Below, in pieces: positions 1 through 64,000 of a stretch of DNA of 64,000 nucleotides. How positions within the stretch are numbered: position 1 is the stretch's first letter; the number at the start of each line of letters is the position of its first letter. The DNA comes from Escherichia coli (lineage in GTDB: Bacteria > Pseudomonadota > Gammaproteobacteria > Enterobacterales > Enterobacteriaceae). Made by a program: the position numbers and the translations under genes. Below the pieces are notes generated by a model. It was given only the letters and a program-made list of their open reading frames with translations, searched no databases and was not told the DNA's origin. The stretch is from the NCBI RefSeq assembly GCF_045037415.1, contig NZ_CP173438.1, one strand, 5' to 3'.

Positions 1-1281
1 ATTATGGTGGTGACAATCGGGTTAAGTTTCCTTGATTTCACCCTCGCCTTTACGCTGGGCGGCATTATGTTACTGACGCTTTTCCTGATGCCACCACTGT
101 TTTATCGTGCGGGAAAAAGCACCGGGCAAAATCTGACTCATCTTCGCGGGCAGTATCGCCAACAACTGACGGCCTGGCTGCAAGGGCAAGCTGAGCTGAC
201 CATTTTTGGTGCCAGCGATCGTTATCGCACGCAATTAGAGAATACAGAAATTCAATGGCTGGAAGCGCAACGCCGTCAATCTGAACTAACCGCATTGTCG
301 CAAGCGATAATGCTGCTCATTGGCGCGTTAGCGGTGATCCTGATGCTGTGGATGGCGTCTGGCGGCGTTGGCGGCAATGCTCAACCCGGCGCGTTAATTG
401 CCCTGTTTGTCTTCTGCGCGTTAGCCGCGTTTGAAGCGCTGGCACCAGTAACGGGTGCATTTCAGCATCTGGGGCAAGTCATTGCCTCTGCCGTACGGAT
501 CACTGATTTAACGGATCAAAAACCGAAAGTCACCTTCCCTGATACCCAAACTCGTGTTGCCGATCGCGTTTCGCTGACATTACGGGATGTTCAGTTCACT
601 TATCCGGAGCAATCCCAACAGGCACTTAAAGGGATTTATCTTCAGGTAAACGCCGGGGAACATATTGCGATTCTCGGGCGAACCGGATGCGGCAAGTCAA
701 CACTGTTACAACTGCTGACCCGCGCATGGGACCCGCAACAGGGCGAGATTTTGCTTAACGATAGTCCCATAGCCAGCCTGAATGAAGCGGCTCTACGACA
801 GACCATCAGCGTTGTTCCCCAGCGAGTGCATCTGTTTAGCGCCACGCTGCGTGATAATCTGTTACTCGCCTCGCCTGGTAGTAGTGATGAGGCTCTGGCG
901 GAGATCTTGCGTCGCGTTGGTCTGGAGAAGCTGCTCGAGGATGCAGGTCTCAACAGTTGGTTAGGTGAAGGCGGACGCCAGCTCTCCGGTGGTGAACTGC
1001 GCCGTCTGGCTATCGCCCGTGCGCTGTTACATGATGCGCCGCTGGTATTGCTGGATGAACCTACAGAAGGCTTAGATGCCACAACCGAAAGTCAGATCCT
1101 TGAATTGCTTGCAGAAATGATGTGCGAGAAAACGGTGTTAATGGTCACCCATCGACTTCGCGGGCTCTCTCGTTTCCAACAAATAATAGTGATGGACAAC
1201 GGGCAAATTATTGAGCAAGGTACTCACGCAGAACTGCTTGCCAGACAGGGGCGTTATTACCAGTTTAAGCAGGGTTTGTAA
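1..1281 (+). CDS. cydC: Cysteine/glutathione ABC exporter subunit CydC, 5'-truncated by window edge (C-terminal ~425 aa present)
   Basis: ORF 4..1281 stays open in frame to position 1; Walker A GRTGCGKST, ABC signature LSGGE, Walker B LLDEPT; followed by aat and infA as in E. coli. Confidence 0.9.
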   Translation: MMVVTIGLSFLDFTLAFTLGGIMLLTLFLMPPLFYRAGKSTGQNLTHLRGQYRQQLTAWLQGQAELTIFGASDRYRTQLENTEIQWLEAQRRQSELTALSQAIMLLIGALAVILMLWMASGGVGGNAQPGALIALFVFCALAAFEALAPVTGAFQHLGQVIASAVRITDLTDQKPKVTFPDTQTRVADRVSLTLRDVQFTYPEQSQQALKGIYLQVNAGEHIAILGRTGCGKSTLLQLLTRAWDPQQGEILLNDSPIASLNEAALRQTISVVPQRVHLFSATLRDNLLLASPGSSDEALAEILRRVGLEKLLEDAGLNSWLGEGGRQLSGGELRRLAIARALLHDAPLVLLDEPTEGLDATTESQILELLAEMMCEKTVLMVTHRLRGLSRFQQIIVMDNGQIIEQGTHAELLARQGRYYQFKQGL

Positions 1282-1322
1282 GCTATTATTGAACGATCCG
1301 ACTTGCGTGGAGTTTTGCGGTC

Positions 1323-2027
1323 ATGCGCCTGGTTCAGCTTTCTCGCCATTCAATAGCCTTCCCTTCCCCGGAAGGCGCATTACGTGAGCCTAACGGCCTG
1401 CTGGCACTGGGGGGCGATCTTAGCCCTGCGCGCCTATTAATGGCTTATCAGCGTGGTATTTTCCCGTGGTTTTCTCCTGGCGACCCCATCCTCTGGTGGT
1501 CGCCCGATCCCCGCGCGGTGTTATGGCCAGAATCACTGCATATCAGCCGTAGTATGAAGCGATTTCATAAACGCTCACCCTATCGTGTCACGATGAATTA
1601 CGCTTTTGGTCAGGTCATCGAAGGCTGTGCCAGCGATCGCGAAGAAGGAACCTGGATCACGCGTGGCGTGGTCGAAGCCTACCATCGCCTTCACGAACTC
1701 GGTCATGCCCACTCCATTGAAGTCTGGCGTGAAGATGAGCTTGTCGGCGGTATGTACGGCGTGGCCCAGGGAACACTATTTTGTGGCGAGTCCATGTTCA
1801 GCCGGATGGAAAATGCGTCCAAAACGGCGCTTCTGGTCTTCTGTGATGAATTTATCCGTCATGGCGGTAAACTTATCGACTGCCAGGTCCTTAACGATCA
1901 CACAGCATCGCTTGGTGCCTGCGAAATTCCCCGCCGGGATTACCTTAATTATCTCAATCAAATGCGCCTCGGACGATTGTCGAATAATTTCTGGGTACCT
2001 CGATGCTTGTTTTCACCACAAGAATGA
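1323..2027 (+). CDS. aat: Leucyl/phenylalanyl-tRNA--protein transferase
   Basis: 234-aa ORF recognised as Aat; conserved position between cydC and infA. Confidence 0.9.
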
Positions 2028-2308
2028 ATGTTTTCGGCACATTTCTCCCCAGAGTGTTATAATTGCGGTCGCAGAGTTGGTTACGCTCATTACCCCGCTG
2101 CCGATAAGGAATTTTTCGCGTCAGGTAACGCCCATCGTTTATCTCACCGCTCCCTTATACGTTGCGCTTTTGGTGCGGCTTAGCCGTGTGTTTTCGGAGT
2201 AATGTGCCGAACCTGTTTGTTGCGATTTAGCGCGCAAATCTTTACTTATTTACAGAACTTCGGCATTATCTTGCCGGTTCAAATTACGGTAGTGATACCC
2301 CAGAGGAT

Positions 2309-2530
<222 letters not shown>

Positions 2531-2568
2531 TTGTTTTACCGCCTGATGGGCGAAGAGAAAGAATGAGT

Positions 2569-2598
2569 AAAAGGTCGGTTTAGCCGGCCTTTTTATTT
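2569..2598 (+). terminator. Putative rho-independent terminator of infA
   Basis: Stem aaaaggucgg/ccggccuuuu (one U-G wobble) with 5-nt loop, followed by a T-run (ctttttatttt). Confidence 0.5.
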
Positions 2599-2713
2599 TG
2601 TGATATGTATGGAGTACTTTAGAAGTATAAGTCCGTAACTTGTCTCGATGTAGATATACTGCACAACTTGTTTACAGTATGAGCAAACAATAATTATCAT
2701 AAAAATTCTTCTT

Positions 2714-2742
2714 GACCGTTTTATTCCAACTCCCTATAGTAG
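2714..2742 (+). promoter_or_regulatory. Putative sigma-70 promoter of serW
   Basis: TTGACC, 17-bp spacer, TATAGT, followed by a GC-rich discriminator (gcgccccgttgcccccc) typical of stable-RNA promoters; about 40 nt upstream of the mature tRNA 5' end. Confidence 0.4.
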
Positions 2743-2783
2743 CGCCCCGTTGCCCCCCATGAGGTCAGGCAAAAAAACAATTT

Positions 2784-2871
2784 GGTGAGGTGTCCGAGTG
2801 GCTGAAGGAGCACGCCTGGAAAGTGTGTATACGGCAACGTATCGGGGGTTCGAATCCCCCCCTCACCGCCA
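2784..2871 (+). tRNA. serW: tRNA-Ser (anticodon GGA), class II tRNA with long variable arm, 88 nt, CCA encoded
   Basis: Acceptor stem GGTGAGG/CCTCACC, anticodon loop CTGGAAA (GGA), T-arm GGGGG-TTCGAAT-CCCCC, discriminator G plus CCA. Confidence 0.92.
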
Positions 2872-2883
2872 TATTTAAAGAAG

Positions 2884-2911
2884 AGCTCGTACGAAAGTAC
2901 GGGCTTTTTTT
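2884..2911 (+). terminator. Putative rho-independent terminator of serW
   Basis: Hairpin cgtac-gaaa-gtacg followed by gggc and a T8 run. Confidence 0.5.
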
Positions 2912-2922
2912 TCGCATTTTAT

Positions 2923-2943
2923 CTGCCTGTACGGCAGTGAACT
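2923..2943. repeat. Direct repeat copy 1 (21 bp, ctgcctgtacggcagtgaact) with internal palindrome CTGCC-N5-GGCAG
   Basis: Exact 21-bp match to copy 2, 60 bp downstream. Confidence 0.7.
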
Positions 2944-2982
2944 TGTCATTATTGGCAGACAGGATCCGCGGCAATTTCTAAG

Positions 2983-3003
2983 CTGCCTGTACGGCAGTGA
3001 ACT
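2983..3003. repeat. Direct repeat copy 2 (21 bp, ctgcctgtacggcagtgaact)
   Basis: Exact 21-bp match to copy 1. Confidence 0.7.
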
Positions 3004-3152
3004 CAAATACTACACGTTTAGCCCGTTGTTAATAAAGCAAAACCATCTCAATCTCCTGCTGCCACCCTTTTTTATCCTTACCTACCCGCAGCACTAATTA
3101 TCAATAACTTACCATCATCATCAAAAAAAGGGTCTGAACCTCCTCCCCCCAT

Positions 3153-3190
3153 AAATAAAAAGTCCGTAACCCCTGACGAGATTACGGACT
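3153..3190 (-). terminator. Putative rho-independent terminator of clpA
   Basis: Perfect 9-bp stem agtccgtaa/ttacggact with 12-nt loop; on the minus strand it is followed by a U-rich run (forward ataaataaaa), 25 nt downstream of the clpA stop. Confidence 0.5.
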
Positions 3191-3214
3191 TCACCAACCT
3201 ACCAGACAATCAGA

Positions 3215-5491
3215 TTAATGCGCTGCTTCCGCCTTGTGCTTTTGTGCACTCTGGAATCCGTAAGTCAGCTCATTTTTCTCTTTATCCAGCGCGACGGTGA
3301 CCTGACCGCCGTCCACCAGCGAACCAAACAGCAGTTCGTTGGCGAGCGGTTTTTTCAGGTTGTCCTGGATGACACGCGCCATCGGACGTGCGCCCATTGC
3401 CCGGTCGTAACCTTTCTCGGCCAGCCAGTTACGCGCTTCCTGGCTCACTTCCAGAGAAACACCTTTCTGATCCAACTGAACCTGCAACTCGACGATGAAT
3501 TTATCCACCACCTGATGGATCACGTCGGTTGACAGATGATCGAACCAGATAATGTTGTCGAGACGGTTACGGAATTCCGGTGTAAAGATCTTCTTGATCT
3601 CTTCCATCGCATCGGTGCTGTTATCCTGGTGGATAAGACCAATGGATTTGCGCTCAGTTTCCCGTACCCCGGCATTAGTGGTCATCACCAGCACCACGTT
3701 ACGGAAGTCCGCTTTGCGTCCGTTGTTATCGGTCAGCGTACCGTTATCCATCACCTGCAACAGAATATTGAACACGTCCGGGTGCGCTTTCTCGATTTCG
3801 TCCAGCAGCAGCACCGCATGTGGATGCTTGATGACCGCATCAGTCAGCAAACCGCCCTGATCAAAACCAACGTATCCCGGAGGCGCACCAATCAGACGGC
3901 TGACGGTATGGCGTTCCATATACTCGGACATATCAAAGCGCAGAAGCTCAATGCCCAACGCTTTCGAAAGCTGTACCGTCACCTCTGTTTTCCCGACCCC
4001 AGTAGGGCCGGCAAACAGGAACGAACCGACCGGTTTATGTTCGTGACCTAAACCTGCACGCGCCATCTTAATGGCTTCAGTCAGCGCCTCAATGGCTTTA
4101 TCCTGACCGAAGACCAGCATTTTCAGGCGATCGCCGAGGTTTTTCAGGGTATCGCGGTCACTCTGAGAAACACTCTTCTCTGGAATGCGTGCAATACGGG
4201 CCACCACGGATTCAATATCCGCCACATTAACGGTTTTCTTGCGTTTGCTTACCGGCATCAGACGTGCGCGAGCGCCCGCTTCGTCGATAACATCAATCGC
4301 TTTATCCGGCAGATGACGATCGTTAATGTATTTCACCGCCAGCTCTACCGCCGCACGCACCGCTTTTGCGGTATAACGCACGTCGTGGTGCGCTTCATAC
4401 TTCGGTTTCAGGCCATTGATGATTTGAACAGTTTCTTCGATTGACGGTTCAGTAATATCAATTTTCTGGAAGCGACGCGCCAGAGCACGGTCTTTCTCGA
4501 AAATGTTGCTGAACTCCTGATAGGTTGTCGAACCAATTACGCGGATTTTACCGCTGGAGAGCAACGGTTTAATCAGGTTAGCCGCATCGACCTGGCCACC
4601 AGACGCTGCACCCGCACCGATAATGGTGTGGATCTCATCAATAAACAGGATGCTGTTAGTGTCCTGCTCCAGCTGCTTGAGCAACGCTTTAAAACGTTTT
4701 TCAAAGTCGCCGCGATATTTTGTGCCCGCTAACAGGGAACCGATATCGAGAGAGTAAATCGTACAGTCAGCCATCACTTCCGGCACATCGCCCTGAACAA
4801 TTCGCCATGCAAGCCCCTCCGCAATCGCGGTTTTACCGACACCAGACTCCCCCACCAGCAGCGGGTTGTTTTTACGGCGACGGCAGAGAACCTGAATAGC
4901 ACGCTCCAGCTCCTTCTCACGACCAATTAGTGGGTCGATTCCGCCCACTCGCGCAAGCTGATTCAGGTTCGTCGTGAAATTCTCCATACGTTCCTCCCCA
5001 CCAGCTTGTTCTTCGCTGTTTGGCTGGCTGCCAGGATCAGAAGACTGTGTCGGCTCGTCTTTACGCGTGCCATGAGAGATAAAGTTCACCACATCGAGAC
5101 GGCTGACTTCATGTTTGCGCAACAGATATGCCGCCTGCGACTCCTGTTCGCTAAAGATAGCGACCAGAACGTTTGCACCGGTAACCTCATTGCGACCGGA
5201 GGACTGGACATGGAAGACCGCACGTTGCAGTACACGCTGAAAACTCAACGTCGGCTGTGTGTCGCGCTCCTCTTCACTGGCAGGCAGAACGGGTGTGGTT
5301 TGTTCAATAAAGGCTTCCAGTTCCTGACGGAGCGCAACCAAATCTACAGAACACGCTTCCAGCGCCTCCCGGGCAGATGGGTTACTGAGCAGCGCCAGTA
5401 ACAAGTGCTCGACGGTCATAAACTCATGACGGTGCTCGCGCGCTCTGGCGAAAGCCATATTTAAACTGAGTTCCAGTTCTTGATTGAGCAT
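3215..5491 (-). CDS. clpA: ATP-dependent Clp protease ATP-binding subunit ClpA (758 aa)
   Basis: ORF 3215..5506; known N-terminus [14 protein letters not shown] begins at ATG 5491; two AAA+ Walker A motifs GESGVGKT and GPTGVGKT. Confidence 0.95.
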
Positions 5492-5521
5492 AGGCACCTC
5501 CCCCAATTTTTATGCCTGCAT

Positions 5522-5842
5522 TCAGGCTTTTTCTAGCGTACACAGCAATGGATGCTCATTCTCCCTCGCGTACTTGTTCACCATCGCCACTTTGGTTTCT
5601 GCAACCTCAGCGGTAAAGACTCCGCAAATGGCCTTCCCCTGGTAGTGAACAGCGAGCATCAATTGCGTTGCACGTTCTACATCATAAGAAAAGAATTTTT
5701 GTAACACGTCAATAACAAACTCCATCGGAGTATAATCATCATTGACTAATATCACTTTATACATAGATGGCGGTTTTAGCGCGTCGCGAACTTTTTCTTC
5801 CGCCAGTTGATCAAAGTCCAGCCAGTCGTTCGTTTTACCCAT
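5522..5842 (-). CDS. clpS: ClpA adaptor protein ClpS
   Basis: 106-aa ORF recognised as ClpS; immediately upstream of clpA. Confidence 0.95.
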
Positions 5843-6164
5843 TGTCAGTTATCATCTTCGGTTACGGTTATCGGCAGAACGCCCTGCCGCTGACAAGAGC
5901 TTATTTGCCTGACCAATCTACTCCACATGATAGATAACTATCATCTATCGTTGGCATCAGCGACATCTGTCACATTCCTGTCAATAGCGTTAACTGCTTC
6001 AAATTTTTGATTCATACCTGCCCCCTGGCCCCTGTCAAATGCTTGACGGCTCGCCCTAATTCTCTAAATTGTATTTCTAGAGTTGGCGAGGTTTTGAACA
6101 GCCCCCTCTCTGACCCCGGTTTATTCCATCTTACTTGTATAAGATTTGCGAAGGATGTCGAAGC

Positions 6165-6389
6165 ATGGAAAAGGGTACTGTTAAGTGGTTCAACAATGCC
6201 AAAGGGTTTGGTTTCATCTGCCCTGAAGGCGGCGGCGAAGATATTTTCGCTCATTATTCCACCATTCAGATGGATGGTTACAGAACGCTAAAAGCTGGAC
6301 AATCCGTTCAGTTTGATGTCCACCAGGGGCCAAAAGGCAATCACGCCAGTGTTATTGTGCCCGTCGAAGTAGAAGCGGCAGTCGCATAG
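6165..6389 (+). CDS. cspD: Cold-shock-domain protein CspD (74 aa)
   Basis: ORF 6135..6389; CspD N-terminus MEKGTVKWFNNAKGFGFI at ATG 6165; divergent from clpS. Confidence 0.9.
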   Translation: MEKGTVKWFNNAKGFGFICPEGGGEDIFAHYSTIQMDGYRTLKAGQSVQFDVHQGPKGNHASVIVPVEVEAAVA

Positions 6390-6423
6390 CTCTTCTGTCT
6401 CATTGTGTACATCCTAAAGGCAA

Positions 6424-6452
6424 AATGCCAGCCCGATCGGCTGGCATTTTTA
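6424..6452. terminator. Bidirectional terminator hairpin between convergent cspD and macB
   Basis: 10-bp stem aatgccagcc/ggctggcatt with 5-nt loop, flanked by an A-run upstream and a T-run downstream. Confidence 0.55.
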
Positions 6453-6461
6453 TCTCAAAAA

Positions 6462-8408
6462 TTACTCCCGTGCCAGAGCATCTACTGGATCCAGTCGTGC
6501 CGCATTTCGTGCGGGTAACCAGCCAAATAAAATCCCGGTGACCGTCGAGCAGAGAAACGCCAGCAGCAGCGCTAACGGTGAAAAACCAATCTCCCAGCCG
6601 GGTAAGAAAAGCTGCAAGGTGAAAGCAATTAACAGTGACAGTGTTATTCCCAAAGCGCCACCAACCAGGCAAACCAGTACGGCTTCGATCAGAAACTGTT
6701 GCAAAACATCGCTTGCTCGCGCACCTACAGCCATGCGAATGCCAATTTCCCGCGTCCGCTCGGTCACTGACACCAGCATAATATTCATTACACCAATACC
6801 GCCCACCACCAGCGAAATCACCGCCACCAGCGTCAGAAACAGTTGTAAAGTACGTGTGGTCTTTTCAACGGTTTTCAAGACGCCATCCATGTTCCAGGTA
6901 AAGAAATCCTTCTTACCGTGGCGCAGTGAAAGTAAACGCGTGAGTTGCTGTTCCGCCTCAGCGCTGTCAAAGCCTTCTTTCACCCTGACAGTTATGGAGT
7001 TCAGCCACGACTGACCCATAACTCGCCCGGACATCGTGCTGTATGGCAGCCAGACACGCAGCACTTTACTGCTACCAAACATCGACTGTTTTTCTTCCGC
7101 CACACCAATGACTCTGGCGGGCATATTGCCAACCAGAATCACCTCGCCAACCACATCTGCTTTATGGGGGAAAAGCTGGCGGCGAGTATTACTGTCGAGA
7201 ACCACGACCTGCGCACGACCGTTCAGCTGCTCCTGATTAAAGGTGTTCCCTTCACTGAAAGTCATGCCATAGACATTAAAATAATCGCCGCTCACGCCAT
7301 TGGCACTGGCAGCCACATCAACATTGTTATAACGCAGGCGCAGGTTTTGCGAGACGGCAGGTGTGGCTGAGGCGACCCACGGTTGTTTTTGGATGGCGAT
7401 TAAGTCGTCGTACTTCAGCGCCTGCTGATATTGCGGATCGTCATCGCCAAAATCTTTCCCGGGATAGACATCAATAGTATTCGTACCAATAGAACGAATA
7501 TCCGCCAGCACCATTTGTTTGGCGGCGTCGCCCACCACGACAATGGAAACCACCGACGCAATACCGATAATAATCCCCAGCATGGTCAGTAAAGTACGCA
7601 TTTTATTCGCTGCCAGCGCCCGCCATGCCATCGTCAGCGCCTCGTTAAAACCGCTGACAAACTGCCGCCAGCCAGACGCCGTGTTGACAACAGGTTCCGT
7701 TCCGCCAGTAGCATTCACTTTTTCAATGGCGGGAGGATTGCGCACAATTTCGCCGTCGCGAATTTCGATCACCCGCTCGGCCTGAGCAGCAACCTGCGGA
7801 TCGTGTGTGACGATAATCACCGTATGCCCGCGATCGCGCAGCTGATGCAGGATCGCCATCACCTCTTCGCCAGAATGGCTGTCCAGTGCGCCGGTCGGTT
7901 CATCGGCAAGAATTACCTGACCGCCGTTCATCAATGCCCGCGCGATACTGACGCGCTGTTGCTGGCCACCCGAAAGCTGTGCCGGGTAATACTCTGTACG
8001 GTCTTCCAGCCCCAGTCGTTGCAGTAACTCCTGGGCGCGAAGCAGCCGCTGTTTCCACTCAAGACCGGCATAGACGGCGGGTACTTCAACGTTCTGCTCG
8101 GCGGTTAAATGCGAAAGCAAATGGTAACGCTGGAAAATAAAGCCGAAATGCTCGCGGCGCAGTTGCGCCAGCGCATCGGCGTCCAGCGTGGCAACATCCT
8201 GACCGGCGACGCGATAGGTGCCGCTGGTGGCCTTATCCAGGCAGCCGAGAATATTCATCAGGGTCGATTTACCAGAACCCGAAGCACCGACAATCGCTAC
8301 CATCTCACCGGCATAAATATCGAGGCTGATGCCCTTCAGCACCTCAACCTGCTCATCACCGGCAGGATAGCTGCGACGAATATCCTTTAATTCGAGCAAA
8401 GGCGTCAT
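6462..8408 (-). CDS. macB: Macrolide export ABC transporter ATP-binding/permease protein MacB
   Basis: 648-aa ORF; N-terminal ABC domain ([17 protein letters not shown]) fused to FtsX-like permease; start overlaps macA stop (ATGA). Confidence 0.95.
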
Positions 8409-9520
8409 TGCGCAGCTCCTGGTTTGGCCTCACCAATCACCACTTCATCGCCCGCTTCCAGCCCTTTGACAATCTCAACATCGGTATCGTTACGTGCGCC
8501 AATCGTCACTTCACGCTCGCGTGTTTCACCATTACGCAACAATTTGACTTTATAACGATTATCGCCAACCGGATCGCCTAACGCCGACAGAGGGATCGTC
8601 AGCACATTTTTCACATCGGTGAGCTGAATATGCACTTGCGCGGTCATATCCAGCCGCAGTAAACCATTGGGGTTGGGTACTTCAAAACGGGCGTAATAGA
8701 AAATAGCGTCGTTAATCTTTTCCGGCGTCGGTAGCACATCCTTGATTTGCCCCTCGTAGCGCGTCAGTGGATCGCCAAGCACCGTAAACCAGGCTTTTTG
8801 CCCCGGCTTCAGGTGGATTACATCCGCTTCAGAAACCTGCGCTTTTACCAGCATGGTGCTCATATCTGCCAGCGTCAGAATGTTCGGTGCTTGTTGTGCG
8901 GCAATCACCGTCTGGCCTTGCAGAGTGGTGATTTGCGTGACTTCCCCGGCCATCGGGGCAACGATGCGGGTGTAATCGAGATTGGTTTTAGCCGTATCGA
9001 GAGAGGCCTGATTGCGCTTGATTTGCGCGTCAATGGTGCCAATTTGCGCCTGTTTCACAGCCATCTCCGTCGCGGCGTTATCGAGATCCTGCTGTGAAAC
9101 CGCTTGCGTTTGTGCAAGACGTTGCTGACGGGAATACGTCACCCGCGCCAGTTTCAGCTCCGCTTCCGCCTGCTGCCGCTGCGCGCGTAGCTCCATCAGC
9201 GTTGCTTCCACCTCCTTGATCTGGTTTTCAGCCTGTTCAGGATCAATAACCCCTAAAAGCTGGTCTTTTTTTACTTTATCGCCAATCGCCACCGACAGCG
9301 TTTTCAACTGACCGCTGACCTGCGCGCCCACGTCAACCTTACGCAGCGCGTCCAGCTTTCCGGTCGCCAGCACGCTTTGCTGTAAATCACCGGGGCGCAC
9401 AATCAGCGTCTGATAAGTCGGCACGGGTGCGTTAAGAATTCTCCATAACGTAATCAGCCCGGCGATGACTATCACCATCGCAATAACGTAACGCTTCTTC
9501 ACGGTTTTCCGCTTTTTCAT
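8405..9520 (-). CDS. macA: Macrolide export periplasmic adaptor (membrane fusion protein) MacA (371 aa)
   Basis: ORF 8405..9547; [12 protein letters not shown]-terminus at ATG 9520; HlyD-family coiled-coil region. Confidence 0.9.
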
Positions 9521-9634
9521 AAATATTCTGAATACTCCATATGCCAATCCGGGTCATTAACTTCAACGAAATATCAACAAAACCCTAAAATTTACGTTAA
9601 TAATCACACTATTGATGTTTGGTTAAGATACGCA

Positions 9635-10627
9635 ATGGTTAAATCGACGTCATGTATAACCATTGATTTCATGAATATGTCGCAGCTAACTGAACGGACC
9701 TTTACGCCATCTGAATCTCTCAGCAGCCTGTCACTTTTTCTTAGTCTGGCACGAGGACAGTGTCGGCCGGGTAAATTCTGGCATCGCCGTAGTTTTCGCC
9801 AGAAATTTTTGCTGCGCTCGTTGATTATGCCGCGTTTAAGCGTTGAGTGGATGAACGAACTTTCCCACTGGCCTAATCTCAATGTGTTGTTAACGCGCCA
9901 GCCGCGACTGCCTGTACGTCTACATCGCCCTTACCTTGCGGCGAATCTTAGCCGTAAGCAATTGCTGGAGGCGTTACGTTACCATTATGCGTTACTCCGC
10001 GGGTGTATGTCGGCGGAAGAATTCAGCTTATATTTGAATACCCCCGGGCTGCAACTGGCGAAGCTGGAAGGCAAAAACGGCGAGCAGTTCACGCTTGAGC
10101 TGACCATGATGATCTCAATGGATAAAGAAGGTGACAGCACCATCCTGTTCCGCAACAGCGAAGGTATTCCTCTGGCAGAGCTCACTTTTACCCTGTGTGA
10201 ATATCAGGGGAAAAGGACGATGTTTATTGGCGGACTGCAAGGCGCAAAATGGGAAATTCCACACCAGGAAATCCAGAATGCGACGAAAGCCTGCCACGGG
10301 CTATTTCCCAAACGCCTCGTGATGGAAGCGGCCTGTCTGTTTGCCCAACGTTTGCAGGTAGAGCAGATTATTGCCGTCAGCAATGAAACGCATATTTACC
10401 GCAGCCTGCGTTATCGCGATAAAGAAGGCAAGATCCATGCCGATTACAACGCTTTCTGGGAATCGGTTGGCGGCGTATGTGATGCTGAACGCCATTACCG
10501 CCTTCCAGCACAGATAGCACGAAAAGAGATTGCCGAAATCGCCAGTAAAAAACGGGCTGAATACCGTCGGCGCTATGAGATGCTCGACGCTATTCAGCCA
10601 CAAATGGCCACGATGTTTTGTAGTTAG
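9635..10627 (+). CDS. ybjX: VirK/DUF535-family protein YbjX
   Basis: 330-aa ORF, length and position match YbjX. Confidence 0.8.
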   Translation: MVKSTSCITIDFMNMSQLTERTFTPSESLSSLSLFLSLARGQCRPGKFWHRRSFRQKFLLRSLIMPRLSVEWMNELSHWPNLNVLLTRQPRLPVRLHRPYLAANLSRKQLLEALRYHYALLRGCMSAEEFSLYLNTPGLQLAKLEGKNGEQFTLELTMMISMDKEGDSTILFRNSEGIPLAELTFTLCEYQGKRTMFIGGLQGAKWEIPHQEIQNATKACHGLFPKRLVMEAACLFAQRLQVEQIIAVSNETHIYRSLRYRDKEGKIHADYNAFWESVGGVCDAERHYRLPAQIARKEIAEIASKKRAEYRRRYEMLDAIQPQMATMFCS

Positions 10628-12282
10628 TCGGCCCGACCGCGCGCCAGCCACAGCACGCGTGAGAACATTTTTTTCAGCAGCGTCGGTACGGAGTCCACAC
10701 CACGACGTCCGGCCTCCATTGCCACTTCAATGGCAAGATCGGGTTTGGAAGAGCGATGGATCGCTTTCGAGATAATTTTGCGCAGATTCATCGGTATATT
10801 TTCCGGGATTTGCGCCACGCGGTGGAACACATCGGAAAATCCCTGGCGATACATAAAATGTTCCATATCCAGCGCCGGTAACGCCGTTAAATGTTCTCGT
10901 TCGGCTTCCCGATCATTATTCAACAGGCTGCGTACCGTAGCGGCATATTTCTTCCCTGCTTCATCGCCATCGACCAGTACATGCCATTCAATCCCCATTC
11001 GCCGGGCAAATTTAACCAGTGGCTTTAGCCCGGACTGGGCAAACTCAATGACCTTGATCCCTTCGGCATCAAAATGATGTCCGCACTGACGCGCCAGTTC
11101 ATTGATAACCCAGGTTTCCGTTTCCCCTTCCACCAGCAGCCAACAACGGGCAAACAGCGATGACGGACGGTTAAAACGAATGTGAAAGGAGATGCGTCGG
11201 CTATCTTCGGTACTCAAGCCACTCGGTCCCAGACGCCAGGCGGCAACGCGAGAGGACTCACGTACCAGTCGGCAAACATGCTCTACCGGCGTTAACGAAA
11301 GCAACTCTCCCGAGTTGGTAGTAGCGATGCGCTGCAATGGCAGAAGGTTCAACAGATGCCAGGCAACTGAAAGCATAATGGGGTGCAAACGGGTTTCTGG
11401 ATCTTCGATCAGCAACAATGGACGGGCGTCTTTATCCAGTCGCAATGTGCCTTTTGCCTGCAACAAAGTAGCAAACAGGCCGAGCAAAATAACCCGATAC
11501 GAGCGCCCTCCAGGTCGGTCAATCATCCGGTTGATGATATCCAGATAGCGCCAGCTTCGTTGCTCATTGCTGGCTCGCCGCCGCATTAAACGATATCGCG
11601 CCTGTCCAGCTCCCTGCTCAGAAAAATAATGCTCAAGCAGTTGCACCATTGCGGAAAGTCCCTGACGAATCTGTCCATCAGAGAGATTTTGCGGATGTGA
11701 GGACAACTCACGGGCGAGGAAATCGAGCTGGCGCGCGGTGACTTCCACATTGGGGACATTTGGCACCGTGCCGTTACGAATACGGCGCATAAAACGGGCA
11801 TCACGCAAGCGCAGCACCGGCATTAAACGCACCAGATGACGAGCCTGATCGTTAATATCCTCAACATCAATCGGATGTCCGTCTTTATCGAGAAAACTGC
11901 GCAGTGTCATCACGCTGCCGTCTTCCGCACTCTCCCCTTCCAGACGATAAAAAATACGGTGATAACCATCGGTGCATGGCGTCCAGCACGCTTCCAGCGG
12001 CCGATAGCGGCGAACCCGATGTCGGCCTGGCAGCGATTCGCGGAAGGTCAAAATAATATGCAGATGATGTTCTCGCCCGTTGATATCTCCCGGCGGGAAC
12101 CAGAAATCATCGCGCTCAAAATGGTAGAGATCTGATTCTGGCGATAGCAGCAGGGTTAAGGCGTCCAGCAAGCTGGATTTACCCCACGCGTTCTCCCCAA
12201 TCAGGACGTTGTTTTGTTCCAGCATCAACGACAAACGGTTGATACCGCGAAAACCCACAATTTCAACGCGCTCAAGAATCAT
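10624..12282 (-). CDS. ybjD: OLD-family ATP-dependent endonuclease homolog (N-terminal ABC-like ATPase, C-terminal Toprim)
   Basis: 552-aa ORF; Walker A GENAWGKSS near the N-terminus; C-terminal LVEGETE ... VDGDEAG resembles the Toprim acidic signature. Confidence 0.85.
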   Translation of the reverse strand: MILERVEIVGFRGINRLSLMLEQNNVLIGENAWGKSSLLDALTLLLSPESDLYHFERDDFWFPPGDINGREHHLHIILTFRESLPGRHRVRRYRPLEACWTPCTDGYHRIFYRLEGESAEDGSVMTLRSFLDKDGHPIDVEDINDQARHLVRLMPVLRLRDARFMRRIRNGTVPNVPNVEVTARQLDFLARELSSHPQNLSDGQIRQGLSAMVQLLEHYFSEQGAGQARYRLMRRRASNEQRSWRYLDIINRMIDRPGGRSYRVILLGLFATLLQAKGTLRLDKDARPLLLIEDPETRLHPIMLSVAWHLLNLLPLQRIATTNSGELLSLTPVEHVCRLVRESSRVAAWRLGPSGLSTEDSRRISFHIRFNRPSSLFARCWLLVEGETETWVINELARQCGHHFDAEGIKVIEFAQSGLKPLVKFARRMGIEWHVLVDGDEAGKKYAATVRSLLNNDREAEREHLTALPALDMEHFMYRQGFSDVFHRVAQIPENIPMNLRKIISKAIHRSSKPDLAIEVAMEAGRRGVDSVPTLLKKMFSRVLWLARGRAD

Positions 12283-12706
12283 ATCCCCTCCAGAAATATG
12301 TGACTTATTCTTTACGCTGGCAGTATAACGGGAAAGGCCTGCTAATACGTGATGGCATCACATTTAAGCATGGCAAATGTCTGAAAAATGAGCGAATAAT
12401 CGCGTTATACTCCCTCTTGCTGATAAGCCTGCAAAAACAACAAAATCAAATAATTAGCATGATAAATTATTTTTTATTACGCCTAAAGGATTAAATCTTT
12501 CGCTTGCACTACACTGTCAATCAGACAAATGACTATATGGGGCAACCCGCTGTTGCCCTAAATCAAATTTACTGGATTTATTTATCTGGCGAATGATTTG
12601 CCTTCGTTTTTAAAATAGCCGCGCATTATTTCCGTCGTCACTTTTTTACGACGACCCTATAAAACGACCATATTTTTCACAGGGTCAATTTTTAATTGAG
12701 GTGGAT

Positions 12707-13402
12707 ATGTTCAGAAAATTAGCAGCTGAATGTTTTGGTACTTTCTGGCTTGTTTTTGGCGGCTGTGGTAGTGCCGTACTGGCCGCAGGCTTCCCGGAAT
12801 TAGGCATTGGTTTTGCCGGCGTGGCGTTGGCGTTCGGTCTGACCGTTCTGACAATGGCCTTTGCTGTTGGTCATATTTCTGGTGGTCATTTTAACCCGGC
12901 GGTCACTATTGGTTTATGGGCTGGCGGACGTTTCCCGGCAAAAGAAGTCGTTGGCTACGTAATTGCCCAGGTTGTCGGCGGTATTGTTGCGGCGGCGCTG
13001 CTGTATTTAATTGCCAGTGGTAAAACGGGTTTTGACGCGGCAGCCAGCGGTTTTGCTTCTAACGGTTATGGCGAGCATTCACCAGGCGGTTATTCCATGC
13101 TTTCCGCGCTGGTAGTTGAACTGGTATTGAGTGCAGGTTTCCTGCTGGTGATCCACGGCGCAACTGACAAATTCGCTCCTGCTGGTTTTGCGCCAATTGC
13201 CATTGGTCTGGCCTTAACCCTGATTCACTTAATCAGTATTCCGGTGACTAACACTTCCGTTAACCCGGCGCGCAGTACTGCGGTTGCTATCTTCCAGGGC
13301 GGCTGGGCATTAAAACAACTGTGGTTCTTCTGGGTGGTGCCAATTGTCGGCGGTATTATCGGTGGTCTGATTTACCGGACTCTACTGGAAAAGCGTAATT
13401 AA
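12707..13402 (+). CDS. aqpZ: Aquaporin Z
   Basis: ORF 12701..13402 (GTG); known N-terminus [15 protein letters not shown] at ATG 12707 with RBS gaggtgga; two NPA motifs ([14 protein letters not shown]). Confidence 0.92.
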
Positions 13403-13412
13403 TTAACGCAGA

Positions 13413-13441
13413 AGGCCTGGCGCAATGTCAGGCCTTTTTTT
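13413..13441 (+). terminator. Putative rho-independent terminator of aqpZ
   Basis: Stem aggcctg/caggcct with 9-nt loop followed by a T6 run. Confidence 0.55.
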
Positions 13442-13520
13442 AAGATGTTGTTATATGTTGATTCATCATCTTGTTGCGCTCCTTTCATGAGCTAAGCCAC
13501 ATATTGCCACTGGCGCAAGG

Positions 13521-13645
13521 AGCGTGCAGGGGGCGGCCAATCGCCGCCGCCCCCTGCACCCCCGGGCTCTGGCGAACAAAATCGCCGCTGCGCGGTGCCC
13601 TCGACTTATCCCTTACGGCTACCGGGTCGGCGATTTTGACGCCAC
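13521..13645. repeat. GC-rich structured intergenic element: perfect 14-bp inverted repeat plus a flanking 10-bp long-range inverted repeat
   Basis: gtgcagggggcggc (13524-13537) / gccgccccctgcac (13546-13559) with 8-nt spacer; caaaatcgcc (13577-13586) / ggcgattttg (13629-13638). Confidence 0.5.
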
Positions 13646-13816
13646 CAACACCGGTGCGGTTTGTAATTAAAGCGCAAGAATATCTTTAAATGAAAATGAA
13701 TACCCTACCGATCCTTATGCATAACATTTCCTTTTAATTGCAACTTTACTCGTCCTTCCGCTTTCAGTAGTGTGTCATCGCGCATTTCGAATCTTCTTTG
13801 CAAGGACTGGGTTTTC

Positions 13817-14716
13817 ATGTTTTCTGGGCTGTTAATCATTCTGGTTCCCCTGATTGTGGGTTACCTCATTCCGCTTCGCCAAAAAGCTGCATTAAGAGTT
13901 ATTAATCAGCTCTTAAGCTGGATGGTTTACCTTATTCTCTTTTTTATGGGTATCAGTCTGGCGTTTCTCGATAACCTCGCCAGTAACTTGTTGGCAATTC
14001 TGCATTATTCTGCCGTCAGTACTACCGTTATTTTACTGTGTAATATTGCCGCCCTGATGTGGCTGGAGCGCGGCCTGCCATGGAGCAACCACCATCAGCA
14101 AGAAAAACTCCCGTCGCGTATTGCGATGGCGCTGGAGTCGCTAAAACTGTGCGGCGTAGTAGTGATTGGTTTTGCCATTGGTCTGAGTGGACTGGCTTTC
14201 TTACAACACGCGACCGAAGCCAGTGAATACACCTTAATTCTGCTGCTTTTCCTCGTCGGTATTCAGTTGCGCAATAATGGCATGACCTTAAAGCAGATTG
14301 TCCTTAATCGCCGGGGAATGATTGTCGCCGTGGTGGTGGTTGCCAGTTCATTAATTGGTGGTTTAATTAACGCCTTTATTCTTGATCTTCCCATCAATAC
14401 CGCGCTGGCAATGGCCTCCGGTTTCGGCTGGTATTCTCTTTCCGGTATTTTATTGACCGAATCTTTTGGTCCGGTAATCGGGAGCGCGGCGTTTTTTAAT
14501 GATCTGGCCCGTGAGCTGATTGCTATTATGTTAATCCCTGGGCTGATTCGCCGTAGCCGCTCTACTGCACTGGGCTTATGCGGTGCGACGTCGATGGATT
14601 TCACCCTGCCCGTTCTTCAACGTACAGGCGGGCTGGATATGGTCCCGGCGGCGATTGTTCACGGTTTTATTCTTAGTCTGTTAGTGCCGATTCTCATCGC
14701 CTTTTTCTCTGCATAA
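13817..14716 (+). CDS. lysO: Lysine exporter LysO (YbjE), 299 aa
   Basis: ORF 13772..14716; N-terminus MFSGLLIILVPLIVGY at ATG 13817; polytopic membrane protein. Confidence 0.85.
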   Translation: MFSGLLIILVPLIVGYLIPLRQKAALRVINQLLSWMVYLILFFMGISLAFLDNLASNLLAILHYSAVSTTVILLCNIAALMWLERGLPWSNHHQQEKLPSRIAMALESLKLCGVVVIGFAIGLSGLAFLQHATEASEYTLILLLFLVGIQLRNNGMTLKQIVLNRRGMIVAVVVVASSLIGGLINAFILDLPINTALAMASGFGWYSLSGILLTESFGPVIGSAAFFNDLARELIAIMLIPGLIRRSRSTALGLCGATSMDFTLPVLQRTGGLDMVPAAIVHGFILSLLVPILIAFFSA

Positions 14717-14749
14717 TACCTCTCTGGCGGTAGATCTCTGCCGCCAAAA

Positions 14750-14763
14750 TTGCGCTAAATCAA
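14750..14763. promoter_or_regulatory. Putative FNR-binding site in the hcp promoter
   Basis: TTGCGctaaATCAA resembles the FNR consensus TTGAT-N4-ATCAA (right half-site perfect); hcp is known to be anaerobically induced. Confidence 0.4.
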
Positions 14764-14822
14764 TCTCCCTTAAAGTTGCATTAAAAATCTCTTTTATCCC
14801 CGCGTTAAGCGTCTTAACCTTA

Positions 14823-14845
14823 AACATGTATATTAAATATAACTT
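14823..14845. promoter_or_regulatory. Putative NsrR operator in the hcp promoter
   Basis: AT-rich imperfect palindrome aacatgtatattaaatataactt resembling the NsrR consensus (AAGATGyATTT-n-AAATrCATCTT), just upstream of the hcp start. Confidence 0.4.
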
Positions 14846-14859
14846 TAAAAGGTGTGATC

Positions 14860-16512
14860 ATGTTTTGTGTGCAATGTGAACAAACTATCCGTACTCCGGC
14901 AGGAAACGGCTGCTCATACGCGCAGGGGATGTGTGGTAAAACGGCGGAAACCTCTGACCTTCAGGATTTACTCATCGCGACGCTGCAAGGGCTTTCGGCC
15001 TGGGCAGTGAAAGCACGTGAATACGGCATCATCAACCACGATGTAGACAGCTTTGCGCCACGTGCCTTTTTCTCAACCCTGACCAACGTTAACTTCGATT
15101 CTCCGCGTATTATCGGCTACGCTCGTGAAGCGATTGCCCTGCGCGAGGCGCTGAAAGCACAATGCCTGGCTGTAGATGCCAACGCCCGCGTCGATAACCC
15201 GATGGCTGACCTGCAACTGGTGAGCGACGATCTCGGCGAGCTGCAACGTCAGGCAGCAGAATTTACCCCTAACAAAGATAAAGCGGCGATTGGCGAAAAC
15301 ATTCTCGGCCTGCGTCTGCTGTGCCTGTATGGCCTGAAAGGTGCGGCGGCCTATATGGAACACGCGCATGTTCTCGGTCAATACGACAACGATATTTATG
15401 CCCAGTACCATAAAATCATGGCGTGGCTGGGGACCTGGCCTGCCGATATGAACGCGCTTCTTGAGTGTTCAATGGAAATCGGCCAGATGAACTTCAAAGT
15501 GATGAGCATTCTGGACGCAGGCGAAACCGGTAAATACGGTCACCCGACCCCAACCCAGGTCAATGTCAAAGCGACGGCAGGTAAATGCATCCTGATTTCC
15601 GGTCACGATCTCAAAGATCTCTACAACCTGCTGGAACAGACCGAAGGCACGGGCGTTAATGTCTACACCCACGGCGAAATGCTGCCTGCGCATGGTTACC
15701 CGGAGCTGCGTAAATTCAAGCATCTGGTCGGTAACTACGGCAGCGGCTGGCAGAATCAGCAAGTGGAGTTCGCTCGTTTCCCAGGCCCCATCGTGATGAC
15801 CTCGAACTGCATCATCGACCCAACCGTAGGCGCTTATGACGATCGTATCTGGACCCGCAGCATCGTTGGCTGGCCGGGTGTGCGCCATCTGGATGGCGAA
15901 GATTTCTCTGCGGTCATTGCCCAGGCGCAACAGATGGCGGGCTTCCCGTACAGCGAAATTCCGCACCTGATCACCGTGGGCTTTGGTCGCCAGACACTGC
16001 TTGGCGCAGCCGATACGCTGATTGATCTGGTGAGCCGTGAAAAACTGCGTCATATCTTCCTGCTTGGCGGCTGTGACGGCGCACGCGGCGAGCGTCACTA
16101 CTTCACCGATTTCGCCACCAGCGTGCCGGATGACTGCCTGATCCTGACCCTCGCTTGCGGTAAATATCGCTTTAATAAACTTGAGTTTGGCGATATCGAA
16201 GGTCTGCCGCGTCTGGTAGATGCTGGTCAGTGTAACGATGCTTACTCAGCAATTATTCTGGCGGTAACGCTGGCAGAGAAACTGGGCTGCGGAGTCAACG
16301 ATCTGCCGCTGTCGCTGGTGCTCTCCTGGTTTGAACAGAAAGCGATTGTCATTCTGCTGACGCTGCTTTCTCTGGGTGTGAAAAATATCGTCACCGGCCC
16401 GACTGCACCTGGTTTCCTGACACCAGACCTGCTGGCGGTGCTGAACGAGAAATTCGGCCTGCGTTCTATCACCACTGTTGAAGAAGACATGAAGCAACTG
16501 TTGAGCGCGTAA
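14860..16512 (+). CDS. hcp: Hybrid-cluster protein (hydroxylamine reductase / NO reductase) Hcp
   Basis: ORF 14854..16512; N-terminus MFCVQCEQT with the N-terminal Cys cluster at ATG 14860; 550 aa. Confidence 0.95.
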
Positions 16513-16523
16513 GGAGTTTGTCG

Positions 16524-17492
16524 ATGACGATGCCAACGAATCAATGCCCGTGGCGGATGCAGGTTCATCACATTACGCAAGAAACGCCGGATGTGTGGAC
16601 GATTTCCCTGATTTGCCACGATTACTACCCGTATCGCGCCGGGCAATATGCGCTGGTCAGCGTGCGAAACTCAGCAGAAACGCTGCGTGCTTACACCATT
16701 TCCTCCACGCCAGGCGTGAGTGAATACATCACCCTGACTGTGCGGCGGATTGATGACGGTGTCGGCTCCCGGTGGCTGACGCGCGATGTAAAACGCGGTG
16801 ATTATCTCTGGCTTTCGGACGCGATGGGGGAATTTACCTGCGACGATAAAGCAGAAGATAAATTCCTGTTGCTGGCGGCAGGCTGCGGCGTCACGCCGAT
16901 TATGTCGATGCGTCGCTGGCTGGCGAAGAACCGTCCACAGGCCGATGTGCAGGTGATCTACAACGTGCGTACGCCGCAGGATGTGATTTTCGCCGATGAG
17001 TGGCGTAACTATCCGGTAACGCTGGTGGCGGAAAATAACGTTACCGAAGGCTTTATCGCTGGTCGTCTCACTCGCGAACTGCTGGCAGGTGTCCCTGATT
17101 TAGCCTCACGTACCGTGATGACCTGTGGCCCTGCTCCATATATGGATTGGGTAGAGCAGGAAGTGAAAACGCTCGGCGTGACGCGTTTCTTTAAAGAGAA
17201 ATTCTTCACCCCAGTAGCGGAAGCGGCGACCAGCGGTCTGAAATTCACCAAACTGCAACCGGCACGAGAATTTTACGCTCCGGTTGGCACCACGCTACTG
17301 GAGGCGCTGGAAAGCAATAACGTTCCGGTTGTCGCCGCCTGCCGTGCGGGTGTTTGCGGCTGCTGTAAGACGAAAGTGATTTCCGGTGAATATACGGTGA
17401 GCAGCACAATGACGCTGACCGACGCCGAAATCGCTGAAGGTTACGTACTGGCCTGCTCATGCCATCCGCAGGGGGATTTGGTTTTCGCATAA
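16524..17492 (+). CDS. hcr: NADH oxidoreductase for Hcp (FAD/NAD-binding, 2Fe-2S ferredoxin domain)
   Basis: ORF 16518..17492; ATG 16524 preceded by aaggag; C-terminal CRAGVCGCC cluster; 5 nt after the hcp stop. Confidence 0.9.
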   Translation: MTMPTNQCPWRMQVHHITQETPDVWTISLICHDYYPYRAGQYALVSVRNSAETLRAYTISSTPGVSEYITLTVRRIDDGVGSRWLTRDVKRGDYLWLSDAMGEFTCDDKAEDKFLLLAAGCGVTPIMSMRRWLAKNRPQADVQVIYNVRTPQDVIFADEWRNYPVTLVAENNVTEGFIAGRLTRELLAGVPDLASRTVMTCGPAPYMDWVEQEVKTLGVTRFFKEKFFTPVAEAATSGLKFTKLQPAREFYAPVGTTLLEALESNNVPVVAACRAGVCGCCKTKVISGEYTVSSTMTLTDAEIAEGYVLACSCHPQGDLVFA

Positions 17493-17501
17493 TCGCCTGA
17501 T

Positions 17502-17533
17502 GCCCGATGATATTCCTTTCATCGGGCTATTTA
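17502..17533 (+). terminator. Putative terminator hairpin after hcr
   Basis: 9-bp stem gcccgatga/tcatcgggc with 8-nt loop followed by tattta. Confidence 0.4.
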
Positions 17534-17624
17534 ACCGTTAGTGCCTCCTTTTTCTCCCATCCCTTCCCCCTCCGTCAGATGAACTAAACTTGTTACCGTT
17601 ATCACATTCAGGAGATGGAGAACC

Positions 17625-19343
17625 ATGAAACAAACGGTTGCAGCTTATATCGCCAAAACACTCGAATCGGCAGGCGTGAAACGCATCTGGGGAGTCACGG
17701 GCGACTCTCTGAACGGTCTTAGTGACAGTCTTAATCGCATGGGCACCATCGAGTGGATGTCCACCCGGCATGAAGAAGTGGCGGCATTTGCCGCTGGCGC
17801 TGAAGCACAACTTAGCGGAGAACTGGCGGTCTGTGCCGGATCGTGCGGTCCCGGCAACCTGCACTTAATCAACGGCCTGTTCGATTGCCACCGCAATCAC
17901 GTTCCGGTACTGGCGATTGCCGCTCATATTCCCTCCAGCGAAATTGGCAGCGGCTATTTCCAGGAAACCCACCCACAAGAGCTATTCCGCGAATGTAGTC
18001 ACTATTGCGAGCTGGTTTCCAGCCCAGAGCAGATCCCACAAGTGCTGGCAATTGCTATGCGCAAAGCGGTGCTTAACCGTGGCGTTTCCGTTGTTGTGTT
18101 ACCGGGCGATGTGGCGTTAAAACCTGCGCCAGAAGGGGCAACTACCCACTGGTATCATGCGCCACAGCCGGTAGTAACACCGGAAGAAGAAGAGTTACGC
18201 AAACTGGCGCAACTGCTGCGTTATTCCAGCAATATCGCCCTGATGTGTGGCAGCGGCTGTGCGGGGGCGCATAAAGAGTTAGTTGAGTTTGCCGGGAAAA
18301 TTAAAGCGCCTATAGTCCATGCCCTGCGCGGTAAAGAACATGTCGAATACGATAATCCATATGATGTTGGAATGACGGGATTAATCGGCTTTTCGTCAGG
18401 TTTCCATACCATGATGAACGCCGATACGTTAGTGCTGCTCGGTACTCAGTTTCCCTACCGTGTGTTCTACCCGACCGATGCCAAAATTATTCAGATTGAT
18501 ATCAACCCAGCCAGCATCGGCGCGCATAGCAAGGTAGATATGGCGCTGGTCGGCGATATCAAATCAACCCTGCGCGCATTGCTGCCACTGGTGGAAGAAA
18601 AAACCGAACGCAAGTTTCTGGATAAGGCGCTGGAAGATTACCGCGACGCCCGCAAAGGGCTGGACGATTTAGCTAAACCGAGCGAGAAAGCCATTCACCC
18701 GCAATATCTGGCGCAGCAAATTAGTCATTTTGCCGCCGATGACGCTATTTTCACCTGTGACGTTGGTACGCCAACGGTGTGGGCGGCACGTTATCTAAAA
18801 ATGAACGGCAAGCGTCGCCTGTTAGGTTCGTTTAACCATGGTTCGATGGCTAACGCCATGCCGCAGGCGCTGGGCGCGCAGGCAACCGAGCCAGAACGCC
18901 AGGTGGTCGCCATGTGCGGCGATGGCGGTTTTAGCATGTTGATGGGCGATTTCCTCTCGGTAGTGCAAATGAAGCTGCCAGTGAAAATTATCGTCTTTAA
19001 TAACAGCGTGCTGGGCTTTGTGGCGATGGAGATGAAAGCTGGTGGCTATTTGACTGACGGCACCGAACTACACGACACCAACTTTGCCCGAATTGCCGAA
19101 GCCTGCGGCATTACGGGTATCCGCGTAGAAAAAGCGTCTGAAATCGATGAAGCCCTGCAACGCGCCTTCTCCATCGACGGTCCGGTGTTGGTGGATGTGG
19201 TGGTCGCCAAAGAAGAATTAGCCATTCCACCGCAGATCAAACTCGAACAGGCCAAAGGTTTCAGCCTGTATATGCTGCGCGCAATCATCAGCGGGCGCGG
19301 TGATGAAGTGATCGAACTGGCGAAAACGAACTGGCTAAGGTAA
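17625..19343 (+). CDS. poxB: Pyruvate oxidase (ubiquinone-dependent, TPP/FAD)
   Basis: 572-aa ORF; TPP-binding motif GDGGF...N. Confidence 0.95.
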
Positions 19344-19379
19344 AAAGGGTGGCATTTCCCGTCATAATAAGGACATGCC

Positions 19380-20381
19380 ATGATTGATTTACGCAGTGAT
19401 ACCGTTACCCGACCGAGCCGCGCCATGCTCGAAGCGATGATGGCCGCCCCGGTTGGGGACGACGTTTATGGAGACGACCCTACCGTTAATGCTCTGCAGG
19501 ACTATGCAGCAGAGCTTTCCGGTAAAGAAGCCGCCATTTTTCTGCCTACCGGCACTCAGGCCAACCTGGTCGCTCTGCTCAGTCACTGCGAACGCGGCGA
19601 AGAGTATATCGTCGGTCAGGCCGCGCATAACTATCTGTTTGAAGCCGGTGGCGCAGCAGTACTGGGCAGTATTCAGCCGCAACCCATCGACGCAGCTGCC
19701 GACGGTACGCTACCGCTGGATAAAGTGGCGATGAAAATCAAACCCGACGATATCCATTTCGCCCGCACCAAATTACTCAGTCTGGAAAACACCCACAACG
19801 GCAAAGTGCTGCCGCGTGAATACCTGAAAGAAGCATGGGAATTTACCCGCGAGCGCAATCTGGCGCTGCACGTTGACGGTGCGCGCATTTTTAATGCCGT
19901 GGTGGCTTACGGCTGCGAACTGAAAGAGATCACGCAATATTGTGACTCGTTCACCATTTGCCTGTCGAAAGGTCTTGGGACGCCAGTCGGTTCATTACTC
20001 GTCGGTAATCGTGATTACATTAAACGTGCCATTCGCTGGCGGAAAATGACAGGTGGCGGGATGCGTCAGTCCGGCATTCTGGCTGCCGCCGGGATGTATG
20101 CGCTGAAAAATAACGTCGCACGTTTGCAGGAAGACCACGATAACGCCGCCTGGATGGCGGAGCAGTTGCGTGAAGCAGGCGCGGATGTGATGCGTCAGGA
20201 CACCAATATGCTGTTTGTTCGCGTCGGGGAAGAAAATGCTGCCGCGTTAGGCGAATACATGAAAGCGAGAAACGTGCTGATTAACGCCTCGCCGATTGTC
20301 CGCCTGGTGACCCATCTTGACGTCTCGCGTGAACAACTGGCGGAAGTTGCCGCCCACTGGCGTGCGTTCCTGGCGCGTTAA
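19380..20381 (+). CDS. ltaE: Low-specificity L-threonine aldolase
   Basis: 333-aa ORF recognised as LtaE; directly downstream of poxB. Confidence 0.93.
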
Positions 20382-20391
20382 GGAGAGAGAC

Positions 20392-21822
20392 GTGCCGCAA
20401 CGCATTTTAGTTCTCGGTGCCAGTGGCTACATTGGTCAACATCTGGTGCACACACTCAGCCAGCAAGGGCATCAGATCCTGGCGGCGGCACGTCACGTCG
20501 ACAGACTTGCAAAACTGCAACTGGCTAATGTCAGTTGCCATAAAGTCGATCTCAACTGGCCGGATAACCTTCCGGTCCTGTTGCAGAATATTGATACTGT
20601 CTATTTTCTGGTGCACAGCATGGGCGAAGGTGGTGATTTTATCGCTCAGGAGCGCCAGGTGGCTCTCAACGTCCGCGATGCGCTGCGCGAAGTACCGGTA
20701 AAGCAAGTCATCTTTCTCAGTTCATTGCAGGCACCGCCTCATGAACAATCTGATCATCTGCGTGCTCGTCAGGCCACGGCGGATATTTTACGTGAAGCGG
20801 GTGTCCCGGTGACCGAACTACGTGCCGGAATTATCGTTGGCGCGGGTTCAGCGGCATTCGAAGTCATGCGCGATATGGTTTACAACCTGCCAGTATTAAC
20901 GCCACCACGCTGGGTACGTTCACGCACTACGCCCATCGCGCTGGAAAACCTGCTGCACTATCTTGTGGCGCTGTTAGATCATCCGGCTTGCGAACATCGC
21001 ATCTTCGAAGCCGCTGGGCCAGAAGTGCTCAGTTATCAGCAACAGTTTGAACATTTTATGGCGGTGAGCGGTAAGCGCCGCTGGTTGCTCCCCATCCCCC
21101 TCCCCACCCGCTGGATTTCGGTGTGGTTTCTTAATGTGATTACTTCAGTACCGCCCACCACCGCCAGAGCGTTGATTCAGGGGCTGAAACACGATCTGCT
21201 GGCGGATGACACCGCGTTACGTGCACTCATTCCACAACCGCTGATCGCTTTCGATGACGCGGTACGTAGCACGTTGAAAGAGGAAGAAAAACTGGTCAAC
21301 TCCAGCGACTGGGGATATGACGCGCAGGCTTTTGCTCGCTGGCGACCAGAATACGGTTATTTTGCCAAACAGGCGGGGTTTACCGTTAAAACGTCTGCCA
21401 GCCTTCAGGCGCTATGGCGGGTGGTCAATCAAATCGGCGGTAAAGAGCGTTATTTCTTTGGCAATATTTTGTGGCAGACACGGGCGTTGATGGACCTTGC
21501 GATCGGTCATAAGCTGGCAAAAGGCCGCCCGGAGCGCGAATATTTACAGACCGGCGATGCTGTGGATAGCTGGAAAGTCATTGTCGTTGAACCGGAAAAA
21601 CAACTTACGTTGTTATTTGGCATGAAAGCGCCGGGGCTGGGACGACTCTGTTTTACCCTGGAAGATAAAGGCGACTATCGTACAATCGATGTCCGTGCTT
21701 TCTGGCATCCGCACGGTATGCCGGGGCTGTTTTACTGGTTATTGATGATCCCCGCGCATCTGTTTATTTTTCGCGGAATGGCAAAACGAATCGCCAGACT
21801 GGCAGAACAAAGCACAGATTAA
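20392..21822 (+). CDS. ybjT: Putative NAD(P)-binding epimerase/dehydratase-family protein YbjT (476 aa)
   Basis: ORF 20317..21822; likely GTG start at 20392 preceded by aaggagag; Rossmann motif [13 protein letters not shown]. Confidence 0.8.
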
Positions 21823-21920
21823 TCGACAAAACCTGCGTTATTCTTTCATGTTTCCCATTGCATCAAGGGGGAAATCACGGAAGAATGCGCACGTCATTTT
21901 CTCAACAACAGTGGATTGAT

Positions 21921-22934
21921 ATGAAGGTACTGGTTACCGGCGCCACCAGCGGCTTAGGTCGAAACGCGGTAGAGTTTTTATGCCAGAAAGGCATCAGCGT
22001 GCGAGCGACCGGTCGCAACGAGGCAATGGGTAAATTGCTGGAAAAAATGGGCGCAGAGTTTGTTCCGGCGGATCTGACCGAGTTGGTCTCATCACAAGCT
22101 AAAGTGATGCTCGCGGGCATTGATACGCTGTGGCACTGCTCCAGCTTTACCTCGCCCTGGGGGACACAACAGGCTTTCGATCTGGCTAACGTTCGCGCCA
22201 CTCGCCGCCTGGGTGAATGGGCTGTCGCCTGGGGTGTGCGTAACTTTATTCATATCTCTTCTCCCTCCCTGTACTTCGATTATCACCACCATCGCGATAT
22301 TAAAGAAGATTTTCGCCCTCACCGCTTCGCCAACGAGTTTGCCCGCAGCAAAGCAGCCAGCGAAGAAGTGATCAATATGCTTTCGCAGGCGAATCCACAA
22401 ACGCGCTTTACTATTCTGCGCCCACAAAGTCTGTTCGGACCGCACGATAAAGTCTTTATCCCTCGTCTGGCGCATATGATGCATCACTACGGCAGTATTC
22501 TGTTACCGCATGGCGGCAGTGCGCTGGTCGATATGACCTACTATGAAAATGCCGTGCACGCCATGTGGCTGGCAAGCCAGGAAGCGTGCGATAAGCTACC
22601 TTCCGGGCGTGTGTACAACATCACCAACGGCGAGCATCGCACACTGCGCAGCATCGTGCAGAAGCTGATCGACGAGTTGAATATTGACTGTCGTATTCGT
22701 TCGGTTCCTTACCCGATGCTGGATATGATCGCCCGCAGCATGGAGCGTTTAGGCCGCAAGTCAGCAAAAGAGCCGCCGCTGACCCACTACGGCGTCTCCA
22801 AGTTGAATTTTGACTTTACGCTGGATATTACGCGTGCGCAGGAAGAGTTAGGTTATCAGCCAGTCCTCACCCTGGATGAAGGTATCGAGAAAACTGCCGC
22901 CTGGCTGCGCGACCACGGAAAACTGCCGCGCTAA
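21921..22934 (+). CDS. ybjS: Putative NAD(P)-dependent epimerase/dehydratase YbjS (337 aa)
   Basis: ORF 21858..22934; N-terminus [13 protein letters not shown] at ATG 21921. Confidence 0.8.
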
Positions 22935-23761
22935 TCCTGCCCGTATTTCTCCAGCAACGCTTCGGCAATCGCCTGAGTTTCTGCATCCGCTTCGCCGTTA
23001 TATAACGTCGGGCGGAAATGCATCTGGAACGCCATAATCACACGCCGCTGCTCGCGCGGAGTCATATCAGGCTTTACGTCATAACCATAACGCGCCAAAA
23101 GCTCCAGCAATGACGCGGTCTCTACCGGTGTGTGCGGCGCGCGCCCGGCAAGGTAAAAGTTCACCCGCTGCGCATCCGGCCAGGCACCAATCCCCTGCTG
23201 TGCCAGTTGCTGCCAGGGAAATAATGGCCCCGGATCGTCTTTGCGCTGTGGCGCAATATCCGCATGTGCTACTACGTTTTCCGGCTTGATGTGATAACGG
23301 GCAATAATATCTTTCGCCAGCGGAATAAGCGCCTGAATCTGTGCCGGTTCAAACGGGGCAAAATATTTCACTCCCGCCGATTTTTGCCAGCCACGGTTTT
23401 CCAGCTCAATGCCAATAGAGGTGTCGTTAAGACGCGTTGCCCCGCGCCAGGCGCTAATCCCCGCATGCCAGGCCAGTTCTTGTTCCGGCACCAGTTGCCA
23501 GATGCGCGGTTTACCGTTGTATCGCGGTGGCACCGCAGGGACCAGATAATGCGAGCTGACCTGCTTATCGGTCAGTGTCGCCAGCGAGCTATCAAAATCA
23601 TCTGCGGTGTAGTGGATCACCAGCACTTTAATGCGCGGATACGCCGCCTGCGCCTGGCGTCGGGTATCAAGCTGATATCCCTCTTTCTCGACAATGCCTT
23701 TTTCGCCTGTGCACCCTGCCAGTAACAGAGCGGCAGCGACCAGCCAGAAGACTCTTCTCAT
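22931..23761 (-). CDS. amiD: N-acetylmuramoyl-L-alanine amidase AmiD (lipoprotein, Amidase_2 family)
   Basis: 276-aa ORF with lipoprotein signal (LLLAGCTG); stop overlaps the ybjS stop convergently. Confidence 0.9.
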
Positions 23762-24081
23762 CGACGCGTTTTCACCGCCGTACCGCTGACGCTAACCATC
23801 AGCATACTGCCGTTTTGCCCGACCGTTTCGTAGTCGATATCAATACCGACGACGGCATCAGCCCCCAGCGCTCGCGCCTGGGAGCCGAGCTCCTCAAAGG
23901 CAATCTCCCGCGCTTTACGCAGTTCTTTTTCGTAGGCACCGGAGCGTCCGCCAACGATATCGCGGATACCGGCAAAGAAATCACGGAAAATATTCGCGCC
24001 TAAAATCGCTTCGCCAGTCACCACACCGCAATATTCAACGATGGTCTGGCCTTCCAGAGTTGGGGTTGTAGAAAATTGCAT
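23758..24081 (-). CDS. ybjQ: UPF0145/DUF74-family protein YbjQ
   Basis: 107-aa ORF; stop/start overlap with amiD. Confidence 0.85.
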
Positions 24082-24206
24082 GATCGATCTCCTTGTTTGC
24101 TAAGCCTTCGATCTTCAAAGCATTATCGGACTGATACGCTATTATTGAAAGGATATCATTATTATCGTAGAACGCTTTCAAGGTGTTCGCTTATAAGGAA
24201 ATCATC

Positions 24207-24722
24207 ATGCGCTATAGCAAATTGACCATGCTTATCCCTTGCGCACTGCTACTCAGTGCCTGTACCACCGTCACGCCAGCTTATAAAGATAACGGCCCCC
24301 GCACCGGTTCCTGTGTCCAGGGGGGGCCTGATAGTGTGGCTCAACAGTTCTATGACTACCGCATTCAACATCGCAGCAATGACATTACCGCTCTGCGCCC
24401 CTATTTGAGTGACAAACTGGCAACCCTACTTAGCGATGCCAGCCGCGATAATAGTCATCGTGAATTGTTAAGCAGCGATCCGTTCTCCAGTCGAACCACC
24501 TTGCCAGACAGCGCCCACGTAGCCAGTGCATCGACTATCCCTAATCGTGATGCCCGTAACATTCCATTGCGCGTGGATCTCAAGCAGGGTGACCAGGGCT
24601 GGCAGGATGAAGTGTTAATGATTCAGGAAGGCCAGTGTTGGGTCATCGACGATGTGCGCTACTTAGGCGGTAGCGTTCATGCCACGGCGGGTACGCTCCG
24701 TCAATCCATCGAGAATCGCTAA
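24207..24722 (+). CDS. ybjP: Putative lipoprotein YbjP
   Basis: ORF 24183..24722; N-terminus MRYSKLTMLIPCALLLSAC (lipobox) at ATG 24207. Confidence 0.8.
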   Translation: MRYSKLTMLIPCALLLSACTTVTPAYKDNGPRTGSCVQGGPDSVAQQFYDYRIQHRSNDITALRPYLSDKLATLLSDASRDNSHRELLSSDPFSSRTTLPDSAHVASASTIPNRDARNIPLRVDLKQGDQGWQDEVLMIQEGQCWVIDDVRYLGGSVHATAGTLRQSIENR

Positions 24723-24939
24723 CGTCTTGATCAACCAATAAACCCCGTAAATTGTCCGGCATTTCGTGAGGAATGCCGACATTTATGCTCGCCGACCACC
24801 GCCCCCGTTATTTTGTGCTATGTTTATTGAATAATGCGCTTTGCTTTTAACTTTTAAAGCAGAAATATTGCATAATTATTCTGTCAAAGGTACTATCTTC
24901 GACCTCAATAGCTATCAGACTGCCAGTATACGAGTGTCA

Positions 24940-25668
24940 ATGAGTATTCAATTAAACGGCATTAATTGCTTCTACGGCGCGCATCAGGCGCTGTTCGATA
25001 TCACGCTGGATTGCCCGCAGGGCGAAACGCTGGTGTTACTTGGCCCCAGCGGCGCGGGTAAAAGCTCGCTGCTGCGTGTACTCAATCTGCTTGAGATGCC
25101 GCGCTCCGGTACGCTCAACATTGCAGGCAACCATTTCGATTTCACCAAAACCCCCTCTGACAAAGCGATTCGCGATTTGCGTCGTAACGTTGGCATGGTG
25201 TTTCAGCAATACAACCTGTGGCCGCATCTGACCGTGCAGCAAAACCTGATTGAAGCGCCCTGCCGTGTACTGGGGCTGAGTAAAGATCAGGCGCTGGCCC
25301 GTGCAGAAAAACTGCTGGAACGTCTGCGTCTTAAACCTTATAGCGATCGTTACCCGCTGCATCTTTCTGGTGGTCAGCAGCAGCGTGTTGCTATTGCCCG
25401 TGCGTTGATGATGGAACCGCAGGTACTGCTGTTCGATGAACCGACCGCCGCACTGGACCCCGAAATTACGGCACAAATCGTCAGCATCATTCGTGAGCTG
25501 GCAGAAACGAATATTACCCAGGTGATCGTCACCCACGAAGTTGAAGTGGCGCGTAAAACCGCCAGCCGAGTGGTGTATATGGAAAACGGTCATATCGTAG
25601 AACAAGGCGACGCGAGCTGCTTTACCGAGCCGCAAACCGAAGCATTTAAAAACTATCTCTCTCACTAA
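24940..25668 (+). CDS. artP: Arginine ABC transporter ATP-binding protein ArtP (242 aa)
   Basis: ORF 24841..25668; N-terminus [13 protein letters not shown] at ATG 24940; Walker [10 protein letters not shown], signature LSGGQQQR. Confidence 0.92.
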
Positions 25669-25685
25669 GATTCGGGATAACAACA

Positions 25686-26417
25686 ATGAAAAAAGTTCTG
25701 ATTGCCGCGTTAATTGCAGGTTTTAGTCTTTCCGCCACAGCAGCCGAAACCATTCGTTTTGCCACCGAAGCCTCCTATCCTCCGTTTGAATCGATTGATG
25801 CAAACAACCAGATCGTTGGTTTTGATGTCGACCTGGCGCAGGCATTGTGTAAAGAGATTGATGCAACCTGCACTTTCTCTAACCAGGCGTTTGACAGCCT
25901 GATCCCAAGCCTGAAATTCCGTCGCGTAGAAGCAGTGATGGCGGGCATGGATATCACTCCGGAGCGTGAAAAGCAGGTGCTGTTTACCACCCCGTACTAT
26001 GACAACTCTGCCCTGTTTGTGGGTCAGCAAGGCAAATACACCAGTGTTGATCAGCTGAAAGGCAAAAAAGTTGGCGTTCAGAACGGGACGACACACCAGA
26101 AGTTCATTATGGATAAGCATCCGGAAATCACTACCGTGCCATATGACAGTTACCAGAACGCAAAACTGGATCTGCAAAACGGTCGTATCGACAGCGTATT
26201 TGGTGACACCGCAGTGGTAACTGAATGGCTGAAAGATAACCCGAAACTGGCGGCAGTGGGCGATAAAGTGACCGATAAAGATTACTTCGGTACTGGCCTC
26301 GGCATCGCAGTACGCCAGGGCAACACTGAACTGCAGCAGAAATTCAACACTGCGCTGGAAAAAGTGAAGAAAGATGGCACTTACGAAACCATCTACAACA
26401 AATGGTTCCAGAAGTAA
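25686..26417 (+). CDS. artI: Arginine-binding periplasmic protein ArtI
   Basis: 243-aa ORF with signal peptide; paralogous to ArtJ downstream. Confidence 0.9.
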   Translation: MKKVLIAALIAGFSLSATAAETIRFATEASYPPFESIDANNQIVGFDVDLAQALCKEIDATCTFSNQAFDSLIPSLKFRRVEAVMAGMDITPEREKQVLFTTPYYDNSALFVGQQGKYTSVDQLKGKKVGVQNGTTHQKFIMDKHPEITTVPYDSYQNAKLDLQNGRIDSVFGDTAVVTEWLKDNPKLAAVGDKVTDKDYFGTGLGIAVRQGNTELQQKFNTALEKVKKDGTYETIYNKWFQK

Positions 26418-26423
26418 TTCCTG

Positions 26424-27140
26424 ATGAATGAATTTTTTCCTTTAGCAAGCGCCGCCGGGATGACCGTCGGCCTTGCCGTTTGTGCATTGATTGTCGGGCT
26501 GGCGCTGGCGATGTTCTTTGCGGTATGGGAGTCTGCGAAATGGCGTCCTGTCGCGTGGGCAGGTTCAGCGCTGGTAACCATTCTGCGTGGCCTGCCAGAA
26601 ATTCTGGTGGTGCTGTTTATCTATTTTGGCTCCTCGCAGCTGCTGCTGACGCTTTCGGATGGCTTCACTATCAATCTTGGGTTCGTGCAGATCCCGGTGC
26701 AGATGGACATTGAGAACTTCGACGTTAGCCCGTTCCTTTGTGGTGTCATCGCTCTGTCACTGCTGTATGCCGCCTATGCCTCGCAAACGCTGCGTGGTGC
26801 ATTAAAAGCGGTGCCGGTGGGGCAGTGGGAATCCGGTCAGGCGCTGGGGCTGTCGAAATCGGCTATCTTTTTCCGTCTGGTGATGCCGCAGATGTGGCGT
26901 CATGCGCTGCCGGGTCTCGGTAACCAGTGGCTGGTGCTGCTGAAAGATACCGCGCTGGTCAGTTTGATTAGTGTGAATGATTTAATGCTACAAACCAAAA
27001 GCATCGCTACCCGTACCCAGGAACCGTTTACCTGGTACATTGTGGCGGCGGCGATTTACCTGGTGATCACCCTGCTCAGTCAGTACATTCTCAAACGCAT
27101 TGACCTGCGCGCGACACGTTTTGAGCGGAGGCCCAGCTAA
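26424..27140 (+). CDS. artQ: Arginine ABC transporter permease ArtQ
   Basis: 238-aa polytopic permease ORF in the art operon. Confidence 0.9.
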
Positions 27141-27808
27141 TGTTTGAGTATTTACCCGAACTGATGAAAGGGCTGCACACCAGCCTGACGCTAACCGTTG
27201 CCTCGCTGATTGTGGCACTGATTCTGGCATTGATTTTTACCATCATCCTGACGCTGAAAACGCCGGTGCTGGTGTGGCTGGTACGGGGCTATATCACGCT
27301 GTTTACCGGTACGCCGCTGCTGGTGCAGATCTTCCTGATTTATTACGGGCCGGGCCAGTTCCCGACGTTGCAGGAGTATCCGGCACTGTGGCATTTGTTG
27401 TCAGAACCGTGGTTATGTGCGCTGATTGCGTTGTCGCTGAACAGTGCGGCGTACACCACGCAGCTGTTTTACGGTGCGATTCGCGCGATCCCGGAAGGTC
27501 AATGGCAGTCCTGTAGCGCCCTGGGAATGAGCAAAAAAGATACGCTGGCGATCCTGCTGCCGTACGCGTTTAAACGCTCGCTCTCTTCTTATTCCAACGA
27601 AGTGGTGCTGGTGTTCAAAAGTACCTCTCTGGCTTACACCATTACGCTCATGGAAGTGATGGGATACAGCCAGTTGTTGTACGGACGCACCTACGATGTA
27701 ATGGTATTTGGCGCGGCGGGGATTATTTACCTGGTCGTCAACGGCCTGCTGACGCTGATGATGCGTCTGATCGAGCGTAAAGCACTGGCATTCGAACGGC
27801 GGAATTAA
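27140..27808 (+). CDS. artM: Arginine ABC transporter permease ArtM
   Basis: 222-aa permease; start overlaps the artQ stop. Confidence 0.9.
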   Translation: MFEYLPELMKGLHTSLTLTVASLIVALILALIFTIILTLKTPVLVWLVRGYITLFTGTPLLVQIFLIYYGPGQFPTLQEYPALWHLLSEPWLCALIALSLNSAAYTTQLFYGAIRAIPEGQWQSCSALGMSKKDTLAILLPYAFKRSLSSYSNEVVLVFKSTSLAYTITLMEVMGYSQLLYGRTYDVMVFGAAGIIYLVVNGLLTLMMRLIERKALAFERRN

Positions 27809-27821
27809 TGTAGCTGCATGC

Positions 27822-27860
27822 TGATGCCGGATGCGGCGTGGACGCCTTATCCGGCCTACA
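27822..27860. repeat. REP (repetitive extragenic palindromic) element
   Basis: tgatgccggatgcggcgtggacgccttatccggcctaca matches the canonical E. coli REP consensus; lies just after the artM stop. Confidence 0.75.
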
Positions 27861-27883
27861 TAGTGCATAAATTCTTATTATGA

Positions 27884-27918
27884 AGACGGACAACCCACTA
27901 AGCTGTCCGTCTTTTTTT
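27884..27918 (+). terminator. Rho-independent terminator of artPIQM
   Basis: Stem gacggaca/tgtccgtc followed by a T7 run. Confidence 0.6.
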
Positions 27919-27920
27919 AT

Positions 27921-27965
27921 TTCATATAAATTATTTACTCATATTTATTGCATATAAATTCACTT
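27921..27965. promoter_or_regulatory. Putative ArgR operator (ARG boxes) upstream of artJ
   Basis: ttgcatataaattcactt (27948-27965) resembles the ARG box wnTGAATwwwwATTCAnw; a weaker adjacent box is upstream; art genes are known ArgR targets. Confidence 0.35.
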
Positions 27966-28033
27966 AATGGCATTGTTATCCCATGCCGCAGACACGGCCA
28001 AAAATCATAAGATTGACAGACGGGAGTTCCATC

Positions 28034-28765
28034 ATGAAAAAGTTAGTTCTTGCCGCTTTACTTGCTTCTTTTACTTTCGGTGCTTCTGCCGCAGAGAAAA
28101 TCAATTTTGGCGTTTCAGCCACCTATCCACCCTTTGAATCTATAGGTGCTAATAATGAGATTGTCGGCTTTGATATCGACCTGGCAAAAGCCTTGTGCAA
28201 ACAAATGCAGGCAGAATGTACTTTTACTAATCACGCTTTCGACAGCCTGATCCCGTCACTGAAATTCAGAAAATATGACGCCGTAATCTCCGGAATGGAT
28301 ATCACGCCGGAGCGTAGCAAACAGGTATCGTTTACCACGCCCTACTACGAAAACTCAGCCGTCGTGATTGCCAAAAAAGATACCTACAAAACGTTTGCCG
28401 ATCTGAAAGGCAAACGTATTGGGATGGAAAACGGCACCACGCACCAGAAATATATTCAGGATCAGCACCCGGAAGTGAAAACTGTCTCCTATGACAGTTA
28501 TCAGAATGCCTTTATCGATCTGAAAAATGGCCGTATTGATGGCGTATTTGGTGACACCGCAGTGGTAAACGAATGGCTGAAAACCAATCCGCAACTGGGC
28601 GTTGCTACTGAAAAAGTGACCGATCCGCAATACTTCGGCACCGGCCTGGGTATCGCTGTACGTCCGGATAACAAAGCTCTGCTGGAAAAACTGAATAACG
28701 CGCTGGCAGCAATTAAAGCTGACGGTACATATCAGAAAATCAATGACCAGTGGTTCCCACAGTAA
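28034..28765 (+). CDS. artJ: Arginine-binding periplasmic protein ArtJ (243 aa)
   Basis: ORF 27983..28765; N-terminus MKKLVLAALLASFTFGASA at ATG 28034 with RBS gggag. Confidence 0.92.
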   Translation: MKKLVLAALLASFTFGASAAEKINFGVSATYPPFESIGANNEIVGFDIDLAKALCKQMQAECTFTNHAFDSLIPSLKFRKYDAVISGMDITPERSKQVSFTTPYYENSAVVIAKKDTYKTFADLKGKRIGMENGTTHQKYIQDQHPEVKTVSYDSYQNAFIDLKNGRIDGVFGDTAVVNEWLKTNPQLGVATEKVTDPQYFGTGLGIAVRPDNKALLEKLNNALAAIKADGTYQKINDQWFPQ

Positions 28766-28772
28766 GATTCAG

Positions 28773-28797
28773 AAAGCCGCACCTGCGGCTTTTTTAT
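28773..28797. terminator. Bidirectional terminator hairpin between convergent artJ and rlmC
   Basis: Stem aaagccgca/tgcggcttt followed by a T-run; overlaps the rlmC stop codon. Confidence 0.55.
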
Positions 28798-29921
28798 TGC
28801 TTCACCAGTAGCGTCAGCACTTCATAGTGCGCGGTGTGCGGGAACATATCAAAAAGCTGTACCCGTTCGATGCGATAACCAGGCAGTTCGCGGATATCTT
28901 TCGCCATAGTTTGGGCGTTACAGCTGGAGTAGATAATAAAACGCGGTGCCATCGTTGAGAGATAATCACACAGCGGTTTACCGATGCCGCGGCGCGGCGG
29001 GTTAACCAGCACCAGCTCCGGCACTTCCCCCTGAGCGGTGGCAAACTGCGTAGAGTCCAGCGCCTGAAATTGCAAACGCGTTAAGCCCAGTTCAGCGGCT
29101 GACTGCTTCGCACAGGCAATGGCCTCTGGTGCAATTTCGATCCCGGTTAACTGCATGTCAGGCGTCGCGCAGTGTAAACCAAAGCCACCCACACCGCAGA
29201 ACAGATCCCACATATGTTTAACCGGCAGCTGTCGTACCCAGTCGCGCGCGGTGGCGTACAGCTGGCTGGCGACCGCCGGATTAGTCTGGAAGAAACTTTG
29301 CGGACGGATCCACAGCGGTACGTCATTAAAACGCTCTGCCAGTGCCTGTTGTTCGGTCAGGTAGATCTCCGTCTCCCCTTCCATAATCGCCATATGTACC
29401 GGCTGAATATTGACGGTAATAACTTTCAGCTGCGGTAATTGTTCCTGTAACCACGGCAGCGCCTTACGCAATTGCGCCAGTTTGGTATCAGAACGCAGTA
29501 CAAAACGCAGCATCATGCCACCATCGCTCTGGCTTTCAGTCAGCAGAATGTATTTCAGTTCACCACGTTTACGCGCCACGTTGTAGGGCGTTAACCCCGC
29601 ACGGGCGATAAACGGTTTTAGCGCCGCAAAAACGGGCGCAAATGAGGCTGGATAAAGCGGGCAGTCACAAAGGTCTTCCGGTGTACCATCTCGATGCAGC
29701 ATACCGAGCAGTGGTTTTTCAACGCTACCACTCACCACCATTTTGGCTTTATTACGAAACCCTTGTTCCGGGCCTGACACCGGCGCACACCATTCCTCAA
29801 CCGGAAAATCGGCGAGCAGATTTTTAAGATCGGCAGTTTTAGCGGAGAGTTGCTCTGGAATCGGCTGCGTTATCCACTGACAGGAACGACAGCGACCCGC
29901 GTCGTAAAGTGCGCACTGCAT
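28794..29921 (-). CDS. rlmC: 23S rRNA (uracil747-C5)-methyltransferase RlmC
   Basis: 375-aa ORF; N-terminal Cys cluster ([14 protein letters not shown]) and SAM methyltransferase fold. Confidence 0.9.
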
Positions 29922-29961
29922 ACATTGACCTTCACATCATCAGGGGCGACGATTATACACA

Positions 29962-30450
29962 TTATTGCAACTGGAAGAACCGCCGACTGGTCGAGGGAAC
30001 GAACAGCAGCATCAGGATGAGCATATCCGGCAGCTTCTGCAGCATCAGGCTATGGAAGATTTCACGTTTTGATTCACCGGGAATGCTGAACAGCTCCGGA
30101 TAACCATACCCCAGCGAAGCCGCCCACAAGTAACTTGCGGCTGTGATTTGTGTCAACAGATACAGCCAGCGCGCCCAGCGACGCCCTTTCACCAGTGAAA
30201 ACGCACACCAGATCTCAATGAAAACCAGCACCAGACTGCTCAAAAAGACCAGCGTTAAACTCCAGGTTTGTACGCTGCGATGAATGAACTCGCCAATACC
30301 GCGCACGCCCAGCGTATTGAAAATCATCAGCACGTCGAGGCCACGGATCATAATAATGGCGAGCGCCGCCACCTGCACCAGCGCAGGCACATTCAGGCGA
30401 GCATGAGATGAAGATGTTTTCTTAAAAAATCCCAACGTTTCGTCTTCCAT
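29962..30450 (-). CDS. ybjO: Inner membrane protein YbjO (DUF2593)
   Basis: 162-aa hydrophobic ORF at the conserved position. Confidence 0.85.
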   Translation of the reverse strand: MEDETLGFFKKTSSSHARLNVPALVQVAALAIIMIRGLDVLMIFNTLGVRGIGEFIHRSVQTWSLTLVFLSSLVLVFIEIWCAFSLVKGRRWARWLYLLTQITAASYLWAASLGYGYPELFSIPGESKREIFHSLMLQKLPDMLILMLLFVPSTSRRFFQLQ

Positions 30451-30509
30451 GAAAACAATGCCGCGACATGCGCGGCATTATGTAGCCAGGTTGGCAAATT
30501 TTAGTGTCT

Positions 30510-31355
30510 TCAGCCACGTCTTGCACGCTGGATGTCGCGTATCCGCTGTTTTTCTGCGCGCGCCATCAGATACCAGGCGATAAATCCGACAATTCCGACC
30601 GCGCCGAGGATCAATGTTGCCAGGGCGTTGATTTCCGGATTCACCCCCATCCGCACGCTGGAAAAGACCAGCATCGGTAATGTGGTGGCTCCCGGCCCGG
30701 AAACAAAGCTGGCGATCACCAGATCATCAAGCGACAAAGTAAAAGCCAGTAACCAGCCAGAAATGATCGCGGGCATGATCATCGGTAGCGTAATGACAAA
30801 AAACACTTTCAGCGGCGTCGCACCGAGATCCATCGCGGCTTCTTCTATCGAGCGATCCAGTTCCCGCAGACGCGACGAAATAACGACTGCCACATAAGCC
30901 GTACAGAAAGTGACATGCGCCAGCCAGATGGTGAGCATACCGCGGTCCGCAGGCCAGCCAATAGCATGAGCAAGCGCGACGAATAACAACAACAGCGACA
31001 AACCCGTGATGACATCTGGCATTACCAGCGGTGCGGTGATCATGAAGGCAAAACCATTTGATCCGCGAAACCTGCCAAAGCGCACCAGCACGACCGCCGC
31101 AATAGTCCCGAGGATCGCCGCCGCCGTCGCCGCACAGGCCGCAATTGTCAGACTTAAAGCAACCGCACTCATCATCGCGTCATCGCGCAATAATTCGCCA
31201 TACCAGCGCGTTGACCAGCCGGCCCACACCGTCACTAGCTTCGAGCTGTTAAACGAATAGATAACAAGCATCAGCATTGGCGCGTAGAGAAAGGTGAAGC
31301 CCAACAGCAAAATCACAATCCGCCAGGGCGAACGAACCACCGGTAAATTATTCAT
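30510..31355 (-). CDS. potI: Putrescine ABC transporter permease PotI (281 aa)
   Basis: ORF 30510..31397; N-terminus MNNLPVVRSPW at ATG 31355, overlapping the potH stop (ATGA). Confidence 0.9.
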   Translation of the reverse strand: MNNLPVVRSPWRIVILLLGFTFLYAPMLMLVIYSFNSSKLVTVWAGWSTRWYGELLRDDAMMSAVALSLTIAACAATAAAILGTIAAVVLVRFGRFRGSNGFAFMITAPLVMPDVITGLSLLLLFVALAHAIGWPADRGMLTIWLAHVTFCTAYVAVVISSRLRELDRSIEEAAMDLGATPLKVFFVITLPMIMPAIISGWLLAFTLSLDDLVIASFVSGPGATTLPMLVFSSVRMGVNPEINALATLILGAVGIVGFIAWYLMARAEKQRIRDIQRARRG

Positions 31356-32296
31356 CCGTGTTCTCCCTCGCTTTTTTGCTGATGTTTGTGGAACCACATT
31401 ATCGGCATAATTAGCAGCAGCAACATGACGATCGCTACCGCTGAGGCCACCGGCCAGTCGCGGTTGTTAAAGAACTCCTGCCACAGCACGCGCCCGATCA
31501 TGATGCTGTCCGGGCCACCGAGCAGTTCCGGGATCACAAACTCGCCCACAGCCGGGATAAACACCAGCATCGATCCGGCAATAATCCCACCTTTAGTCAG
31601 CGGCACGATCACAGTAAAGAACGTTTTCAGCGGTCGTGCACCGAGATCCAGTGCCGCTTCTACCAGCGAATAATCAATACGAATCAACGCGGTGTAAATC
31701 GGCAGCACCATAAACGGCACGTAGGCGTAAACAATGCCAATATAAACCGCAAAGTTGGTATGCAGAATGGTCAGCGGTTGATCGATAATCCCCAGCCACA
31801 GCAGAAAATTATTCAGCACACCGTTGTTTTTTAATATTCCCATCCAGGCGTAGACACGAATCAGAAACGAGGTCCACGACGGCAGGATCACCAGTAGTAA
31901 TAAGATATTACGGGTCGAAGGCTTACTGTGCGCCACCGCCCACGCCAGCGGATAGCCGATCAGTAAACAGCAAATAGTCGAAATCGCCGCCACCTGTAAC
32001 GACTGGAGATAAGCATCAAAATAGAGCGGATCGTCGGTCAGTTGCAGAAAATTACCGAGATTAAGAGTGATAGAAAGTTGCCCGTCAGCCCACTCCATCA
32101 ATTCGGTATAAGGTGGAATAGCGCGCGCCATCTCCGCCAGGCTTATTTTAAAGACGATCAGAAATGGCAGCAGAAACAGCAAGATCAACCAGATATACGG
32201 CAACGCAATAACCAGTTTGCGCCCATGTTTCATTTGCAGCTGCGACAACCACAGCTTAAAGGGTTTTGGCTGGGCAGCAGGTTCAAGTGTACTCAT
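31352..32296 (-). CDS. potH: Putrescine ABC transporter permease PotH
   Basis: 314-aa ORF with ATG at 32296 preceded by aggagcaaag. Confidence 0.9.
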   Translation of the reverse strand: MSTLEPAAQPKPFKLWLSQLQMKHGRKLVIALPYIWLILLFLLPFLIVFKISLAEMARAIPPYTELMEWADGQLSITLNLGNFLQLTDDPLYFDAYLQSLQVAAISTICCLLIGYPLAWAVAHSKPSTRNILLLLVILPSWTSFLIRVYAWMGILKNNGVLNNFLLWLGIIDQPLTILHTNFAVYIGIVYAYVPFMVLPIYTALIRIDYSLVEAALDLGARPLKTFFTVIVPLTKGGIIAGSMLVFIPAVGEFVIPELLGGPDSIMIGRVLWQEFFNNRDWPVASAVAIVMLLLLIMPIMWFHKHQQKSEGEHG

Positions 32297-32305
32297 CTTT
32301 GCTCC

Positions 32306-33439
32306 TTAAACCGTCAGCACCACACAGCTGTCCACTTCCCAGCACAAACGCACTTCGTCGCCCCAGGTCGGTAACCCTTTACGATGACGATGGGCGTTTT
32401 GTAGCTGGGCGCTAATCATCTGCCCACTTTTCAGACGAACGTGATACACCGAAAGATCGCCGAGATAGGCAATGTGTATCACCTCCCCCACCGCGAAGTT
32501 ACAACCATTGGCGGGCGGTTCCTCGCAAAGCATGATTTTTTCCGGGCGAAGCGCCACATGCACCGGCACGTTATCGACCACTGAAGCATCCGCATCGACT
32601 TTCAGTGGATGCACCAGCCCCGGCGAATAAAGCACCAGACCATCTTCCTGACGCTCTTTGAGTACACCTTCAAAGACATTAACCGAACCGATAAATTCAG
32701 CACTGTAGCGAGTGGTCGGATGCTCGTAGATCTCTTCCGGCTCGCCAATCTGGACAAATTTCCCACGATTCATAATGGCGATGCGCCCCGCCATAGTCAT
32801 CGCCTCTTCCTGATCGTGAGTAACCATTACGCAGGTCACACCGACGCGCTCCAGAATATCCACCACTTCAAGCTGCATCCGGTCACGCAGCTTTTTATCC
32901 AGCGCGCCCATCGGCTCATCGAGCAGTAATAGTTTCGGGCGCTTGGCAAGGCTTCTGGCCAGGGCCACACGCTGACGCTGACCACCAGAAAGCTGATGCG
33001 GTTTGCGTTTGGCGAACTCCTGCATATGCACCAGCCCAAGCATCTCATTGACCCGGCTGGCAATTTCCGCTTTCGGTAGTTTGTCCTGTTTCAGGCCAAA
33101 AGCGATGTTCTGTTCCACGGTCATATGCGGAAACAGCGCGTAAGACTGAAACATCATATTGATGGGGCGCAGGTAAGGCGGCACCTGTGACAAATCGACG
33201 CCATCGAGCATAATCTGCCCGGCCGAAGGTTGTTCAAAACCTGCCAGCATACGCAGCAGCGTGGACTTGCCACAGCCGGATGCGCCCAGCAGCGCGAAGA
33301 TTTCACCTTTGTAGATGGTCAGGCTGACATCATCCACCGCATGTTGACCATCGTAGGATTTGGTCAGGTTACGGATTTCTAATAGCGGCGTCAGCGCCTT
33401 ACGGGTTTTCGCCTGCGGGCGAGGGATAGCGTCATTCAC
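32306..33439 (-). CDS. potG: Putrescine ABC transporter ATP-binding protein PotG (377 aa)
   Basis: ORF 32306..33520; known N-terminus (M)NDAIPRPQAK corresponds to a GTG at 33439 preceded by ggagag; Walker A GASGCGKST. Confidence 0.88.
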   Translation of the reverse strand: MNDAIPRPQAKTRKALTPLLEIRNLTKSYDGQHAVDDVSLTIYKGEIFALLGASGCGKSTLLRMLAGFEQPSAGQIMLDGVDLSQVPPYLRPINMMFQSYALFPHMTVEQNIAFGLKQDKLPKAEIASRVNEMLGLVHMQEFAKRKPHQLSGGQRQRVALARSLAKRPKLLLLDEPMGALDKKLRDRMQLEVVDILERVGVTCVMVTHDQEEAMTMAGRIAIMNRGKFVQIGEPEEIYEHPTTRYSAEFIGSVNVFEGVLKERQEDGLVLYSPGLVHPLKVDADASVVDNVPVHVALRPEKIMLCEEPPANGCNFAVGEVIHIAYLGDLSVYHVRLKSGQMISAQLQNAHRHRKGLPTWGDEVRLCWEVDSCVVLTV

Positions 33440-33533
33440 GGCTGCTCTCCGGCATTGAATGTGTGCAAGCGCACCATGATGGTGCGAATTGCCGGCGGGT
33501 GTGGTGCGCCCCTCCGGCATCTACGGCTGCGGA

Positions 33534-34646
33534 TTATTTTCCGCTCTTCACTTTGGTCCAGGCGCGGGTGCGCACACGGTCGATTTTCGGGTCCTGCACT
33601 TTCAGAGTGAACAGCTTCGCACGAACATCCGCAGGCGGATAAATACCCGGGTTATCACGGACTTCCGCACTCACCAGCGGCGTGGCTGCTTTATTGGCGT
33701 TAGCATAGAACACATGGTCAGAGATATGTGCCACCACATCAGGACGCAGCAGGTAATTCAGGAACTGATAGGCTTCGTCTTTGTTTTTGGCATCCGCAGG
33801 CATGGCGAATACATCAAAGAACGCCATCGCCCCTTCTTTTGGAATCGAGAACGAGACATTCACGCCATTCTTCGCTTCCTTCGCGCGGTTTGACGCCTGC
33901 CAGACATCGCCCGCCCAGCCAATAGCGACACAGATGTCACCATTCGCCAGATCATTGATGTATTGGGATGAATGGAAATAACGAATGTTCGGGCGCAGCT
34001 TTAACAGCAGATCGGTAGCCGGTCCGGTGTAATCATCCGCTTTAGTGCTGTTAGGATCTTTGCCGAGATAATTCAGCACGGTAGCAAACACTTCTTCTGG
34101 CGCATCCAGGAAAGAGACACCGCAGCTTTTCAGTTTTTCCAGATTTTCAGGTTTGAGGATCAAGTCCCAGCTATCGACGGGCGCGTTTTCGCCCAGCACC
34201 GCTTTAACTTTATCGACGTTATAGCCAATCCCGGTCGTCGCCCACATATAGGGCATAGCAAATTTATTGTCGGGATCGTGTTTGGCGACCAACTTCAGCA
34301 GCTCCGGATCGAGATTCTTCCACTCCGGCAATTTGCTTTTATCCAGCGGCTGGAAAACTCCCGCTGTCAGCTGGCGCTCAAGAAAGCTTGCTGACGGCAC
34401 CACCAGATCAAAGCCGGTGCTCCCCGCCATTAATTTGCCTTCCAGTACTTCGTTAGAATCGAAAACATCATAGACGACTTTAATACCGGTTTCTTTTTCA
34501 AAGTTGGCCACCGTGTCCGGGGCGATATAATCAGACCAGTTATAAATGTGGAGTGTTTTTTGTTCAGCCGCGAGCGTGCTGACAGAAACGGCCATCAGAG
34601 CACCCGCAACCAGACCCGATAGCCATTTTTTATTTAAGGCGATCAT
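33534..34646 (-). CDS. potF: Putrescine-binding periplasmic protein PotF (370 aa)
   Basis: ORF 33534..34790; signal-peptide N-terminus MIALNKKWLSGLVAGALMAVS at ATG 34646. Confidence 0.9.
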   Translation of the reverse strand: MIALNKKWLSGLVAGALMAVSVSTLAAEQKTLHIYNWSDYIAPDTVANFEKETGIKVVYDVFDSNEVLEGKLMAGSTGFDLVVPSASFLERQLTAGVFQPLDKSKLPEWKNLDPELLKLVAKHDPDNKFAMPYMWATTGIGYNVDKVKAVLGENAPVDSWDLILKPENLEKLKSCGVSFLDAPEEVFATVLNYLGKDPNSTKADDYTGPATDLLLKLRPNIRYFHSSQYINDLANGDICVAIGWAGDVWQASNRAKEAKNGVNVSFSIPKEGAMAFFDVFAMPADAKNKDEAYQFLNYLLRPDVVAHISDHVFYANANKAATPLVSAEVRDNPGIYPPADVRAKLFTLKVQDPKIDRVRTRAWTKVKSGK

Positions 34647-34995
34647 ATCTCTTTCCTTCTGAAAATTCGTTAACAAACGAACAAAAGTTGTCACACTGAA
34701 AGATATGCAATAAACGTGCATATTTTTATCGGCGCGGTGTAAGAAAAGAGAACTCTCTCCCGGCCTGCACTGCTCACTATATAAAAGCATCGCAAGAATA
34801 ACTTTAGCCAGGGTTTGAGACTATAGCTCGGATTAAAAAACGGTATTTAACAAATTTTTATGCGTATTTGCTCTATGTGATAAAGCCAAATCGGCACAAG
34901 AGAAGTGAATTAATCTTTAATAAAAGGTTAAAATCAGCGGATAATTTTGCGGCACGCAGTCACTGCGGCAGCGACTGCGTGCTCGAAAGAAGTTA

Positions 34996-35472
34996 TCAGT
35001 GGAGGAAATAGTTTTCGGTAACGTTATTTTGCCCTTCATCGTCAGTCGGTAACAGCAGTTGATGGGCATTAGCTTCAAGAATGACCATCGAAATCTGCTC
35101 TTCGCTCTGACGCACGAACCATGCAAACTGCTCATAGGTTACGCCCTGCATAACGGATAAAGACTGGCAAACCACCAGCTTTGGCAGATTATCATCCTGC
35201 ATATCAAGAAATGCTTTCACGGTCAGCGAACTGGCATTGATGGCTGATAAATCCGCCGCCAGCGGCAATACGGCTGAAGGTCGGACTTCCGCCATGGCAG
35301 AAAACAGGATCGTGTTATCGATCAGATCGATTTTAGCATCAAAGACACCGTCGAAATTCTGCATATGGGGCAGATGCAGAGCCTGACAGTTATCACATTC
35401 AAAAAAACTCATCCCCAGGTCATCGAGCCATTGACGCAACGTATCCAGACCAGGAACGACCAGCGATGTCAT
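34996..35472 (-). CDS. ybjN: YbjN-family protein (putative sensory transduction regulator)
   Basis: ORF 34996..35520; N-terminus MTSLVVPGLDTLRQW at ATG 35472; 158 aa. Confidence 0.85.
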   Translation of the reverse strand: MTSLVVPGLDTLRQWLDDLGMSFFECDNCQALHLPHMQNFDGVFDAKIDLIDNTILFSAMAEVRPSAVLPLAADLSAINASSLTVKAFLDMQDDNLPKLVVCQSLSVMQGVTYEQFAWFVRQSEEQISMVILEANAHQLLLPTDDEGQNNVTENYFLH

Positions 35473-35559
35473 AATTTTGTACAACCTCTTCCGATAAAAA
35501 GACCGGCACAGCTTACGCAAAAAGCGCAGGCAAAACCATGATCAGTAATGTGATTGCGA

Positions 35560-36462
35560 CTAACCACCCGTTTTCAGGCAATATTCTGTCGTAGCGTGGC
35601 GTTCGATCCAGCGGATCATTTTACCCGCGATGTCGATACCGGTGGTTTTTTCTATTCCTTCCAGCCCTGGCGACGCATTCACTTCCATCACCAACGGCCC
35701 GCGATTAGCACGCAGAATATCCACACCAGCAACGTCCAGCGCCATCGTTCGCGCGGCTTTTATCGCGATTTCACGCTCCTGTGGTGTGATACTGGCGACG
35801 CTTGCCGCGCCGCCACGATGCAAATTGGAACGAAAATCGCCCTCTTTCGCCCGCCGTTCAATCGCAGCGACTACTTCATCGCCAACAACCAGACAGCGGA
35901 TATCGCACCCTTGCGCCTCTTTGATATATTCCTGCACCAGAATATGCGCGTTCAGACCGCGGAAAGCGTCAATCACGCTTTCCGCCGCCTGACGCGTCTC
36001 CGCCAGCACGACGCCAATTCCCTGCGTGCCTTCAACCAGCTTGACCACCAGCGGCGCACCACCGACCATGTCGATTAAATCGCTGGTATCATCCGGCGAA
36101 TGCGCAATGCCCGTGACAGGCAGGTCGATGCCCTGACGCGCCAGCAGTTGCATGGAACGCAATTTGTCACGCGCCCGGGCAATGGCGACCGACTCATTGA
36201 GCGGATAGCTCCCCAGCATCTCGAACTGGCGCAGTGCCGCCGTCCCATAAAAGGTAATGGCGGTGCCAATACGCGGGATCACTGCGTCAAAATGGGGTAA
36301 CTTGCGGCCTTTGTAGTGAATAGAAGACGCCGCAGGATTTATGTTCATATAGCAAGAAAGCGGATCAAGAATTTCAACCAGGTGACCGCGCTGTATAGCG
36401 GCTTCACGCAGCCGCTTACACGAATAGAGCGTTCCATCCCGGGACAATATGGCAATTTTCAC
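35560..36462 (-). CDS. rimK: Ribosomal protein S6 glutaminyl ligase RimK (ATP-grasp)
   Basis: 300-aa ORF recognised as RimK. Confidence 0.92.
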
Positions 36463-36522
36463 CCTGCACCTCTCTGTCAGACCTGGTCAAAAGCCCGCGT
36501 ATCATACATCGACGTGGCAGTT

Positions 36523-37245
36523 TTAGCGCGTCGCCCAACCCTGTTTGTGCAAATAATCCAGAATAAATGGGCGGCTTTCTTTAATGATTGTTCGGCGGAT
36601 ATGATCGCTCCAGGTATCCCGGCGATTATTGCTGCCACGGGTGAGGTAATATTCCGCCAGTTGCTCGTCATACTGCGCCAGTGCGTCTTTATCCAGCGGT
36701 TGATAGCTGTTTTCATGCACCAAAATGGAGGCCGGTAAACGCGGCTTAAGATCCGGATTATCCGCAGGCCAGCCAAGGCACAGCCCAAACAGCGGCAGAA
36801 CATGCTGCGGTAATTTCAGCAGTTCCGTCACCGCTTCAATATTATTGCGCAGGCCGCCGATATATACCCCGCCCAATCCCAGCGATTCCGCTGCGGTTAA
36901 TGCATTCTGCGCCATCATTGCCGTATCAACGACACCGAGCAACAGTTGTTCCGCCAGGCCGAGCTGAGCATCCGGACAGATCTGTAAATGGCGGTTAAAG
37001 TCGGCACAGAACACCCAAAACTCTGCCGCTTGCGCTACGTGTTTTTGCCCGCCGGTCAGCGTCACCAGTTCTTCACGTAACGCTTTGTCGGTAATGCGGA
37101 TAATGCTACTGCACTGCAAAAAACTGGAACTGGACGTCGCACGGGCGCTGTTAATAATCGCCTCACGCTGCGCTTCGGAAATGGGTTCATCAGTGAAATG
37201 GCGAATGGAGCGATGGCCACAAATAAGTTCAATGGTTGGCGTCAT
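36523..37245 (-). CDS. nfsA: Oxygen-insensitive NADPH nitroreductase NfsA
   Basis: 240-aa ORF MTPTIELICGHRSIRHFTDEPIS... recognised as NfsA. Confidence 0.93.
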   Translation of the reverse strand: MTPTIELICGHRSIRHFTDEPISEAQREAIINSARATSSSSFLQCSSIIRITDKALREELVTLTGGQKHVAQAAEFWVFCADFNRHLQICPDAQLGLAEQLLLGVVDTAMMAQNALTAAESLGLGGVYIGGLRNNIEAVTELLKLPQHVLPLFGLCLGWPADNPDLKPRLPASILVHENSYQPLDKDALAQYDEQLAEYYLTRGSNNRRDTWSDHIRRTIIKESRPFILDYLHKQGWATR

Positions 37246-37516
37246 TATCTTTTTCTCTTTCTGAACGTGAATATTGCGGTGGATGGTTCATCAGCTGTGG
37301 GGCAAGACGTTTTGCCACCTGAAGAATAACCACCACCGCAGCGGGAAGCATGAGCAAAACACCGAGAAAAATCATCAGAATCTGCACTTCTGGCCGAGAA
37401 AATGGCTCAGGTAGCGACAGGGAGTCGCTTACCGACAGCAGCGCCACCGCCAGCAACATCATTCCGATAAATTCCAGTATCAACACGCTTTTAGGCAATT
37501 TACCGATCGCGCGCAT
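37229..37516 (-). CDS. ybjC: Small membrane protein YbjC
   Basis: 95-aa ORF with two hydrophobic segments; 3' end overlaps the nfsA start by 17 nt. Confidence 0.8.
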   Translation of the reverse strand: MRAIGKLPKSVLILEFIGMMLLAVALLSVSDSLSLPEPFSRPEVQILMIFLGVLLMLPAAVVVILQVAKRLAPQLMNHPPQYSRSEREKDNDANH

Positions 37517-37675
37517 ACGCTTCCCTCTGCAAAGTGAGCCTTCAGTCTAAAACTTTTCACTGTATTGTGTTTAACAGTTATAGCTTTTAGCAATTAATGC
37601 AACAGGTTAAACCTACTTTCAGCGAATACATTTTAGCGTGATCATTACAGGCATAAATCTATGAGGAGAGAAATA

Positions 37676-37933
37676 ATGCAAACCGTTATTTTTGGTCGTC
37701 CGGGTTGCCCTTACTGTGTGCGTGCAAAAGATCTGGCTGAGAAATTGAGCAATGAACGCGATGATTTCCAGTATCAGTATGTAGATATTCGTGCGGAAGG
37801 GATCACTAAAGAAGATCTACAACAAAAGGCAGGTAAACCCGTAGAAACCGTGCCGCAGATTTTTGTCGATCAGCAACATATCGGCGGCTATACCGATTTT
37901 GCTGCATGGGTGAAAGAGAATCTGGACGCCTGA
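37676..37933 (+). CDS. grxA: Glutaredoxin 1
   Basis: ORF 37661..37933; N-terminus MQTVIFGRPGCPYC (CPYC active site) at ATG 37676 with RBS aggagag. Confidence 0.93.
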   Translation: MQTVIFGRPGCPYCVRAKDLAEKLSNERDDFQYQYVDIRAEGITKEDLQQKAGKPVETVPQIFVDQQHIGGYTDFAAWVKENLDA

Positions 37934-37943
37934 TCGTCTGACA

Positions 37944-37976
37944 AGCCCTCGCATTGAGGGCTTTATTGATTTTTTC
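37944..37976 (+). terminator. Rho-independent terminator of grxA
   Basis: Stem gccctc/gagggc with 5-nt loop followed by tttattgatttttt. Confidence 0.55.
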
Positions 37977-38340
37977 TGTGCTGTGGTTTAAACAAACTAC
38001 TGATAAATAAGAAACACAATGCCCCCAGCGCACACCAGAACACCGCACTTAATAACCATGCCAGCTCTTGCCAGAATGAGCGCGTCGGTGAAAAAAACAG
38101 CCGCATAATGAGCATCGAGCAGGGTGCCGCCAGCATTGCGCCAAACAGAGGTTTCAGGACTTCTCTACGATGTGAAAAGAAGCTGGCAACTGCACCAGGA
38201 AGAATGAAAAATAGCAAACCGATTTCAGGATGCCCGGCAGCCCGAAAAGCGCCTTTCATGTGCGTCGCCAGAAAAAGACACACCACAATGAAGAGGACAA
38301 AACAGCAGATTGCCCCCGCCCAACGTTGTTTATGTTTCAC
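37963..38340 (-). CDS. ybjM: Inner membrane protein YbjM
   Basis: 125-aa hydrophobic ORF at the conserved position. Confidence 0.8.
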   Translation of the reverse strand: MKHKQRWAGAICCFVLFIVVCLFLATHMKGAFRAAGHPEIGLLFFILPGAVASFFSHRREVLKPLFGAMLAAPCSMLIMRLFFSPTRSFWQELAWLLSAVFWCALGALCFLFISSLFKPQHRKNQ

Positions 38341-38608
38341 TCGTTCCTCCTGACACTGCGTCTATCGAACACATTTTTCGCCAGTGTGGCGTTCAGTAAG
38401 ATAAAGCCGCTTCGCATTCCATGCTAATATAGGCCAACGCAATTCATATAGCCGTTGATACCTAATGTGATTACACTAGTAAAATATATTGTTACTTTAC
38501 TATCGTTTAGGTGCGCTGAATGAATCTGCGCCCTGAATTCTGGTAAAAACATTATCGTAAATTACCATTTCTTTCAACAGCTTACTAGTAAACAAGAAGT
38601 TAGCCTCC

Positions 38609-40294
38609 GTGAATATAAACGTCGCCGAATTGTTAAATGGGAATTACATTCTGTTATTATTTGTGGTCCTCGCGCTTGGGCTATGTCTCGGGAAATTACG
38701 ACTTGGTTCGATCCAACTGGGTAATTCCATTGGCGTTTTAGTCGTATCGCTGTTATTAGGCCAACAACATTTCAGCATTAACACCGACGCGCTTAATCTT
38801 GGCTTTATGCTGTTTATTTTCTGCGTCGGGGTCGAAGCCGGACCGAACTTTTTTTCCATTTTTTTTCGCGATGGGAAAAATTACCTAATGTTAGCACTGG
38901 TGATGGTTGGCAGTGCGCTGGTGATCGCCTTAGGGTTAGGTAAGCTGTTTGGCTGGGATATTGGCCTGACGGCCGGTATGTTAGCTGGCTCTATGACGTC
39001 GACACCGGTTCTGGTCGGTGCTGGCGATACACTGCGTCATTCCGGCATGGAAAGCAGGCAGCTCTCACTGGCACTGGATAATCTGAGCCTCGGGTATGCC
39101 TTAACCTATTTAATCGGTCTGGTGAGTTTGATTGTTGGTGCGCGTTACTTGCCGAAATTGCAGCATCAGGACTTACAGACCAGCGCCCAGCAAATCGCCC
39201 GCGAACGTGGCCTGGACACTGATGCCAACCGTAAGGTTTATTTACCGGTGATCCGCGCCTACCGCGTCGGCCCGGAGCTGGTGGCCTGGACCGACGGCAA
39301 AAATCTGCGTGAACTGGGTATTTATCGACAAACTGGCTGCTACATTGAACGTATTCGACGTAACGGGATTCTGGCAAATCCAGACGGTGATGCGGTGCTA
39401 CAAATGGGCGATGAAATAGCGTTGGTAGGCTATCCCGACGCCCACGCCCGACTCGATCCCAGCTTCCGTAACGGCAAAGAAGTTTTCGATCGTGACCTTC
39501 TCGACATGCGTATCGTCACTGAAGAAGTGGTCGTTAAAAACCATAACGCCGTTGGCAAACGTCTCGCACAACTGAAGTTGACCGATCACGGTTGCTTCCT
39601 TAACCGCGTCATTCGTAGCCAGATTGAGATGCCGATAGATGACAACGTCGTGCTTAACAAAGGTGACGTTTTACAAGTCAGCGGCGATGCCCGTCGCGTA
39701 AAAACCATCGCCGATCGCATCGGCTTTATCTCGATTCATAGCCAGGTCACTGACTTGCTGGCATTCTGCGCCTTCTTTGTTATTGGGCTGATGATCGGGA
39801 TGATCACCTTCCAGTTCAGCACATTCAGTTTCGGCATGGGAAACGCTGCCGGGTTGTTATTCGCCGGAATTATGCTGGGATTTATGCGCGCTAACCACCC
39901 GACCTTCGGTTACATTCCGCAGGGTGCATTAAGCATGGTGAAAGAGTTCGGCTTAATGGTGTTTATGGCAGGCGTTGGTCTGAGCGCCGGTAGCGGTATT
40001 AATAACGGCCTGGGCGCGATTGGCGGTCAGATGTTGATTGCCGGATTGATTGTCAGTCTTGTGCCAGTGGTTATCTGTTTCTTGTTCGGTGCTTATGTAT
40101 TGCGAATGAACCGCGCACTGTTGTTCGGCGCAATGATGGGCGCACGCACCTGCGCGCCGGCAATGGAGATCATCAGTGATACAGCTCGCAGTAACATCCC
40201 GGCGCTGGGCTATGCGGGCACCTATGCAATCGCCAACGTCCTGCTGACGCTGGCAGGGACAATCATCGTCATGGTATGGCCAGGATTAGGATAA
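38609..40294 (+). CDS. ybjL: Putative transporter YbjL
   Basis: 561-aa ORF; two membrane domains flanking a soluble central region; length matches YbjL. Confidence 0.88.
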
Positions 40295-40336
40295 AACTGA
40301 AGTTGCCCTGAAAATGAAATTTTTTTTGCACAACCG

Positions 40337-40366
40337 CAGAACTTTTCCGCAGGGCATCAGTCTTAA
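40337..40366 (+). promoter_or_regulatory. Sigma-E (RpoE) promoter of rybB
   Basis: -35-like gaactt (40339-40344) and -10-like tctta (40361-40365), 16-nt spacer, about 6 nt upstream of the RybB 5' end. Confidence 0.55.
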
Positions 40367-40371
40367 TTAGT

Positions 40372-40450
40372 GCCACTGCTTTTCTTTGATGTCCCCATTT
40401 TGTGGAGCCCATCAACCCCGCCATTTCGGTTCAAGGTTGATGGGTTTTTT
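40372..40450 (+). ncRNA. rybB: Hfq-dependent, sigma-E-controlled small RNA RybB
   Basis: gccactgcttttctttgatgtccccattttgtggagcccatcaaccccgccatttcggttcaaggttgatgggtttttt matches RybB as recalled; 3' terminator stem ccatcaacc/ggttgatgg plus T-run; in the ybjL-rcdA intergenic region. Confidence 0.85.
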
Positions 40451-40469
40451 GTTGCCTGAAATTTATCTA

Positions 40470-41006
40470 CTACCCAGCAATCCTCTCAACCATCCTCAAA
40501 ATCTCCTCGCGTGATAGCGGCTTACGGTCGGTGACAAAATGCAGCGTCATTCCCTCAATAAACGCATCAAGCGCGCGGGCGGTTCCGGGTTCAAACCATT
40601 GTTCGAGCGTTTGTTGACTGCGCTGCATCCAGTTTTGCATTACCGTTTTTAAGAGCGGTTTTCGGCTAGCCAGCGCGTAGAGCTGGTACATCAGCTCCAT
40701 ATTATCCGGCGTTGCGACCTGTGAGCTGTAGATCATATCGGTGATAGCCTGGCATGCGCCTGGAGCATCACTAACATCGCTAAAAAATGCCTGATATTGC
40801 CGGGACATGATCTCAGTAAAACGGCTGAACGCCTCCAGCAACAACTCATCAATTCCTGAAAAATAGTAGGTCATCGATCCCAACGGCACCCCGGCAAGGG
40901 TAGCAATTTTGCGGTGTGTAACAGCATGTATTCCGTAAAGTTTCACCGCCTCCAGCGTGGCCTGGATAATTTTTTCTCGTCGTTGCGGATCGTTAGCGCG
41001 ACGCAT
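40470..41006 (-). CDS. rcdA: TetR-family transcriptional regulator RcdA (YbjK)
   Basis: ORF 40470..41036; N-terminus [21 protein letters not shown] (TetR HTH) at ATG 41006. Confidence 0.85.
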
Positions 41007-41089
41007 GTCATTTCCTCTCTCTGCAATTGTGTACAAATGTACACAGTCTTGCTAATGTTGTCTTCCCTCTTCTTATTTTGACGTGGTCT

Positions 41090-42298
41090 ATGACCGTAAA
41101 TTCTTCACGTAATGCATTGAAACGCCGAACCTGGGCGCTGTTTATGTTCTTCTTTTTGCCAGGCCTGTTAATGGCGTCCTGGGCAACCCGTACGCCTGCT
41201 ATCCGCGATATTCTCTCTGTCTCGATCGCTGAAATGGGCGGTGTTCTCTTTGGTCTGTCGATCGGTTCGATGAGCGGTATTCTCTGCTCGGCGTGGTTAG
41301 TGAAACGCTTTGGGACGCGTAATGTCATCCTTGTCACGATGTCCTGCGCATTGATCGGGATGATGGTATTAAGTCTGGCACTCTGGCTGACATCGCCCTT
41401 GCTCTTTGCCGTTGGTCTCGGCGTCTTTGGGGCTAGTTTTGGTTCTGCGGAAGTGGCGATAAACGTTGAAGGTGCCGCCGTTGAGAGAGAAATGAATAAG
41501 ACGGTTTTACCGATGATGCACGGTTTTTATAGCCTGGGCACGCTGGCAGGCGCTGGTGTCGGGATGGCACTGACGGCCTTTGGCGTTCCGGCAACGATGC
41601 ACATTTTATTGGCGGCGCTGGTAGGCATCGCGCCTATTTATATCGCCATTCAGGCAATCCCTGATGGTACGGGCAAAAATGCTGCCGATGGCACCCAGCA
41701 TGGCGAAAAAGGCGTTCCTTTTTATCGCGATATCCAGTTGCTGTTGATTGGTGTTGTAGTGCTGGCGATGGCCTTTGCCGAAGGTTCTGCCAACGACTGG
41801 TTACCCTTATTAATGGTTGATGGTCACGGTTTTAGCCCTACTTCCGGCTCGCTGATTTATGCCGGTTTTACTCTGGGGATGACCGTTGGACGCTTTACCG
41901 GCGGTTGGTTCATTGACCGTTACAGTCGCGTTGCCGTGGTTCGGGCCAGTGCACTAATGGGGGCGTTGGGTATTGGGCTGATTATTTTTGTCGATAGCGC
42001 CTGGGTCGCTGGGGTGTCTGTTGTACTTTGGGGACTGGGTGCCTCGCTGGGCTTCCCGCTGACCATTTCTGCCGCCAGCGATACCGGCCCCGATGCACCA
42101 ACCCGCGTCAGCGTGGTAGCTACGACCGGTTATCTGGCTTTCCTCGTCGGGCCGCCGCTGCTGGGCTATCTCGGCGAACATTATGGATTACGTAGTGCAA
42201 TGATGGTTGTACTGGCGCTGGTTATTCTCGCGGCTATTGTCGCGAAAGCCGTCGCCAAACCCGATACCAAAACGCAGACGGCGATGGAGAATAGTTGA
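41090..42298 (+). CDS. ybjJ: Major facilitator superfamily transporter YbjJ (402 aa)
   Basis: ORF 41027..42298; N-terminus [21 protein letters not shown] at ATG 41090; 12-TM-type hydrophobic profile. Confidence 0.85.
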
Positions 42299-43113
42299 TG
42301 AGCATTAAATTAATTGCGGTAGACATGGATGGTACTTTCTTAAGCGATCAAAAAACCTATAACCGTGAGCGGTTTATGGCTCAGTATCAGCAAATGAAAG
42401 CACAAGGCATTCGCTTTGTGGTCGCCAGCGGGAATCAATATTATCAGTTGATCTCTTTCTTTCCTGAAATTGCTAATGAAATTGCCTTTGTGGCTGAAAA
42501 CGGCGGCTGGGTAGTGAGCGAAGGCAAAGATGTTTTTAATGGCGAGCTGTCGAAGGATGCGTTTACTACTGTCGTGGAACATTTGCTGACGCGCCCGGAA
42601 GTGGAAATTATTGCCTGCGGAAAAAATAGCGCCTATACCCTCAAAAAATATGACGATGCCATGAAAACGGTGGCGGAAATGTATTATCACCGTCTGGAAT
42701 ACGTCGATAACTTTGACAACTTAGAAGATATCTTCTTTAAATTTGGCCTTAATCTCTCTGACGAACTGATCCCACAAGTGCAAAAAGCATTACATGAGGC
42801 CATCGGCGATATCATGGTACCGGTCCATACCGGCAACGGCAGCATCGATCTGATTATCCCCGGTGTACATAAAGCCAATGGCCTTCGCCAACTGCAGAAA
42901 TTATGGGGAATAGACGACAGCGAAGTGGTGGTCTTTGGCGATGGCGGTAACGATATTGAGATGCTGCGTCAGGCAGGGTTTAGCTTTGCAATGGAAAATG
43001 CCGGCAGCGCGGTCGTCGCAGCGGCAAAATACCGGGCAGGCTCCAATAACCGTGAAGGCGTACTGGATGTGATCGATAAAGTGCTTAAACACGAAGCGCC
43101 ATTTAAGCAATAA
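42298..43113 (+). CDS. ybjI: HAD-family phosphatase YbjI (FMN/sugar-phosphate phosphatase)
   Basis: ORF 42295..43113; [15 protein letters not shown] (HAD motif I DxDGT) at ATG 42298, overlapping the ybjJ stop. Confidence 0.88.
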   Translation: MSIKLIAVDMDGTFLSDQKTYNRERFMAQYQQMKAQGIRFVVASGNQYYQLISFFPEIANEIAFVAENGGWVVSEGKDVFNGELSKDAFTTVVEHLLTRPEVEIIACGKNSAYTLKKYDDAMKTVAEMYYHRLEYVDNFDNLEDIFFKFGLNLSDELIPQVQKALHEAIGDIMVPVHTGNGSIDLIIPGVHKANGLRQLQKLWGIDDSEVVVFGDGGNDIEMLRQAGFSFAMENAGSAVVAAAKYRAGSNNREGVLDVIDKVLKHEAPFKQ

Positions 43114-43198
43114 AAAAGGCAGCACGCCCGGCAACACAATACCTGAATGAAGGCTGCATAATTCGCGGAAATTAACCCGCTGCATTATTTCAGGCGAA

Positions 43199-43483
43199 AT
43201 GATTATGAAAAATTGTCTACTGTTGGGCGCGCTTTTAATGGGCTTTACTGGTGTGGCGATGGCGCAAAGTGTCACCGTCGATGTGCCGAGTGGATACAAA
43301 GTGGTTGTGGTTCCTGATTCAGTCAGCGTTCCACAAGCGGTCAGCGTCGCGACTGTGCCGCAAACCGTCTATGTGGCTCCTGCGCCAGCTCCGGCTTACC
43401 GCCCGCATCCTTATGTTCGCCATCTTGCCAGCGTAGGTGAAGGGATGGTTATCGAACACCAGATTGACGACCATCACCATTAA
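43199..43483 (+). CDS. ybjH: Small secreted protein YbjH
   Basis: 94-aa ORF with signal peptide (MIMKNCLLLGALLMGFTGVAMA). Confidence 0.8.
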   Translation: MIMKNCLLLGALLMGFTGVAMAQSVTVDVPSGYKVVVVPDSVSVPQAVSVATVPQTVYVAPAPAPAYRPHPYVRHLASVGEGMVIEHQIDDHHH

Positions 43484-43489
43484 TTCGAC

Positions 43490-43526
43490 AATGCCTGATC
43501 GCACAAAGCAATCAGGCATTTTTTTA
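43490..43526. terminator. Bidirectional terminator between convergent ybjH and mdfA
   Basis: 10-bp stem aatgcctgat/atcaggcatt with 11-nt loop followed by a T7 run. Confidence 0.55.
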
Positions 43527-44756
43527 CCCTTCGTGCGAATTTCCCATCTGTTTATCTTTTAAAAAGATAACCATCAGCGACAGCCACAAAATGCCGTTGA
43601 CAAGGTTGAAGAGATTAAACAGTCCGTTGCCCCCGTTCAGCCAGGCATGTTTGCTGATTTCAATACCGACGGTAAAGATCAGCATTTGCAGCATCCCCAT
43701 CGCCGCAGAAACCGTACCTTTACTCATATCGCTGGCAAACAGGGTTAATCGCACCAGTCCCGCATTCGCCAGACCAATACCGAAAGCATAAATACTTAAC
43801 CCGGCGGTCATCCATAAATACGCGTGCGATGAGATAACCGTTGCCGCAGCAGCGACCAACAGACCAATCATAATCGGCCAGCCGCCCATAATAATCAGCG
43901 AACGTACGGTGCGGCGCGAGGTCAGACGCGCTAACAGCAAGTTACCCGCAATTAACGCCCCAAAAATAGGCACTTGCAGCAGGCCATATTCATAGCTGCT
44001 CAACTGCTCACCGGTAATAATGATAATCGGCGACTGGGCGATCCACGCCAGCAACGGCAGGCTAACGAATCCCAGCGCCAGCGCCCCCGCCACAAAGCGA
44101 CCGTTCTTCAGCACCAGCTTATAGTCACGACCGAGTTCTTTCAGCGACAGTTTCTCGCCTATACGCGTGGCGGTTTCAGGCATAGCTCGTTGCAGACCGA
44201 AAAAGGAGATCGCTGCCAATGCGGCAAACAAGACAAACATCCCTTCCCAGGGCAGCACATGGATCCACGCCGCGCCCACCAGCGGACCAAGTAGTGGAGC
44301 AATCAGCGCCACGTTCGCCATTAGCGCGGTGATCTTGATACAAACCGCCTCTTCGAAGGATTCCTGAATTGCGGCGTATCCCACAGCGCCAATGAAACAG
44401 AGGCTTATACCCTGCAAGAAGCGCAACAGGGTGAATTGTTCAATGTTTTGTGCCAGTAATATTGCCAGACAGGTGACGATAAACCACACCACTCCCGCCA
44501 GCATCACCGGACGGCGGCCAATACGATCCGACAACGGCCCCAGGAGCCATTGTAAAAACATCCCGCCCGCCAGATACGCAGTCATCGAAGTAGGAACCCA
44601 ATCAATGCCCGCCTGATATTGTTCCACCACGGCCAACATACCGGGTTGAATCATATCGTTGCCGATATAGGTTGAAAATTCGTAAAGCACCAGACAGAGA
44701 GGGAAAAGTAACGCCTGACGTCCAAGCCTGGCACCGGAAGCTAATTTATTTTGCAT
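43524..44756 (-). CDS. mdfA: Multidrug efflux MFS transporter MdfA (Cmr), 410 aa
   Basis: ORF 43524..44786; N-terminus [27 protein letters not shown] at ATG 44756. Confidence 0.92.
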
Positions 44757-45040
44757 GCAATTTCTTCGCCAATAATAATCGCGCAAAGTTTAATAAAAGC
44801 GCAGCTAACGAGAAAGCGAATTTTGTAGCTGAAACCACGGTTAAGCACATTCTTACATTATTGCGAGTATAGCTACGCTTTCTTTAAGTTTTATTTAACC
44901 TTTGCCCGTTACAATCACCTACCGTAAACAGGCCGCTTGAGGGAAATAAGACGATGCCGCTTTACCCAGTTTAACCTGCACTTTATTCTCAACGACTTGC
45001 CTGTATTGGCTCCCTTTTAATCACTTTGCGTCGGGAAGTT

Positions 45041-45637
45041 ATGCTGGAAAATTTGAATCTCTCTCTATTCTCTCTTATTAACGCAACGCCAGACTCTGCG
45101 CCGTGGATGATCTCGTTGGCGATTTTTATTGCTAAAGATTTGATTACCGTGGTGCCGTTGCTGGCCGCAGTACTTTGGTTGTGGGGGCTTACAGCACAAC
45201 GGCAACTGGTGATAAAAATCGCTATCGCGCTGGCGGTCAGCCTGTTTGTGTCCTGGACGATGGGACATCTTTTTCCGCACGACCGACCCTTTGTCGAAAA
45301 TATCGGCTATAACTTCCTGCATCATGCGGCGGATGACTCATTCCCGAGCGATCACGGTACGGTGATTTTCACCTTTGCACTGGCATTTTTATGCTGGCAT
45401 CGCCTGTGGTCCGGCTCACTTTTAATGGTGCTGGCCGTCGTCATTGCCTGGTCGCGCGTTTATCTTGGCGTCCACTGGCCGCTGGATATGCTCGGTGGAT
45501 TGCTGGCAGGTATGATTGGCTGCCTTAGCGCCCAGATTATCTGGCAAGCGATGGGGCATAAACTCTATCAACGTCTGCAATCGTGGTATCGCTTCTGTTT
45601 TGCATTACCGATCCGCAAAGGCTGGGTGCGTGACTGA
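45041..45637 (+). CDS. ybjG: Undecaprenyl-diphosphate phosphatase YbjG (PAP2 family)
   Basis: ORF 45026..45637; N-terminus MLENLNLSLFSL at ATG 45041; PAP2 motifs (PSDH, SRVYLGVHWPLD). Confidence 0.88.
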   Translation: MLENLNLSLFSLINATPDSAPWMISLAIFIAKDLITVVPLLAAVLWLWGLTAQRQLVIKIAIALAVSLFVSWTMGHLFPHDRPFVENIGYNFLHHAADDSFPSDHGTVIFTFALAFLCWHRLWSGSLLMVLAVVIAWSRVYLGVHWPLDMLGGLLAGMIGCLSAQIIWQAMGHKLYQRLQSWYRFCFALPIRKGWVRD

Positions 45638-45694
45638 TCTCTGCTAAAAAGTGTAGTATTGAGCGGCTCGCTTCAATAACTATTCAGAGGGATT

Positions 45695-46453
45695 ATGGAA
45701 ACACGTCGCGAAGAGCGTATCGGGCAGCTGCTGCAAGAATTAAAACGCAGCGATAAGTTACATCTTAAAGACGCCGCCGCCCTGCTTGGGGTTTCGGAGA
45801 TGACGATTCGTCGCGATCTGAACAACCACAGTGCGCCCGTCGTTTTGCTCGGCGGCTATATTGTTCTGGAACCACGCAGCGCCAGCCATTACCTGTTAAG
45901 CGATCAAAAATCCCGCCTGGTGGAAGAAAAACGCCGGGCGGCAAAACTGGCTGCGACGCTGGTAGAACCCGATCAGACCCTCTTTTTTGACTGTGGCACC
46001 ACCACGCCGTGGATTATTGAAGCAATTGATAATGAAATCCCTTTTACCGCCGTTTGTTATTCGCTAAATACTTTTCTGGCGCTGAAAGAGAAACCCCATT
46101 GCCGCGCGTTTCTTTGCGGTGGTGAATTTCACGCCAGCAACGCCATTTTCAAACCCATCGATTTTCAGCAAACACTGAATAATTTTTGCCCGGATATCGC
46201 TTTTTATTCCGCTGCGGGCGTGCATATCAGTAAAGGCGCTACCTGTTTTAATCTTGAAGAGTTGCCGGTAAAACACTGGGCCATGTCGATGGCGCAAAAG
46301 CATGTGCTGGTTGTCGACCACAGTAAATTTGGCAAGGTGCGTCCGGCGCGCATGGGTGACCTGAAACGCTTTGATATTGTTGTGAGCGATTGTTGCCCGG
46401 AAGATGAGTATGTGAAGTACGCGCAGACGCAGCGTATTAAGTTGATGTATTAA
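45695..46453 (+). CDS. deoR: DeoR-family transcriptional repressor of the deo operon
   Basis: 252-aa ORF with N-terminal HTH (LLGVSEMTIRRDL) and DeoR-type C-terminal domain. Confidence 0.9.
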   Translation: METRREERIGQLLQELKRSDKLHLKDAAALLGVSEMTIRRDLNNHSAPVVLLGGYIVLEPRSASHYLLSDQKSRLVEEKRRAAKLAATLVEPDQTLFFDCGTTTPWIIEAIDNEIPFTAVCYSLNTFLALKEKPHCRAFLCGGEFHASNAIFKPIDFQQTLNNFCPDIAFYSAAGVHISKGATCFNLEELPVKHWAMSMAQKHVLVVDHSKFGKVRPARMGDLKRFDIVVSDCCPEDEYVKYAQTQRIKLMY

Positions 46454-46461
46454 TGACGTAT

Positions 46462-46490
46462 AACCGGATGACGTTTCGCGCCATCCGGTT
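46462..46490. other. Hairpin between convergent deoR and dacC (possible terminator)
   Basis: 9-bp stem aaccggatg/catccggtt with 11-nt loop; no clear U-run on either strand. Confidence 0.3.
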
Positions 46491-46499
46491 ATCAGAAGA

Positions 46500-47702
46500 T
46501 TAAGAGAACCAGCTGCCGAACCACTGATGGAATTTCATCATCACGAAATCCCACATCCGACCAAAGAATCCGCCCTCTTCCACATTTTCCATCACGATCA
46601 GCGGACGCTGCTCAATGGATTTACCGTTAAGCTGGAAATCAATGGTGCCGACAACCTGACCTTTTTTCAGCGGTGCGGTAAGCTGCGGTTCCGTTAACGT
46701 ATAACTCGCCTTCAGGTTTTTCAGCTGCCCACGCGGTATGGTCACTGAGCCCGCTTCGCCTGCCCCGAGATTCACTTCGCTCTTATCACCAAACCAGACG
46801 CGCTGAGTCACAAATGTGGCATCAGGTTTAATTGGCGTCACGGTTTCAAAGAAGCGGAAACCCCAGGTCAATAATTTCTCAGACTCATTAAAACGGATAC
46901 GGTCAGTTTTCGCCCCCAGCACTACGGAGATTAAACGCATATCGCCCTGGGTAGCCGAAGCAACCAGATTATATCCCGCGCCTGCCGTGGTTCCTGTCTT
47001 CATGCCATCAACATTCAGATTGCTGCTCCACAGCAGACGATTACGGTTAGGCTGACGAATTTTGTTGAAGGTGAACTCTTTCTCTTTATGAATGGCGTAC
47101 TCTTCCGGCACATCGTGGATCAATGCTTTACCCAGCAATGCCATATCGCGCGCGGTACTGAACTGCCCCGGCGCATCCAGGCCGTGCACCGTCTGGAAGG
47201 TAGTGTTGGTCAGACCCAGTTTTTTGGCATAACCATTCATCAAACCAATAAATGACTCCTGGCTCCCGGCAACGTAATCAGCCAGCGCAATACAGGCGTC
47301 ATTACCGGACTGGATAATCACACCTTTGTTCAAGTCTGCCACCGAAACCTGATCGCCCGGTTTGAGGAACATTACCGATGAACCACGCAGTGCCGGATTT
47401 CCCGTCGCCCAGGCATCTTTACCGACCGTCACCATATCGGTGAGTTTAATTTTATCGGCCTTAAGCGCCTGCCCAACCACATAGCTGGTCATAATTTTAG
47501 TCAGGCTCGCGGGATCCAGTTTCTCATCCGCATTGCCTTCTGCCAGCACTTTACCGCTGGCGTAATCCATTAAAATCCATGCACGGGCATCCACGCTCGG
47601 CGCTTCAACGGTTTGTTCCGCCGCGAATGCCGTTGGGGCAAAAAGGAATAAAAATGCAGAACCCGCTGCAAGACCACGAAGGAGAGAGGAGTATTGCGTC
47701 AT
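46500..47702 (-). CDS. dacC: D-alanyl-D-alanine carboxypeptidase DacC (PBP6), 400 aa
   Basis: ORF 46500..47723; signal-peptide N-terminus [19 protein letters not shown] at ATG 47702; active-site SLTK. Confidence 0.92.
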
Positions 47703-47948
47703 AAATGCCACCCGAGTATCCATTCAAAAAAAATACGTTATATCGCCGTATGATAAGTTCGGTGATTAATAACGCACACACAAACTTAAAGAAACCGTAA
47801 GTTGGTAAAGTTTTTAAAGTTTATGCAATATCCTGCCGCTTCGCTGCTTCTGGTGTCATTTTTTTGCCAGCTGTTGCTTAAAAGTTAACTTTACTTCACC
47901 ATCGGAGTCCTGTTTAGCCTGTGGCTGCCTGTCGGAAAAGGGGTGAGT

Positions 47949-48575
47949 ATGATTACGCTGTGGGGTCGGAATAATTCAACCAACGTAAAAAAAGTATTGC
48001 TGACGCTCGAAGAACTGGAACTACCTTATGAGCAAATTCTCGCGGGCCGTGAGTTTGGGATAAATCACGATACTGATTTTCTGGCGATGAACCCTAACGG
48101 GCTGGTGCCGTTGTTGCGTGACGACGAAAGTGATCTCATTCTTTGGGAATCAAACGCCATTGTCCGCTATCTGGCGGCACAGTACGGGCAAAAACGCCTG
48201 TGGATCGACTCACCGGCACGTCGTGCGGAAGCAGAAAAATGGATGGACTGGGCAAACCAGACGCTCAGTAATGCTCATCGCGGGATCCTGATGGGATTAG
48301 TCAGAACACCACCGGAAGAGCGCGATCAGGCCGCCATTGATGCCAGTTGCAAAGAGTGCGACGCCCTGTTTGCCCTGCTCGATGCGGAATTGGCAAAAGT
48401 AAAATGGTTCTCAGGCGACGAGTTTGGTGTGGGCGATATCGCTATCGCACCGTTCATCTACAATTTGTTTAACGTTGGCCTGACCTGGACACCGCGTCCA
48501 AATCTGCAACGCTGGTATCAGCAACTCACTGAACGCCCCGCAGTGCGCAAAGTGGTGATGATTCCCGTTAGCTAA
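47949..48575 (+). CDS. gstB: Glutathione S-transferase GstB (YliJ), 208 aa
   Basis: ORF 47943..48575; N-terminus [16 protein letters not shown] at ATG 47949. Confidence 0.9.
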
Positions 48576-49687
48576 TTGCGTGGGCTAACTTTAAGTAATT
48601 CCCCACTGGACTCGTCGGTGAGAACGTATAAATAACCGTCGGGTCCAGTGCGAACATCACGAATTCGTTGCCCTCTGTCCGTTAAAATACGGCCATCTTC
48701 TGTCACTTTGTCGCCGTTGACGCTCATCACAATGACATCTTTATCTTTCAGCGCGCCAATAAATAATTTTTGCTGCCACTGGGGGAATTTGTCGCTGTTA
48801 TAGAAAGCCATGCCGCTCACGGCGGGCGAATCTTTCCAGTAAAAAACAGGTTGCTCGGTCCCGGCGACGATCTCCCCTTTCGCTTCCGGTATCTTAAAGC
48901 CCGAATAGTTGATTCCCCAGGTTGCCAGCGGCCAGCCGTAGTTTTTGCCTTTTTGCGGAATATTAATTTCATCACCACCGCGCGGGCCATGTTCATTCAG
49001 CCATAGTGCATTACTCCACGGATTCATCGCCATTCCTTGCGGATTACGAATGCCATAAGACCAGATCTCGGCGCGCACACCGGATTCCTTTATAAAAGGA
49101 TTATCATCCGGGATTTCTCCCAGGTCGGTCAGACGCACCAGTTTGCCCTGTAATTTATCCAGATCCTGCGCCGTCGGGCGCTGATTGTTTTCGCCCAGAG
49201 CAATAAAAAGATAACCTTTACCGTCAAATACCATCCGCCCGCCAAAATGGTTGCCGGTAGACAGTTTTGGCATCTGACGAAAGACGGTGCGGAAGTCGGT
49301 CACTTTTGAGAGATCATCACTTAAGCGACCATAACCCACAGCAGTTCCGGCTTTGCCATCATCGCCAACTTCGGAATAACTTAACCAGATGCGGCGCGAC
49401 TGAGCAAAATCGGGCGCTAAAACCACGTCCAGCAGGCCGCCCTGCCCGTGCGCCCAAACGTCCGGCACTCCGGAAAGCGGCGCAGATAATCCTTTTCCTG
49501 CTTGCCAGTGACGCAACTCGCCGCCGCGCAGAGTGATTAACATACCGTGATTATCGGGTAAAAAGGCCAGCGCCCAGGGATGGTCGAGTTTGTCTTGCAG
49601 TACTTCGACATTTACCGTTGCAGGAGCCGCCCAGAGAGCGGAAGAAAGACAAATAAGGGGCACAAGGAAAAAGGATTGTCGATGCAT
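48572..49687 (-). CDS. yliI: Soluble aldose sugar dehydrogenase YliI (PQQ-dependent beta-propeller)
   Basis: 371-aa ORF with signal peptide; stop overlaps the gstB stop convergently. Confidence 0.9.
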
Positions 49688-49797
49688 AACGCCTCCGGAT
49701 TGACTCTGGCTTAAAGCGTAGTCAGTGGAGGAGAGAACAAATTCATTTTTACAAAAACTTAAACATGAAGGGGGAGACGCTTTCTCCCCCTTAGTTT

Positions 49798-50181
49798 TCA
49801 GGCCTTCTCAAGCATGGCGTGCTTCTGCAGGCTCTGGATACTCAGCGTTAAGCTCATCAGACAATTTTCAAGCTTATCGGCGTTGACGGTAATAACAGTC
49901 GGGCAATCATGGTGCCCACTCATCAAACATACTGCGGCTGTCGCTAATGCTTCTTCAGCATGATGAAGAGCACTCCACTCTTCCTGATCCAGATGAAGAT
50001 TCAACCGCAGCGATTTATCGTGCAGTTCGCGATTCAGTTTAAAAAAGTTATCTCGTAGATGATTGCTTTCGCTGACGGACATGTATCCTTTTGCCTTCCT
50101 CAGTTGCACGTATGCGGCGAGGTCAACGCGTGCGTCGATCAACCGGTTCAGCAGGTCGATTCGCTGTCTGTCAACGAACAT
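49798..50181 (-). CDS. bssR: Biofilm regulator BssR (YliH), 127 aa
   Basis: ORF 49798..50214; N-terminus MFVDRQRIDLLNRLIDARV at ATG 50181. Confidence 0.85.
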   Translation of the reverse strand: MFVDRQRIDLLNRLIDARVDLAAYVQLRKAKGYMSVSESNHLRDNFFKLNRELHDKSLRLNLHLDQEEWSALHHAEEALATAAVCLMSGHHDCPTVITVNADKLENCLMSLTLSIQSLQKHAMLEKA

Positions 50182-50393
50182 ACTTCGATCCTCCTCTTTC
50201 CAGCCTTGTTGCAATTAAATAGTATGGCTGTTTTTTGAGCAAAATGCTGTCCAGGATCAATTCTTCACGCCGAATTAACAAAATTTACATTTCCTTCAAC
50301 TCCGCCAGCGAATGAGATTGCGATACAAATTTTATCCAGAACTCTGTAGAATCCCTGCCCTGACCTTTCCTGTAACTGAATATTTTTTAAGCT

Positions 50394-51719
50394 ATGAGCA
50401 AAGTAACTCCCCAGCCGAAAATCGGCTTTGTTTCCCTTGGCTGCCCGAAAAACCTTGTCGATTCAGAGCGTATTCTCACCGAACTACGCACTGAAGGTTA
50501 TGACGTGGTACCGAGCTATGACGATGCGGACATGGTGATCGTCAACACCTGCGGCTTTATTGACAGCGCGGTACAAGAATCACTGGAAGCCATTGGTGAA
50601 GCGTTGAATGAAAACGGCAAGGTAATTGTGACCGGTTGTCTGGGGGCAAAAGAAGATCAGATCCGCGAAGTCCACCCGAAAGTGCTGGAAATCACCGGGC
50701 CTCATAGCTATGAGCAGGTTCTGGAGCACGTTCATCACTACGTGCCAAAACCGAAACACAACCCGTTCCTGAGCCTGGTGCCAGAACAAGGTGTGAAACT
50801 GACGCCGCGTCATTATGCTTATCTGAAAATTTCTGAAGGCTGTAATCACCGCTGCACCTTCTGCATTATTCCGTCTATGCGCGGCGATCTGGTGAGCCGT
50901 CCGATTGGCGAAGTGTTAAGTGAAGCGAAACGTCTGGTTGATGCGGGCGTTAAAGAAATTCTGGTGATCTCGCAGGATACTTCCGCGTATGGCGTCGATG
51001 TTAAACATCGTACTGGCTTCCACAACGGCGAGCCGGTAAAAACCAGCATGGTCAGCCTGTGCGAACAGTTATCGAAACTGGGGATCTGGACACGTCTGCA
51101 CTACGTTTACCCTTATCCGCATGTGGACGACGTCATCCCACTGATGGCAGAGGGCAAAATCCTGCCGTATCTGGACATTCCGTTGCAGCACGCCAGCCCG
51201 CGCATTCTCAAACTGATGAAGCGTCCGGGTTCTGTAGATCGCCAACTGGCGCGCATCAAACAGTGGCGCGAAATCTGCCCGGAACTGACCCTACGCTCAA
51301 CCTTTATTGTTGGCTTCCCTGGCGAGACGGAAGAAGATTTCCAGATGCTACTCGACTTCCTGAAAGAAGCACGTCTGGATCGCGTTGGCTGCTTTAAATA
51401 CAGCCCGGTTGAAGGTGCAGACGCCAATGCCCTGCCTGACCAGGTTCCGGAAGAAGTGAAAGAAGAACGCTGGAACCGTTTCATGCAGCTGCAGCAGCAG
51501 ATTTCCGCCGAGCGCCTGCAAGAGAAAGTGGGTCGTGAAATTCTGGTGATTATCGACGAAGTGGACGAAGAAGGCGCGATTGGTCGCAGCATGGCAGATG
51601 CACCGGAAATCGACGGCGCGGTTTATCTCAATGGTGAAACCAACGTTAAGCCGGGTGATATCCTGCGAGTGAAAGTCGAGCACGCCGATGAGTACGATTT
51701 GTGGGGTAGCCGGGTTTAA
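50394..51719 (+). CDS. rimO: Ribosomal protein S12 methylthiotransferase RimO (radical SAM)
   Basis: 441-aa ORF; radical-SAM motif CNHRCTFC; N-terminal MTTase domain. Confidence 0.95.
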
Positions 51720-51725
51720 TTAATT

Positions 51726-51756
51726 CAGGCCGGGCAAAATCATTTGTCCGGCCTGC
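51726..51756 (+). terminator. Terminator-like hairpin after rimO
   Basis: Stem caggccgggcaaa/tttgtccggcctg (one mismatch); weak U-run. Confidence 0.35.
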
Positions 51757-51765
51757 GAATAATGA

Positions 51766-53094
51766 TTACTGCCAGCTAATCTGCGCCCTGCCGTTTTTCT
51801 TACTCTTATACAGCCGCTCATCCGCCAGCATTTTCAATCGTTCGACGGTAGTACATTCATTTGAATGCGCTACACCGATACTGGTGCTTAAATTAATGCT
51901 TCCCACCTGGAAATGAACGATTTCTTTTAGAATCGATAGCAACTCTTCCAGCGTGCCGCCAGTATAAATCACCGCAAATTCGTCACCTCCGAAGCGGTAG
52001 ACTTTACCTTTATCTACCGGGATCTGTGATTTAAGGATTTTCACCACTTTCATCAACACTTCATCGCCCAGCAAATGACCGAAGGTGTCGTTAATGTTTT
52101 TGAATTTATCGACGTCAAACAGGCACAAATAACCGCCTTTTTCCGGCAGCGCTTTTAAATCTTCGTCAAAGGATTTTCTGCCCATCGCTTTGGTCAGGTC
52201 GTCCAGGAATGCCGAGTTATACATACTGTAGAGTTTTTTGACATCGGCAGCCGAAAAGAAAAGCCCGCCATCCAGTACGCGTTCAAAATGGTTATTAATA
52301 ATGGCTTCTTTCTCCACAATACCACGATTAATCACTCTGCGTACCAGATAGAGGCAACTGGCACCCGATATCACTGCCACCAATGCGGCAAAGAAAATAA
52401 TCAATGTACATACCTGAAAATAAACGTCTTTTTTATAAGCAAATACGTACAATCCGGTCGGCAAATAGGAGAAGTGCTCCATTGCTTCCGAAACGGTGAA
52501 GATGGCGTTTTTAGCGTTATATTCATCACCGGTCACCGATTTACCGTTCTTGAACAGGGAGAACATCAGGTTCTCGCTATCCATCGCCAGCGATTTTGAC
52601 AGTAAAGAAAAACGTTCCAGACCAAGCAAAAATATCAGACTACGATTGTGAGTTACCGGATAGAGGTAATAGACGAAGGTTTTACCATCAAAAGAGATAA
52701 ACCCTGTATTTTTGACATGTCGATACTTAACAACCTGCATAATATCTGCACAATAATTTTTCTCAAACTCCTTTACCTGAATACATTCGTCACTGGAAAT
52801 CAGATAAGGACCGACATCGTACAAATAAGAGGGTGAAACCGAGTCGGCGTAAGCTGTGCGTAAGCCAACCAACAGCTGTTCCTCCGTAGGATTTAGCGTG
52901 TTGATCAGATCAATTGCCACACTCCGCCGATATTCAGCAATATTTGCCACCGCAAAAGCAGTATCAATAACGGACTGTTTCAGGCCATACACCCGTTCCT
53001 TTACCATTTGAGTGTAGATCCCGCAGGCAACTGCTGAAATCATGATAAAAATCAGCAGACTGACTGTAAGTACGAATTTATTGATTCTGGACAT
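51766..53094 (-). CDS. dgcI: Diguanylate cyclase DgcI (YliF), membrane-anchored GGDEF protein
   Basis: 442-aa ORF; GGDEF active site (RFGGDEF); N-terminal TM segments; 8 nt downstream of pdeI. Confidence 0.9.
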
Positions 53095-53101
53095 ACGTAA
53101 A

Positions 53102-55450
53102 CTACTCTTTTACTAATTTTCCACTTTTATCCCAGGCGGAGAATGGCATGGGTTTCTGGTACAGATACCCCTGAGCCTGAACACATCCTAATTTGATTAA
53201 TTCACGCGCAACGTCTTCGCTCTCTACGCCTTCCGCAATCACCGGGATCCGGTTATAGCGTGCCAGATCGAAAATAATGCGCACAATTTTTCCCGCAGTA
53301 CCGAAAATATCGCCGGTAAATTGCGAATCCACCTTTATACTGTCTGGATTAATTTCATAAAAACGTTTCAGGTTTGACAAACCGGTGCCAAAGTCATCAA
53401 TCGATACCCGTACCCCTTGTTTACGCAGTTGTTCAATATTGAGATAGAAATGTTCATTAATTCGCTCGATCACGGTTTCGGTGATCTCAACACAAAGGCT
53501 GTTCGCCTTCAGGCCATTTTCTTTCATGATGGTAGTAAAACGCTCATGAAAGTGTGGTTCGTTTAACTGCCAGGGCGAAACATTAATATGCAGTAAGAAA
53601 TCATCCTTCAGCGACGCACGCTGACTAAAATGTCTGAATTCACCCATCGCGGTTTTAATAATTTGATAGCCCAGCTCATTGATAAACCCGATATCTTCAG
53701 CAATGGTAATGAACTTCAGCGGTGAAATAATCCCCCGCTCCGCAGACACCCAACGGCACAACGCCTCCGCGCCCAAAATGGTGCGGGTGTTAATATCAAC
53801 AATCGGTTGATAGACCAGGAATAGTTCGCCAATTTCCATTGCATGGCGAATATTACGCGCAATCCAGATATTCTCTTCTATTTCGTTGAGTTTCGCATCA
53901 TCACAGAAAATAAACTCTGAGAACATATGGTTGCGGATACTGGAAATCGCCAGTTTCAGCTTTTCTGCGTAACTCCAGGCGTTTTCCCCCTGCAAAGGTT
54001 CACAAATAGCAGACTTATGGATGCGCAGATTGCGGTAGCCAAAACTGCTGTCAAAATCGTTTACCGTCGCTATCTTACGGGTAAACGTCTGTACATTTTC
54101 CCGGCACAGGAGTAAATAGAGATCGGCATTAAATGTCACGATATCGCAGCATTGCGCATATTTCTCGGCAATTCGCTGACACAATTTCCTGACGATTTTA
54201 TTGCGTTCATCAACACCAAACACCGCTTCCACAGCTTCCAGACCACACAGTTTGATGATCCCCACAGCCAGATACTGATTATTGTTGGACTCAATAATCG
54301 CCATATTTTTAATAAAACCGCTTTCCTGATCGTAAGAGATCAGCGAGAGCAATTTATTTGCCCGTTCAATTTCAGCATCTTTCATTTCCGCGATCGAATT
54401 TTTGATGCTGATAATCTCTTTCGCATCGCCTTCACGAATCTTCAGGGCCTCGATTTGATCCGTAGAGTCAGGCAAAAACGCCAGCGTATTGACCAAATCT
54501 GTCATTTCAGAAAATTGACGACGGAAAACTCGAGTGGTCATTAAATAAACCACCAGCAATACGATAATAATGAAAGCAAACGGCAGATAAAAAAGTTTAT
54601 CTGATGCGTTCAATAAATTACCACCAGGATAATAAAAATAGATTTCGAATAATGCGTTGTTTGGCACCGCTGATGTTTTTTCAATATATTCCGTATCGAC
54701 AGAATCAATAATATTATAATTACCTTCGCTATTATAAATAATCAATTTTTCACGAGCGAGTTGATTCTTAGCAATGATCTCATGACCTTGCTTTAAAAAT
54801 AGAACTTCATCATTAGCGCTGATGTGATCAAGATACTCGTTCAGATATCGCCAGTTTAAATCGACATGAATTTTATCTACCGCTAACAAATCATGATCTT
54901 TGCCGTTGATGTGTAGCGTAAAAGAGATACATTTTTTACCCGGACGATCAAAGCAATTGTATGCCGGGTTCCAGCTGTTGTTAGAGTCATCTGAAGCCAT
55001 CGACCACGGTCGTTTCGATGGGTTAAAATCGGCAAAAATAACCCGCCCTGACTCGTCGACAAGCGGTCCATTTACTTGTTCCTGATGATAAACAACGATT
55101 TTATCATTCGCCCTCCGCGAAAAGAGATAATATTTATTATCATCAAGTACCAGTCCCACCGAGTCTAAAAATGGCATCATTTCCATTTTCAGAATCACGG
55201 CACGTTGAATCTCCTCTGTATTTTTTAATAAATACAGTGAGTCCTTTAATGTCAGGGCCGAACGTTCAATATCTTTAAAGAAATAGCCAACGTTTTTCTG
55301 AATAAGTTCAAAGCGGCTATCGGCACGTTTTACCGCGCGTTCCGATACCAGTTGATAGTTAATGATGAAAAAAAGACCAATAAATGACAATGCTGCCAAT
55401 AAAAATAAAATTATCAGCCTTATCTTTATCTTTTCGTATAAACTCAGCAT
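53102..55450 (-). CDS. pdeI: c-di-GMP phosphodiesterase PdeI (YliE), membrane-anchored EAL protein
   Basis: 782-aa ORF; N-terminal TM segments with periplasmic region; C-terminal EAL domain (GAEALCRW). Confidence 0.9.
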
Positions 55451-55487
55451 GTTAATACATTTAAAAAAATAACTGTCTGAACGCTGT

Positions 55488-55521
55488 GCCGCTGCAAAAT
55501 AGTCCCTTGCTGCGGCTTTTT
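55488..55521 (+). other. Terminator-like hairpin with T-run in the gsiD-pdeI intergenic region, plus-strand orientation
   Basis: gccgctgcaa/ttgctgcggc stem (one mismatch) followed by ttttt; no plus-strand gene ends here. Confidence 0.35.
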
Positions 55522-55626
55522 AACCAAATTACCCGATTCTACAAAATCAGCAGAAAGTTACAACACTTGCTTAGGGCAATAATTTCCTGTGAGGTGATTA
55601 CCCTTTCAAGCAATATTCAAACGTAA

Positions 55627-56538
55627 CTATCCTTTAATTTTCGGATCCAGCGCATCGCGTAAACCATCGCCCAACAAATTGAACGCCAGTACGGTCAGAA
55701 AAATAGCCAGGGCCGGAAATACAGCGACATGCGGCGCGATAACCATATCCGCTCGTGCCTCATTGAGCATTGCACCCCACTCTGGTGTCGGCGGCTGCGC
55801 ACCGAGGCCGAGAAATGACAGGCTGGCGGCAGAGATAATCGAGGTGCCAATGCGCATGGTGAAAAACACCACGATAGAAGAGACGGTCCCAGGCAAGATA
55901 TGACGCAACAAAATGGTCATATCGCTGGCACCAATACTGCGTGCTGACTCGATAAAGGTTTGCTGTTTCAACACCAGCGTGTTGCCGCGCACCAGCCGGG
56001 CAAACGCGGGGATGGAAAAAATGGCGACTGCGATAATCACGTTAGCAATGCCGCTTCCCAACACCGCAACAACAGCGATCGCCAGTAAAATACCCGGGAA
56101 GGCAAACAGCACATCGCAAATGCGCATGATCAGCCGATCCCACCAGCCTTCATAATATCCAGCCAGCAAGCCCAGCAACGTCCCGATCGCCGCACCGATA
56201 AACACGGCAAACACGCCCGCCGCCAGCGAGATTTGCGCACCAACCAGGACACGGCTGAAAATGTCGCGCCCCAGTGAATCGACACCAAACCAGTGCTGCA
56301 AAGAAGGTCCGTTATTCAGATTGTCATAATCAAAATAATTTTCGGCGTCATAGGGAGCGATCCAGCGTGCAAAAATGGCCACCACAATCAATAAAATAAC
56401 GAACAATGCGGCGGTCATCGCCATATGCTGACGGCGAAATCGTCGCCAGAATTCATGCCACGGTGTACGTACCTGGTCAGGTTTGACCAGTGGCATGGCG
56501 TTTAACACCGCCTGACGTCGCCAGTTAAATAGTCGCAT
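55627..56538 (-). CDS. gsiD: Glutathione ABC transporter permease GsiD
   Basis: 303-aa ORF, DppC/OppC-type permease. Confidence 0.9.
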
Positions 56539-56540
56539 CC

Positions 56541-57461
56541 TTACTTGTACCTGATAGCCGGGTTAATGGCGGCGTAAAGCACATCCACCACTAAGTTGAT
56601 AAGAATAAATTCCAGCGAGAAAAGCAGAATTTCCGCCTGAATCACTGGGTAATCGCGCATTTCTACGGAGTCAACGAGTAAGCGTCCAAGTCCGGGCCAG
56701 TTGAAAACTTTCTCCACCACGATGGAACCACCGAGCAAGAAGCCAAACTGTAAGCCCATCATGGTCACTACCGGGATCATCGCGTTGCGTAGCCCGTGTT
56801 TGAGGACAACCCAGGTTTCGCTCACCCCTTTCGCCCTCGCGGTACGCATATAATCTTCGCTTAAAACGTCGACAAACGACGCGCGGGTAAAGCGCGCCAT
56901 CACGGCGGCCACTGCCGCGCCGAGCGTCAGGGAGGGTAAAATGTAGTGCTGCCAACTGTCTGCTCCCACGGTAGGCAGCCAGCCCAGTTCAACGGAGAAT
57001 ACCTGAATTAAAAGTATCCCCAGAGCAAATGCCGGAAACGAGATCCCCGACACCGCAATGGTCATACTCAATCGATCCGGCCAACGGTTACGCCAGACGG
57101 CGGCGATAATTCCCGCCGCCATACCAAATATCACCGCCCAGACCATACTGGTTATGGTCAGCCAGAGCGTTGGCATAAAGCGGCTGGCAATCTCATCGGC
57201 AACCGGACGACGCGACACCATCGACAGGCCAAAATCCCCCTGCACAGCATTGCTGATATAGTGCCAGAACTGGTGATACAGCGGCTGATCCAACCCCAAC
57301 TGCTGACGCACCAGTTCTATAACCTGCGCATCAGCTTCGGGCCCGGCAATCAATCGCGCCGGATCGCCGGGCAGCATATGGACAAATAAAAACACCAGCA
57401 CCGAGACGATAAACAGCGTCGGAATCAACCCCAGTAAGCGTTTGATAACGTAATTAAGCAT
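56541..57461 (-). CDS. gsiC: Glutathione ABC transporter permease GsiC
   Basis: 306-aa ORF, DppB/OppB-type permease. Confidence 0.9.
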
Positions 57462-57478
57462 TCCACTCCCTGCGTTGC

Positions 57479-59017
57479 TTATTGCAAATCCGCGTCTTCA
57501 AAGCTGAAGCCGGTGTCTGGCATGATCCAAAAACCGGTCAGGTTTTTACTGTGTGCCGACACCAGTTTTTCTACCACCAGCGGGATCCACGGCGACTCTT
57601 GCCAGATGATATCCTGCGCCGCCTTATACAAGCGGGTCTTTTCCGCCGGATCATTAGTTTTCAGTGCCTGAGCCAGGAAGTCATCCACCTGTTTATTGCT
57701 GTAAAACGCGGTATTAAACAGCGTTGGTGGCCAGTTCTGCGAGGCAAACAGCGGCGATAGAGCCCAGTCGGCTTCGCCGGTTGAAGCCGACCAGCCAGTG
57801 TAGAACATCCGCACGCAGCTCTCTTTTTGCCCTTTACCTTCAACTTCTGCCGCCCGCTGTCCGGCATCCATCGCAGTCACCTGGGCTTTAATCCCAACCT
57901 GCGCTAACTGCTGCTGGGTAAATTGCAGCACTTTCTGCGCGGTGCTGTGGTTATGTGACGACCACAGCGTGGTACTGAAACCGTTGGGATATCCCGCCTC
58001 TTTCAGTAATTCGCGCGCTTTCACTGGATCGTAAGGCCACGGTTTATAACTTTGCGCGTAGGCGATACTCGGCGGTACCACACCAGTAGCTGGCGTTGCA
58101 TAGCCCGCGAAGGCCACTTTCACCAGCGCCGGGCGGTTAATGGCGTAATTCAGCGCCTCACGGACCTTCGGGTTATCGAACGGCTTTTGCGTCACGTTCA
58201 TACTGATATAACGCTGCATAATTGACGGACTGGCCATCAACTCGATATTTTTGTTTTTCTCCAGCAGTGCGGCCTGCTCGTAGGGAATGGGGAAAGCAAA
58301 CTGCGCTTCACCGGTTTGCAGCATTGCCGCGCGGGTGTTGTTATCCGCCACCGGACGCCAGGTTATGCTGTCCAGTTTGGGCAATCCTGGCTGCCAGTAA
58401 CCCGCGAATTTTTTCACCTTCACAAAATCGGTCTGATTCCAGGTATCCAGTTCATACGGCCCGGTTCCCACCGGATGAAAACCAATCTCCTTGCCATATT
58501 TTTCCAGCGCTGCCGGTGATATCATCGCGGTCGCCGGATGGGCAAGAATATTAATAAACGCTGAGAATGGCTGTTTGAGGGTAATCTTTACCGTTGTCGG
58601 ATCGATCGCTTCCGTTTTGGCGATATTCTTATACAGGTTATAGCGTTTAAGATGATTCGCCGGATCGCTGGCCCGGTCCAGATTCGCTTTCACCGCCGCT
58701 GCGTTGAAATCGGTGCCATCCTGGAATTTAATGCCTTCCCGCAATTTCACGGTGTAAGTAAGGCCGTCATCGGAAACGGTGTAACTCTCCGCCAGCACGT
58801 TTTTCAGTTTCATCTCTTTATCCAGACCGAACAGCCCCTGGTAAAACGATTTCGCTACGGCCTGAGATAACGTGTCATTTGCGTCATACGGATCGAGCGT
58901 GGTGAAGTTCGATCCCACCGCCACCACCACCTCTTTGGCAGCGAATGCACAAGATGCCATCAACGCTGTCGCAATGCCCAGCGCCACTAACCCACTACGG
59001 TGTACAGCTCTTGCCAT
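57479..59017 (-). CDS. gsiB: Glutathione-binding periplasmic protein GsiB (512 aa)
   Basis: ORF 57479..59284; signal-peptide N-terminus [26 protein letters not shown] at ATG 59017. Confidence 0.9.
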
Positions 59018-59036
59018 TTTATTCTCCGCCTGAATG

Positions 59037-60908
59037 TTATCTACGCATGAATGCGTATTCTGATTGTGGTTGTGCGACGTAATGCCCCGGCCCGACGCAT
59101 TGCAACGAGACGGCTGCAACCTCTTCGCCACGCAGATGAATATTGCTGGGAAGATCGTCCGACAGCAGTACACGCTGCGGTCGTTGTCGGGACGGTTCAG
59201 CGACCGGAACTGCCGCCAGTAATTTACGCGTATAAGGATGCTGCGGATTTTCAAAGACCGCGCGCCGTGGACCAATTTCAACAATTTGCCCGAGATACAT
59301 CACCGCCACACGATGACTAATCCGCTCAACCACGGCCATATCGTGGGAGATAAACAGATACGCAATGCCGAAATCACGCTGGAGATCGAGCAACAAGTTG
59401 ATAATCTGCCCGCGAATAGAAACATCCAGCGCCGAGACGGCTTCGTCGGCAATGATCACTTTTGGATTCAATGCCAACGCGCGAGCAATGCAGATGCGCT
59501 GGCGCTGACCGCCGGAAAACTCATGTGGGTAACGCCAGGCATGTTCCGGTAACAGGCCCACGCGCTCCAGCAACCACGCAACGCGTGCAGCCGCTTCTTT
59601 ACCTGGCAATAAACCGTGTACGCGCAGCGGTTCGAGAATCGAATCACCGATAGTCTGACGTGGGTCCAGCGAAGCGTAAGGGTCCTGAAAAATAAACTGA
59701 ATATCGCGGCGCAATGCCTGAAGTTTACCGGGTGACAAGGTATCGATTCGCTGACCGTTAAAGATAATTTCGCCGCCCTGCGATTCGACCAGGCGCAACA
59801 ACGCCCGCCCGGTAGTGGATTTACCGCTGCCAGACTCGCCCACCAGCGATAGCGTTTCGCCAGGCCAGAGATCAAAACTGACTTTCTCAACGGCATGCAC
59901 TTCCCGCGTTACGCGATTCAACAAACCGCTGCGCAAAGGGAAACGGGTGACCAGATTACGCACCCGTAAAACAGGTTCGCCATCCACCACCGTTTTCTGC
60001 TCGATGGATGACTCCTGTTTCGCTGGATGTTCAAGCGATATCAATGGGAAACGTCGGGGATAATCTAACCCTTTCATCGCACCAAGTTGCGGAACAGCAG
60101 CTAACAGCGCACGGGTATAAGGATGTTGCGGTGCATGAAAAATCTGTTCGACGCTACCCGTTTCCACCGCCTCGCCCTGATACATCACCAGTACCCGATC
60201 GGCAATCTCTGCCACCACACCCATATCGTGAGTGATAAAGATAACGCCCATCGACATCTCTTTTTGCAATACTTTGATTAATTGCAGGATCTGCGCCTGA
60301 ATAGTGACATCCAGCGCGGTGGTTGGCTCATCGGCAATCAGCACCGCCGGGCGGCATGACAGCGCCATCGCAATCATCACTCGCTGGCGCATCCCGCCAG
60401 AGAGTTGATGCGGATAACGTGAAAGAATGGTTTGTGCCTCCGGAATGCGTACCTGATCCAGCATCCGCTTCGCCTCGACCATCGCTTCTTCACGACTGGC
60501 GTTCTGATGCAGACGAATAGATTCAGCAATCTGTTCACCCACAGTAAATACCGGGTTCAGCGATGTCATCGGCTCCTGAAATATCATCGCCATATCCGCA
60601 CCGCGCACATGGCGCATTTGTGCAGCGCTCTGCTCGCTAAGTTCAATTACTTCGCGACTGCGCCGCTGCAACAGCATTTTATCGCACTGCACTAAACCGC
60701 CCGCCTGTTCCAACAGGCGCATCAATGCCAGCGCAGTCACTGACTTACCGGAGCCGGATTCGCCAACAATTGCCAGCGTCTCACCACGTTGCAGGCTAAA
60801 AGAGAGATTGCGGACCGCAGCTATTTTCTGCTGCTCCTGCATAAAGGCAATATTCAGATTTTCAACCGCCAGCACATCACCGGCATCAAGTTCATCACTG
60901 TGTGGCAA
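59037..60908 (-). CDS. gsiA: Glutathione ABC transporter ATP-binding protein GsiA (two ABC domains), 623 aa
   Basis: ORF 59037..61016; known N-terminus (M)PHSDELDAG corresponds to a TTG at 60906-60908 preceded by aaggggac; two Walker A motifs GESGSGKS; overlaps the iaaA 3' end. Confidence 0.82.
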
Positions 60909-61860
60909 CGGTGTCCCCTTTTTCACGGTAGATACCGGTGGTTGGCGTATCGCCTGCGTAGCCCCAGGCGCGATACATTCCTTCGGTGTTAAACGGTAGC
61001 GCGACATTCCCTTCATGGTCGATAGCGATTAAGCCACCGCTACCGCCAAGCGCAGGGAGTTTTTCCATTACTACCCGCTCGCAGGCTTCCGCGAGACTTA
61101 ATCCGCCGTAATCCATTAACGCGGCGATATCATATGCCGCCAGCGCGCGGATGAAGACTTCGCCCGTACCGGTACAGGAAACCGCCACACTGGCGTTATT
61201 GGCATAGCATCCGGCCCCCACTAAGGGACTATCGCCAACTCGTCCGGGTAATTTATTGGTCATTCCGCCCGTGGACGTGGCTGCCGCCAGATTGCCGTCT
61301 AAATCCAACGCCACGGCCCCTACGGTGCCCATTTTCTGTTTTTCATCCAGTGGCGCACCGCTATGGTCGAGGACTGTTGCCCCTTCCTCGCGCGCTGCCA
61401 TTAGTTGTTCATAACGCAAAGGTGTGGAGAAAATCTCCGGCGAGACGCGCTCCATGCCATGAGCAAACGCAAAATTTTCTGCCCCTTCGCCAATCATCAT
61501 CACATGCGGGCTTTGCTCCATCACCAGCCGGGCGGCAAGAACCGGATTACGCAGATGACTAACGCCCGCCACCGCACCGGCTTTCAGGGTGTTACCATCC
61601 ATCAGACAGGCGTCCAGTTCATGGGTTTCATCACGCGTAAAGACAGCGCCAATTCCGGCGTTAAACAGTGGACACTCTTCCAGCAGACGCACCGCTTCCG
61701 TCACCACATCCAGCGCACTTTCGCCCGCTACCAGCATTTTCTGCCCGGTTTCAACAATGGCAGACAACGCCTCGATGTAGCGTAATTCCTGTTGCAGACT
61801 CATCTGCGCGCGGCTAATTGCACCTGCGCCACCATGAATTGCAATGACTGCTTTGCCCAT
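60895..61860 (-). CDS. iaaA: Isoaspartyl dipeptidase / L-asparaginase family protein IaaA
   Basis: 321-aa ORF; Ntn-hydrolase with nucleophile-Thr motif region GTVGAVALD. Confidence 0.9.
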
Positions 61861-62063
61861 AGTATTCGTCCATTAAGAGTGGCTCGCCACTTTTGCTATA
61901 AATATCAGAATTTTTATGAATGACTCATTCAATTTTTGAATATAGAAAGATGGATATGGCATGTAAAGGCAGGAGCCAGCGCTACGCCCGAGGTGGCATA
62001 CAGTCTGTGGCGTTTTTCTGACATAATAGGCAAATTCGATTTTGCCTCCGCAGGAGTGTTTTC

Positions 62064-63299
62064 ATGGAATTTACCACCGGATTGATGTCGCTCGACACCG
62101 CGCTTAATGAGATGCTTTCTCGCGTTACCCCACTGACCGCCCAGGAAACGCTGCCACTGGTTCAGTGTTTTGGCCGTATTCTGGCGAGCGATGTCGTTTC
62201 GCCACTGGATGTCCCGGGGTTTGATAACTCCGCTATGGACGGCTACGCGGTGCGTTTAGCCGATATTGCCTCCGGGCAACCGCTGCCCGTTGCTGGTAAA
62301 TCCTTTGCCGGTCAGCCGTACCATGGTGAATGGCCTGCGGGTACCTGCATTCGTATTATGACCGGTGCGCCGGTGCCGGAAGGCTGCGAAGCGGTGGTGA
62401 TGCAGGAGCAGACTGAACAAACGGACAATGGCGTGCGTTTTACTGCTGAAGCGCGTAGCGGGCAAAATATTCGCCGTCGCGGTGAAGATATCTCTGCAGG
62501 TGCGGTTGTTTTCCCGGCGGGGACTCGCCTGACTACCGCTGAACTGCCAGTGATTGCTTCGCTAGGGATTGCCGAAGTTCCGGTGATTCGTAAAGTGCGT
62601 GTAGCGCTTTTTTCTACCGGTGATGAACTCCAGTTGCCCGGTCAGCCGCTGGGCGACGGCCAAATCTACGATACCAACCGTCTCGCCGTACACCTGATGT
62701 TAGAACAGTTGGGATGCGAGGTAATCAACTTAGGGATTATCCGCGACGATCCCCATGCCCTGCGCGCCGCATTTATTGAAGCCGACAGCCAGGCGGATGT
62801 GGTGATCAGTTCCGGCGGTGTTTCAGTGGGTGAAGCGGATTACACCAAAACGATTCTTGAAGAGCTGGGGGAGATCGCCTTCTGGAAACTGGCGATTAAA
62901 CCGGGTAAACCGTTCGCGTTCGGTAAACTTTCTAATAGTTGGTTCTGCGGCCTGCCGGGCAACCCGGTTTCAGCGACGCTGACCTTCTATCAACTGGTAC
63001 AGCCTTTGCTGGCAAAACTAAGCGGCAATACCGCCAGCGGCCTGCCCGCGCGCCAGCGTGTACGCACGGCATCGCCTCTGAAGAAATCGCCAGGACGCCT
63101 TGATTTCCAGCGCGGCGTGCTGCAACGCAACGCCGATGGCGAACTGGAAGTGACGACCACCGGACATCAGGGTTCACATATATTTAGCTCCTTTAGCCTC
63201 GGCAACTGCTTTATCGTGCTGGAACGCGATCGCGGCAATGTGGAAGTGGGCGAATGGGTGGAAGTAGAACCGTTTAACGCGTTGTTCGGAGGCCTGTAA
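62064..63299 (+). CDS. moeA: Molybdopterin molybdenumtransferase MoeA
   Basis: 411-aa ORF recognised as MoeA. Confidence 0.95.
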
Positions 63300-64000
63300 T
63301 GGCGGAACTCAGCGATCAGGAGATGCTGCGCTACAACCGGCAAATCATTCTGCGCGGTTTTGATTTTGACGGTCAGGAAGCATTGAAAGATTCTCGCGTG
63401 CTGGTCGTCGGCCTTGGTGGACTCGGCTGCGCAGCTTCGCAGTATCTGGCAAGCGCCGGTGTCGGCAACCTGACGCTGCTCGACTTCGACACGGTTTCGC
63501 TCTCCAATCTGCAACGCCAGACGCTGCACAGTGATGCCACGGTCGGGCAACCAAAGGTGGAATCCGCCCGTGACGCCCTGACGCGGATCAACCCACATAT
63601 CGCGATTACGCCAGTCAATGCGCTGCTTGATGACGCTGAACTTGCTGCGATGATTGCAAAACACGATCTGGTGCTCGACTGTACGGATAACGTTGCAGTA
63701 CGTAATCAACTGAACGCAGGCTGTTTTGCCGCGAAGGTGCCGCTGGTTTCCGGCGCGGCAATTCGTATGGAAGGGCAAATCACGGTCTTCACTTATCAGG
63801 ACGGCGAACCGTGCTATCGCTGCCTTAGCCGTTTGTTTGGCGAGAACGCGTTAACCTGCGTAGAAGCAGGCGTGATGGCACCGTTAATCGGCGTAATTGG
63901 TTCGTTGCAGGCAATGGAAGCGATCAAACTGCTGGCAGGTTATGGCAAACCAGCCAGCGGGAAAATCGTGATGTACGATGCGATGACCTGTCAGTTTCGC
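63299..64000 (+). CDS. moeB: Molybdopterin-synthase adenylyltransferase MoeB, 3'-truncated by window edge
   Basis: ATG at 63299 overlapping the moeA stop (TAATG); my translation gives [44 protein letters not shown] (ThiF/MoeB Rossmann); open to the end of the window. Confidence 0.9.
   Translation, partial: MAELSDQEMLRYNRQIILRGFDFDGQEALKDSRVLVVGLGGLGCAASQYLASAGVGNLTLLDFDTVSLSNLQRQTLHSDATVGQPKVESARDALTRINPHIAITPVNALLDDAELAAMIAKHDLVLDCTDNVAVRNQLNAGCFAAKVPLVSGAAIRMEGQITVFTYQDGEPCYRCLSRLFGENALTCVEAGVMAPLIGVIGSLQAMEAIKLLAGYGKPASGKIVMYDAMTCQFR

Follow-up and report, generated by a model that had tools for sequence, protein, structure and literature searches.

We assign a probability of roughly 0.9 to the reading that the two short repeats between serW and clpA in the window (the whole 64-kb stretch of Escherichia coli DNA analysed) form E. 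coli's orphan type I-F CRISPR array, a leftover that most E. coli carry at this site, acting as an 'anti-cas' device against incoming I-F cas genes. The array has the anatomy of a type I-F array and a leader homologous to those of I-F-positive strains, its single spacer has a PAM-flanked target in cas3f, I-F cas genes are absent from the window, and other alleles of the array follow the same pattern. The element has been in the literature since 2010–2016, together with where it lies, the family of its repeat and the meaning of an anti-cas spacer; the window carries one allele of this already described array, with nothing of substance different, and it represents no discovery.

The initial annotation had described two identical 21-bp copies 60 bp apart, lying between the serW and clpA terminators, and both points were confirmed. 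The sequence CTGCCTGTACGGCAGTGAACT occurs exactly at 2923–2943 and 2983–3003 (a start-to-start distance of 60 bp), and the pair is non-random, with two or more matches to CTGCCTGTACGGCAGTGAACT in 0 of 100 shuffles. No third copy was detected in the 64-kb window with up to three mismatches allowed (chance expectation of ~0.01), and the inverted repeat CTGCC-N5-GGCAG was confined to the same two sites of the window. A terminator scan mapped the serW terminator to 2877–2912 on the plus strand and the intrinsic clpA terminator to 3192–3159 on the minus strand, forming the downstream edge of the array and the upstream edge of its leader respectively. The whole arrangement is held in a gap of only ~340 bp between serW (tRNA-Ser GGA, 2784–2871, plus strand, identified by ARAGORN) and the clpA ORF (3215–5506, minus strand). 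The only ORFs of at least 60 amino acids touching the array, 2765–2974 (minus strand) and 2790–2981 (plus strand), both cross serW and were taken as spurious. The first 24 kb of the window is 100% identical to many clinical E. coli isolates.

The 21-nt delimitation and the plus-strand reading of the initial annotation, however, were wrong, as the repeat unit of the array measures 28 nt and reads on the minus strand. On the clpA side the copy is 8 nt longer than the shared stretch and spans 2975–3002 (GTTCACTGCCGTACAGGCAGCTTAGAAA), and the serW-side copy at 2915–2942 shares only its first 20 nt. The 21st matching base is a T at 2943 and 3003 that lies outside the repeat, and its match is a coincidence between the last base of the spacer and the last base of the leader. 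The 60-bp period is the sum of 28 and 32, which is the canonical type I-F period, and a periodicity of 60 has been given for type I-F (PMC3506596). A tandem duplication of a 60-bp unit was rejected, as only 20–21 nt are common to the two units and the remainder of the units is unrelated. This sum and the functional strand had been missed in the first reading, as had the presence, within the 39 bp between the 21-bp copies, of a 32-nt spacer matching cas3f.

The anatomy of the array was then assigned on the minus strand. The leader-proximal, complete repeat GTTCACTGCCGTACAGGCAGCTTAGAAA (2975–3002) matched the Rfam family CRISPR-DR4 (RF01317; 'CRISPR-4' repeat cluster) over the full model (1–28), scoring 50.1 bits where the gathering score is 35 (E=1.3e-10). 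It is followed by the single 32-nt anti-cas3f spacer TTGCCGCGGATCCTGTCTGCCAATAATGACAA (2943–2974), assigned from its cas3f matches, and by the terminal, leader-distal repeat (2915–2942; GTTCACTGCCGTACAGGCAG followed by ATAAAATG), which was recognized by its hairpin and a CRISPR-DR4 match of 29.7 bits. The latter score is under the gathering score of 35 because the last 8 nt of this repeat are degenerate, with the first 20 nt intact; such degeneracy is the usual state of leader-distal terminal repeats. The suggestion of a pair of small hairpins in the initial annotation was correct, as both repeats have the predicted fold .....(((((.....)))))........, with a 5-bp stem, a 5-nt loop and −8.6 kcal/mol. 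The hairpin is the binding and cleavage signal of Cas6f/Csy4, which cuts the repeat at the 3′ base of its stem. From this cleavage site a single mature crRNA of 60 nt is predicted (2923–2982, minus strand), only if Cas6f is supplied, consisting of a 5′ handle CUUAGAAA (8 nt), the spacer (32 nt) and a 3′ hairpin (20 nt).

Upstream of the first repeat, a CRISPR leader of ~155 nt (3003–3158, minus strand) was identified by its similarity to the leaders of I-F-positive strains, and contains a putative sigma-70-like promoter, TTGATG-16-GATAAT (3124–3097, minus strand), assigned by consensus match. At the other end of the array, a weak terminator-like site for the array transcript (2901–2888, minus strand) uses the same hairpin as the serW terminator. 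The following features of a type I-F array were found at this locus: repeats, a unique 32-nt spacer, a predicted stem–loop and an A/T-rich homologous leader on one side. Elsewhere in the window, the RybB sRNA was located at 40375–40453 on the plus strand (Rfam RF00110, 105.3 bits), an ordinary and expected feature.

The spacer TTGCCGCGGATCCTGTCTGCCAATAATGACAA corresponds to the coding strand of cas3f and is in frame with codons 916–926 of Cas3f. It matched the cas3f gene of strain AR_0019 (locus L009, 9001–9032) with no mismatch, and those of SCU-306 and PA45B with one mismatch at position 29, which is PAM-distal. In all three strains the dinucleotide 5′-CC directly precedes the match; the type I-F PAM has been written as GG, on the opposite strand (PMC3506596). 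Among 5,426 complete E. coli genomes, 675 had the spacer in the array, 237 had the protospacer only and none had both, an absence of co-occurrence that is partly trivial, since array and protospacer represent alternative allelic states at a single locus, in strains that share phylogenetic ancestry. In the protospacer-only genomes (n=237), the protospacer was annotated as cas3f among the matches listed, and approximately 225 of the 237 I-F-positive genomes differed from the spacer at position 29. The cas6f gene was present in 241 of the 5,426 genomes. The 675 genomes sharing the spacer include strains labelled O25b:H4-ST131.

No real match to the spacer was obtained in phage and plasmid collections; the apparent targets in a Salmonella phage and an Enterococcus plasmid were rejected as chance matches of 20–21 nt (E of about 0.2–0.9). 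A plasmid-borne cas3f with the protospacer was not found in PLSDB, and the lone E. coli 'plasmid' matching the spacer was a record with a chromosomal macA–trxB segment that includes the same array. This record, NZ_CP134387.1 (an 88-kb 'plasmid' in PLSDB, our L012), holds the block macA-macB-cspD-clpS-clpA-[array]-infA-aat-cydCD-trxB, which reflects F-prime-like capture or else misassembly. The main texts of the papers searched did not contain the spacer as an exact 32-nt string.

We compared the window with the I-F Cas proteins of SCU-306. Using five of these proteins as tblastn queries (Csy2 was left out, being encoded by a pseudogene in the reference locus), no significant match to Cas1f, Cas3f, Csy1, Csy3 or Cas6f was obtained in the 64 kb. 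The sole notable match was a perfect stretch of nine Cas3f residues at 2974–2948, which is the spacer itself. As no I-F cas homologue lies in the 64-kb window, the array was filed as an orphan rather than as a CRISPR-Cas system, for which adjacent cas genes are the criterion. Two marks of an anti-cas orphan array were present, namely a location between clpA and infA/serW without I-F cas genes and a PAM-flanked spacer match to a cas gene.

In the strains SCU-306, AR_0019 and PA45B, the genes cas6f-csy3-csy2-csy1-cas3f-cas1f lie between serW and clpA, followed by an array with its leader abutting clpA. The repeat at 2975–3002 has exactly the sequence of those in the active SCU-306 array, where nine copies occur at a 60-bp period, and the segment 2974–3300 of the window is 98.5% identical to the leader side of this cas-adjacent array. 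A five-way alignment showed the ~100 nt preceding the first repeat to be nearly invariant between orphan and I-F-positive loci. In SCU-306 (L001, 8579–9502) and PA45B (L010, 5987–6910), csy2 carries an internal stop and a pseudogene annotation, and some 'complete' I-F loci may thus be non-functional. In AR_0019, the infA-side I-F array is split by IS100 (istA/istB; L009, 800–3866) into two annotated CRISPR blocks; IS100 has also been described in the CRISPR-III locus of strain B7A (PMC3903273).

The three I-F-positive loci also bear on how the orphan arrangement could have arisen. The terminal repeats of their two arrays end in …TATTCACA and …TCTTCAAA, and the orphan terminal repeat (…GGCAGATAAAATG) was absent from all three loci examined. 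In the window only 2 nt separate this repeat from the serW terminator, and the window-type terminal repeat was also found in orphan alleles of other strains. Furthermore, serW is located between the infA-side array and cas6f in the I-F-positive strains. An origin of the orphan array by simple array-to-array recombination in an I-F-positive strain is therefore not supported: the deletion would remove serW, and the terminal repeat …GGCAGATAAAATG is missing from those loci, so that a simple deletion of this kind does not yield the orphan arrangement. This agrees with the view of Touchon & Rocha that the orphan array is older than the extant cas genes (PMC2886076).

The serW gene itself differs between the two groups of strains. 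Its positions 61/77 (2844 and 2860 of the window) are C61/G77 in all three I-F-positive strains (L001, L009 and L010) and G61/C77 in the window and in each of the other seven strains with an orphan array; the change is compensatory and reverses a single T-stem base pair. As C61/G77 is confined to the I-F-positive strains, the I-F-positive haplotype spans serW, which is consistent with import of the whole segment.

The other orphan alleles compared (n=7, K-12/C600 plus six wild strains) have two to four repeats each. Seven of their eight distinct spacers matched cas1f or cas3f of SCU-306 with 1–5 mismatches, and a CC PAM was present at six of these seven. Across lineages, the repeats and leader are conserved and the intervening spacer is wholly different. 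The proposal of the initial annotation that degeneracy in close relatives would indicate neutral spacer DNA is therefore misleading, as the part that differs is a different CRISPR spacer. Both hairpins are intact in the window allele, unlike in the K-12-type allele, where a G-to-A substitution alters the 3′ hairpin arm of the terminal repeat (L002, 414–441; GGCAG to GACAG); judging from the sequence, this change should weaken Cas6f processing of the only crRNA of that allele.

Two further variations were seen at the array. In some strains, an element of ~177 bp annotated as 'RtT sRNA' (tyrT-operon repeat family) lies between the serW terminator and the terminal repeat (L004, 412–546; L007, about 410–590), and in L007 a 'hypothetical protein' CDS (495–893) spanning both this element and the array is probably an annotation artefact. 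A sister allele (E. coli MY504, L003, 501–532; more than 120 genomes at ≥99% identity) has a second, newer leader-proximal spacer, GCACACGTCGAGCTGGTGGGGATTAATGCTGG, for which no match was found among I-F cas genes, plasmids and phages. At 29 of 32 positions this spacer matches one from the type I-E CRISPR-II array (queE–ygcE) of 55989 (L011, 1499–1530), O104:H4 and other strains, with a 2-nt offset and a CC (the I-F PAM) before the match in the I-E array. Either both systems sampled one element, or the I-F adaptation machinery took the spacer from the I-E array.

How would such an array act? As no I-F cas genes lie nearby, the array is inert on its own and would yield at most an unprocessed transcript. 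If a cognate I-F cas operon arrived on a mobile element, cleavage of both repeats by Cas6f would free a single 60-nt crRNA (2982–2923), and the Csy complex loaded with this crRNA would recognize the CC-flanked protospacer in the incoming cas3f. Cas2-3 would then degrade the DNA encoding the I-F system, so that establishment of I-F CRISPR-Cas would be blocked. Such action by the window allele is suggested by analogy, expression and interference of orphan arrays being taken from the literature. According to a review by the Mojica group (PMC8616872), Almendros et al. (2016, Nat Microbiol 1:16081) reported constitutive expression of native orphan arrays, their interference with plasmids that bear the full I-F cas set, and priming of spacer acquisition.

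It has been debated whether selection maintains the array or whether it is a remnant of cas loss in slow decay (PMC2886076). On the latter account, an ancestral I-F system took up spacers against its own cas genes, this self-targeting selected for loss of the cas genes, and the remaining repeat–spacer–repeat is functionless and decays neutrally. Díez-Villaseñor et al., as cited in PMC2886076 and PMC8616872, proposed that cas-targeting spacers caused the loss of cas. The inertness of the array without cas genes would fit a relic, as would the signs of decay in other alleles (the hairpin-breaking G-to-A of K-12/C600, the spacer of L006, truncated to 28 nt, and the point-mutated repeats of L007). 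However, the leader and first repeat hardly vary between lineages whose divergence over the enclosing 601-bp region is 7–8%, and the window allele, with both hairpins intact and its target at 0–1 mismatch, does not show such decay. At least one cas-targeting spacer is kept in nearly every genome, whereas other spacers are usually lost (PMC2886076), and the interference by native orphan arrays described in PMC8616872 is experimental. Thus we consider a functionless relic unlikely, although it is the alternative that survives best.

A role independent of Cas proteins in cas-less strains, either as a small RNA or in insulating the convergent clpA and serW units from each other, appears very improbable. 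A leader-driven transcript is predicted to run antisense towards the serW terminator and to contain two stable hairpins, and, if true, such a role would explain why the leader and repeats are near-invariant in lineages that may rarely meet I-F.

The initial annotation had offered the site of a dimeric DNA-binding protein as one reading of the palindromes; they would then be paired operators through which serW or clpA is regulated. The inverted repeat CTGCC-N5-GGCAG does occur twice, about six helical turns apart. However, the palindrome is the Cas6f/Csy4 RNA stem–loop of an exact I-F CRISPR repeat, which matches a curated RNA family above threshold (CRISPR-DR4, 50.1 bits versus 35) and occurs nine times at a 60-bp period beside cas genes in other strains; moreover, the two sites lie downstream of the terminators of both genes, away from their promoters, and the motif is found nowhere else in the 64 kb. 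We therefore give this idea almost no credence.

Equally negligible is the idea that the two copies are attL/attR-type scars, or a target-site duplication, of an element that integrated at serW and was later deleted. It draws on the use of serW as an island integration site, on an EDL933 record that matches only 2858–2914 of the window (the tRNA 3′ end and terminator, 100% over 57 nt), and on the 177-bp RtT-annotated element inserted at the array site in some strains. The initial annotation had already argued against a tRNA-derived att scar, rightly so, as the repeat has no similarity to the serW 3′ end; in addition, the repeat belongs to the CRISPR-DR4 family and the 32 nt between the copies are a cas3f fragment with a PAM. 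The 57-nt match of EDL933 is of the kind that an island inserted into a serine tRNA gene is expected to show as a short duplicate at its distal end, and is unrelated to the CRISPR repeats. Dispersed repeats of the REP/BIME or MITE type were rejected, as no further copy was present at up to three mismatches within the 64-kb window.

The orphan array remains a good textbook example of a CRISPR array directed at the cas genes of its own system, and may help to explain why I-F cas genes are found in only about 4% of complete E. coli genomes (241/5,426). It also matters slightly for annotation: the two-repeat array is unannotated in most RefSeq records, and one record calls a hypothetical protein across it.

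The closest counterparts are in E. coli itself. Touchon & Rocha (2010) described the array as 'CRISPR3', placed it in the clpS–aat interval, to the clpA side of tRNA-Ser, reported that its spacers match cas1, cas3 and csy2 of the Ypest (I-F) type, and proposed an 'anti-CRISPR' role (PMC2886076). In the nomenclature of the Mojica group the locus is CRISPR-III, with the single cas-less array CRISPR4.1-2, and every E. coli analysed had at least one CRISPR-III repeat unit (PMC3903273, PMC4489801); CRISPR4.1-2 of this locus is also the array of Díez-Villaseñor (2010), and Almendros et al. (2016) dealt with it as the 'orphan CRISPR4 array with anti-cas spacers'. The array of the window shares its locus, 28-nt repeat, leader and terminal repeat with these arrays (CRISPR3, CRISPR4.1-2 or orphan CRISPR4), and CRISPR3/CRISPR4.1-2 likewise have one to three spacers, no cas-F genes and a CC-flanked match to an I-F cas gene.

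The active E. coli I-F systems (for example LF82 and ED1a; here SCU-306, AR_0019 and PA45B) have an identical repeat, 32-nt spacers and the same orientation, with a leader beside clpA that is identical or nearly so. Unlike the window, they have six cas genes, at least nine repeats beside clpA and, in most cases, another array in the infA–serW interval; their terminal repeats end in …GGCAGTATTCACA and …GGCAGTCTTCAAA. Further afield, an identical 28-mer has been reported in papers on Cronobacter, Klebsiella, Legionella and Pectobacterium. The repeat of the window agrees with the Rfam CRISPR-DR4 consensus at 27 of 28 positions, and, like the type I-F repeats and Csy4 (Cas6f) hairpin of Pseudomonas aeruginosa and Pectobacterium, has a 5-bp CUGCC/GGCAG stem and an 8-nt 5′ handle. 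The difference lies in the use of the array: in P. aeruginosa and Pectobacterium it defends the cell together with resident cas genes, whereas the array of the window has no cas partner and its sole spacer targets the cas operon.

Follow-up and report, generated by a model that had tools for sequence, protein, structure and literature searches.

YbjD of Escherichia coli, an OLD-family protein encoded by a strongly constrained core gene and Class 2-like in its predicted catalytic C-terminus

Every bacterial OLD protein that has been characterised acts as a defence effector; these relatives include P2 Old, Vc OLD, GajA, the OLD protein of retron Eco8 and PARIS. A precedent for an OLD protein outside defence is Cran1 (PMC12796447). 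YbjD served as a seed for the classification of the family (Schiltz 2019, PMC6755086). The context definition of Class 1 (Schiltz 2019, Dot 2023) comprises stand-alone genes, without a UvrD-like helicase, a retron RT/ncRNA or a split AriA/AriB arrangement. According to a published estimate, a DefenseFinder count, 0.45% of genomes carry a Class 1 OLD; because ybjD is found in practically all E. coli genomes and in many Enterobacterales genera, we infer that this figure cannot include the DUF2813/YbjD family. YbjD itself has been tested experimentally by Atahualpa 2026 (PMC13261556), where the name oldB was proposed. The OLD identity of YbjD, the isolated position of its gene and an initial account of its phenotypes have thus been published already, and only some of the details given below are new. 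Literature searches with "DUF2813" returned no papers and with "b0876" Schiltz 2019 alone. Elsewhere in the literature S024 of SGI1, a Gabija-like gene, is also called ybjD.

In the window, the whole stretch of 64,000 nucleotides of E. coli DNA that was analysed, ybjD is an ATG-initiated open reading frame on the minus strand (10624–12282), coding for 552 amino acids followed by a TAA stop codon. RefSeq annotates the identical sequence, with the product name "ATP-dependent endonuclease". A Shine-Dalgarno sequence, GGAGG, lies at 12287–12291, 4 nt upstream of the ATG. The allele is a minority one, with at least 99% DNA identity in 589 of 5424 E. coli genomes and 95–99% in the others. The protein contains the Walker A and Toprim signatures that the first-pass annotation had read from it, GENAWGKSS at residues 29–37, LVEGETE at 383–389 and VDGDEAG at 437–443, and the OLD architecture proposed on that basis, an N-terminal P-loop ATPase followed by a C-terminal Toprim domain, is borne out by Pfam, PADLOC, sequence and profile searches against the PDB and structure comparison. 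The comparison with AAA_15 and Toprim/OLD profiles gave significant matches: DUF2813 covers residues 1–375 (E=3.5e-160) and OLD-like_TOPRIM (PF20469) residues 376–440 (E=7.8e-16), a domain boundary which agrees with that of the constructs used in PMC13261556 (1–377 and 378–552). [quoted passage not shown] The assignment of YbjD to the OLD family is common to Pfam, PADLOC, the sequence search of the PDB and both structure models.

The N-terminal lobe of the ATPase (residues 1–160; 11803–12282, minus strand) is modelled with pLDDT values of mostly 85–97, and its first ~50 residues are matched by the Pfam families AAA_15, AAA_29 and SMC_N. It includes the Walker A motif or P-loop, G29-E-N-A-W-G34-K35-S-S37 (12172–12198, minus strand), so that the N-terminal ABC-type ATPase with a Walker A lysine, a feature of the OLD family, is present. 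In an alignment of 70 sequences G29 and G34 are each conserved in 69, E30 is conserved in all 70, and position 35 is occupied by lysine in 63 and by arginine in 6. The lobe is followed by a helical insertion (residues ~161–285; 11428–11802, minus strand), with predicted helices at 177–195, 202–220, 242–255 and 260–277 that are placed between strands of the ATPase domain in the model. The insertion is the least conserved and least confidently modelled part of YbjD, with a mean top-residue frequency of 0.29 and low-confidence loops at 162–176 and 222–242; the match to GajA and TsOLD extends over the whole chain. By analogy with the insertion domains of TsOLD and GajA (PMC7049728, PMC10568477), it is presumed to be a dimerization domain. 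The Walker B motif and D-loop, L289-L-L-I-E293-D294-P-E296-T-R-L-H300-P301 (11380–11418, minus strand), were located by profile alignment to TsOLD, in which E293 is found opposite E276 (Walker B) and H300 opposite H283 (D-loop) of TsOLD, as defined in PMC7049728. Both family features are therefore present in YbjD, and both are conserved among the 70 sequences (63 Glu and 5 Asp at position 293; His in 69 of 70 at position 300). The H-loop position is taken by an asparagine, N323, instead of a histidine, and is variable in the family (42 Asn, 12 His, 10 Gln).

The Toprim domain (residues 378–476; 10855–11151, minus strand; PF20469) contains the EGETE (385–389) and DGD (438–440) motifs, and its core is the most conserved segment of YbjD. 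Candidate ligands of metal A are E385, D438 and D440, conserved in 70, 69 and 70 of the 70 sequences, respectively, which align with E377, D431 and D433 of TsOLD and represent a further feature of the family. The second metal site of OLD proteins, with an acidic residue four positions after the Toprim glutamate and an S/T/D-x-E motif, is likewise present. Its candidate ligands in YbjD, E389, D472 and E474 (70, 69 and 70 of 70), follow the pattern of D381/S478/E480 in TsOLD and E402/D541/E543 in P2 Old, and the candidate assignment is based on this pattern together with their invariance; for E389 the equivalence to D381 of TsOLD follows from the profile alignment and PMC7049728. E387 is conserved in all 70 sequences as well. 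The Toprim catalytic residues as a group (each in at least 69 of 70 sequences) are invariant down to 27% identity. The remaining residues form a C-terminal helical domain (477–552; 10627–10854, minus strand) with an invariant S512-K513-P514 motif. From its invariance and the similarity of the predicted fold, K513 is inferred to be the catalytic lysine.

With respect to the two structural classes, the picture is mixed. By context ybjD belongs to Class 1, since it stands alone in the sense of the definition given above, and the same applies to 80 loci of Enterobacterales, to those of Vibrio and Salinivibrio, and to three distant relatives. In the predicted model (pLDDT 93.7), however, the Toprim domain contains the Insert 3 helix, a short helix at residues 458–464 between α3 and β4, and is followed by a lysine-bearing C-terminal helical domain, as is typical of Class 2 and GajA. 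The features that define Class 1 in TsOLD, i.e., the absence of both the Insert 3 helix and the C-terminal helical domain and an Arg or Lys seven residues after the metal-B glutamate, are not found in YbjD. In the comparison with Class 1 structures proposed in the first-pass annotation TsOLD was matched (1e-16), but the C-terminal half is closer to Class 2 structures. According to the model, YbjD would owe its place in Class 1 to gene neighbourhood only, its catalytic C-terminus being of the Class 2 kind, and consequently the context-based OLD classes do not correspond neatly to structure. The Class 2-like C-terminus singles out K513 as a residue for mutation.

Such a C-terminus might suggest that YbjD is a Gabija-type nuclease which has lost GajB and relies in trans on one of the housekeeping SF1A helicases, for example UvrD or Rep, in genome maintenance or in defence. 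We regard this as unlikely, as there is no adjoining helicase gene at any of the 80 loci of Enterobacterales, at those of Vibrio and Salinivibrio, or at three distant DUF2813 loci, and a C-terminus of the Class 2 type may be an ancestral trait. Those three distant genes (P0221, P0213 and P0155) were considered as orphaned GajA genes within the DUF2813 clade and rejected; they encode lone DUF2813 and Toprim proteins among metabolic genes, without a helicase, which share mainly the C-terminal half of YbjD. Relatives of 1188–1867 residues, considered as OLD-helicase fusions, turned out to be YbjD-like proteins of Anaerobiospirillum that are lengthened by extensive low-complexity insertions. Among true plasmid relatives the identity to YbjD does not exceed 35%, and in each of the three contexts examined they adjoin an "ATP-dependent helicase". 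Judged from the models, the wider kinship of the DUF2813 clade with Class 2 appears to survive only at the structural level. A related scenario, which is tentative and less likely than not, is that the clade represents a domesticated Gabija-type OLD nuclease: an enzyme of the Class 2 catalytic type, it would have lost its helicase, have become fixed in an ancestor of Enterobacterales, Vibrionales and Aeromonadales, and be kept for a Toprim-dependent cellular task, possibly with a housekeeping SF1 helicase, the anti-phage effect being a by-product of the ATPase domain.

The gene is flanked by ybjX (VirK/YbjX family; 9635–10627, plus strand, with the RefSeq start 36 nt later at window position 9671) and aqpZ (12701–13402, plus strand). 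As noted in the first-pass annotation, ybjD and ybjX converge with overlapping stop codons: the junction TTAG at 10624–10627 provides TAA on the minus strand for ybjD and TAG on the plus strand for ybjX. A stop-overlap junction of the form YTAR is retained at 44 of the 58 Enterobacterales species loci that contain both genes, and the pair has been listed as a convergent excludon (PMC12288877). An obligate functional pairing of the two genes was nevertheless rejected, as Klebsiella, Raoultella, Trabulsiella, Pectobacterium and other genera keep ybjD but lack ybjX. In addition, ybjX evolves much faster than ybjD; it is context, outside any system with ybjD. On the other side, ybjD and aqpZ are separated by a divergent, AT-rich intergenic region of 418 bp (12283–12700; GC 0.376), which includes the Shine-Dalgarno sequence of ybjD and presumably its promoter. 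A simple scan of this region gave no match to the sigma-70 consensus, which says little. No LexA box was found in the 418 bp, and SOS regulation of ybjD was rejected on this ground. In other papers the aqpZ-ybjD intergenic region serves as an insertion site. Transcription of ybjD has been detected by RT-qPCR (PMC13261556), and a modest induction by a cathelicidin-derived peptide is recorded elsewhere (1.31 in the induced-gene table of one paper).

The surroundings of ybjD do not resemble a defence island, and no mobile-element signatures were found, both in line with the first-pass annotation. The RefSeq annotation lists housekeeping genes only over 20 kb on each side, the closest tRNA lies at a distance of 7.7 kb, flanking repeats are absent, and PADLOC gave no match for five neighbouring proteins, including that of ybjX. 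The base composition of ybjD (GC 0.530, GC3 0.548) is like that of the neighbouring genes. Recent horizontal acquisition was rejected on the basis of this composition, the conserved synteny described below, and the lack of nearby tRNA genes, repeats and mobile genes.

Of 5426 complete E. coli genomes, 5424 carry a full-length copy of the gene, and the synteny block hcp-lysO-(aqpZ)-ybjD-(ybjX)-macAB is kept across 80 Enterobacterales species, which confirms the proposed fixation in the core genome. Orthologs show identities of 89–91% in Citrobacter and Salmonella, 86% in Klebsiella, 65% in Yersinia, 56% in Proteus, 45% in Aeromonas and 43% in Vibrio, and the identity of ybjD tracks that of its neighbours. 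In Vibrio the orthologs are DUF2813 proteins encoded on the chromosome or chromid, separate from Vc OLD. Relatives occur in at least 494 species-representative genomes, and the family spans several gammaproteobacterial orders. The only detectable phage relative is P2 Old, with 27.8% identity over 189 residues (252–440). The dN/dS ratio of ybjD is 0.016–0.018, no higher than that of any neighbour (0.026–0.062), and the half comprising the Toprim and C-terminal domains (0.012–0.016) is at least as constrained as the rest of the gene. It is evident that ybjD belongs to the core genome of Enterobacterales, where it is inherited vertically under strong constraint, and that its orthologs extend to Vibrio and Aeromonas.

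These observations bear directly on the proposal that ybjD is what remains of an old defence gene, in decay or without function. The gene is non-essential, no phenotype has been reported for its knockout and in one strain it is interrupted by IS1, all of which would fit a relic. However, the low dN/dS effectively refutes this status, and the nearly universal full-length presence, the invariance of the catalytic residues across several gammaproteobacterial orders and the detected transcription are equally at odds with it, making a relic extremely improbable.

More weight is to be given to the reading of PMC13261556, in which YbjD is a stand-alone, chromosomally fixed, low-expressed Class 1 anti-phage protein. 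It would sense a feature of particular phages and stop infection by toxicity that depends on the ATPase domain, by nuclease action, or by both. Over-expressed YbjD, at a non-toxic inducer level, lowers the plaquing of Bas18 and Bas20 and shrinks the plaques of Bas64-68, and the ATPase domain is required for this phenotype (PMC13261556). The best PADLOC and structural matches of YbjD are moreover defence proteins, as are its characterised bacterial relatives, and strong purifying selection is compatible also with a long-lived defence gene. On the other hand, the ybjD knockout shows no phage phenotype on the 68 BASEL phages, and protection persists when the Toprim domain is missing or when three of its putative catalytic acidic residues are mutated (PMC13261556). 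Residues that are dispensable for protection are nevertheless invariant, and they belong to the half of the protein with the lowest dN/dS. In the same study the K35A variant retains the anti-phage phenotype and is more toxic, and the toxicity of YbjD is independent of RecBC. The patchy, mobile or island-linked distribution by which anti-phage systems are recognised does not apply to ybjD, a syntenic core gene that evolves at a housekeeping rate, outside any island, with no mobile genes beside it and no phage-borne copies. Taken together, a primary role in defence is possible but is the less favoured explanation. Since the Toprim half is the most constrained part of YbjD and yet dispensable for the sole reported phenotype, the assay used in the literature probably misses the function that is under selection.

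Our preference is for a role in the cell that has been conserved and requires the nuclease, rather than for defence. YbjD is an intact OLD-family enzyme, and on balance it is somewhat probable that selection keeps it for a conserved cellular task in the surveillance or processing of nucleic acids, and that the Toprim-independent anti-phage effect of over-expression is secondary. The housekeeping or stress role suggested in the first-pass annotation fits the evolutionary data and the phage-neutral knockout (PMC13261556), but it is not proven by them, and over-expression does produce anti-phage phenotypes. The precedent of Cran1 supports a cellular role, whereas the defence function of every characterised bacterial OLD protein and the non-essentiality of ybjD count against it. 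The literature searched records no cellular phenotype for ybjD mutants of E. coli; for Salmonella, a transposon screen (PMC3346488, as cited by PMC7049728) reportedly found "old" to be conditionally essential under temperature stress. In YbjD an ABC-type ATPase head with a helical, presumed dimerization insert is fused to a putative two-metal Toprim nuclease. In the mechanism that we propose, nucleotide bound at K35, E293 and H300 would keep the oligomer restrained, and loss of the nucleotide or a nucleic-acid cue would free it. The Toprim site might then nick or cut nucleic acid, with E385, D438 and D440 coordinating metal A and E389, D472 and E474 metal B, while K513 may act as the transition-state residue. 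In this respect ybjD makes testable why a member of a family of defence effectors stays a slow-evolving core gene across a bacterial order.

Among the known systems, the OLD protein of Thermus scotoductus (PDB entry 6p74), the Class 1 reference, is the best sequence-profile match of YbjD (E=1e-21, positions 2–441). Both are stand-alone proteins with an ABC ATPase, a helical insertion and a Toprim domain, and the Walker A lysine, the Walker B glutamate, the D-loop histidine and the acidic residues of metal sites A and B align. The Class 2 OLD and GajA proteins (B. pseudomallei, 6nk8; X. campestris, 6njw; B. cereus, 8sm3 and 8u7i) share only 12–21% identity with YbjD, and unlike the genes of Class 2 and Gabija systems ybjD has no adjoining UvrD-like helicase gene (gajB) in any locus examined and is a chromosomal core gene that is not mobile.

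P2 Old, the archetype of the family and a Class 1 member, resembles YbjD as a stand-alone ATPase-Toprim protein with the D-x-E pattern at metal site B (D541/E543). In contrast to YbjD, P2 Old is prophage-borne, is triggered by inhibition of RecBCD, needs both its ATPase and nuclease activities, and cuts the anticodon stem of tRNA-Thr. Vc OLD from Vibrio cholerae (Class 1; Patel and Seed 2025, PMC12392090) is, like YbjD, a bacterial stand-alone OLD protein that is independent of RecBCD, but its gene is part of a phage-defence element, it gives protection from several vibriophages, and it is a DNA nickase countered by a phage inhibitor. [quoted passage not shown] Another parallel is Cran1, an archaeal OLD-family ATPase of the Sulfolobales (PMC12796447). 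Like YbjD it is conserved within its lineage and apparently serves no defence function, it has a helical insertion in its Toprim domain, and its ATPase rather than its nuclease is critical for the observed phenotype; Cran1, however, is an essential protein with a link to the cell cycle, whereas ybjD is dispensable.

The ybjD open reading frame (10624-12282, minus strand) starts with ATG, is preceded at 4 nt by the Shine-Dalgarno sequence GGAGG and encodes a protein of 552 aa. This protein contains the Walker A motif GENAWGKSS (residues 29-37) and the Toprim motifs LVEGETE (residues 383-389) and VDGDEAG (residues 437-443), exactly as quoted in the first-pass annotation. The OLD-family assignment made there, an ATPase domain followed by a Toprim domain, is reproduced by Pfam, PADLOC, PDB profile searches and structure ranking of an AlphaFold2 model. 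In Pfam, residues 1-375 match DUF2813 (E=3.5e-160) and residues 376-440 match OLD-like_TOPRIM (E=7.8e-16), while the P-loop region is also matched by AAA_15, AAA_29 and SMC_N. In PADLOC the protein matches GajA models, at best with 8e-80, and Old with 2e-24; NCBIfam contains no YbjD-specific model and gives P-loop-level matches only, far under the cut-offs. A single-sequence search of the PDB reaches GajA and TsOLD weakly, and a profile of the 70-sequence YbjD family matches TsOLD over both domains (1e-21) and GajA (~1e-19). [quoted passage not shown]

That YbjD is an OLD nuclease is already known. The OLD family was defined with E. coli YbjD (b0876) as query, and YbjD was assigned to Class 1, the isolated genes (PMC6755086). 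Atahualpa et al. described these motifs from an alignment, as well as the position between ybjX and aqpZ, detected expression by RT-qPCR and proposed the name oldB (PMC13261556). RefSeq/PGAP names the identical sequence "ybjD: ATP-dependent endonuclease".

The catalytic residues were mapped from experimentally defined residues of TsOLD, BpOLD and P2 Old (PMC7049728) in combination with the family profile alignment. In the ATPase half, K35 of the P-loop, E293 of Walker B and H300 of the D-loop correspond to TsOLD K34, E276 and H283, respectively; the H-loop position, H310 in TsOLD, is N323 and not His in YbjD. No conserved ABC signature-like motif is observed in residues 160-285 of the 70-sequence family. 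Candidate metal A ligands are E385, D438 and D440 (TsOLD E377, D431 and D433; BpOLD E400, D455 and D457), and candidate metal B ligands are E389, D472 and E474 (TsOLD D381, S478 and E480; BpOLD E404, T506 and E508), with the same D-x-E pattern at metal B as in P2 Old (D541/E543). Conservation across the 70 family members (identity down to 27%) peaks in the Toprim core and is lowest in the helical insertion. E30, E385, G386, E387, E389, D440, E474, K513 and P514 are invariant, and G29, G34, H300, D438 and D472 are kept in 69 of 70 sequences. The position of K35 holds 63 Lys and 6 Arg, that of E293 63 Glu and 5 Asp.

In several family proteins (P0162, P0175, P0149 and P0139), large low-complexity insertions with many Q, N, S and A residues extend the length to 630-1870 aa; they are placed inside the ATPase region and again between the Toprim core and the helices of the C-terminus. 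These long relatives, one of which, of 1187 aa, is from Anaerobiospirillum, keep both termini and every catalytic motif.

Two features of Class 2 enzymes, the Insert 3 helix and a helical domain at the C-terminus, are missing from TsOLD, a Class 1 protein. In Class 1 the transition-state Arg/Lys lies seven residues past the metal B Glu (R487 in TsOLD, K550 in P2 Old), and in Class 2 the equivalent residue, K562, is provided by the helical domain (PMC7049728). In the YbjD family the +7 position is an invariant glycine, G481, and position 479 is Arg or Lys in just 24 of 70 sequences. The family's invariant lysine, K513, belongs to an S-K-P motif 39 residues beyond E474 and would be the catalytic counterpart. 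Modelled alone (pLDDT 93.7), residues 368-552 show a short helix (458-464) between Toprim α3 and β4, followed by three long C-terminal helices, and align to the Class 2 Xcc structure 6njw with TM scores of 0.76/0.68 over ~200 columns. Comparison with class 1 structures was suggested in the first-pass annotation; the OLD fold matches that of TsOLD (1e-16), but the predicted C-terminal half resembles the Class 2 structures more closely. This resemblance also accounts for the top PADLOC match being a GajA model, aligned through its own C-terminus. YbjD is Class 1 by context and Class 2-like by predicted structure, a nuance that is perhaps new.

The gene lies between ybjX (9635-10627, plus strand) and aqpZ (12701-13402, plus strand), in the order macB-macA-ybjX-ybjD-aqpZ-lysO-hcp. 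Its core-genome status, earlier asserted without data, is substantiated by synteny and by a comparison with 5426 complete E. coli genomes, 5424 of which carry the gene with no less than 95% DNA identity (at least 80% of the query covered in one place); this aspect is outside what Atahualpa et al. examined (PMC13261556). Relatives occur in at least 494 species-representative genomes. The best 80 of these are all full-length Enterobacterales orthologs, and at their loci the block hcp-lysO-(aqpZ)-ybjD-(ybjX)-macA-macB is nearly always kept. Ortholog identity is 89-91% in Citrobacter and Salmonella, 86% in Klebsiella, 65% in Yersinia, 64% in Serratia, 56% in Proteus, 45% in Aeromonas and ~43% in Vibrio, and follows that of the housekeeping neighbours (in Citrobacter: hcp 95, lysO 86, aqpZ 90, ybjD 91, macA 87 and macB 89%, but ybjX only 56%). 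The Vibrio and Salinivibrio orthologs stand alone, in different housekeeping contexts.

The view that ybjD is neither in a defence island nor on a mobile element holds as well. RefSeq annotates housekeeping genes throughout 20 kb on either side, PADLOC finds no match in five neighbouring proteins, the composition is like that of the surroundings, and no flanking tRNA or repeat was found. Among phage proteins only P2 Old is related, with 27.8% identity across residues 252-440. The plasmid collection shows a sharp break: YbjD orthologs, at least 42% identical over their full length, reside on chromosomes or chromids, whereas the identity of true plasmid OLDs does not exceed 35%, in partial alignments only. 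The three plasmid OLDs whose context was examined are OLD-helicase pairs adjoining integrase, recombinase or Abi genes.

Within E. coli, the ybjD allele of the window is a minority one, with at least 99% DNA identity in 589 of the 5424 genomes and 95-99% in the remainder. In strain KA0011 (NZ_AP029163.1, 3221809-3224243) the match is split in two pieces around an 'IS1 family transposase', a natural knockout which confirms that the gene is dispensable.

The convergent overlap of the ybjD and ybjX stops noted earlier is exact: TTAG at 10624-10627 of the plus strand contains the TAA stop of ybjD (minus strand) and the TAG stop of ybjX (plus strand). The pair is already among the convergent overlapping transcripts of ExcludonFinder (PMC12288877). 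A YTAR junction (TTAA, TTAG, CTAA or CTAG) is found in 44 of 58 Enterobacterales species having both genes, among them Serratia, with a YbjX identity of just 49%. The two genes leave no gap between them, so that the end of either transcript has to fall within the opposite gene; hairpins resembling terminators are located at 10568-10551 (minus strand) and 10927-10944 (plus strand). ybjX evolves far faster than all neighbours (loci L006-L083), with an identity of 54-59% in the majority of Citrobacter loci examined and 74% in one, versus 86-95% for the flanking genes, and is absent from Klebsiella, Raoultella, Trabulsiella, Pectobacterium and others.

Elsewhere in the window, a mini CRISPR array of two repeats and one spacer (2919-3002) lies between tRNA-Ser (2784-2871) and clpA. 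Rfam CRISPR-DR4 matches 2975-3002 (minus strand, 50 bits), with a second repeat core, ctgcctgtacggcagtgaac, ~56 nt upstream and a spacer of ~32 nt. Of 5426 E. coli genomes, 5333 contain the segment; most matches are 80-90% identical, pointing to repeats that are conserved and spacers that differ. The segment carries no RefSeq annotation among the matches listed. It is probably an already known array, orphan and type I-F-like, located near clpA and infA. The small RNA RybB gives a full-length Rfam match at 40375-40453 (plus strand, 105 bits).

Selection was estimated as dN/dS (Nei-Gojobori) for the window sequence against E. albertii and L004, the GTDB 'E. coli' representative locus; comparisons reaching outside Escherichia were saturated (dS >1). 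The lineage of L004 is probably a divergent one within Escherichia, and synonymous divergence from it is high (dS 0.47 for ybjD, 0.24-0.42 for the neighbours). For ybjD the ratio is 0.018 (L004) and 0.016 (E. albertii), compared with 0.026-0.062 for the neighbours, the highest being ybjX against E. albertii (0.062). By domain, the ratio is 0.018 against either reference for the ATPase half, and 0.016 (L004) and 0.012 (E. albertii) for the Toprim and C-terminal half (residues 378-552). The nuclease is constrained at least as much as the ATPase.

Arabinose-induced YbjD lowers plaquing of Bas18 and Bas20 and reduces the plaque size of Bas64-68, as a dedicated defence gene might. For these over-expression phenotypes the ATPase domain is indispensable and the Toprim domain dispensable; K35A keeps the phenotype with higher toxicity, the toxicity is RecBC-independent, and the Keio knockout has no phage phenotype (PMC13261556). 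Since the nuclease is strongly constrained yet dispensable for the sole published phenotype, we infer that the function under selection is not the one read out by the over-expression assay. Dedicated defence is a possible but less probable role. Mildly favoured is a cellular role that is conserved and dependent on the nuclease: the gene is distributed as a core gene and evolves at a housekeeping-like rate, its nuclease is invariant although phenotypically dispensable, the knockout shows no phage phenotype, and the archaeal OLD protein Cran1 (PMC12796447) sets a precedent. A further point is the Salmonella gene, reportedly conditionally essential under temperature stress according to a second-hand mention in PMC7049728. 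Overall, the first-pass observation is confirmed and its interpretation supported, the suggested housekeeping or stress role being in line with the evolutionary data; what is added to a known gene is the evidence of constraint, a predicted C-terminus of Class 2-like build and a conserved overlap of the stops.

YbjD would assemble into an oligomer via the helical insertion and be held restrained by nucleotide binding, a model which fits the higher toxicity of K35A and the GajA precedent. The two-metal Toprim site, completed by K513, would then nick or cut a nucleic acid. Among its relatives this substrate is DNA for TsOLD, Vc OLD and GajA, but tRNA for P2 Old.

Follow-up and report, generated by a model that had tools for sequence, protein, structure and literature searches.

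We have analysed the intergenic region between aqpZ and lysO in a window of 64,000 nt of Escherichia coli DNA, the window being the whole stretch under analysis. Gene order in this part of the window is ybjD (minus strand) followed by aqpZ, lysO and hcp (all plus strand), and a GC-rich, highly structured block lies between aqpZ and lysO. The features of the region are as follows, a strand being given where one applies.

12707 to 13402, plus strand: aqpZ coding sequence, an open reading frame annotated as aqpZ in CFT073, K-12 and other genomes.
13412 to 13443, plus strand: intrinsic terminator of aqpZ, with hairpin AAGGCCTG/CAGGCCTT at 13412-13436, a 9-nt loop and a T run to about 13443.
About 13473 to 13659: TRIP1a unit, 187 bp compared with 266 bp in K-12, delimited by BLAST mapping, alignments and published coordinates.
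13477 to 13524: 5' stem, CGCTCCTT (13477-13484) pairing with AAGGAGCG (13517-13524).
13508 to 13648: equivalent of the 222-bp RRS-lysO core, of which about 141 bp are left, from the alignment of K-12 TRIP1a with TRIP1c.
13524 to 13559: hairpin 1, with perfect 14-bp arms GTGCAGGGGGCGGC and GCCGCCCCCTGCAC and an 8-nt loop.
13544 to 13563, minus strand: RRS G-quadruplex (G4) motif, 5'-GGGGGTGCAGGGGGCGGCGG-3', an exact match to the motif of Pham et al. 2024.
13570 to 13644: long-range stem closing the second domain, TGGCG..CAAAATCGCCG (13570-13587) pairing with CGGCGATTTTG.CGCCA (13628-13644).
13627 to 13630: junction of a 79-bp deletion, with TCGG microhomology; K-12 and CFT073 have GCGCGAGGTAACATCCCTGTAAAACGCGCCCTCAGCCCACATCCATGTGGGCTGCCCCGGCCTTCAGGGAACGCCTCGG here.
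13730 to 13780, plus strand: lysO promoter region and transcription start site (about 13780), from the table of Kim et al. 2012, outside the element.
13817 to 14716, plus strand: lysO (ybjE) coding sequence with its ATG at 13817, homologues of which carry the Pfam domain PF03956 Lys_export.

Elsewhere in the window, the RybB sRNA gene is found at 40375-40453 (plus strand; Rfam RF00110, 105 bits), as expected on this part of the E. coli map. A lone Rfam CRISPR-DR4 match (50 bits) at 2975-3002 on the minus strand adjoins a tRNA at 2784-2868 on the plus strand. In strain SF-166 a type I-F cas operon and CRISPR array are located past clpA, on the same side of aqpZ as this match, and the match may be the remnant of an array like that of SF-166. 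Positions 52001-56000 have a GC content of 0.425 compared with approximately 0.50-0.55 in the rest of the window and may be horizontally acquired DNA.

The block is TRIP1a, by direct sequence match. The published K-12 coordinates of TRIP1a (NC_000913.3 915016-915281) map by BLAST onto 13473-13659 of the window, and the published G4 20-mer of the element known as RRS-lysO matches exactly on the minus strand. Apart from a single gap, the aqpZ-lysO intergenic regions of K-12 and CFT073 are collinear with the window, the region being 79 bp longer in both of these strains, and the alignment with K-12 shows scattered single-base differences in addition to the gap. TRIP1a goes back to Rudd (1999, Res Microbiol) and a screen of K-12 intergenic repeats, and TRIP1 has since been surveyed in 6725 genomes (Li et al. 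2024, Genes 15:236, PMC10888264), where TRIP1a is placed 31 bp 3' of the aqpZ terminator. RRS-lysO, a "replication risk sequence", is a rediscovery of the same element by Pham, Cox, Goodman and colleagues (PMC10287960, 2023 NAR; PMC10592627/PMC11194060, 2024), taken up also in the preprint of Kusi-Appauh et al. 2026 (PMC13308219). As described there, RRS consists of two 222-bp near-perfect repeats, at lysO and dusC, each located about 650 kb from dif (PMC10287960, PMC10592627/PMC11194060, PMC13308219); the RRS core is taken here as the stretch that is near-identical between the K-12 lysO and dusC copies. The element and its function are already in the literature, the mildly new observations being the 79-bp-deleted allele and its genomic context. 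Taken as a whole, the GC-rich aqpZ-lysO block is TRIP1a, the same element as RRS-lysO, present in the window as a natural variant from which 79 bp are missing and very probably acting as DNA.

BLAST of positions 13500-13660, the interval put forward for such a search in an earlier note made from the sequence of this DNA, detects a match in 5425 of 5426 complete E. coli genomes at a median of three places per genome. The block is therefore a repeat and, as that note had considered, belongs to a small intergenic repeat family, namely TRIP1. A second copy, approximately 91-94% identical, is present between dusC and yohP and sets the limits of the repeat in the window to about 13473-13659; the interval originally assigned to the block, 13521-13645, covers the core but falls short of the repeat unit defined by homology. 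Further TRIP1 copies are found at putP-efeU and alx-sstT, and four of the five fixed TRIP1 loci reported by Li et al. (2024, PMC10888264) are covered by the sequences used here. According to the same survey, every complete genome keeps at least one TRIP1 copy. Within the window no further copy of TRIP1a is detected, BLAST of TRIP1a returning only 13425-13716, and the hairpin 14-mer has one chance match, with one mismatch, at 30365.

Outside E. coli the distribution is narrow. The exact 18-mer CTGGCGAACAAAATCGCC, which is invariant in full-length Escherichia copies, is found in Escherichia only, plus scattered chance matches (one genome per species), and no TRIP1 precedes lysO in Salmonella enterica, Citrobacter farmeri, Leclercia sp. 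and Enterobacter hormaechei (loci L089-L092). Both observations fit uneasily with the RRS literature, in which RRS is stated to be highly conserved across enterobacteria. The Salmonella and Enterobacter lysO loci are also without aqpZ. In E. coli strain E24 (NZ_CM143896.1 3189296-3190773), the aqpZ-lysO match is in two pieces spanning 1478 bp, with an annotated IS1 transposase overlapping it, indicating that an IS1 has been inserted within or beside the element.

Such a distribution could be produced by a selfish or relic repeat, a MITE-like insertion or recombination product having no host function here, in which the hairpins are kept by template switching and not by selection. Occurrence at several intergenic loci, always just 3' of a gene, is consistent with a repeat of this type, as are its absence upstream of lysO in the four other genera and the restriction of the 18-mer to Escherichia. 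Against a selfish element, copy number is very low, the loci are fixed, and one copy or more is retained in all complete genomes (Li et al.) and in all except one of those searched here; on inspection of the alignments, the unit ends show neither terminal inverted repeats nor target-site duplications. We consider a selfish repeat unlikely, and the structural and genetic evidence given below bears on it further.

GC content of the block reaches 0.72 at 13500-13599 and 0.66 at 13550-13649, compared with 0.34-0.55 in adjacent 100-nt windows. When 13500-13660 is folded as RNA, the energy is -86.6 kcal/mol, with z = -5.06 for the plus strand and z = -3.87 for the minus strand, none of 200 shuffled sequences folding as well, in agreement with the initial description of a markedly GC-rich, structured block. 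The 14-nt inverted repeat exists as described, being 100% complementary with arms at 13524-13537 and 13546-13559 and a spacer of 8 nt. The long-range repeat is also present and perfect (100% complementary; arms 13577-13587 and 13628-13638), but its arms are 11 nt and not 10 nt in length and are separated by 40 nt and not about 42. When folded as single-stranded DNA, the G4-bearing minus strand of the window allele (13473-13659) gives -55 kcal/mol (z = -4.5) and the G4 strand of the K-12 element -83.6 kcal/mol (z = -7.0). Of the TRIP1 multi-stem fold, the window copy has lost two interior hairpins and keeps the 5' stem, hairpin 1 and the closing stem.

Two familiar classes of palindromic element were tried and rejected. 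REP/BIME membership was dismissed as no REP-like motif is found in the block on comparison with the REP at 27822-27860, a repeat which is canonical by eye (GCCGGATGCGGCG...CGCCTTATCCGGCCTAC), and the earlier view that the block is not a canonical REP stands. An intrinsic terminator was similarly dismissed, hairpin 1 being followed by CCCCGGGCTC with no T or U run, as had been pointed out from the sequence. A scan of 13300-13900 returned no terminator-like site and no sigma-70-like promoter; its loop limit of 8 nt caused it to miss the aqpZ terminator, which has a 9-nt loop.

Conservation of the fold was investigated in 22 TRIP1 copies from E. coli, E. albertii, E. whittamii and two further Escherichia species, using a six-helix model. 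In this set, 97.5% of cells pair under the model, with helix 1 (the 5' stem) 97% paired and having one pair altered on both sides, and helix 3 (the long-range stem) 95.8% paired. Changes on both sides are observed at seven pairs, compared with a mean of 2.4 in shuffles, a single shuffle in 500 attaining seven, and a maximum of one in slid-partner controls. Hairpin 1 contains two compensatory changes from CG to AU pairs in four copies (CGGC/GCCG versus AGGA/TCCT); in the AGGA/TCCT variant the G runs of the G4 arm are unaltered and the change is mirrored on the opposite arm. A third hairpin, CAGCCCACAT/ATGTGGGCTG, has three double changes in copies of the TRIP1d type. Judged from these alignments, the hairpin-1 changes appear to preserve the hairpin and not the quadruplex, and a base-paired structure is apparently conserved in TRIP1, with which the G4 and hairpin readings both remain compatible. 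Compensatory changes in three separate hairpins count against a selfish repeat, with the caveat that template-switch mutation in palindromes can generate paired changes in the absence of selection. The published G4 motif contains only two runs of at least three G, and the evidence published for a role of the G4, rather than of the hairpin overlapping it, consists of a predictor score and strand-asymmetric polymerase stops.

The strong RNA fold and the location of the block upstream of lysO, on the same strand, raise the possibility that it acts as RNA. Expression of lysO is lysine-regulated through ArgP. These features together are what would favour a structured 5' leader, one of the proposals of the earlier note, in which a riboswitch-like sensor co-transcribed with lysO would exert lysine-dependent control. 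In K-12, however, transcription of ybjE (lysO) starts 38 nt upstream of the ATG, from the promoter sequence CCTTTTAATTGCAACTTTACTCGTCCTTCCGCTTTCAGTAGTGTGTCATCG (Kim et al. 2012, supplementary TSS table), which is identical to window positions 13730-13780 and places the start at about 13780, some 120 bp 3' of the element. No start is listed between this site and aqpZ, including inside the element, in the same K-12 table. The lysO promoter motif, TTTACT...TAGTGTCA, is kept in Salmonella, Citrobacter farmeri, Leclercia and Enterobacter hormaechei, genera in which lysO has the promoter motif without the element, and the same sequence is found 3' of unrelated genes at other loci. In approximately 26% of genomes the element at this locus is inverted (flank-only matches, of which two examples were inspected). 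A covariance search of the whole window against Rfam, also proposed initially, assigned nothing to the element at gathering score, and a permissive search of 13300-13900 gave best scores of 13-24 bits against thresholds of 35-90 with E-values of at least 0.3, so that no riboswitch or leader family is matched. A literature search returned no dedicated paper on ArgP and the ybjE promoter. A role for the element as an RNA regulator of lysO is not supported, because the lysO start lies downstream of it, Rfam gives no match and both orientations of the element are found; we regard a lysO leader as scarcely credible.

An independent small RNA gene, or an insulator or back-up terminator between aqpZ and lysO, is also very improbable. 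Stable hairpins located directly after the aqpZ terminator would suit such a role, as would the double-Y RNA fold that is conserved across all TRIP1 types (Li et al. 2024, PMC10888264), but none of the hairpins is followed by a T run, and the sRNA envisaged at first is accompanied by no Rfam family or mapped start, nor by a promoter-like or terminator-like site in 13300-13900. Moreover, both orientations occur naturally and the palindrome arms fold equally on either strand, so that no transcribed strand is indicated. Translation of the block fares no better. The 72-aa open reading frame called across it is an artefact, as had been suspected: without the 79-bp deletion (3x26+1), which joins two separate frames, it would be interrupted. 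K-12, CFT073 and other copies have another frame open, and the GC content lengthens all three frames. Recognition of the block as RRS/TRIP1a prevents its annotation as a lysO leader, an sRNA or a 72-aa gene.

Published work on RRS describes effects exerted as DNA. The RecA/SSB peak of single-stranded DNA, demonstrated solely for the full-length K-12 element, vanishes when the corresponding RRS is deleted (RRS papers, K-12). A transplanted RRS creates a new peak and an inverted RRS creates none, and synthesis by Pol I, II and IV on the G strand is arrested at the G4 site (Pham et al. 2024, PMC10592627/PMC11194060). Single-molecule replication assays yield a gap in almost all passages if the lagging template is the G strand, compared with about two thirds if it is the C strand (RRS papers). 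Single RRS deletions in K-12 have no phenotype (RRS papers), as expected of a selfish repeat. In contrast, both K-12 copies are not cleanly deletable unless a 200-kb region is amplified, and deleting or inverting both RRS reshapes supercoiling genome-wide (RRS papers); a pair that is conditionally essential, with genome-wide effects on topology, counts against a repeat lacking host function.

In the mechanism published for, and shown with, the full-length K-12 element, unwinding by the replisome exposes the G-rich strand as the lagging-strand template. The exposed strand then adopts a very stable fold, the G4-capable run being also one arm of a 12-14-bp GC hairpin situated beside two further stem domains. 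The lagging-strand polymerase stalls at the folded RRS and restarts downstream, leaving a transient post-replication gap of approximately 0.3-2 kb to which SSB and RecA bind, and the RRS authors propose that, where the Ter macrodomain ends, this gap serves as a topological relief valve. Both the 5' stem and the closing stem are kept in the window allele, along with hairpin 1 and its G4 motif, and by analogy this allele would also trigger gaps. GC skew of the plus strand is -0.037 over the 64 kb, with origin and terminus both outside the window, indicating that the minus strand is the G-rich strand and the lagging-strand template; from this skew and synteny with K-12 we infer that the G4 of the window lies on the lagging-strand template, which is also the K-12 arrangement. 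Few bacterial sequences are shown to program single-stranded gaps in replication, and this element, a proposed boundary mark of the Ter macrodomain, is among them.

The window copy lacks the full length of both the 222-bp core and the 266-bp TRIP1a unit, 79 bp having been deleted, and is therefore an allele of the element and not a full-length copy. The missing sequence was flanked by two TCGG repeats, located at the base of a structured branch, and its removal eliminates two interior hairpins. Loss of this interior part of the second stem domain would have occurred by slippage between the two TCGG repeats. A 46-nt query spanning the junction matches 551 of the 5426 complete E. coli genomes (about 10%), all at 99% identity or more, several of the genomes being labelled ST131 or known ST131 isolates. 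The shared junction suggests a single origin. Further internal losses at short direct repeats are observed across TRIP1 copies (alignment including L073, 5602-5842, and L072, 13939-14204): approximately 125-137 bp between CCCCGG repeats in TRIP1b of K-12 (sequence L005, 556-696) and in the lysO-locus copy of SF-166 (L084, 505-634), 25 bp in hairpin 3 of the copy from one Escherichia species and 11 bp at GCGCAGGGAGC in two copies. The TRIP1 ends and hairpin 1 are present in every complete copy examined and the interior is deletion-prone (the copy in L059 is cut by the contig end). Recurrent deletion of this kind is also compatible with a selfish repeat. With respect to TRIP1a/RRS-lysO acting as DNA, the deleted allele is probably functional and still capable of triggering gaps, since hairpin 1 and the G4 motif are intact. 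Against retained function, the deletion takes away about a third of the 222-bp core, and with it two hairpins that undergo compensatory change, so that the interior may matter.

Orientation of the element varies among natural E. coli. At aqpZ-lysO, 4026 genomes are collinear with the window and approximately 1400 (about 26% of 5426) match in the flanks only; in the two flank-only examples, O145 RM9873-C1 and SF-166, TRIP1 is inverted between non-homologous flanks, full length in the former and deleted in the latter. At dusC-yohP, the allele of 1999 of the 5426 genomes has TRIP1c in the orientation opposite to that of K-12 (L004, 1334-1636; L088, 24627-24892). Both RRS/TRIP1 loci have two alternative alleles with opposite element orientations and non-homologous flanks (lysO examples L084 and L085), a pattern which suggests independent insertions or replaced haplotypes and is a further point in favour of a selfish repeat.

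The orientation of both members of the RRS pair differs among three genomes. In K-12, the G4 is on the lagging template at both RRS-lysO and RRS-dusC, an assignment taken mainly from Pham et al. 2024 and with which the skew of short pieces (8 kb and 1.3 kb) agrees. In JJ2434, which has the junction of the window, the G4 of RRS-lysO, with 79 bp deleted, is on the lagging template and that of RRS-dusC is on the leading template (GC skew). The dusC copy is present in JJ2434 with its G4 on the same strand as that of the lysO copy, making the pair direct repeats whereas the K-12 pair is inverted (one genome, dusC being outside the window). In SF-166, both copies are flipped, with the G4 on the leading template at RRS-lysO and RRS-dusC (GC skew), and the lysO copy has the deletion of about 137 bp; UTI89 has the same 607-bp pattern at the lysO locus as SF-166. 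Mixed TRIP1 "directions" were reported by Li et al. (2024, PMC10888264), and neither that survey nor the RRS papers cited here relate them to replication. [quoted passage not shown] The occurrence of both orientations at both loci fits poorly with a strictly orientation-dependent essential role. If RRS is as dependent on orientation and structure as K-12 suggests, major pathogenic lineages would manage the topology of the Ter region differently; otherwise, hairpin 1 with the G4 would alone matter and orientation would be irrelevant, requiring revision of the published model. The deleted and flipped alleles constitute natural experiments on which parts of RRS and which orientation are needed, and on which of the two structures, the G4 or the overlapping hairpin, is active.

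Comparison with known systems places the element as follows. REP/BIME repeats are, like the window element, intergenic, GC-rich, palindromic and repeated, and BIME-2 is also tied to topology, as gyrase sites (RRS literature). They differ in being of the GCCGGATG...CATCCGGC consensus type, approximately 35-40 bp in length and present in hundreds of copies, with no similarity to the window element, whereas the TRIP1 unit is approximately 190-270 bp and occurs in 1-5 copies. BoxC, the triplex or PIT motif, is a repeat of about 56 bp with approximately 20-30 copies and three homopurine/homopyrimidine blocks (Holder et al. 2015, PMC4666352); it resembles the window element in being a GC-rich intergenic E. 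coli repeat and can block polymerases in vitro (PMC4666352). Assignment to BoxC/PIT was rejected, as the window element has no three consecutive triplex blocks on inspection against the published description and carries a name of its own in the literature. The pilE G4 of Neisseria gonorrhoeae is, according to the RRS authors, the sole other gap-programming G-quadruplex in bacteria; from the literature, it is unrelated in sequence and starts pilin antigenic variation, in contrast to a role in chromosome topology.

The closest relationships are with the two published descriptions of the element itself. TRIP1a of Li et al. (2024) shares with the window copy its locus, 3' of the aqpZ terminator and about 158 bp upstream of lysO/ybjE, and its sequence, the family including in addition TRIP1b to TRIP1e. 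It differs in length, 266 bp compared with 187 bp, as a result of the 79-bp internal deletion, and genomes of the window type may have been scored by Li et al. as being without TRIP1a, 70% of the length being below the 80% coverage cut-off. RRS-lysO differs from the window copy in extent, about 141 of the 222 core bp being left, and has in common with it the G4 20-mer, its position on the lagging-template strand (GC skew), GC-richness and extensive secondary structure.

Follow-up and report, generated by a model that had tools for sequence, protein, structure and literature searches.

The hcp-hcr promoter of an Escherichia coli chromosome: an FNR site upstream and an NsrR operator across the transcription start

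The window considered here is a stretch of 64,000 nucleotides of Escherichia coli DNA (NCBI RefSeq assembly GCF_045037415.1, contig NZ_CP173438.1). By the RefSeq annotation of genomes that are 100% identical over this region, the neighbourhood reads ybjX-ybjD-aqpZ-lysO-hcp-hcr-poxB-ltaE, on the E. coli chromosome, and a 1-kb query over the region returned many E. coli chromosomes annotated with lysO and hcp, at 100% identity. This 1-kb query is present in 5,424 of 5,426 complete E. coli genomes; six of its 5,427 matches lie on records labelled as plasmids, which may be mislabelled replicons or chromosomal fragments. The locus is therefore E. coli lysO-hcp-hcr, and the control region studied here, within the 143 bp that separate lysO from hcp, is the hcp-hcr operon's promoter (Table 1). 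Hcp, which the K-12 annotation calls a protein S-nitrosylase, is a high-affinity nitric oxide (NO) reductase that shields anaerobic enterobacteria from nitrosative stress, and its promoter is a standard reporter of cytoplasmic NO. Over the 171 bp from 14700 to 14870 the window is identical to CFT073, such that the two hcp-hcr control regions show no difference. The promoter of K-12 has the same FNR, main NsrR and 7-2-7 sites at the same positions and differs by four SNPs (14713, 14737, 14782 and 14790), none of which falls in these three sites and two of which fall inside the upstream NsrR-like site.

Table 1. Features of the lysO-hcp-hcr region, in window positions; signed numbers are relative to the transcription start (TSS)
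Feature	Position	Strand	Basis
lysO stop codon, TAA	14714-14716		
NarL/NarP-type 7-2-7 site, TACCTCT-ct-GGCGGTA, centre 14724.5 (-104.5)	14717-14732	+	consensus match, conservation
GC-rich inverted repeat/hairpin, TGGCGGTAGA / TCTGCCGCCA	14725-14746	+	inverted repeat I3, RNA folding
FNR-binding site, TTGCGCTAAATCAA, centre 14756.5 (-72.5)	14750-14763	.	PWM, identity to ChIP-bound K-12 site, conservation
Candidate second NsrR-like site, AAGTTGCATTAAAAATCTCTTTT, -56 to -34, overlapping the -35 region	14773-14795	.	PWM, direct repeat D1
Probable -10 hexamer, TAACCT, -14 to -9	14815-14820	+	inferred from TSS position and conservation
Main NsrR operator, AACATGTATATTAAATATAACTT, 11-1-11 inverted repeat AACATGTATAT-t-AAATATAACTT, -6 to +17	14823-14845	.	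PWM, ChIP, conservation
TSS, T in CATG-T-ATATT, leader 31 nt	14829	+	mark in Rodionov 2005 Fig S1
Shine-Dalgarno sequence of hcp, AGGTG	14850-14854		
hcp start codon, ATG	14860-14862		
hcp CDS, hybrid cluster protein, 550 aa	14860-16512	+	ORF list, RefSeq annotation of 100%-identical genomes
hcr CDS, NADH oxidoreductase reducing Hcp, second gene of the operon	16524-17492	+	SK1144 RefSeq annotation by coordinates, ORF list

The transcription start anchors everything that follows. In Fig S1 of Rodionov 2005 (PMC1274295) this promoter is aligned across seven enterobacteria with the experimentally mapped start marked, and we adopted this start because of the supplementary mark and because it agrees with the value of -72.5 given for the FNR site in Myers 2013. 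The published start is compatible with the two sites that had been proposed, since the FNR site then lies at -72.5 and the NsrR operator extends across the start itself. From the position of the start and from conservation, TAACCT is the probable -10 hexamer; the aligned position in Yersinia and Erwinia reads TATGCT. The hexamer 17 bp upstream, TTTTAT at 14792-14797, makes a poor -35 element, and a promoter scan of 14600-14900 found no consensus sigma-70 promoter (-35 and -10 near consensus, 16-18 bp spacing). The missing consensus is no argument against function, because promoters that depend on an activator typically have a weak core.

The simplest objection to both regulatory motifs is that an AT-rich intergenic region yields such matches by chance, and scans that allow mismatches to a consensus do give matches at about the frequency expected by chance. 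At two mismatches or fewer, TTGAT-N4-ATCAA has 48 matches in the 64-kb window where 33.9 are expected, and Rodionov's short NsrR consensus has nine where 10.3 are, which makes it uninformative here; the strict 11-1-11 NsrR consensus, at three mismatches or fewer, does not match the main operator at all. Such scans cannot separate FNR and NsrR sites from chance, and we therefore turned to position weight matrices (PWMs) from which the locus itself had been left out.

The FNR matrix was built from the 61 ChIP-bound sites of Table S6 in Myers 2013, with hcp and aqpZ omitted. The original prediction had described TTGCGCTAAATCAA as a near-consensus FNR half-site; the motif is where it was said to be, and it turns out to be a full 14-bp site rather than a lone half, agreeing with TTGAT-N4-ATCAA at 8 of 10 positions, with a perfect right half and a degenerate left half (TTGCG). 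Its score of 12.86 bits ranks fourth in the window, where 1.59 equal or better matches are expected per shuffled 64-kb window; by score alone, then, the site is not above chance for 64 kb. The score does lie inside the range covered by the ChIP-bound sites used for training (minimum 11.86 bits), and the PatSer value listed for the hcp site in Myers 2013 Table S6 (ln P -11.6; PMC3688515) passes the genome-wide cut-off of -10.75. With the score alone insufficient, support for the site comes from its position and its conservation. The centre at -72.5 is among the positions that permit activation by FNR (about -41.5, -61.5 and -71.5 to -72.5). In K-12 the identical 14-mer is bound by FNR at -72.5 in ChIP-seq, hcp-hcr is placed in category 1 (direct activation), and hcp expression in the fnr mutant is 0.43 of the wild type (Myers 2013, PMC3688515).

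The best FNR match in the window lies elsewhere, in the ybjD-aqpZ intergenic region (TTGCCCTAAATCAA, 12553-12566, 14.0 bits), and is identical to the hcp site at 13 of 14 positions. It is a known site, the aqpZ/ybjD site being ChIP-seq-bound by FNR in Myers 2013 Table S6 (PMC3688515), and 74 bp farther upstream, at 12478-12493, is a NarL-like 7-2-7 match. A local duplication as the origin of the likeness between the aqpZ and hcp sites was rejected, as their flanks are unrelated.

The matrix for NsrR, 23 bp long, came from 17 sites of Mehta 2015 Table 4, with hcp left out, and here the result is of another kind. The palindrome AACATGTATATTAAATATAACTT, which had been likened to an NsrR operator, scores 24.8 bits and ranks first of ~64,000 positions, a score that none of 300 shuffled windows reaches, with about 12-13 bits in each half. 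It agrees with AANATGCATTT-N-AAATGCATNTT at 15 of 20 specified positions, both halves being degenerate. One part of the original description needs correcting: the operator overlaps the transcription start and is not merely near the start codon. Thus a PWM scan, the check that had been suggested, clearly upholds the NsrR operator, and leaves the FNR site above its published cut-off yet not above chance when taken by itself. In Mehta 2015 (PMC5320621) the hcp entry of Table 4 is the reverse complement of this operator (ln P -23.87, ChIP+), and among the NsrR 11-1-11 sites of the CFT073 genome the identical 23-mer ranks second. NsrR ChIP-seq in CFT073 gave a hcp peak of 12-fold enrichment with its summit at 967971 (Mehta 2015, PMC5320621), which maps to 14832 in the window, 2 bp from the centre of the main operator. 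The expression data run the same way, with hcp up 43.7-fold with nitrate in CFT073 (Mehta 2015, PMC5320621) and hcp mRNA 284-fold higher in a Salmonella nsrR mutant (PMC2884951), and Phcp::lacZ serves as a reporter of NsrR and NO (PMC9052748). Both the FNR and the NsrR site had been predicted in 2005 from enterobacterial alignments (Rodionov, PMC1274295). Judged by sequence position, an operator that straddles the transcription start would be well placed for repression.

Conservation was assessed by scanning one genome per species, which gave 80 loci encoding Hcp at 89-99% identity; the 170 bp upstream of hcp were aligned for 78 of the 80 together with the window (n = 79 species). Identity to the window across the 79 species is 99.1% in the FNR block, 95.9% in the main NsrR block, 92% in the -10 hexamer block and 86% in the 7-2-7 block, against 61.6% in the remaining intergenic columns. 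The exact FNR 14-mer, with its non-consensus TTGCG half, is found in 69 of the 79 species, and the main NsrR site in all 79, at 21.7-27.8 bits. The centres of the two sites are 77.5 bp apart in 76 of 79 species, while the distance to the ATG is variable (-35 to -46); a fixed spacing between FNR and the core promoter is what a class I activator, dependent on the face of the helix, requires. At the level of sequence, this conservation settles that both sites are more than chance. Taken with the NsrR score that no shuffled window attained, and with the ChIP-seq occupancy of identical sequences by NsrR in CFT073 and by FNR in K-12, it leaves the chance explanation refuted, the chance-like frequency of consensus matches notwithstanding.

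It is thus very probable that the hcp-hcr promoter of the window combines activation by FNR at -72.5 with repression by NsrR across the start, in the architecture found in K-12 and CFT073. Under anaerobic conditions, [4Fe-4S]-FNR would bind its 14-bp site and recruit RNA polymerase to the weak core in the class I manner, and the 7-2-7 site at -104.5, of NarL/NarP type, may add an input from nitrate and nitrite. Holo-NsrR on the operator from -6 to +17 would block the binding of polymerase or the formation of the open complex even with FNR in place, until NO nitrosylates the iron-sulfur cluster of NsrR and NsrR leaves the DNA, whereupon FNR-dependent transcription could proceed. With activation depending on FNR and release of NsrR depending on NO, hcp-hcr would therefore be expressed only without oxygen and with NO. 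The steric mode of repression and the class I mode of activation are inferred from the positions of the sites. The anaerobic, NO-responsive regulation that had been ascribed to hcp is borne out by FNR and NsrR ChIP-seq on identical sequences and by the derepression in the nsrR mutant, and the further suggestion that FNR activation is gated by NsrR derepression draws support from positions, PWM scores, conservation, and published binding and expression alike. The interpretation is supported, and the promoter is a textbook one; confirming its sites here adds nothing new. What the case does illustrate is that a real two-input promoter (oxygen AND nitric oxide) was recognisable from sequence alone by the first-stage reader.

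One published observation seems at first sight to point elsewhere. In a medium without nitrate, Myers 2013 (PMC3688515) found FNR bound at hcp with no sigma-70 ChIP peak, and attributed this to sigma-E, calling hcp a sigma-E site. It could accordingly be proposed that a sigma-E promoter, or read-through from lysO, accounts for the transcription of hcp, with both motifs incidental. A scan found no terminator-like site between lysO and hcp, and a weak sigma-E-like match (three mismatches) lies at 13740-13767, ~50 bp upstream of lysO. Against this proposal, no match to the sigma-E consensus with three mismatches or fewer occurs in 14600-14900, while the same scan recovers the known rybB promoter at 40338; the sigma-E paper cited by Myers is silent on hcp/ybjW in its main text; and the near-perfect conservation of the motifs and of their spacing would be left unexplained. 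Moreover, FNR present and polymerase absent without nitrate or nitrite is what gating by NsrR predicts. We regard transcription from a sigma-E promoter or by read-through as the source of hcp expression as highly improbable. As a separate matter, the match at 13740-13767 and the lack of a terminator between lysO and hcp make some read-through into hcp conceivable. The RybB sRNA gene itself lies at 40375-40453 (Rfam, 105 bits), with the sigma-E-type promoter that served as the positive control of the scan at 40338-40365.

The original prediction took in the FNR and NsrR motifs, and its inventory of sites was incomplete, as it left out a NarL/NarP-type site, a second NsrR-like site, the core promoter and a hairpin behind lysO. 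The NarL/NarP-type site begins directly after the lysO stop codon. Compared with TACYYMT-N2-AKRRGTA, its left heptamer is perfect and its right heptamer has two mismatches, and six such matches occur in the window where 2.44 are expected. In 44 of 73 species the left heptamer agrees with TACYYMT throughout, and its distance to GGCGGTA does not vary. A NarL/NarP site at -104.5 is reportedly already in print, the position being ascribed to Filenko 2005 and Chismon 2010; our literature search on NarL at -104.5 found no report. The hairpin starts 9 nt past the lysO stop codon and overlaps the right heptamer. Folded as RNA it reaches -16.5 kcal/mol (z = -3.77), and about 70 of 79 species retain the stem, with a loop that varies in sequence and length. 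It is not a canonical terminator, because no U-tract follows it, and an intrinsic terminator scan of 14600-14900 likewise found none. The conservation of the right heptamer is ambiguous because the heptamer doubles as an arm of this conserved hairpin. This overlap of hairpin and heptamer, together with the upstream NsrR-like site, makes up the only part of the region with residual research value.

The 7-2-7 site brings in a further alternative, namely that induction by nitrite or NO runs mainly through NarL/NarP at the upstream heptamers, or through S-nitrosylated OxyR, with the palindrome a minor contributor. The conserved heptamer pair at -104.5 favours such a scheme, and Seth et al. are said to have described, in 2012, control of hcp by OxyR-SNO, which we counted on the same side. 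In addition, Rodionov 2005 (PMC1274295) marks candidate NarP sites in the hcp promoter and cites the NarL/NarP dependence of hcp induction. The size of the derepression in the Salmonella nsrR mutant (284-fold, PMC2884951), the standing of hcp among the strongest NsrR ChIP targets, and the use of its promoter specifically as an NsrR reporter (PMC9052748) are all hard to reconcile with a minor role for the palindrome. The distance from the 7-2-7 site to the FNR site, moreover, drifts between 32 and 34 bp among species, as against the fixed spacing between FNR and NsrR sites. On balance, we think it unlikely that NarL/NarP or OxyR carries most of the response, and retain NsrR as the principal NO-responsive regulator acting on top of FNR.

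The second NsrR-like site, AAGTTGCATTAAAAATCTCTTTT, forms direct repeat D1 with the main operator, from which it is set exactly 50 bp upstream, and the flank CCTTAAA is common to both. At 19.23 bits it is the second-best match in the window and exceeds the training median of 18.55 bits, and 10 of 300 shuffled windows reach its score. Its left half, AAGTTGCATTA, is listed in Mehta 2015 (PMC5320621) as a possible NsrR half-site of CFT073, a PWM prediction, and is the only part of the site to have been noted previously. An NsrR-like site at the -50 offset is found in 63 of 79 species, with scores that run from -5.6 to 24.4 bits. Strong copies occur in Kluyvera, Klebsiella, Trabulsiella and Entomohabitans, as well as in both Yersinia and one Erwinia (EO) sequence of Rodionov Fig S1; in Salmonella (1.1-4.7 bits), Enterobacter, Leclercia and Kosakonia the site has decayed beside an intact main operator.

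The idea that two NsrR operators repress this promoter, the main one from -6 to +17 and an auxiliary one from -56 to -34 that lies over the -35 region and the gap separating FNR from polymerase, would extend rather than replace the best explanation. The rank and score of the upstream site, its exact 50-bp separation and shared flank, the listing of its left half by Mehta 2015, and its strength in the genera with strong copies argue for it. Opposed to these are the collapse of the auxiliary score in Salmonella, Enterobacter, Leclercia and Kosakonia despite an intact main site, the poor right half (6.2 bits), and the ChIP summit, which sits on the main operator and not between the two; the conserved A/T-rich bases (AAA, CTTTT) could have another role, in the docking of alpha-CTD or in the -35 region. 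Weighing the two sides, we would put repression through two operators at somewhat below an even chance, and a functional auxiliary operator at 14773-14795 is for us correspondingly doubtful. More tentative still is an evolutionary scheme in which the upstream site is a lineage-variable NsrR operator, apparently ancestral, that has stayed strong in Yersinia, one Erwinia, Kluyvera, Klebsiella and Escherichia but degenerated in Salmonella, Enterobacter and Kosakonia. If a second operator does exist, the tightness or the NO threshold of hcp repression would differ among enterobacterial lineages.

Within E. coli the upstream site is polymorphic at 14782 and 14790, where ~1,085 of 5,424 genomes have T/T, as do the window and CFT073, and ~3,642 have G/C, as does K-12. 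Outgroup sequences point to T at 14782 and C at 14790 as the ancestral bases. In the window allele the left half scores 13.2 bits vs 9.8 in the K-12 allele, and the right half 6.2 vs 8.7. A role for these SNPs as a tuner of repression was considered and rejected, since one half gains and the other loses, with almost the same total (19.2 vs 18.25 bits). At about the same place, near window position 14790, one complete genome (NZ_CP024223.1, E. coli O169:H41 strain 2014EL-1345-2) carries an IS421 element (IS4-like) that interrupts the hcp promoter and separates the FNR site from the core promoter, an insertion which should uncouple hcp from activation by FNR.

The hcp operator belongs to a familiar set. 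The ytfE, hmp, ygbA and nrfA promoters of E. coli likewise carry an 11-1-11 operator of the AANATGCATTT type over the core promoter and are derepressed by NO. The hcp promoter differs from them in that both halves of its operator are degenerate and in that repression is layered on a class I FNR activator at -72.5. FNR represses hmp, and its position at nrfA is -41.5. Outside the enterobacteria, hcp is likewise controlled in response to nitrogen oxides by HcpR, of the CRP/FNR family, in delta-proteobacteria and clostridia, and by NorR2 with sigma-54 in Vibrio, often with an FNR-like palindrome upstream (Rodionov, PMC1274295). Whereas those systems rely on a single dedicated activator, the enterobacteria split the logic between FNR as a global oxygen sensor and NsrR as an NO-sensing repressor.

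Far from the promoter, the window also holds a single CRISPR-DR4 repeat at 2975-3002 on the - strand, its sole CRISPR match (Rfam, 50.1 bits), adjoining a tRNA at 2784-2868. This repeat is probably the vestigial remnant, associated with type I-F systems, that is known between clpA and infA or nearby in E. coli lacking those cas genes, in what is called the clpA-infA region.

Follow-up and report, generated by a model that had tools for sequence, protein, structure and literature searches.

The DNA analysed here is a stretch of 64,000 nt (the window) of an Escherichia coli chromosome. It is the counterpart of the cydC-moeB segment of K-12, in inverted orientation, and 2.3 kb of it are 100% identical to many sequenced strains. 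It contains three pairs of convergent genes, ybjX/ybjD, ybjS/amiD and gstB/yliI, whose members end on each other. According to a six-frame list of open reading frames (ORFs) and the raw sequence, the plus-strand ORFs end at positions 10627, 22934 and 48575, and the minus-strand ORFs at 10624, 22931 and 48572. The same six 3' ends and gene names are present in the RefSeq annotation of an identical E. coli strain and in that of K-12 MG1655. Hence, the 4-nt overlaps TTAG, CTAA and CTAA that the original prediction had placed at these junctions were matched by the raw sequence, the ORFs and RefSeq. The features of the three junctions are listed in Table 1.

Table 1. Genes, shared tetramers, termination features and double-stranded RNA (dsRNA) sites at the three tail-to-tail junctions.
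Feature	Window position	Strand	MG1655 position	Remarks
ybjX	9671-10627	+	918128-919120	VirK/DUF535 family; K-12 annotation start at 9635
ybjD	10624-12282	-	916473-918131	DUF2813/AAA/OLD-like TOPRIM ATP-dependent endonuclease, 552 aa
TTAG tetramer, ybjX/ybjD	10624-10627			ybjX TAG 10625-10627 (+); ybjD TAA 10624-10626 (-)
Candidate intrinsic terminator of ybjD	10546-10604	-		45-nt hairpin, then CGUUUUUU; antisense in the ybjX CDS
Rho region, ybjX-strand RNA in ybjD	~11509	+	917246 (-)	Score 15.9, p 7e-53; 882 nt past ybjX stop
ybjS	21921-22934	+	905740-906753	NAD-dependent epimerase/dehydratase family, 337 aa
amiD	22931-23761	-	904913-905743	N-acetylmuramoyl-L-alanine amidase, 276 aa; last gene of ybjQ-amiD
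CTAA tetramer, ybjS/amiD	22931-22934			ybjS TAA 22932-22934 (+); amiD TAG 22931-22933 (-)
Weak hairpins past amiD	22886-22930	-		Followed by GUUUUCUC; just past amiD stop, within ybjS; marginal, chance level
p19-captured RNase III dsRNA sites in ybjS	22122-22853			Coordinates transferred from U00096.2; Huang et al. 2020, PMC7373196
Rho region, amiD-strand RNA in ybjS	~22556	-	906118 (+)	Score 4.3; 375 nt past amiD stop
Rho region antisense in amiD	~23585	+	905089 (-)	Score 3.9; 651 nt past ybjS stop
gstB	47949-48575	+	879854-880480	Glutathione S-transferase, 208 aa
yliI	48572-49687	-	878742-879857	Aldose sugar dehydrogenase, 371 aa
CTAA tetramer, gstB/yliI	48572-48575			gstB TAA 48573-48575 (+); yliI TAG 48572-48574 (-)
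p19-captured dsRNA sites, 3' part of yliI	48706-48991			131-416 nt past gstB stop; PMC7373196
Rho region, gstB-strand RNA in yliI	~49023	+	879406 (-)	Score 3.8; 451 nt past gstB stop

Elsewhere in the window, an Rfam match to CRISPR-DR4 (50 bits) is located at 2920-3002 on the minus strand, between the tRNA-Ser gene serW and clpA. It contains two copies of a repeat starting with GTTCACTGCCGTACAGGCAG, separated by a 32-nt spacer, the second copy being degenerate at its 3' end; these repeats look like the orphan type I-F mini-array known from the E. coli clpA-infA locus. The pdeI gene is an intact ORF of 782 aa (53102-55450, minus strand), and it is annotated as frameshifted in strain AR_0089 (locus L002, 9694-12041), which is otherwise identical to the window.

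A trivial explanation for the overlaps would be an annotation artefact, in which one stop codon per pair is mis-assigned and the genes do not truly overlap. All six are genuine opposed protein-coding genes, judged by RefSeq and by orthologues whose domains and lengths are conserved. Each 3' end is set by the first stop codon in frame, the C-termini of AmiD and YbjS are conserved to the last residue in orthologues, GstB has 208 aa in nearly all orthologues and YbjD has 552 aa in all loci tested. Nothing was found in favour of an artefact, which is refuted by the sequence and has next to no chance of being correct. The original prediction also allowed for the overlaps to vanish upon reassignment of starts or stops. 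They do not: start-codon reassignment cannot remove them because they are fixed by in-frame stop codons, and the choice of the ybjX start changes the length of its product (318 versus 330 aa) without affecting the 3' overlap. Neither protein of a pair is longer than in non-overlapping orthologues, since the AmiD and YbjS C-termini are equal at offsets from -4 to +113, and ortholog lengths agree (YliI, 371 versus 370 aa; GstB, 208 aa; YbjD, 552 aa).

When two stop codons face each other, TAA, TAG or TGA on the plus strand is combined with TTA, CTA or TCA (the minus-strand stop as read on the plus strand), and sharing one, two or three bases is impossible. The shortest arrangement that suits both stops is 4 nt long and reads [C/T]TA[A/G]. 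All three tetramers of the window belong to this permitted set, and each strand reads a stop (TAG/TAA, TAA/TAG and TAA/TAG). The 4-nt stop/stop class of convergent overlaps was reportedly described by Fukuda et al. in 2003, by Johnson & Chisholm in 2004 and by Kingsford et al. in 2007. Lillo & Krakauer (2007, PMC2174442) attributed the jump at length 4 among convergent overlaps to CTAA, TTAA, CTAG and TTAG, and counted 58 convergent overlaps in E. coli. The same authors already stated that the terminators of such genes must sit within the partner CDS, and 23 of the 116 genes in those overlaps had a predicted rho-independent terminator there (PMC2174442).

The original prediction considered three such overlaps in 64 kb to be notable. 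The window contains 11 convergent junctions, with gaps of 343, 72, -4, -4, 28, 29, 175, 40, 46, -4 and 46 nt, so that three are at -4. The percentages in Table 4 of Lillo & Krakauer fit several totals of E. coli 4-nt overlaps, and we therefore sampled the genome directly, using nine evenly spaced 50-kb chunks of MG1655 (450 kb in all). Seven of the 65 convergent junctions in this sample were at -4 (10.8%, with a wide 95% confidence interval of 4.4-20.9%), which amounts to one per 64 kb; the pairs are pnuC/zitB, mntP/rlmA, exoX/ptrB, mltF/tadA, scpC/srsR, yqgC/yqgD and yicG/ligB. The same seven, together with the three of the window, were recovered by an annotation-free search for long ORFs that end on one of the permitted tetramers. 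The expected count in the window is about 1.0, and the probability of finding three or more is 0.08 (Poisson) or 0.107 (binomial), uncorrected for the approximately 70 windows per genome. Because of this base rate, and because other sampled chunks have 2 of 10 and 2 of 8 junctions at -4, the local count, although nominally a little high, is unremarkable and the claim was not confirmed. As a class, -4 junctions are enriched: they make up 10 of the 76 junctions examined, and every other single short offset occurs 0-3 times. This enrichment is the length-4 peak already described, -4 being the most frequent arrangement known for adjoining bacterial genes that face each other.

A regional cause, for instance if deletions had compacted this part of the chromosome more strongly, would make the local cluster real. 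The proportion of 3/11 against 10.8% genome-wide, and the tightness of several other window junctions (28-46 nt), would fit such a cause, but the uncorrected probabilities and the similar counts in other chunks led us to reject it. Moreover, the authors of ExcludonFinder found that excludons are not regionally enriched (PMC12288877), and we consider a regional cause highly improbable.

Where the convergent genes of the window are spaced, most junctions have a clear hairpin terminator in a gap of 28-72 nt. That of artJ/rlmC is a single 28-nt hairpin (28766-28793). In K-12, the artJ/rlmC spacer measures 198 nt (locus L003, 23647-23844) and contains a two-REP BIME flanked by what appear to be two copies of the hairpin of the window; within the species, this bidirectional terminator is polymorphic for an insertion.

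At the three overlaps, a terminator between the partners is precluded because intergenic DNA is absent. The original prediction that there is no room for a terminator is correct in this respect, but it overlooked that terminators may lie inside the partner CDS, as the candidate hairpin of ybjD in ybjX illustrates. Scans around the three overlaps turned up nothing beyond weak 5-bp stems, no better than those of shuffled sequence, and no bidirectional hairpin shared by both transcripts was found at these overlaps, which have no spacer either. A convincing hairpin plus T-run was absent downstream of five of the six stops, ybjD being the exception. Its candidate terminator is located about 70 nt past the ybjD stop and exceeds in stability every other hairpin with a T-tail on both strands of the window (-26.7 kcal/mol, z -5.9); none of 200 shuffled sequences folds as well. 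Its long, interrupted stem and the 2-nt gap ahead of the U-run make it atypical as a terminator. Only Escherichia has the hairpin in a strong form (-25.7 and -24.0, against -9 to -16 in Salmonella, C. freundii, Kluyvera and Intestinirhabdus), and outside Escherichia the T-run, which corresponds to the YbjX Lys-Lys codons, was kept in Salmonella and C. freundii alone. A search of the supplements of Adams et al. (PMC7815308) by coordinate and gene name gave no Term-seq end for its U-tract. We consider it a plausible candidate for a lineage-specific intrinsic terminator.

The original prediction further stated that the transcripts must either read antisense into the partner or be stopped by Rho or some other mechanism. 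Read-through and Rho termination are both supported by the Rho termination regions determined by DirectRNA-seq with and without bicyclomycin (Supplementary file 2 of Adams et al. 2021, PMC7815308); this is one data set with 800-nt windows, so that positions are coarse, and the window coordinates were transferred from MG1655. For four of the six directions, a Rho region lies 375-882 nt past the upstream stop, antisense in ybjD, ybjS, amiD or yliI. The region antisense in amiD may reflect read-through from ybjS or a separate antisense RNA. We could reproduce the scores from the read counts, which for 917246 are 299, 18, 568 and 545. The 800-nt upstream window of this site is wholly inside ybjD, so that the 3' part of ybjD is covered by antisense RNA in the absence of bicyclomycin too. 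The table of Adams et al. (PMC7815308) contains no Rho-region entry for ybjD into ybjX or for yliI into gstB, and its companion tables gave no Term-seq 3' end for any of the six genes when searched by gene name and expected coordinates. A stretch richer in C than in G is present at +200 to +500 past the ybjX stop (C-G 0.09-0.15); it is mild for gstB and ybjS and absent for amiD, this skew being only partly informative as a predictor of rut sites.

Antisense Rho regions are also reported at spaced pairs, namely deoR/dacC in both directions, ybjH into mdfA and cspD into macB (PMC7815308). The spacers of these neighbours (deoR/dacC, ybjH/mdfA and cspD/macB) are 40-72 nt long and contain hairpins. 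Since spaced neighbouring pairs show both read-through and Rho termination, the overlap is not the cause of either.

Head-on collisions of RNA polymerases, rather than Rho, might mainly drive termination at the junctions. Wang et al. 2022 (bioRxiv 10.1101/2022.10.23.513370), citing Ju et al. 2019, describe collision as a model for the bidirectional terminators of convergent E. coli pairs, and both partners of each pair are transcribed. However, the model needs a stem-loop in the overlapping termination region, by which the collision site is fixed, and there is none at the three overlaps; bicyclomycin raises read-through 3.8- to 16-fold (PMC7815308), and the weaker partners are expressed at a low level. 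We therefore regard collisions as the main driver as very unlikely.

Antisense RNA at these pairs is also evident from other published data. The pairs yliI-gstB, amiD-ybjS and ybjD-ybjX are all among the 165 convergent MG1655 excludons of ExcludonFinder (NAR 2025, PMC12288877), a listing that stands for detection in at least 50% of the RNA-seq samples, and two pairs of our MG1655 sample, pnuC-zitB and exoX-ptrB, are in the same list. Wild-type sense/antisense values in reads per million (RPM) are 33.6/32.8 for yliI, 105.9/4.1 for gstB, 95.7/2.1 for amiD, 47.0/15.9 for ybjS, 80.8/38.5 for ybjD and 519/7.4 for ybjX (Huang et al. 2020, PMC7373196). From these values, the more strongly expressed gene of each pair invades the weaker one. 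The low antisense level in ybjX is compatible with the candidate ybjD terminator, although it is no proof of it.

In the same study, p19-captured dsRNA sites were recovered within ybjS and the 3' part of yliI (Table 1). Additional dsRNA sites near the 5' end of amiD form a cluster labelled 'Full & New AS' (Huang et al. 2020, PMC7373196), which may correspond to an independent antisense RNA. A very abundant p19-captured dsRNA hot spot is located near the start of ybjX (gene total 1250-3400 RPM; PMC7373196), at MG1655 ~918,977-919,001 (U00096.2 918200-918224), roughly window positions 9750-9780. This hot spot has no relation to the 3' overlap and points to a strong antisense RNA in the region where macA and ybjX diverge.

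These overlapping RNAs raise the possibility that the junctions are selected convergent excludons, in which the spacer-free arrangement is kept since mutual antisense transcription makes expression of the partners mutually exclusive, through RNA polymerase collision and/or RNase III cleavage of dsRNA; for example, high ybjX expression would hold down ybjD. Besides the listing of all three pairs, the levels of antisense RNA in ybjD and yliI, 48-98% of sense, and the captured dsRNA (PMC7373196) would agree with this explanation, as would the argument of the ExcludonFinder authors that excludon pairs are functional and more syntenic than others (PMC12288877). On the other hand, the sense reads of the invaded genes yliI, ybjD and ybjS are not raised in rnc mutants (Table S1c of Huang et al. 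2020, PMC7373196), an observation that speaks weakly, at best, against mutual exclusion, and the spaced neighbouring pairs described above show the same read-through. What these data show at the three pairs is overlapping RNA and dsRNA; the antisense interference expected by the original prediction, in the sense of an effect on the partner's expression, is putative. The comparison of the junctions among relatives bears directly on this question.

We fetched 80 Enterobacteriaceae loci around amiD, in 62 of which ybjS is located downstream on the opposite strand. The offset between the two stops is -4 in 24 of these loci (Escherichia, most Citrobacter, Salmonella diarizonae and several Klebsiella), 0-7 nt in 12 and 18-158 nt in 14, while in the other 12 it is at least 384 nt, with another gene in between. 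Among the 24 loci at -4, the tetramer is TTAA in 15, TTAG in seven, and CTAG and CTAA in one each. At every offset, AmiD ends in ...LLEKYGQ(G/D) and YbjS in ...DHGKL(P/H)R, each followed by the stop, and the length of both C-termini is constant; the states differ solely in the amount of DNA between, or common to, the two stops. The bases shared at -4 are the central TA and the third positions of both last sense codons. Judged from this comparison, the amiD/ybjS overlap is the zero-spacer limit of this series and does not look like a functional element.

Three Citrobacter loci (L011, L012 and L015) carry a REP/BIME-like palindromic insert of 100-113 nt (GCCTGATGGCGC...TATCAGGCCTAC, -36 to -45 kcal/mol) directly after the amiD stop (locus position 3831), which splits amiD from ybjS; sister Citrobacter species carry the -4 overlap at this very site. 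These inserts illustrate a route by which a spacer-free junction gains a structured spacer. The amiD-ybjS spacer of Kosakonia and relatives (L029-L034, L038, L039 and L055) is about 600 nt long and, as looked at in L030 only, contains a 194-aa ORF on the amiD strand with an apparent signal peptide.

The gstB/yliI junction varies as well. E. coli, C. freundii and Salmonella enterica share the -4 overlap, E. fergusonii has an offset of +4 and Cronobacter one of 0, and C. sedlakii has another gene in place of yliI. The yliI gene of Salmonella enterica (locus L094, 3124-3811) is degraded to fragments of 57, 52 and 51 aa, the first two with GSDH matches, and the stop of this remnant still interlocks with that of gstB by 4 nt. 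The retention of the gstB overlap with a dead yliI, and the variable spacers of amiD/ybjS and gstB/yliI among close relatives (-4, 0, +4, 7 and REP inserts) with unchanged proteins, argue against selection on the overlap itself. Taken together with the points above, selection of the three junctions as excludons is unlikely in our judgement.

The third pair is more constant. The offset of ybjX/ybjD is -4 in all five other lineages compared (Escherichia sp., Kluyvera, Salmonella, C. freundii and Intestinirhabdus; YbjX of C. amalonaticus, P0132, was outside this comparison as a protein without a contig on record). YbjX has diverged to 54-58% identity while the overlap was kept in every lineage tested, a conservation that speaks for the excludon explanation and is the single feature that could reflect selection rather than mere stickiness of the arrangement. 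Kluyvera ascorbata (locus L099, 2501-4585) has a tandem duplicate of DUF535/ybjX, in which only the copy adjoining ybjD has the 4-nt overlap. As a selected excludon, ybjX would send an antisense RNA, limited by Rho, about 0.9 kb into ybjD, which encodes an OLD-family nuclease. The ybjX gene is PhoP-activated in Salmonella and E. coli, and therefore envelope-stress induction of ybjX could silence ybjD if this pair were a selected excludon. We consider this specific proposal decidedly improbable.

Instead, the three junctions are very probably ordinary members of the known -4 convergent class, in which the spacer was lost, the overlap is kept without a function, and the partner-internal transcript ends are mostly due to Rho. 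According to this explanation, both genes would lose all spacer DNA until their stops interlock in the only tetramer allowing it, [C/T]TA[A/G]. The central TA belongs to both stops and the outer two bases are wobble positions of the last sense codons, so that the coding cost of the arrangement should be almost nil. The -4 state would be hard to leave because a mutation of the TA destroys both stops at once. Being cheap as well as hard to leave, it would accumulate and persist without needing a function.

With no intergenic DNA, each mRNA would run on as an untranslated antisense RNA in the partner; once the ribosomes have left at the stop, Rho could load and end transcription a few hundred nt inside the partner. 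The published bicyclomycin data show such Rho-dependent ends inside the partner for the ybjX, gstB and amiD transcripts, and ybjS transcripts are probably ended by Rho inside amiD. The ybjD transcript probably terminates at the lineage-specific intrinsic terminator predicted in the ybjX CDS. The overlapping RNAs and the dsRNA would then be a result of run-on antisense transcription. For annotation, this means that a tail-to-tail overlap of -4 is a normal junction and not a signal. Where the spacer is missing, some antisense RNA across the 3' end of the partner is assured, and terminators of such genes are to be searched for within the partner CDS, as in the case of the ybjD candidate.

Compared with known systems, the three pairs share features with several arrangements. 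The excludon concept reportedly goes back to Sesto et al. in 2013. The three pairs are named as excludons by ExcludonFinder (PMC12288877), and dsRNA has been captured in the invaded genes. However, the defining feature of excludons is reciprocal repression, whereas these pairs are known here by overlapping RNA and dsRNA, and their overlap is in coding sequence, not in UTRs.

The geometry is also that of convergent genes with a bidirectional terminator in between (Wang et al. 2022; Ju et al. 2019), which most spaced junctions of the window match; the three -4 junctions differ in having no spacer and no hairpin at the overlap. The ATGA start/stop overlaps, exemplified in the window by macB/macA and amiD/ybjQ, resemble the -4 junctions in that two signals share bases within 4 nt, but they join genes on the same strand and have a translational function, whereas translation cannot be coupled by a tail-to-tail overlap. 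Rho-dependent suppression of read-through and antisense transcription is said to have been described by Peters et al. in 2012. Bicyclomycin-sensitive regions lie within the partner for four of the six directions (Adams et al. 2021, PMC7815308), although this is not specific to overlapping pairs, since the spaced neighbours behave alike.

The tetramer rule, its frequency, the question of termination, the Rho-dependent ends and the overlapping transcripts at these pairs are already in the literature. With the known 4-nt stop/stop class, the three junctions share exactly the same arrangement, without any difference, and the locus-level comparative detail is the sole addition made here to that class.

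Follow-up and report, generated by a model that had tools for sequence, protein, structure and literature searches.

The locus at positions 24500-29500 of the 64,000-nt stretch of E. coli DNA analysed here (in the following called the window) is with near certainty the artPIQM–artJ arginine-import cluster on the E. coli chromosome. Complete E. coli chromosomes that carry the annotation artP/artI/artQ/artM/artJ match it with 100% identity, and 5424 of 5426 genomes contain the locus. No evidence contradicting this identification was found in our analysis. The locus is a textbook case of one ABC transporter whose two binding proteins, products of a duplication, are regulated differently. This arrangement is ordinary, well studied and previously described, and finding it again adds nothing new. 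The sequence-only reading had judged it in the same way, as duplicated binding proteins under separate transcriptional control but not novel; indeed it is already laid out in PMC6640053, citing Wissenbach (1995) and Caldara (2007). Papers disagree on the ligand of ArtI, which differs from ArtJ by three pocket substitutions that are fixed per orthologue group.

All features described in the following lie on the plus strand unless stated otherwise. artP (24940-25668) encodes the ATP-binding subunit according to annotation and the NCBIfam equivalog NF008338 (502.7 bits, cut-off 369). It is followed by artI (25686-26417), the gene of the periplasmic substrate-binding protein inside the operon (ArtI_Ecoli, NF041764, 538.2 bits, cut-off 522), and by the permease genes artQ (26424-27140; NF008337, 468 bits, cut-off 277) and artM (27140-27808; NF008336, 423.6 bits, cut-off 248), whose start overlaps the artQ stop. 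artJ (28034-28765) is monocistronic and encodes the arginine-specific periplasmic binding protein (ArtJ_Ecoli, NF041765, 534.5 bits, cut-off 510). Thus all five proteins score above their own equivalog cut-offs. The genes of artPIQM are contiguous on a single strand with gaps of 5-17 bp or overlaps. Moreover, the gene set of a type I ABC importer ArtQMP2 is complete, with one nucleotide-binding and two permease subunits next to a binding protein. The open reading frame list and the RefSeq annotation of an E. coli record with identical sequence place the artI ATG at 25686 and the final base of the artJ stop codon at 28765. A longer artJ reading frame from the in-frame ATG at 27983 was rejected in favour of the annotated start at 28034, since a GGGAG Shine-Dalgarno motif (28022-26) that is invariant in five genera lies 7 nt upstream of the latter, the signal peptide begins there, and 27983 approximately coincides with the presumed transcription start. 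Prophage-like genes at the start of the SK1144 record were discarded as well, as they lie outside the window, of which positions 1-2646 are the cydC-aat-infA core.

The closest known system is artPIQM-artJ of K-12 (b0864-b0860), described as the 'third periplasmic arginine transport system' (Wissenbach 1995; Caldara 2007; Torres Montaguth 2019, PMC6640053). Genes, gene order, proteins, ARG-box pairs, terminator stem and artJ leader are the same. The two loci can be aligned nearly nucleotide by nucleotide over their coding and control regions, and the differences are at strain level only.

ArgR operators were searched in the whole 64-kb window with the pattern WNTGAATWWWWATTCANW, 3 bp, WNTGAATWWWWATTCANW, whereby mismatches were summed over the two 18-bp boxes. 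The best site in the window is located upstream of artJ (27926-27964; ARG boxes 27926-27943 and 27947-27964, 4+1 mismatches), the second best upstream of artP (24846-24884; ARG boxes 24846-24863 and 24867-24884, 4+2 mismatches). All other two-box sites have at least 9 mismatches. Among 100 simulated windows (first-order Markov) the best scores were 7-11, and a sum of 6 or less was reached in none (0/100). As controls, the operators of carAB P2 and argECBH were recovered as top matches with a sum of 4 each. These classical operators likewise consist of two 18-bp ARG boxes with a 3-bp spacer and overlap the promoter (sums 4 and 4 versus 5 and 6). In contrast to them, the promoter-distal box 1 is markedly degenerate at both artP and artJ (4 mismatches), and of the promoter elements only the -35 is overlapped. 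The hisJ operator is weaker in the same scan (sum 8) and lies further upstream than those of the art genes. In four other genera the artJ operator is again the top-scoring site, and the artJ ATG follows 58-71 bp downstream in each. At artP, five genera show no variation in box 2 or in the 3' half of box 1. Salmonella, Pluralibacter and Cronobacter keep both operators. For Jejubacter the scan ranks the artJ operator first and the artP box sequence aligns, yet the artP pair is not among the three best matches of the locus. Binding of ArgR and Lrp at the artP operator has been reported (PMC6640053), and ArgR binding with arginine-dependent repression at artJ and artP is attributed to Caldara 2007 and Cho 2011/2015 in PMC6640053. 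According to the same paper, ArgR represses both promoters and Lrp only that of artP. The ARG boxes that the sequence-only reading suspected upstream of artJ, and whose presence at artP it left to a scan, are thus present at both genes.

For artP we infer a sigma-70 promoter at 24868-24896 with the -35 hexamer TTGCAT (24868-24873), a 17-bp spacer, the -10 hexamer TACTAT (24891-24896) and a transcription start around 24905. The candidate TTAACT-18-CATAAT, suggested by a generic promoter scan, was rejected for three reasons: TACTAT is invariant in five genera, the presumed start places a block of 76% G+C (24789-24809) at -116 to -96, which matches the landmark in PMC6640053, and the overlap of ARG box and -35 fits. 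The artJ promoter presumably lies at 27948-27976, with TTGCAT (27948-27953), a 17-bp spacer including the TG of an extended -10, and CATTGT (27971-27976). Here the motif TGGCA..GT is invariant in five genera. TGGCA could be taken for the -24 element of a sigma-54 promoter; this was rejected because no GC/TTGC is found at the spacing of a -12 element and the bases after TGGCA are not conserved, and an extended -10 (TGn and CATTGT) fits instead. The generic promoter scan found neither of the two putative promoters, whose hexamers are weak (TTGCAT 3/6; CATTGT 3/6 plus extended TG). At both genes the putative -35 TTGCAT sits within ARG box 2, consistent with the overlap of ARG boxes and -35 described in PMC6640053, and the -10 elements are conserved in five genera. 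Hence artJ appears to have its own ARG-box-bearing promoter, as had been claimed, with the operator at 27926-27964 downstream of the preceding terminator, while artI is located inside artPIQM.

That terminator, at 27885-27918, consists of an 8-bp G+C-rich stem extendable to 11 bp (GACGGACA/TGTCCGTC at 27885-27892 / 27904-27911), an 11-nt loop and a stretch of seven T. It folds at -15.2 kcal/mol (z = -5.7), and none of 200 shuffled sequences was as stable. A simple terminator scan did not list it, because the scan permits loops of 3-8 nt only and the loop is longer than typical. The same stem occurs in K-12 and Salmonella with differing loops. The fold prediction thus agrees with the strong terminator that had been proposed between artM and artJ. 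Downstream, the terminator scan yields a hairpin common to the convergent genes artJ and rlmC (28771-28799; -14.3 kcal/mol on the plus and -12.5 on the minus strand), which is likely a bidirectional terminator. Upstream of the cluster, Rfam CRISPR-DR53 gives a match at 24752-24788 with an E-value of 0.12. A CRISPR was rejected, as this is a lone hairpin after ybjP and no repeat array is found.

From these elements the locus would work as follows. It encodes a type I ABC importer for arginine whose membrane channel is made of ArtQ and ArtM, and ATP is hydrolysed by a pair of ArtP subunits. The artP promoter would drive artI together with the transporter genes, and the resulting transcript would run through a REP hairpin in the 3' untranslated region to its end at the intrinsic terminator. 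artJ would form a separate transcription unit downstream with its own sigma-70 promoter. As a pair of ARG boxes is predicted to overlap the -35 hexamer at both promoters, arginine-loaded hexameric ArgR would keep RNA polymerase off the DNA at high arginine levels. At the artP promoter, Lrp acts as a second repressor and competes with ArgR (PMC6640053). [quoted passage not shown]

ArtI and ArtJ are clearly paralogous, in line with the sequence-only reading, and both peptides it cited occur in their translations. The pairwise alignment is gap-free with 154 of 241 identical residues (64%), 80% positives and an E-value of 1e-123. On the DNA level artI and artJ are 68% identical, at third codon positions only 47%, and no identical run exceeds 27 nt. 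These values indicate an old duplication, and a search for recent gene conversion between the two genes found none. Moreover, ArtI and ArtJ of one genome are 63-65% identical in each of five genera while orthologues share 81-95%, which dates the duplication before the divergence of these genera. Each stays below the cut-off of the other's model (ArtI 393.6 bits against NF041765, cut-off 510; ArtJ 385.7 bits against NF041764, cut-off 522), and both are members of the Pfam family SBP_bac_3 (PF00497, polar amino acid type; ArtI 139.5 and ArtJ 145.9 bits, gathering cut-off 26.4). Judged by eye only, the N-termini MKKVLIAALIAGFSLSATA/AE and MKKLVLAALLASFTFGASA/AE show the basic start, hydrophobic core and A-x-A of signal peptides. 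In family 3 binding proteins a conserved Arg and a conserved Asp hold the alpha-carboxylate and alpha-amino groups of the ligand. R94 and D174 align with R77 and D161 of LAO in ArtI, ArtJ and all orthologues examined.

The sequence-only reading called both proteins arginine-binding. For ArtJ this stands, with a Kd of 0.4 uM for L-arginine (PMC6640053). For ArtI it goes beyond the evidence: the K-12 RefSeq annotation names it only a 'putative ABC transporter periplasmic binding protein', and the papers are contradictory. Arginine and ornithine are given as ligands of ArtI in PMC6640053 and PMC8050422, whereas Wissenbach (1995), as read by PMC2228313, ascribes to ArtI no specific arginine binding, with arginine bound no better than other amino acids. 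At the pocket-equivalent positions ArtI has E28, A86 and Q132, ArtJ S28, S86 and E132. Each set is fixed within its orthologue group across five genera, and E28, A86 and Q132 are kept in 117-120 of 121 ArtI-type sequences. Two explanations have to be weighed. Either both proteins are redundant arginine binders and the subfunctionalisation is purely regulatory, with artJ under strong ArgR control and artI under weaker, Lrp-modulated control. Or ArtI has diverged in its ligand preference, e.g. towards ornithine or another basic compound, such that one transporter serves two specificities as is the case for HisJ/ArgT with HisQMP2, the precedent named in PMC6640053. Redundancy fits a set of residues identical in ArtI and ArtJ, namely those contacting the alpha-carboxylate and alpha-amino groups of the ligand and those between which its side chain is sandwiched (Y31, F69, R94, T135, T136, H137, D174), and also the shared E35. 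It is also in line with the papers giving arginine as ligand of both (PMC6640053, PMC8050422) and with the documented difference in repressibility between the artP and artJ promoters (PMC6640053). The three fixed substitutions argue against it. Position 132 in particular corresponds to the glutamate forming the salt bridge to the guanidinium group in the arginine-specific Tv2483, mutation of which raises the Kd about 5000-fold (bioRxiv 10.1101/350942). As the unspecific binding cited in PMC2228313 and the persisting 'putative' in the K-12 annotation point the same way, we regard redundancy as possible but rather doubtful.

For a divergence in ligand preference, which is predicted from the alignment, we consider the chances to be about even. 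The acidic residue is relocated, E28/Q132 in ArtI versus S28/E132 in ArtJ and in the arginine-specific Salmonella protein STM4351, and the change is fixed, with near-complete retention of E28, A86 and Q132 in ArtI-type sequences. In LAO, a protein of broad specificity, the equivalent of position 28 is D and that of 132 is L. The literature, too, would be consistent with a changed preference, be it arginine plus ornithine (PMC6640053, PMC8050422) or, in PMC2228313, no common amino acid. On the other side, the pocket positions were set by alignment to LAO and STM4351 and not by a structure of ArtI. Moreover, ArgBP of Thermotoga binds arginine with nanomolar affinity by a Gln hydrogen bond to the guanidinium group (PMC4022495), so that Gln132 need not abolish arginine binding. 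A stronger version of divergence, namely that ArtI is not a second arginine binder and that the relocated acid marks a distinct ligand (ornithine or a basic metabolite) imported via ArtQMP2, is tentative, and we would sooner doubt than expect it. If true, it would resolve a conflict of thirty years between an arginine/ornithine binder and a protein with no specific binding.

STM4351 (PDB 2Y7I) is the closest solved structure, with E-values of 1e-93 to ArtJ and 3e-81 to ArtI. It is a third paralogue outside the art locus, 59% identical to ArtJ and 53% to ArtI, and combines S28 and E132 of the ArtJ type with the A at 86 of ArtI. The argT-hisJQMP system of E. coli and Salmonella resembles the art locus in having two SBP_bac_3 paralogues (LAO and HisJ, 67% identical) for one ABC membrane complex, likewise with one binding-protein gene in the operon, one transcribed alone, and differing regulation. 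Across the two systems the binding proteins share only 36-40% of their residues (ArtI and ArtJ versus HisJ and ArgT). Unlike artJ, the separately transcribed argT has a sigma-54/NtrC promoter and no ArgR control.

Downstream of the artM stop codon and ahead of the terminator, in the 3' untranslated region of artPIQM, lies a single REP element (27826-27859; GCCGGATGCGGCGTGGACGCCTTATCCGGCCTAC), an extragenic imperfect palindrome with a hairpin of -21.3 kcal/mol. We assigned to this class imperfect palindromes of ~35 nt with the arms GCCGGATG...CTTATCCGGCCTAC, extragenic position and dispersed copies; the element has these arms, is extragenic and has a related copy in another spacer, the REP in the artJ-rlmC spacer of K-12, to which it is identical in 35 of 37 positions. 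The canonical REP claimed between artM and artJ is therefore real. Rfam naRNA4, a REP-derived family, gives a partial match below the gathering score (37 bits, E 5.5e-4). The conserved 3' arm has exactly one copy in the window. A K-12 query bearing related REPs produced at least 40 matching pieces per record in 3865 records. Megablast with the 41-nt REP alone found the orthologous copy only, with a median of one place per genome, and is too insensitive for diverged copies.

REP hairpins protect upstream mRNA against 3' exonucleases. The position in the transcribed 3' untranslated region before the terminator, the stable hairpin and this general protection could mean that the REP has a function in the separate control of the two units, be it as insulator, as stabiliser of the artPIQM mRNA or as binding site for artJ regulation. 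We consider this very improbable, since the copy number varies within E. coli, with one REP here and an extra inverted REP in K-12 and in 3410 of 5426 complete genomes. Furthermore, the element is absent in Pluralibacter and replaced by unrelated species-specific repeats in Cronobacter and by a hicAB cassette in Jejubacter, and all three keep the arrangement of terminator and ARG boxes. In our view the REP stands outside the conserved control elements and is a variable passenger that is probably dispensable, although it may stabilise the mRNA from its 3' end. The spacers of artJ also account for differences to K-12: that between artM and artJ is 66 bp shorter here, with one REP and not two, and the window is without a 170-bp insertion of two REPs between artJ and rlmC. 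The two spacers flanking artJ are hot spots of REP/BIME gain or loss, while the block of terminator, operator and promoter stays intact. In one genus, Jejubacter, a spacer flanking artJ has also received a toxin-antitoxin cassette (hicAB, between artM and artJ).

Several complete chromosomes of E. coli match the stretch 24500-29500 at 100% identity, and 5424/5426 complete E. coli genomes contain the art locus. Gene coordinates were taken from the RefSeq annotation of an identical E. coli record: ybjP (24207-24722), artP (24940-25668), artI (25686-26417), artQ (26424-27140), artM (27140-27808), artJ (28034-28765) and the convergent rlmC (28794-29921). By the annotated coordinates of artI and artJ, the span 25686-28765 marked in the sequence-only reading therefore begins precisely at the start codon of artI and ends at the stop codon of artJ.

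All five art products score above the curated cut-offs of their own NCBIfam equivalog models (ArtP 502.7 bits, cut-off 369 bits; ArtI 538.2, 522; ArtQ 468, 277; ArtM 423.6, 248; ArtJ 534.5, 510). ArtI on the ArtJ model and ArtJ on the ArtI model both stay well under the NCBIfam cut-off, hence the two are separable orthologue groups. Both carry the Pfam domain SBP_bac_3. Their proposed paralogy is borne out by 64% identity over 241 residues (gap-free, E 1e-123), and both peptides quoted for it occur in the translations. At the DNA level artI and artJ are 68% identical, but third codon positions agree at only 47%, and no identical run exceeds 27 nt. On these figures the duplication is old, and nothing in them points to recent gene conversion. 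We compared art loci from four further genera (Salmonella, Pluralibacter, Cronobacter and Jejubacter). The gene order ybjP-artPIQM-artJ is kept in 4/4; ArtI and ArtJ of one genome share 63-65% identity, the orthologues 81-95% with the E. coli proteins. The duplication is older than the split of E. coli and the four compared genera.

The artM-artJ spacer (27809-28033, 225 bp) contains, from 5’ to 3’, a REP, a terminator, ARG boxes, a -10-like motif and a Shine-Dalgarno sequence (GGGAG, 28022-28026, 7 nt upstream of the ATG). The REP and the strong terminator postulated between the two genes are thus both present. The REP (27826-27859, GCCGGATGCGGCGTGGACGCCTTATCCGGCCTAC) folds at -21.3 kcal/mol, is 35/37 identical to a REP in another spacer of K-12 and gives a sub-threshold Rfam match to the REP-derived naRNA4 family; its arm occurs only once in the 64-kb window. 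The artM terminator (27885-27918) consists of a stem GACGGACA/TGTCCGTC that can be lengthened to 11 bp, an 11-nt loop and seven T. Its folding energy is -15.2 kcal/mol (z = -5.7; 0/200 shuffles equally stable); it is not bidirectional and was missed by a generic scan only because of the loop limit of the latter.

The whole window was scanned for ARG boxes as pairs of the palindromic consensus WNTGAATWWWWATTCANW with 3-bp spacing. The best site lies, as anticipated from the sequence, upstream of artJ (27926-27964, ATAAATTATTTACTCATA ttt ATTGCATATAAATTCACT, 4+1 mismatches), the second best upstream of artP (24846-24884, 4+2 mismatches). All remaining candidates have at least 9 mismatches. Of 100 windows simulated with a first-order Markov model none reached 6, their best scores lying between 7 and 11. 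In K-12 control regions the carAB P2 and argECBH operators came out on top with 4 mismatches each, and the hisJ operator, known to be weaker, was recovered at 8. In 4/4 other genera the artJ site, which precedes the artJ ATG by 58-71 bp, is the top score of each 9.7-kb locus; the artP site ranks second in 3/4. In alignments ARG box 2 is almost invariant at both promoters, and the -10 TACTAT at artP and the motif TGGCA..GT at artJ are invariant. The putative artP promoter combines a -35 TTGCAT (24868-73) with a -10 TACTAT (24891-96), the putative artJ promoter a -35 TTGCAT (27948-53) with the extended -10-like motif TGgCATTGT (27968-27976). The former places a 76% G+C block (24789-24809) at -116 to -96, exactly the position given by Torres Montaguth et al. 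(PMC6640053). Around the predicted artP transcript start, a CTCAAT(A/T)GCTAT block (24904-24915) is conserved in five genera. Hfq/SdsR control of Salmonella artPIQM is mentioned in the literature.

According to PMC6640053, artJ and artPIQM are distinct sigma-70 transcription units, and arginine-bound hexameric ArgR binds a canonical ARG-box pair at each art promoter. RNA polymerase is kept off PartJ by ArgR through steric hindrance; PartP is repressed about three-fold by Lrp in competition with ArgR, PartJ being unaffected. This published record therefore supports the interpretation as duplicated binding proteins under separate control, including the remark that it is not novel: the art system is already known and the observation is confirmed.

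K-12 differs from the window by an extra inverted REP after artM and a 170-bp BIME after artJ, both absent here. The extra REP sits on a 66-bp insertion in the artM-artJ spacer of the K-12 comparison locus (L002), at junction 27817/27818 within window 27809-27825. A query spanning this insertion reaches at least 80% coverage in 3410/5426 complete E. coli genomes, so the one-REP form of the window is the minority allele. The artM-artJ spacer holds two diverged REP-like units in Salmonella, no REP in Pluralibacter, a repeat type of its own in Cronobacter and a hicA-hicB cassette in Jejubacter. In all four, artM is followed by a terminator, and the ARG-box/promoter block sits immediately before artJ. 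By this comparison the REP is not part of the conserved design. It is best regarded as a passenger tolerated by a permissive spacer, and it may stabilise the mRNA slightly. In Jejubacter calystegiae the hicA/hicB toxin-antitoxin pair lies at L009:6791-7434, the ARG boxes and promoter still being directly upstream of artJ despite it; this is the best ARG-box pair among all examined loci (1+2 mismatches).

The artJ-rlmC spacer is a short allele in the window (28766-28793, 28 bp) with a single shared terminator hairpin (28771-28794) between the convergent genes, which folds on both strands. K-12 (L002:2668-2837) and 1704/5426 genomes carry the two-REP BIME at this place, flanked by two diverged copies of the hairpin, AAGCCGCAnnnGCGGCTT. 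The long allele could be an insertion duplicating the hairpin, or the short allele a deletion between the repeats. The Jejubacter spacer is likewise short.

On the ligand of ArtI the sources disagree. The K-12 RefSeq name is ‘putative ABC transporter periplasmic binding protein’. PMC2228313 takes Wissenbach 1995 to mean that the affinity of ArtI for arginine is an order of magnitude below that of ArtJ and no higher than for other amino acids, whereas PMC6640053 and PMC8050422 state arginine and ornithine. We aligned ArtI and ArtJ with HisJ and ArgT of E. coli and with the Salmonella arginine-specific binding protein STM4351 (PDB 2Y7I), the closest solved structure to both. Among the equivalents of LAO contacts, Y31, F69, G87, D89, R94, T135, T136, H137 and D174 are the same in ArtI and ArtJ. 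Positions 28, 86 and 132 differ, being E, A and Q in ArtI (codons 25767-25769, 25941-25943, 26079-26081), S, S and E in ArtJ (28115-28117, 28289-28291, 28427-28429), S, A and E in STM4351 and D, S and L in LAO. At these three positions each orthologue group is uniform across 5/5 genera; they are three of 28 such fixed differences. E28, A86 and Q132 are kept in 117-120/121 ArtI-type sequences. Position 132 aligns with LAO L117 and with E128 of the arginine-specific Tv2483, which holds the guanidinium by a bidentate salt bridge and whose mutation raised the Kd about 5000-fold (bioRxiv 10.1101/350942). Thermotoga ArgBP, in contrast, contacts the guanidinium through a hydrogen-bonding Gln and has nanomolar affinity for arginine (PMC4022495). 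Hence the substitutions suggest, rather than prove, an altered specificity of ArtI.

Minus-strand ORFs across the art locus appear to be antisense shadows of the art genes, and the single minus-strand promoter-like match in the AT-rich operator region is at chance level (4 found, 4.9 expected). Directly after the ybjP stop codon lies a stable hairpin (24752-24788, GTCCGGCATTTCGTGAGGAATGCCGAC). Its Rfam match to CRISPR-DR53 is at chance level (E 0.12) and was rejected; it is probably the ybjP terminator, though its T tract is weak. From 2647 onwards the window differs from strain SK1144 (NZ_AP018784.2), whose annotation supplied the gene coordinates, by only four bases in all. SK1144 has prophage-like genes, a Mor-family activator and others, beside tRNA-Ser (window 2784-2871), whereas window 1-2646 is the cydC-aat-infA core. 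The tRNA-Ser gene is therefore an integration site, filled in SK1144 and empty in the window.
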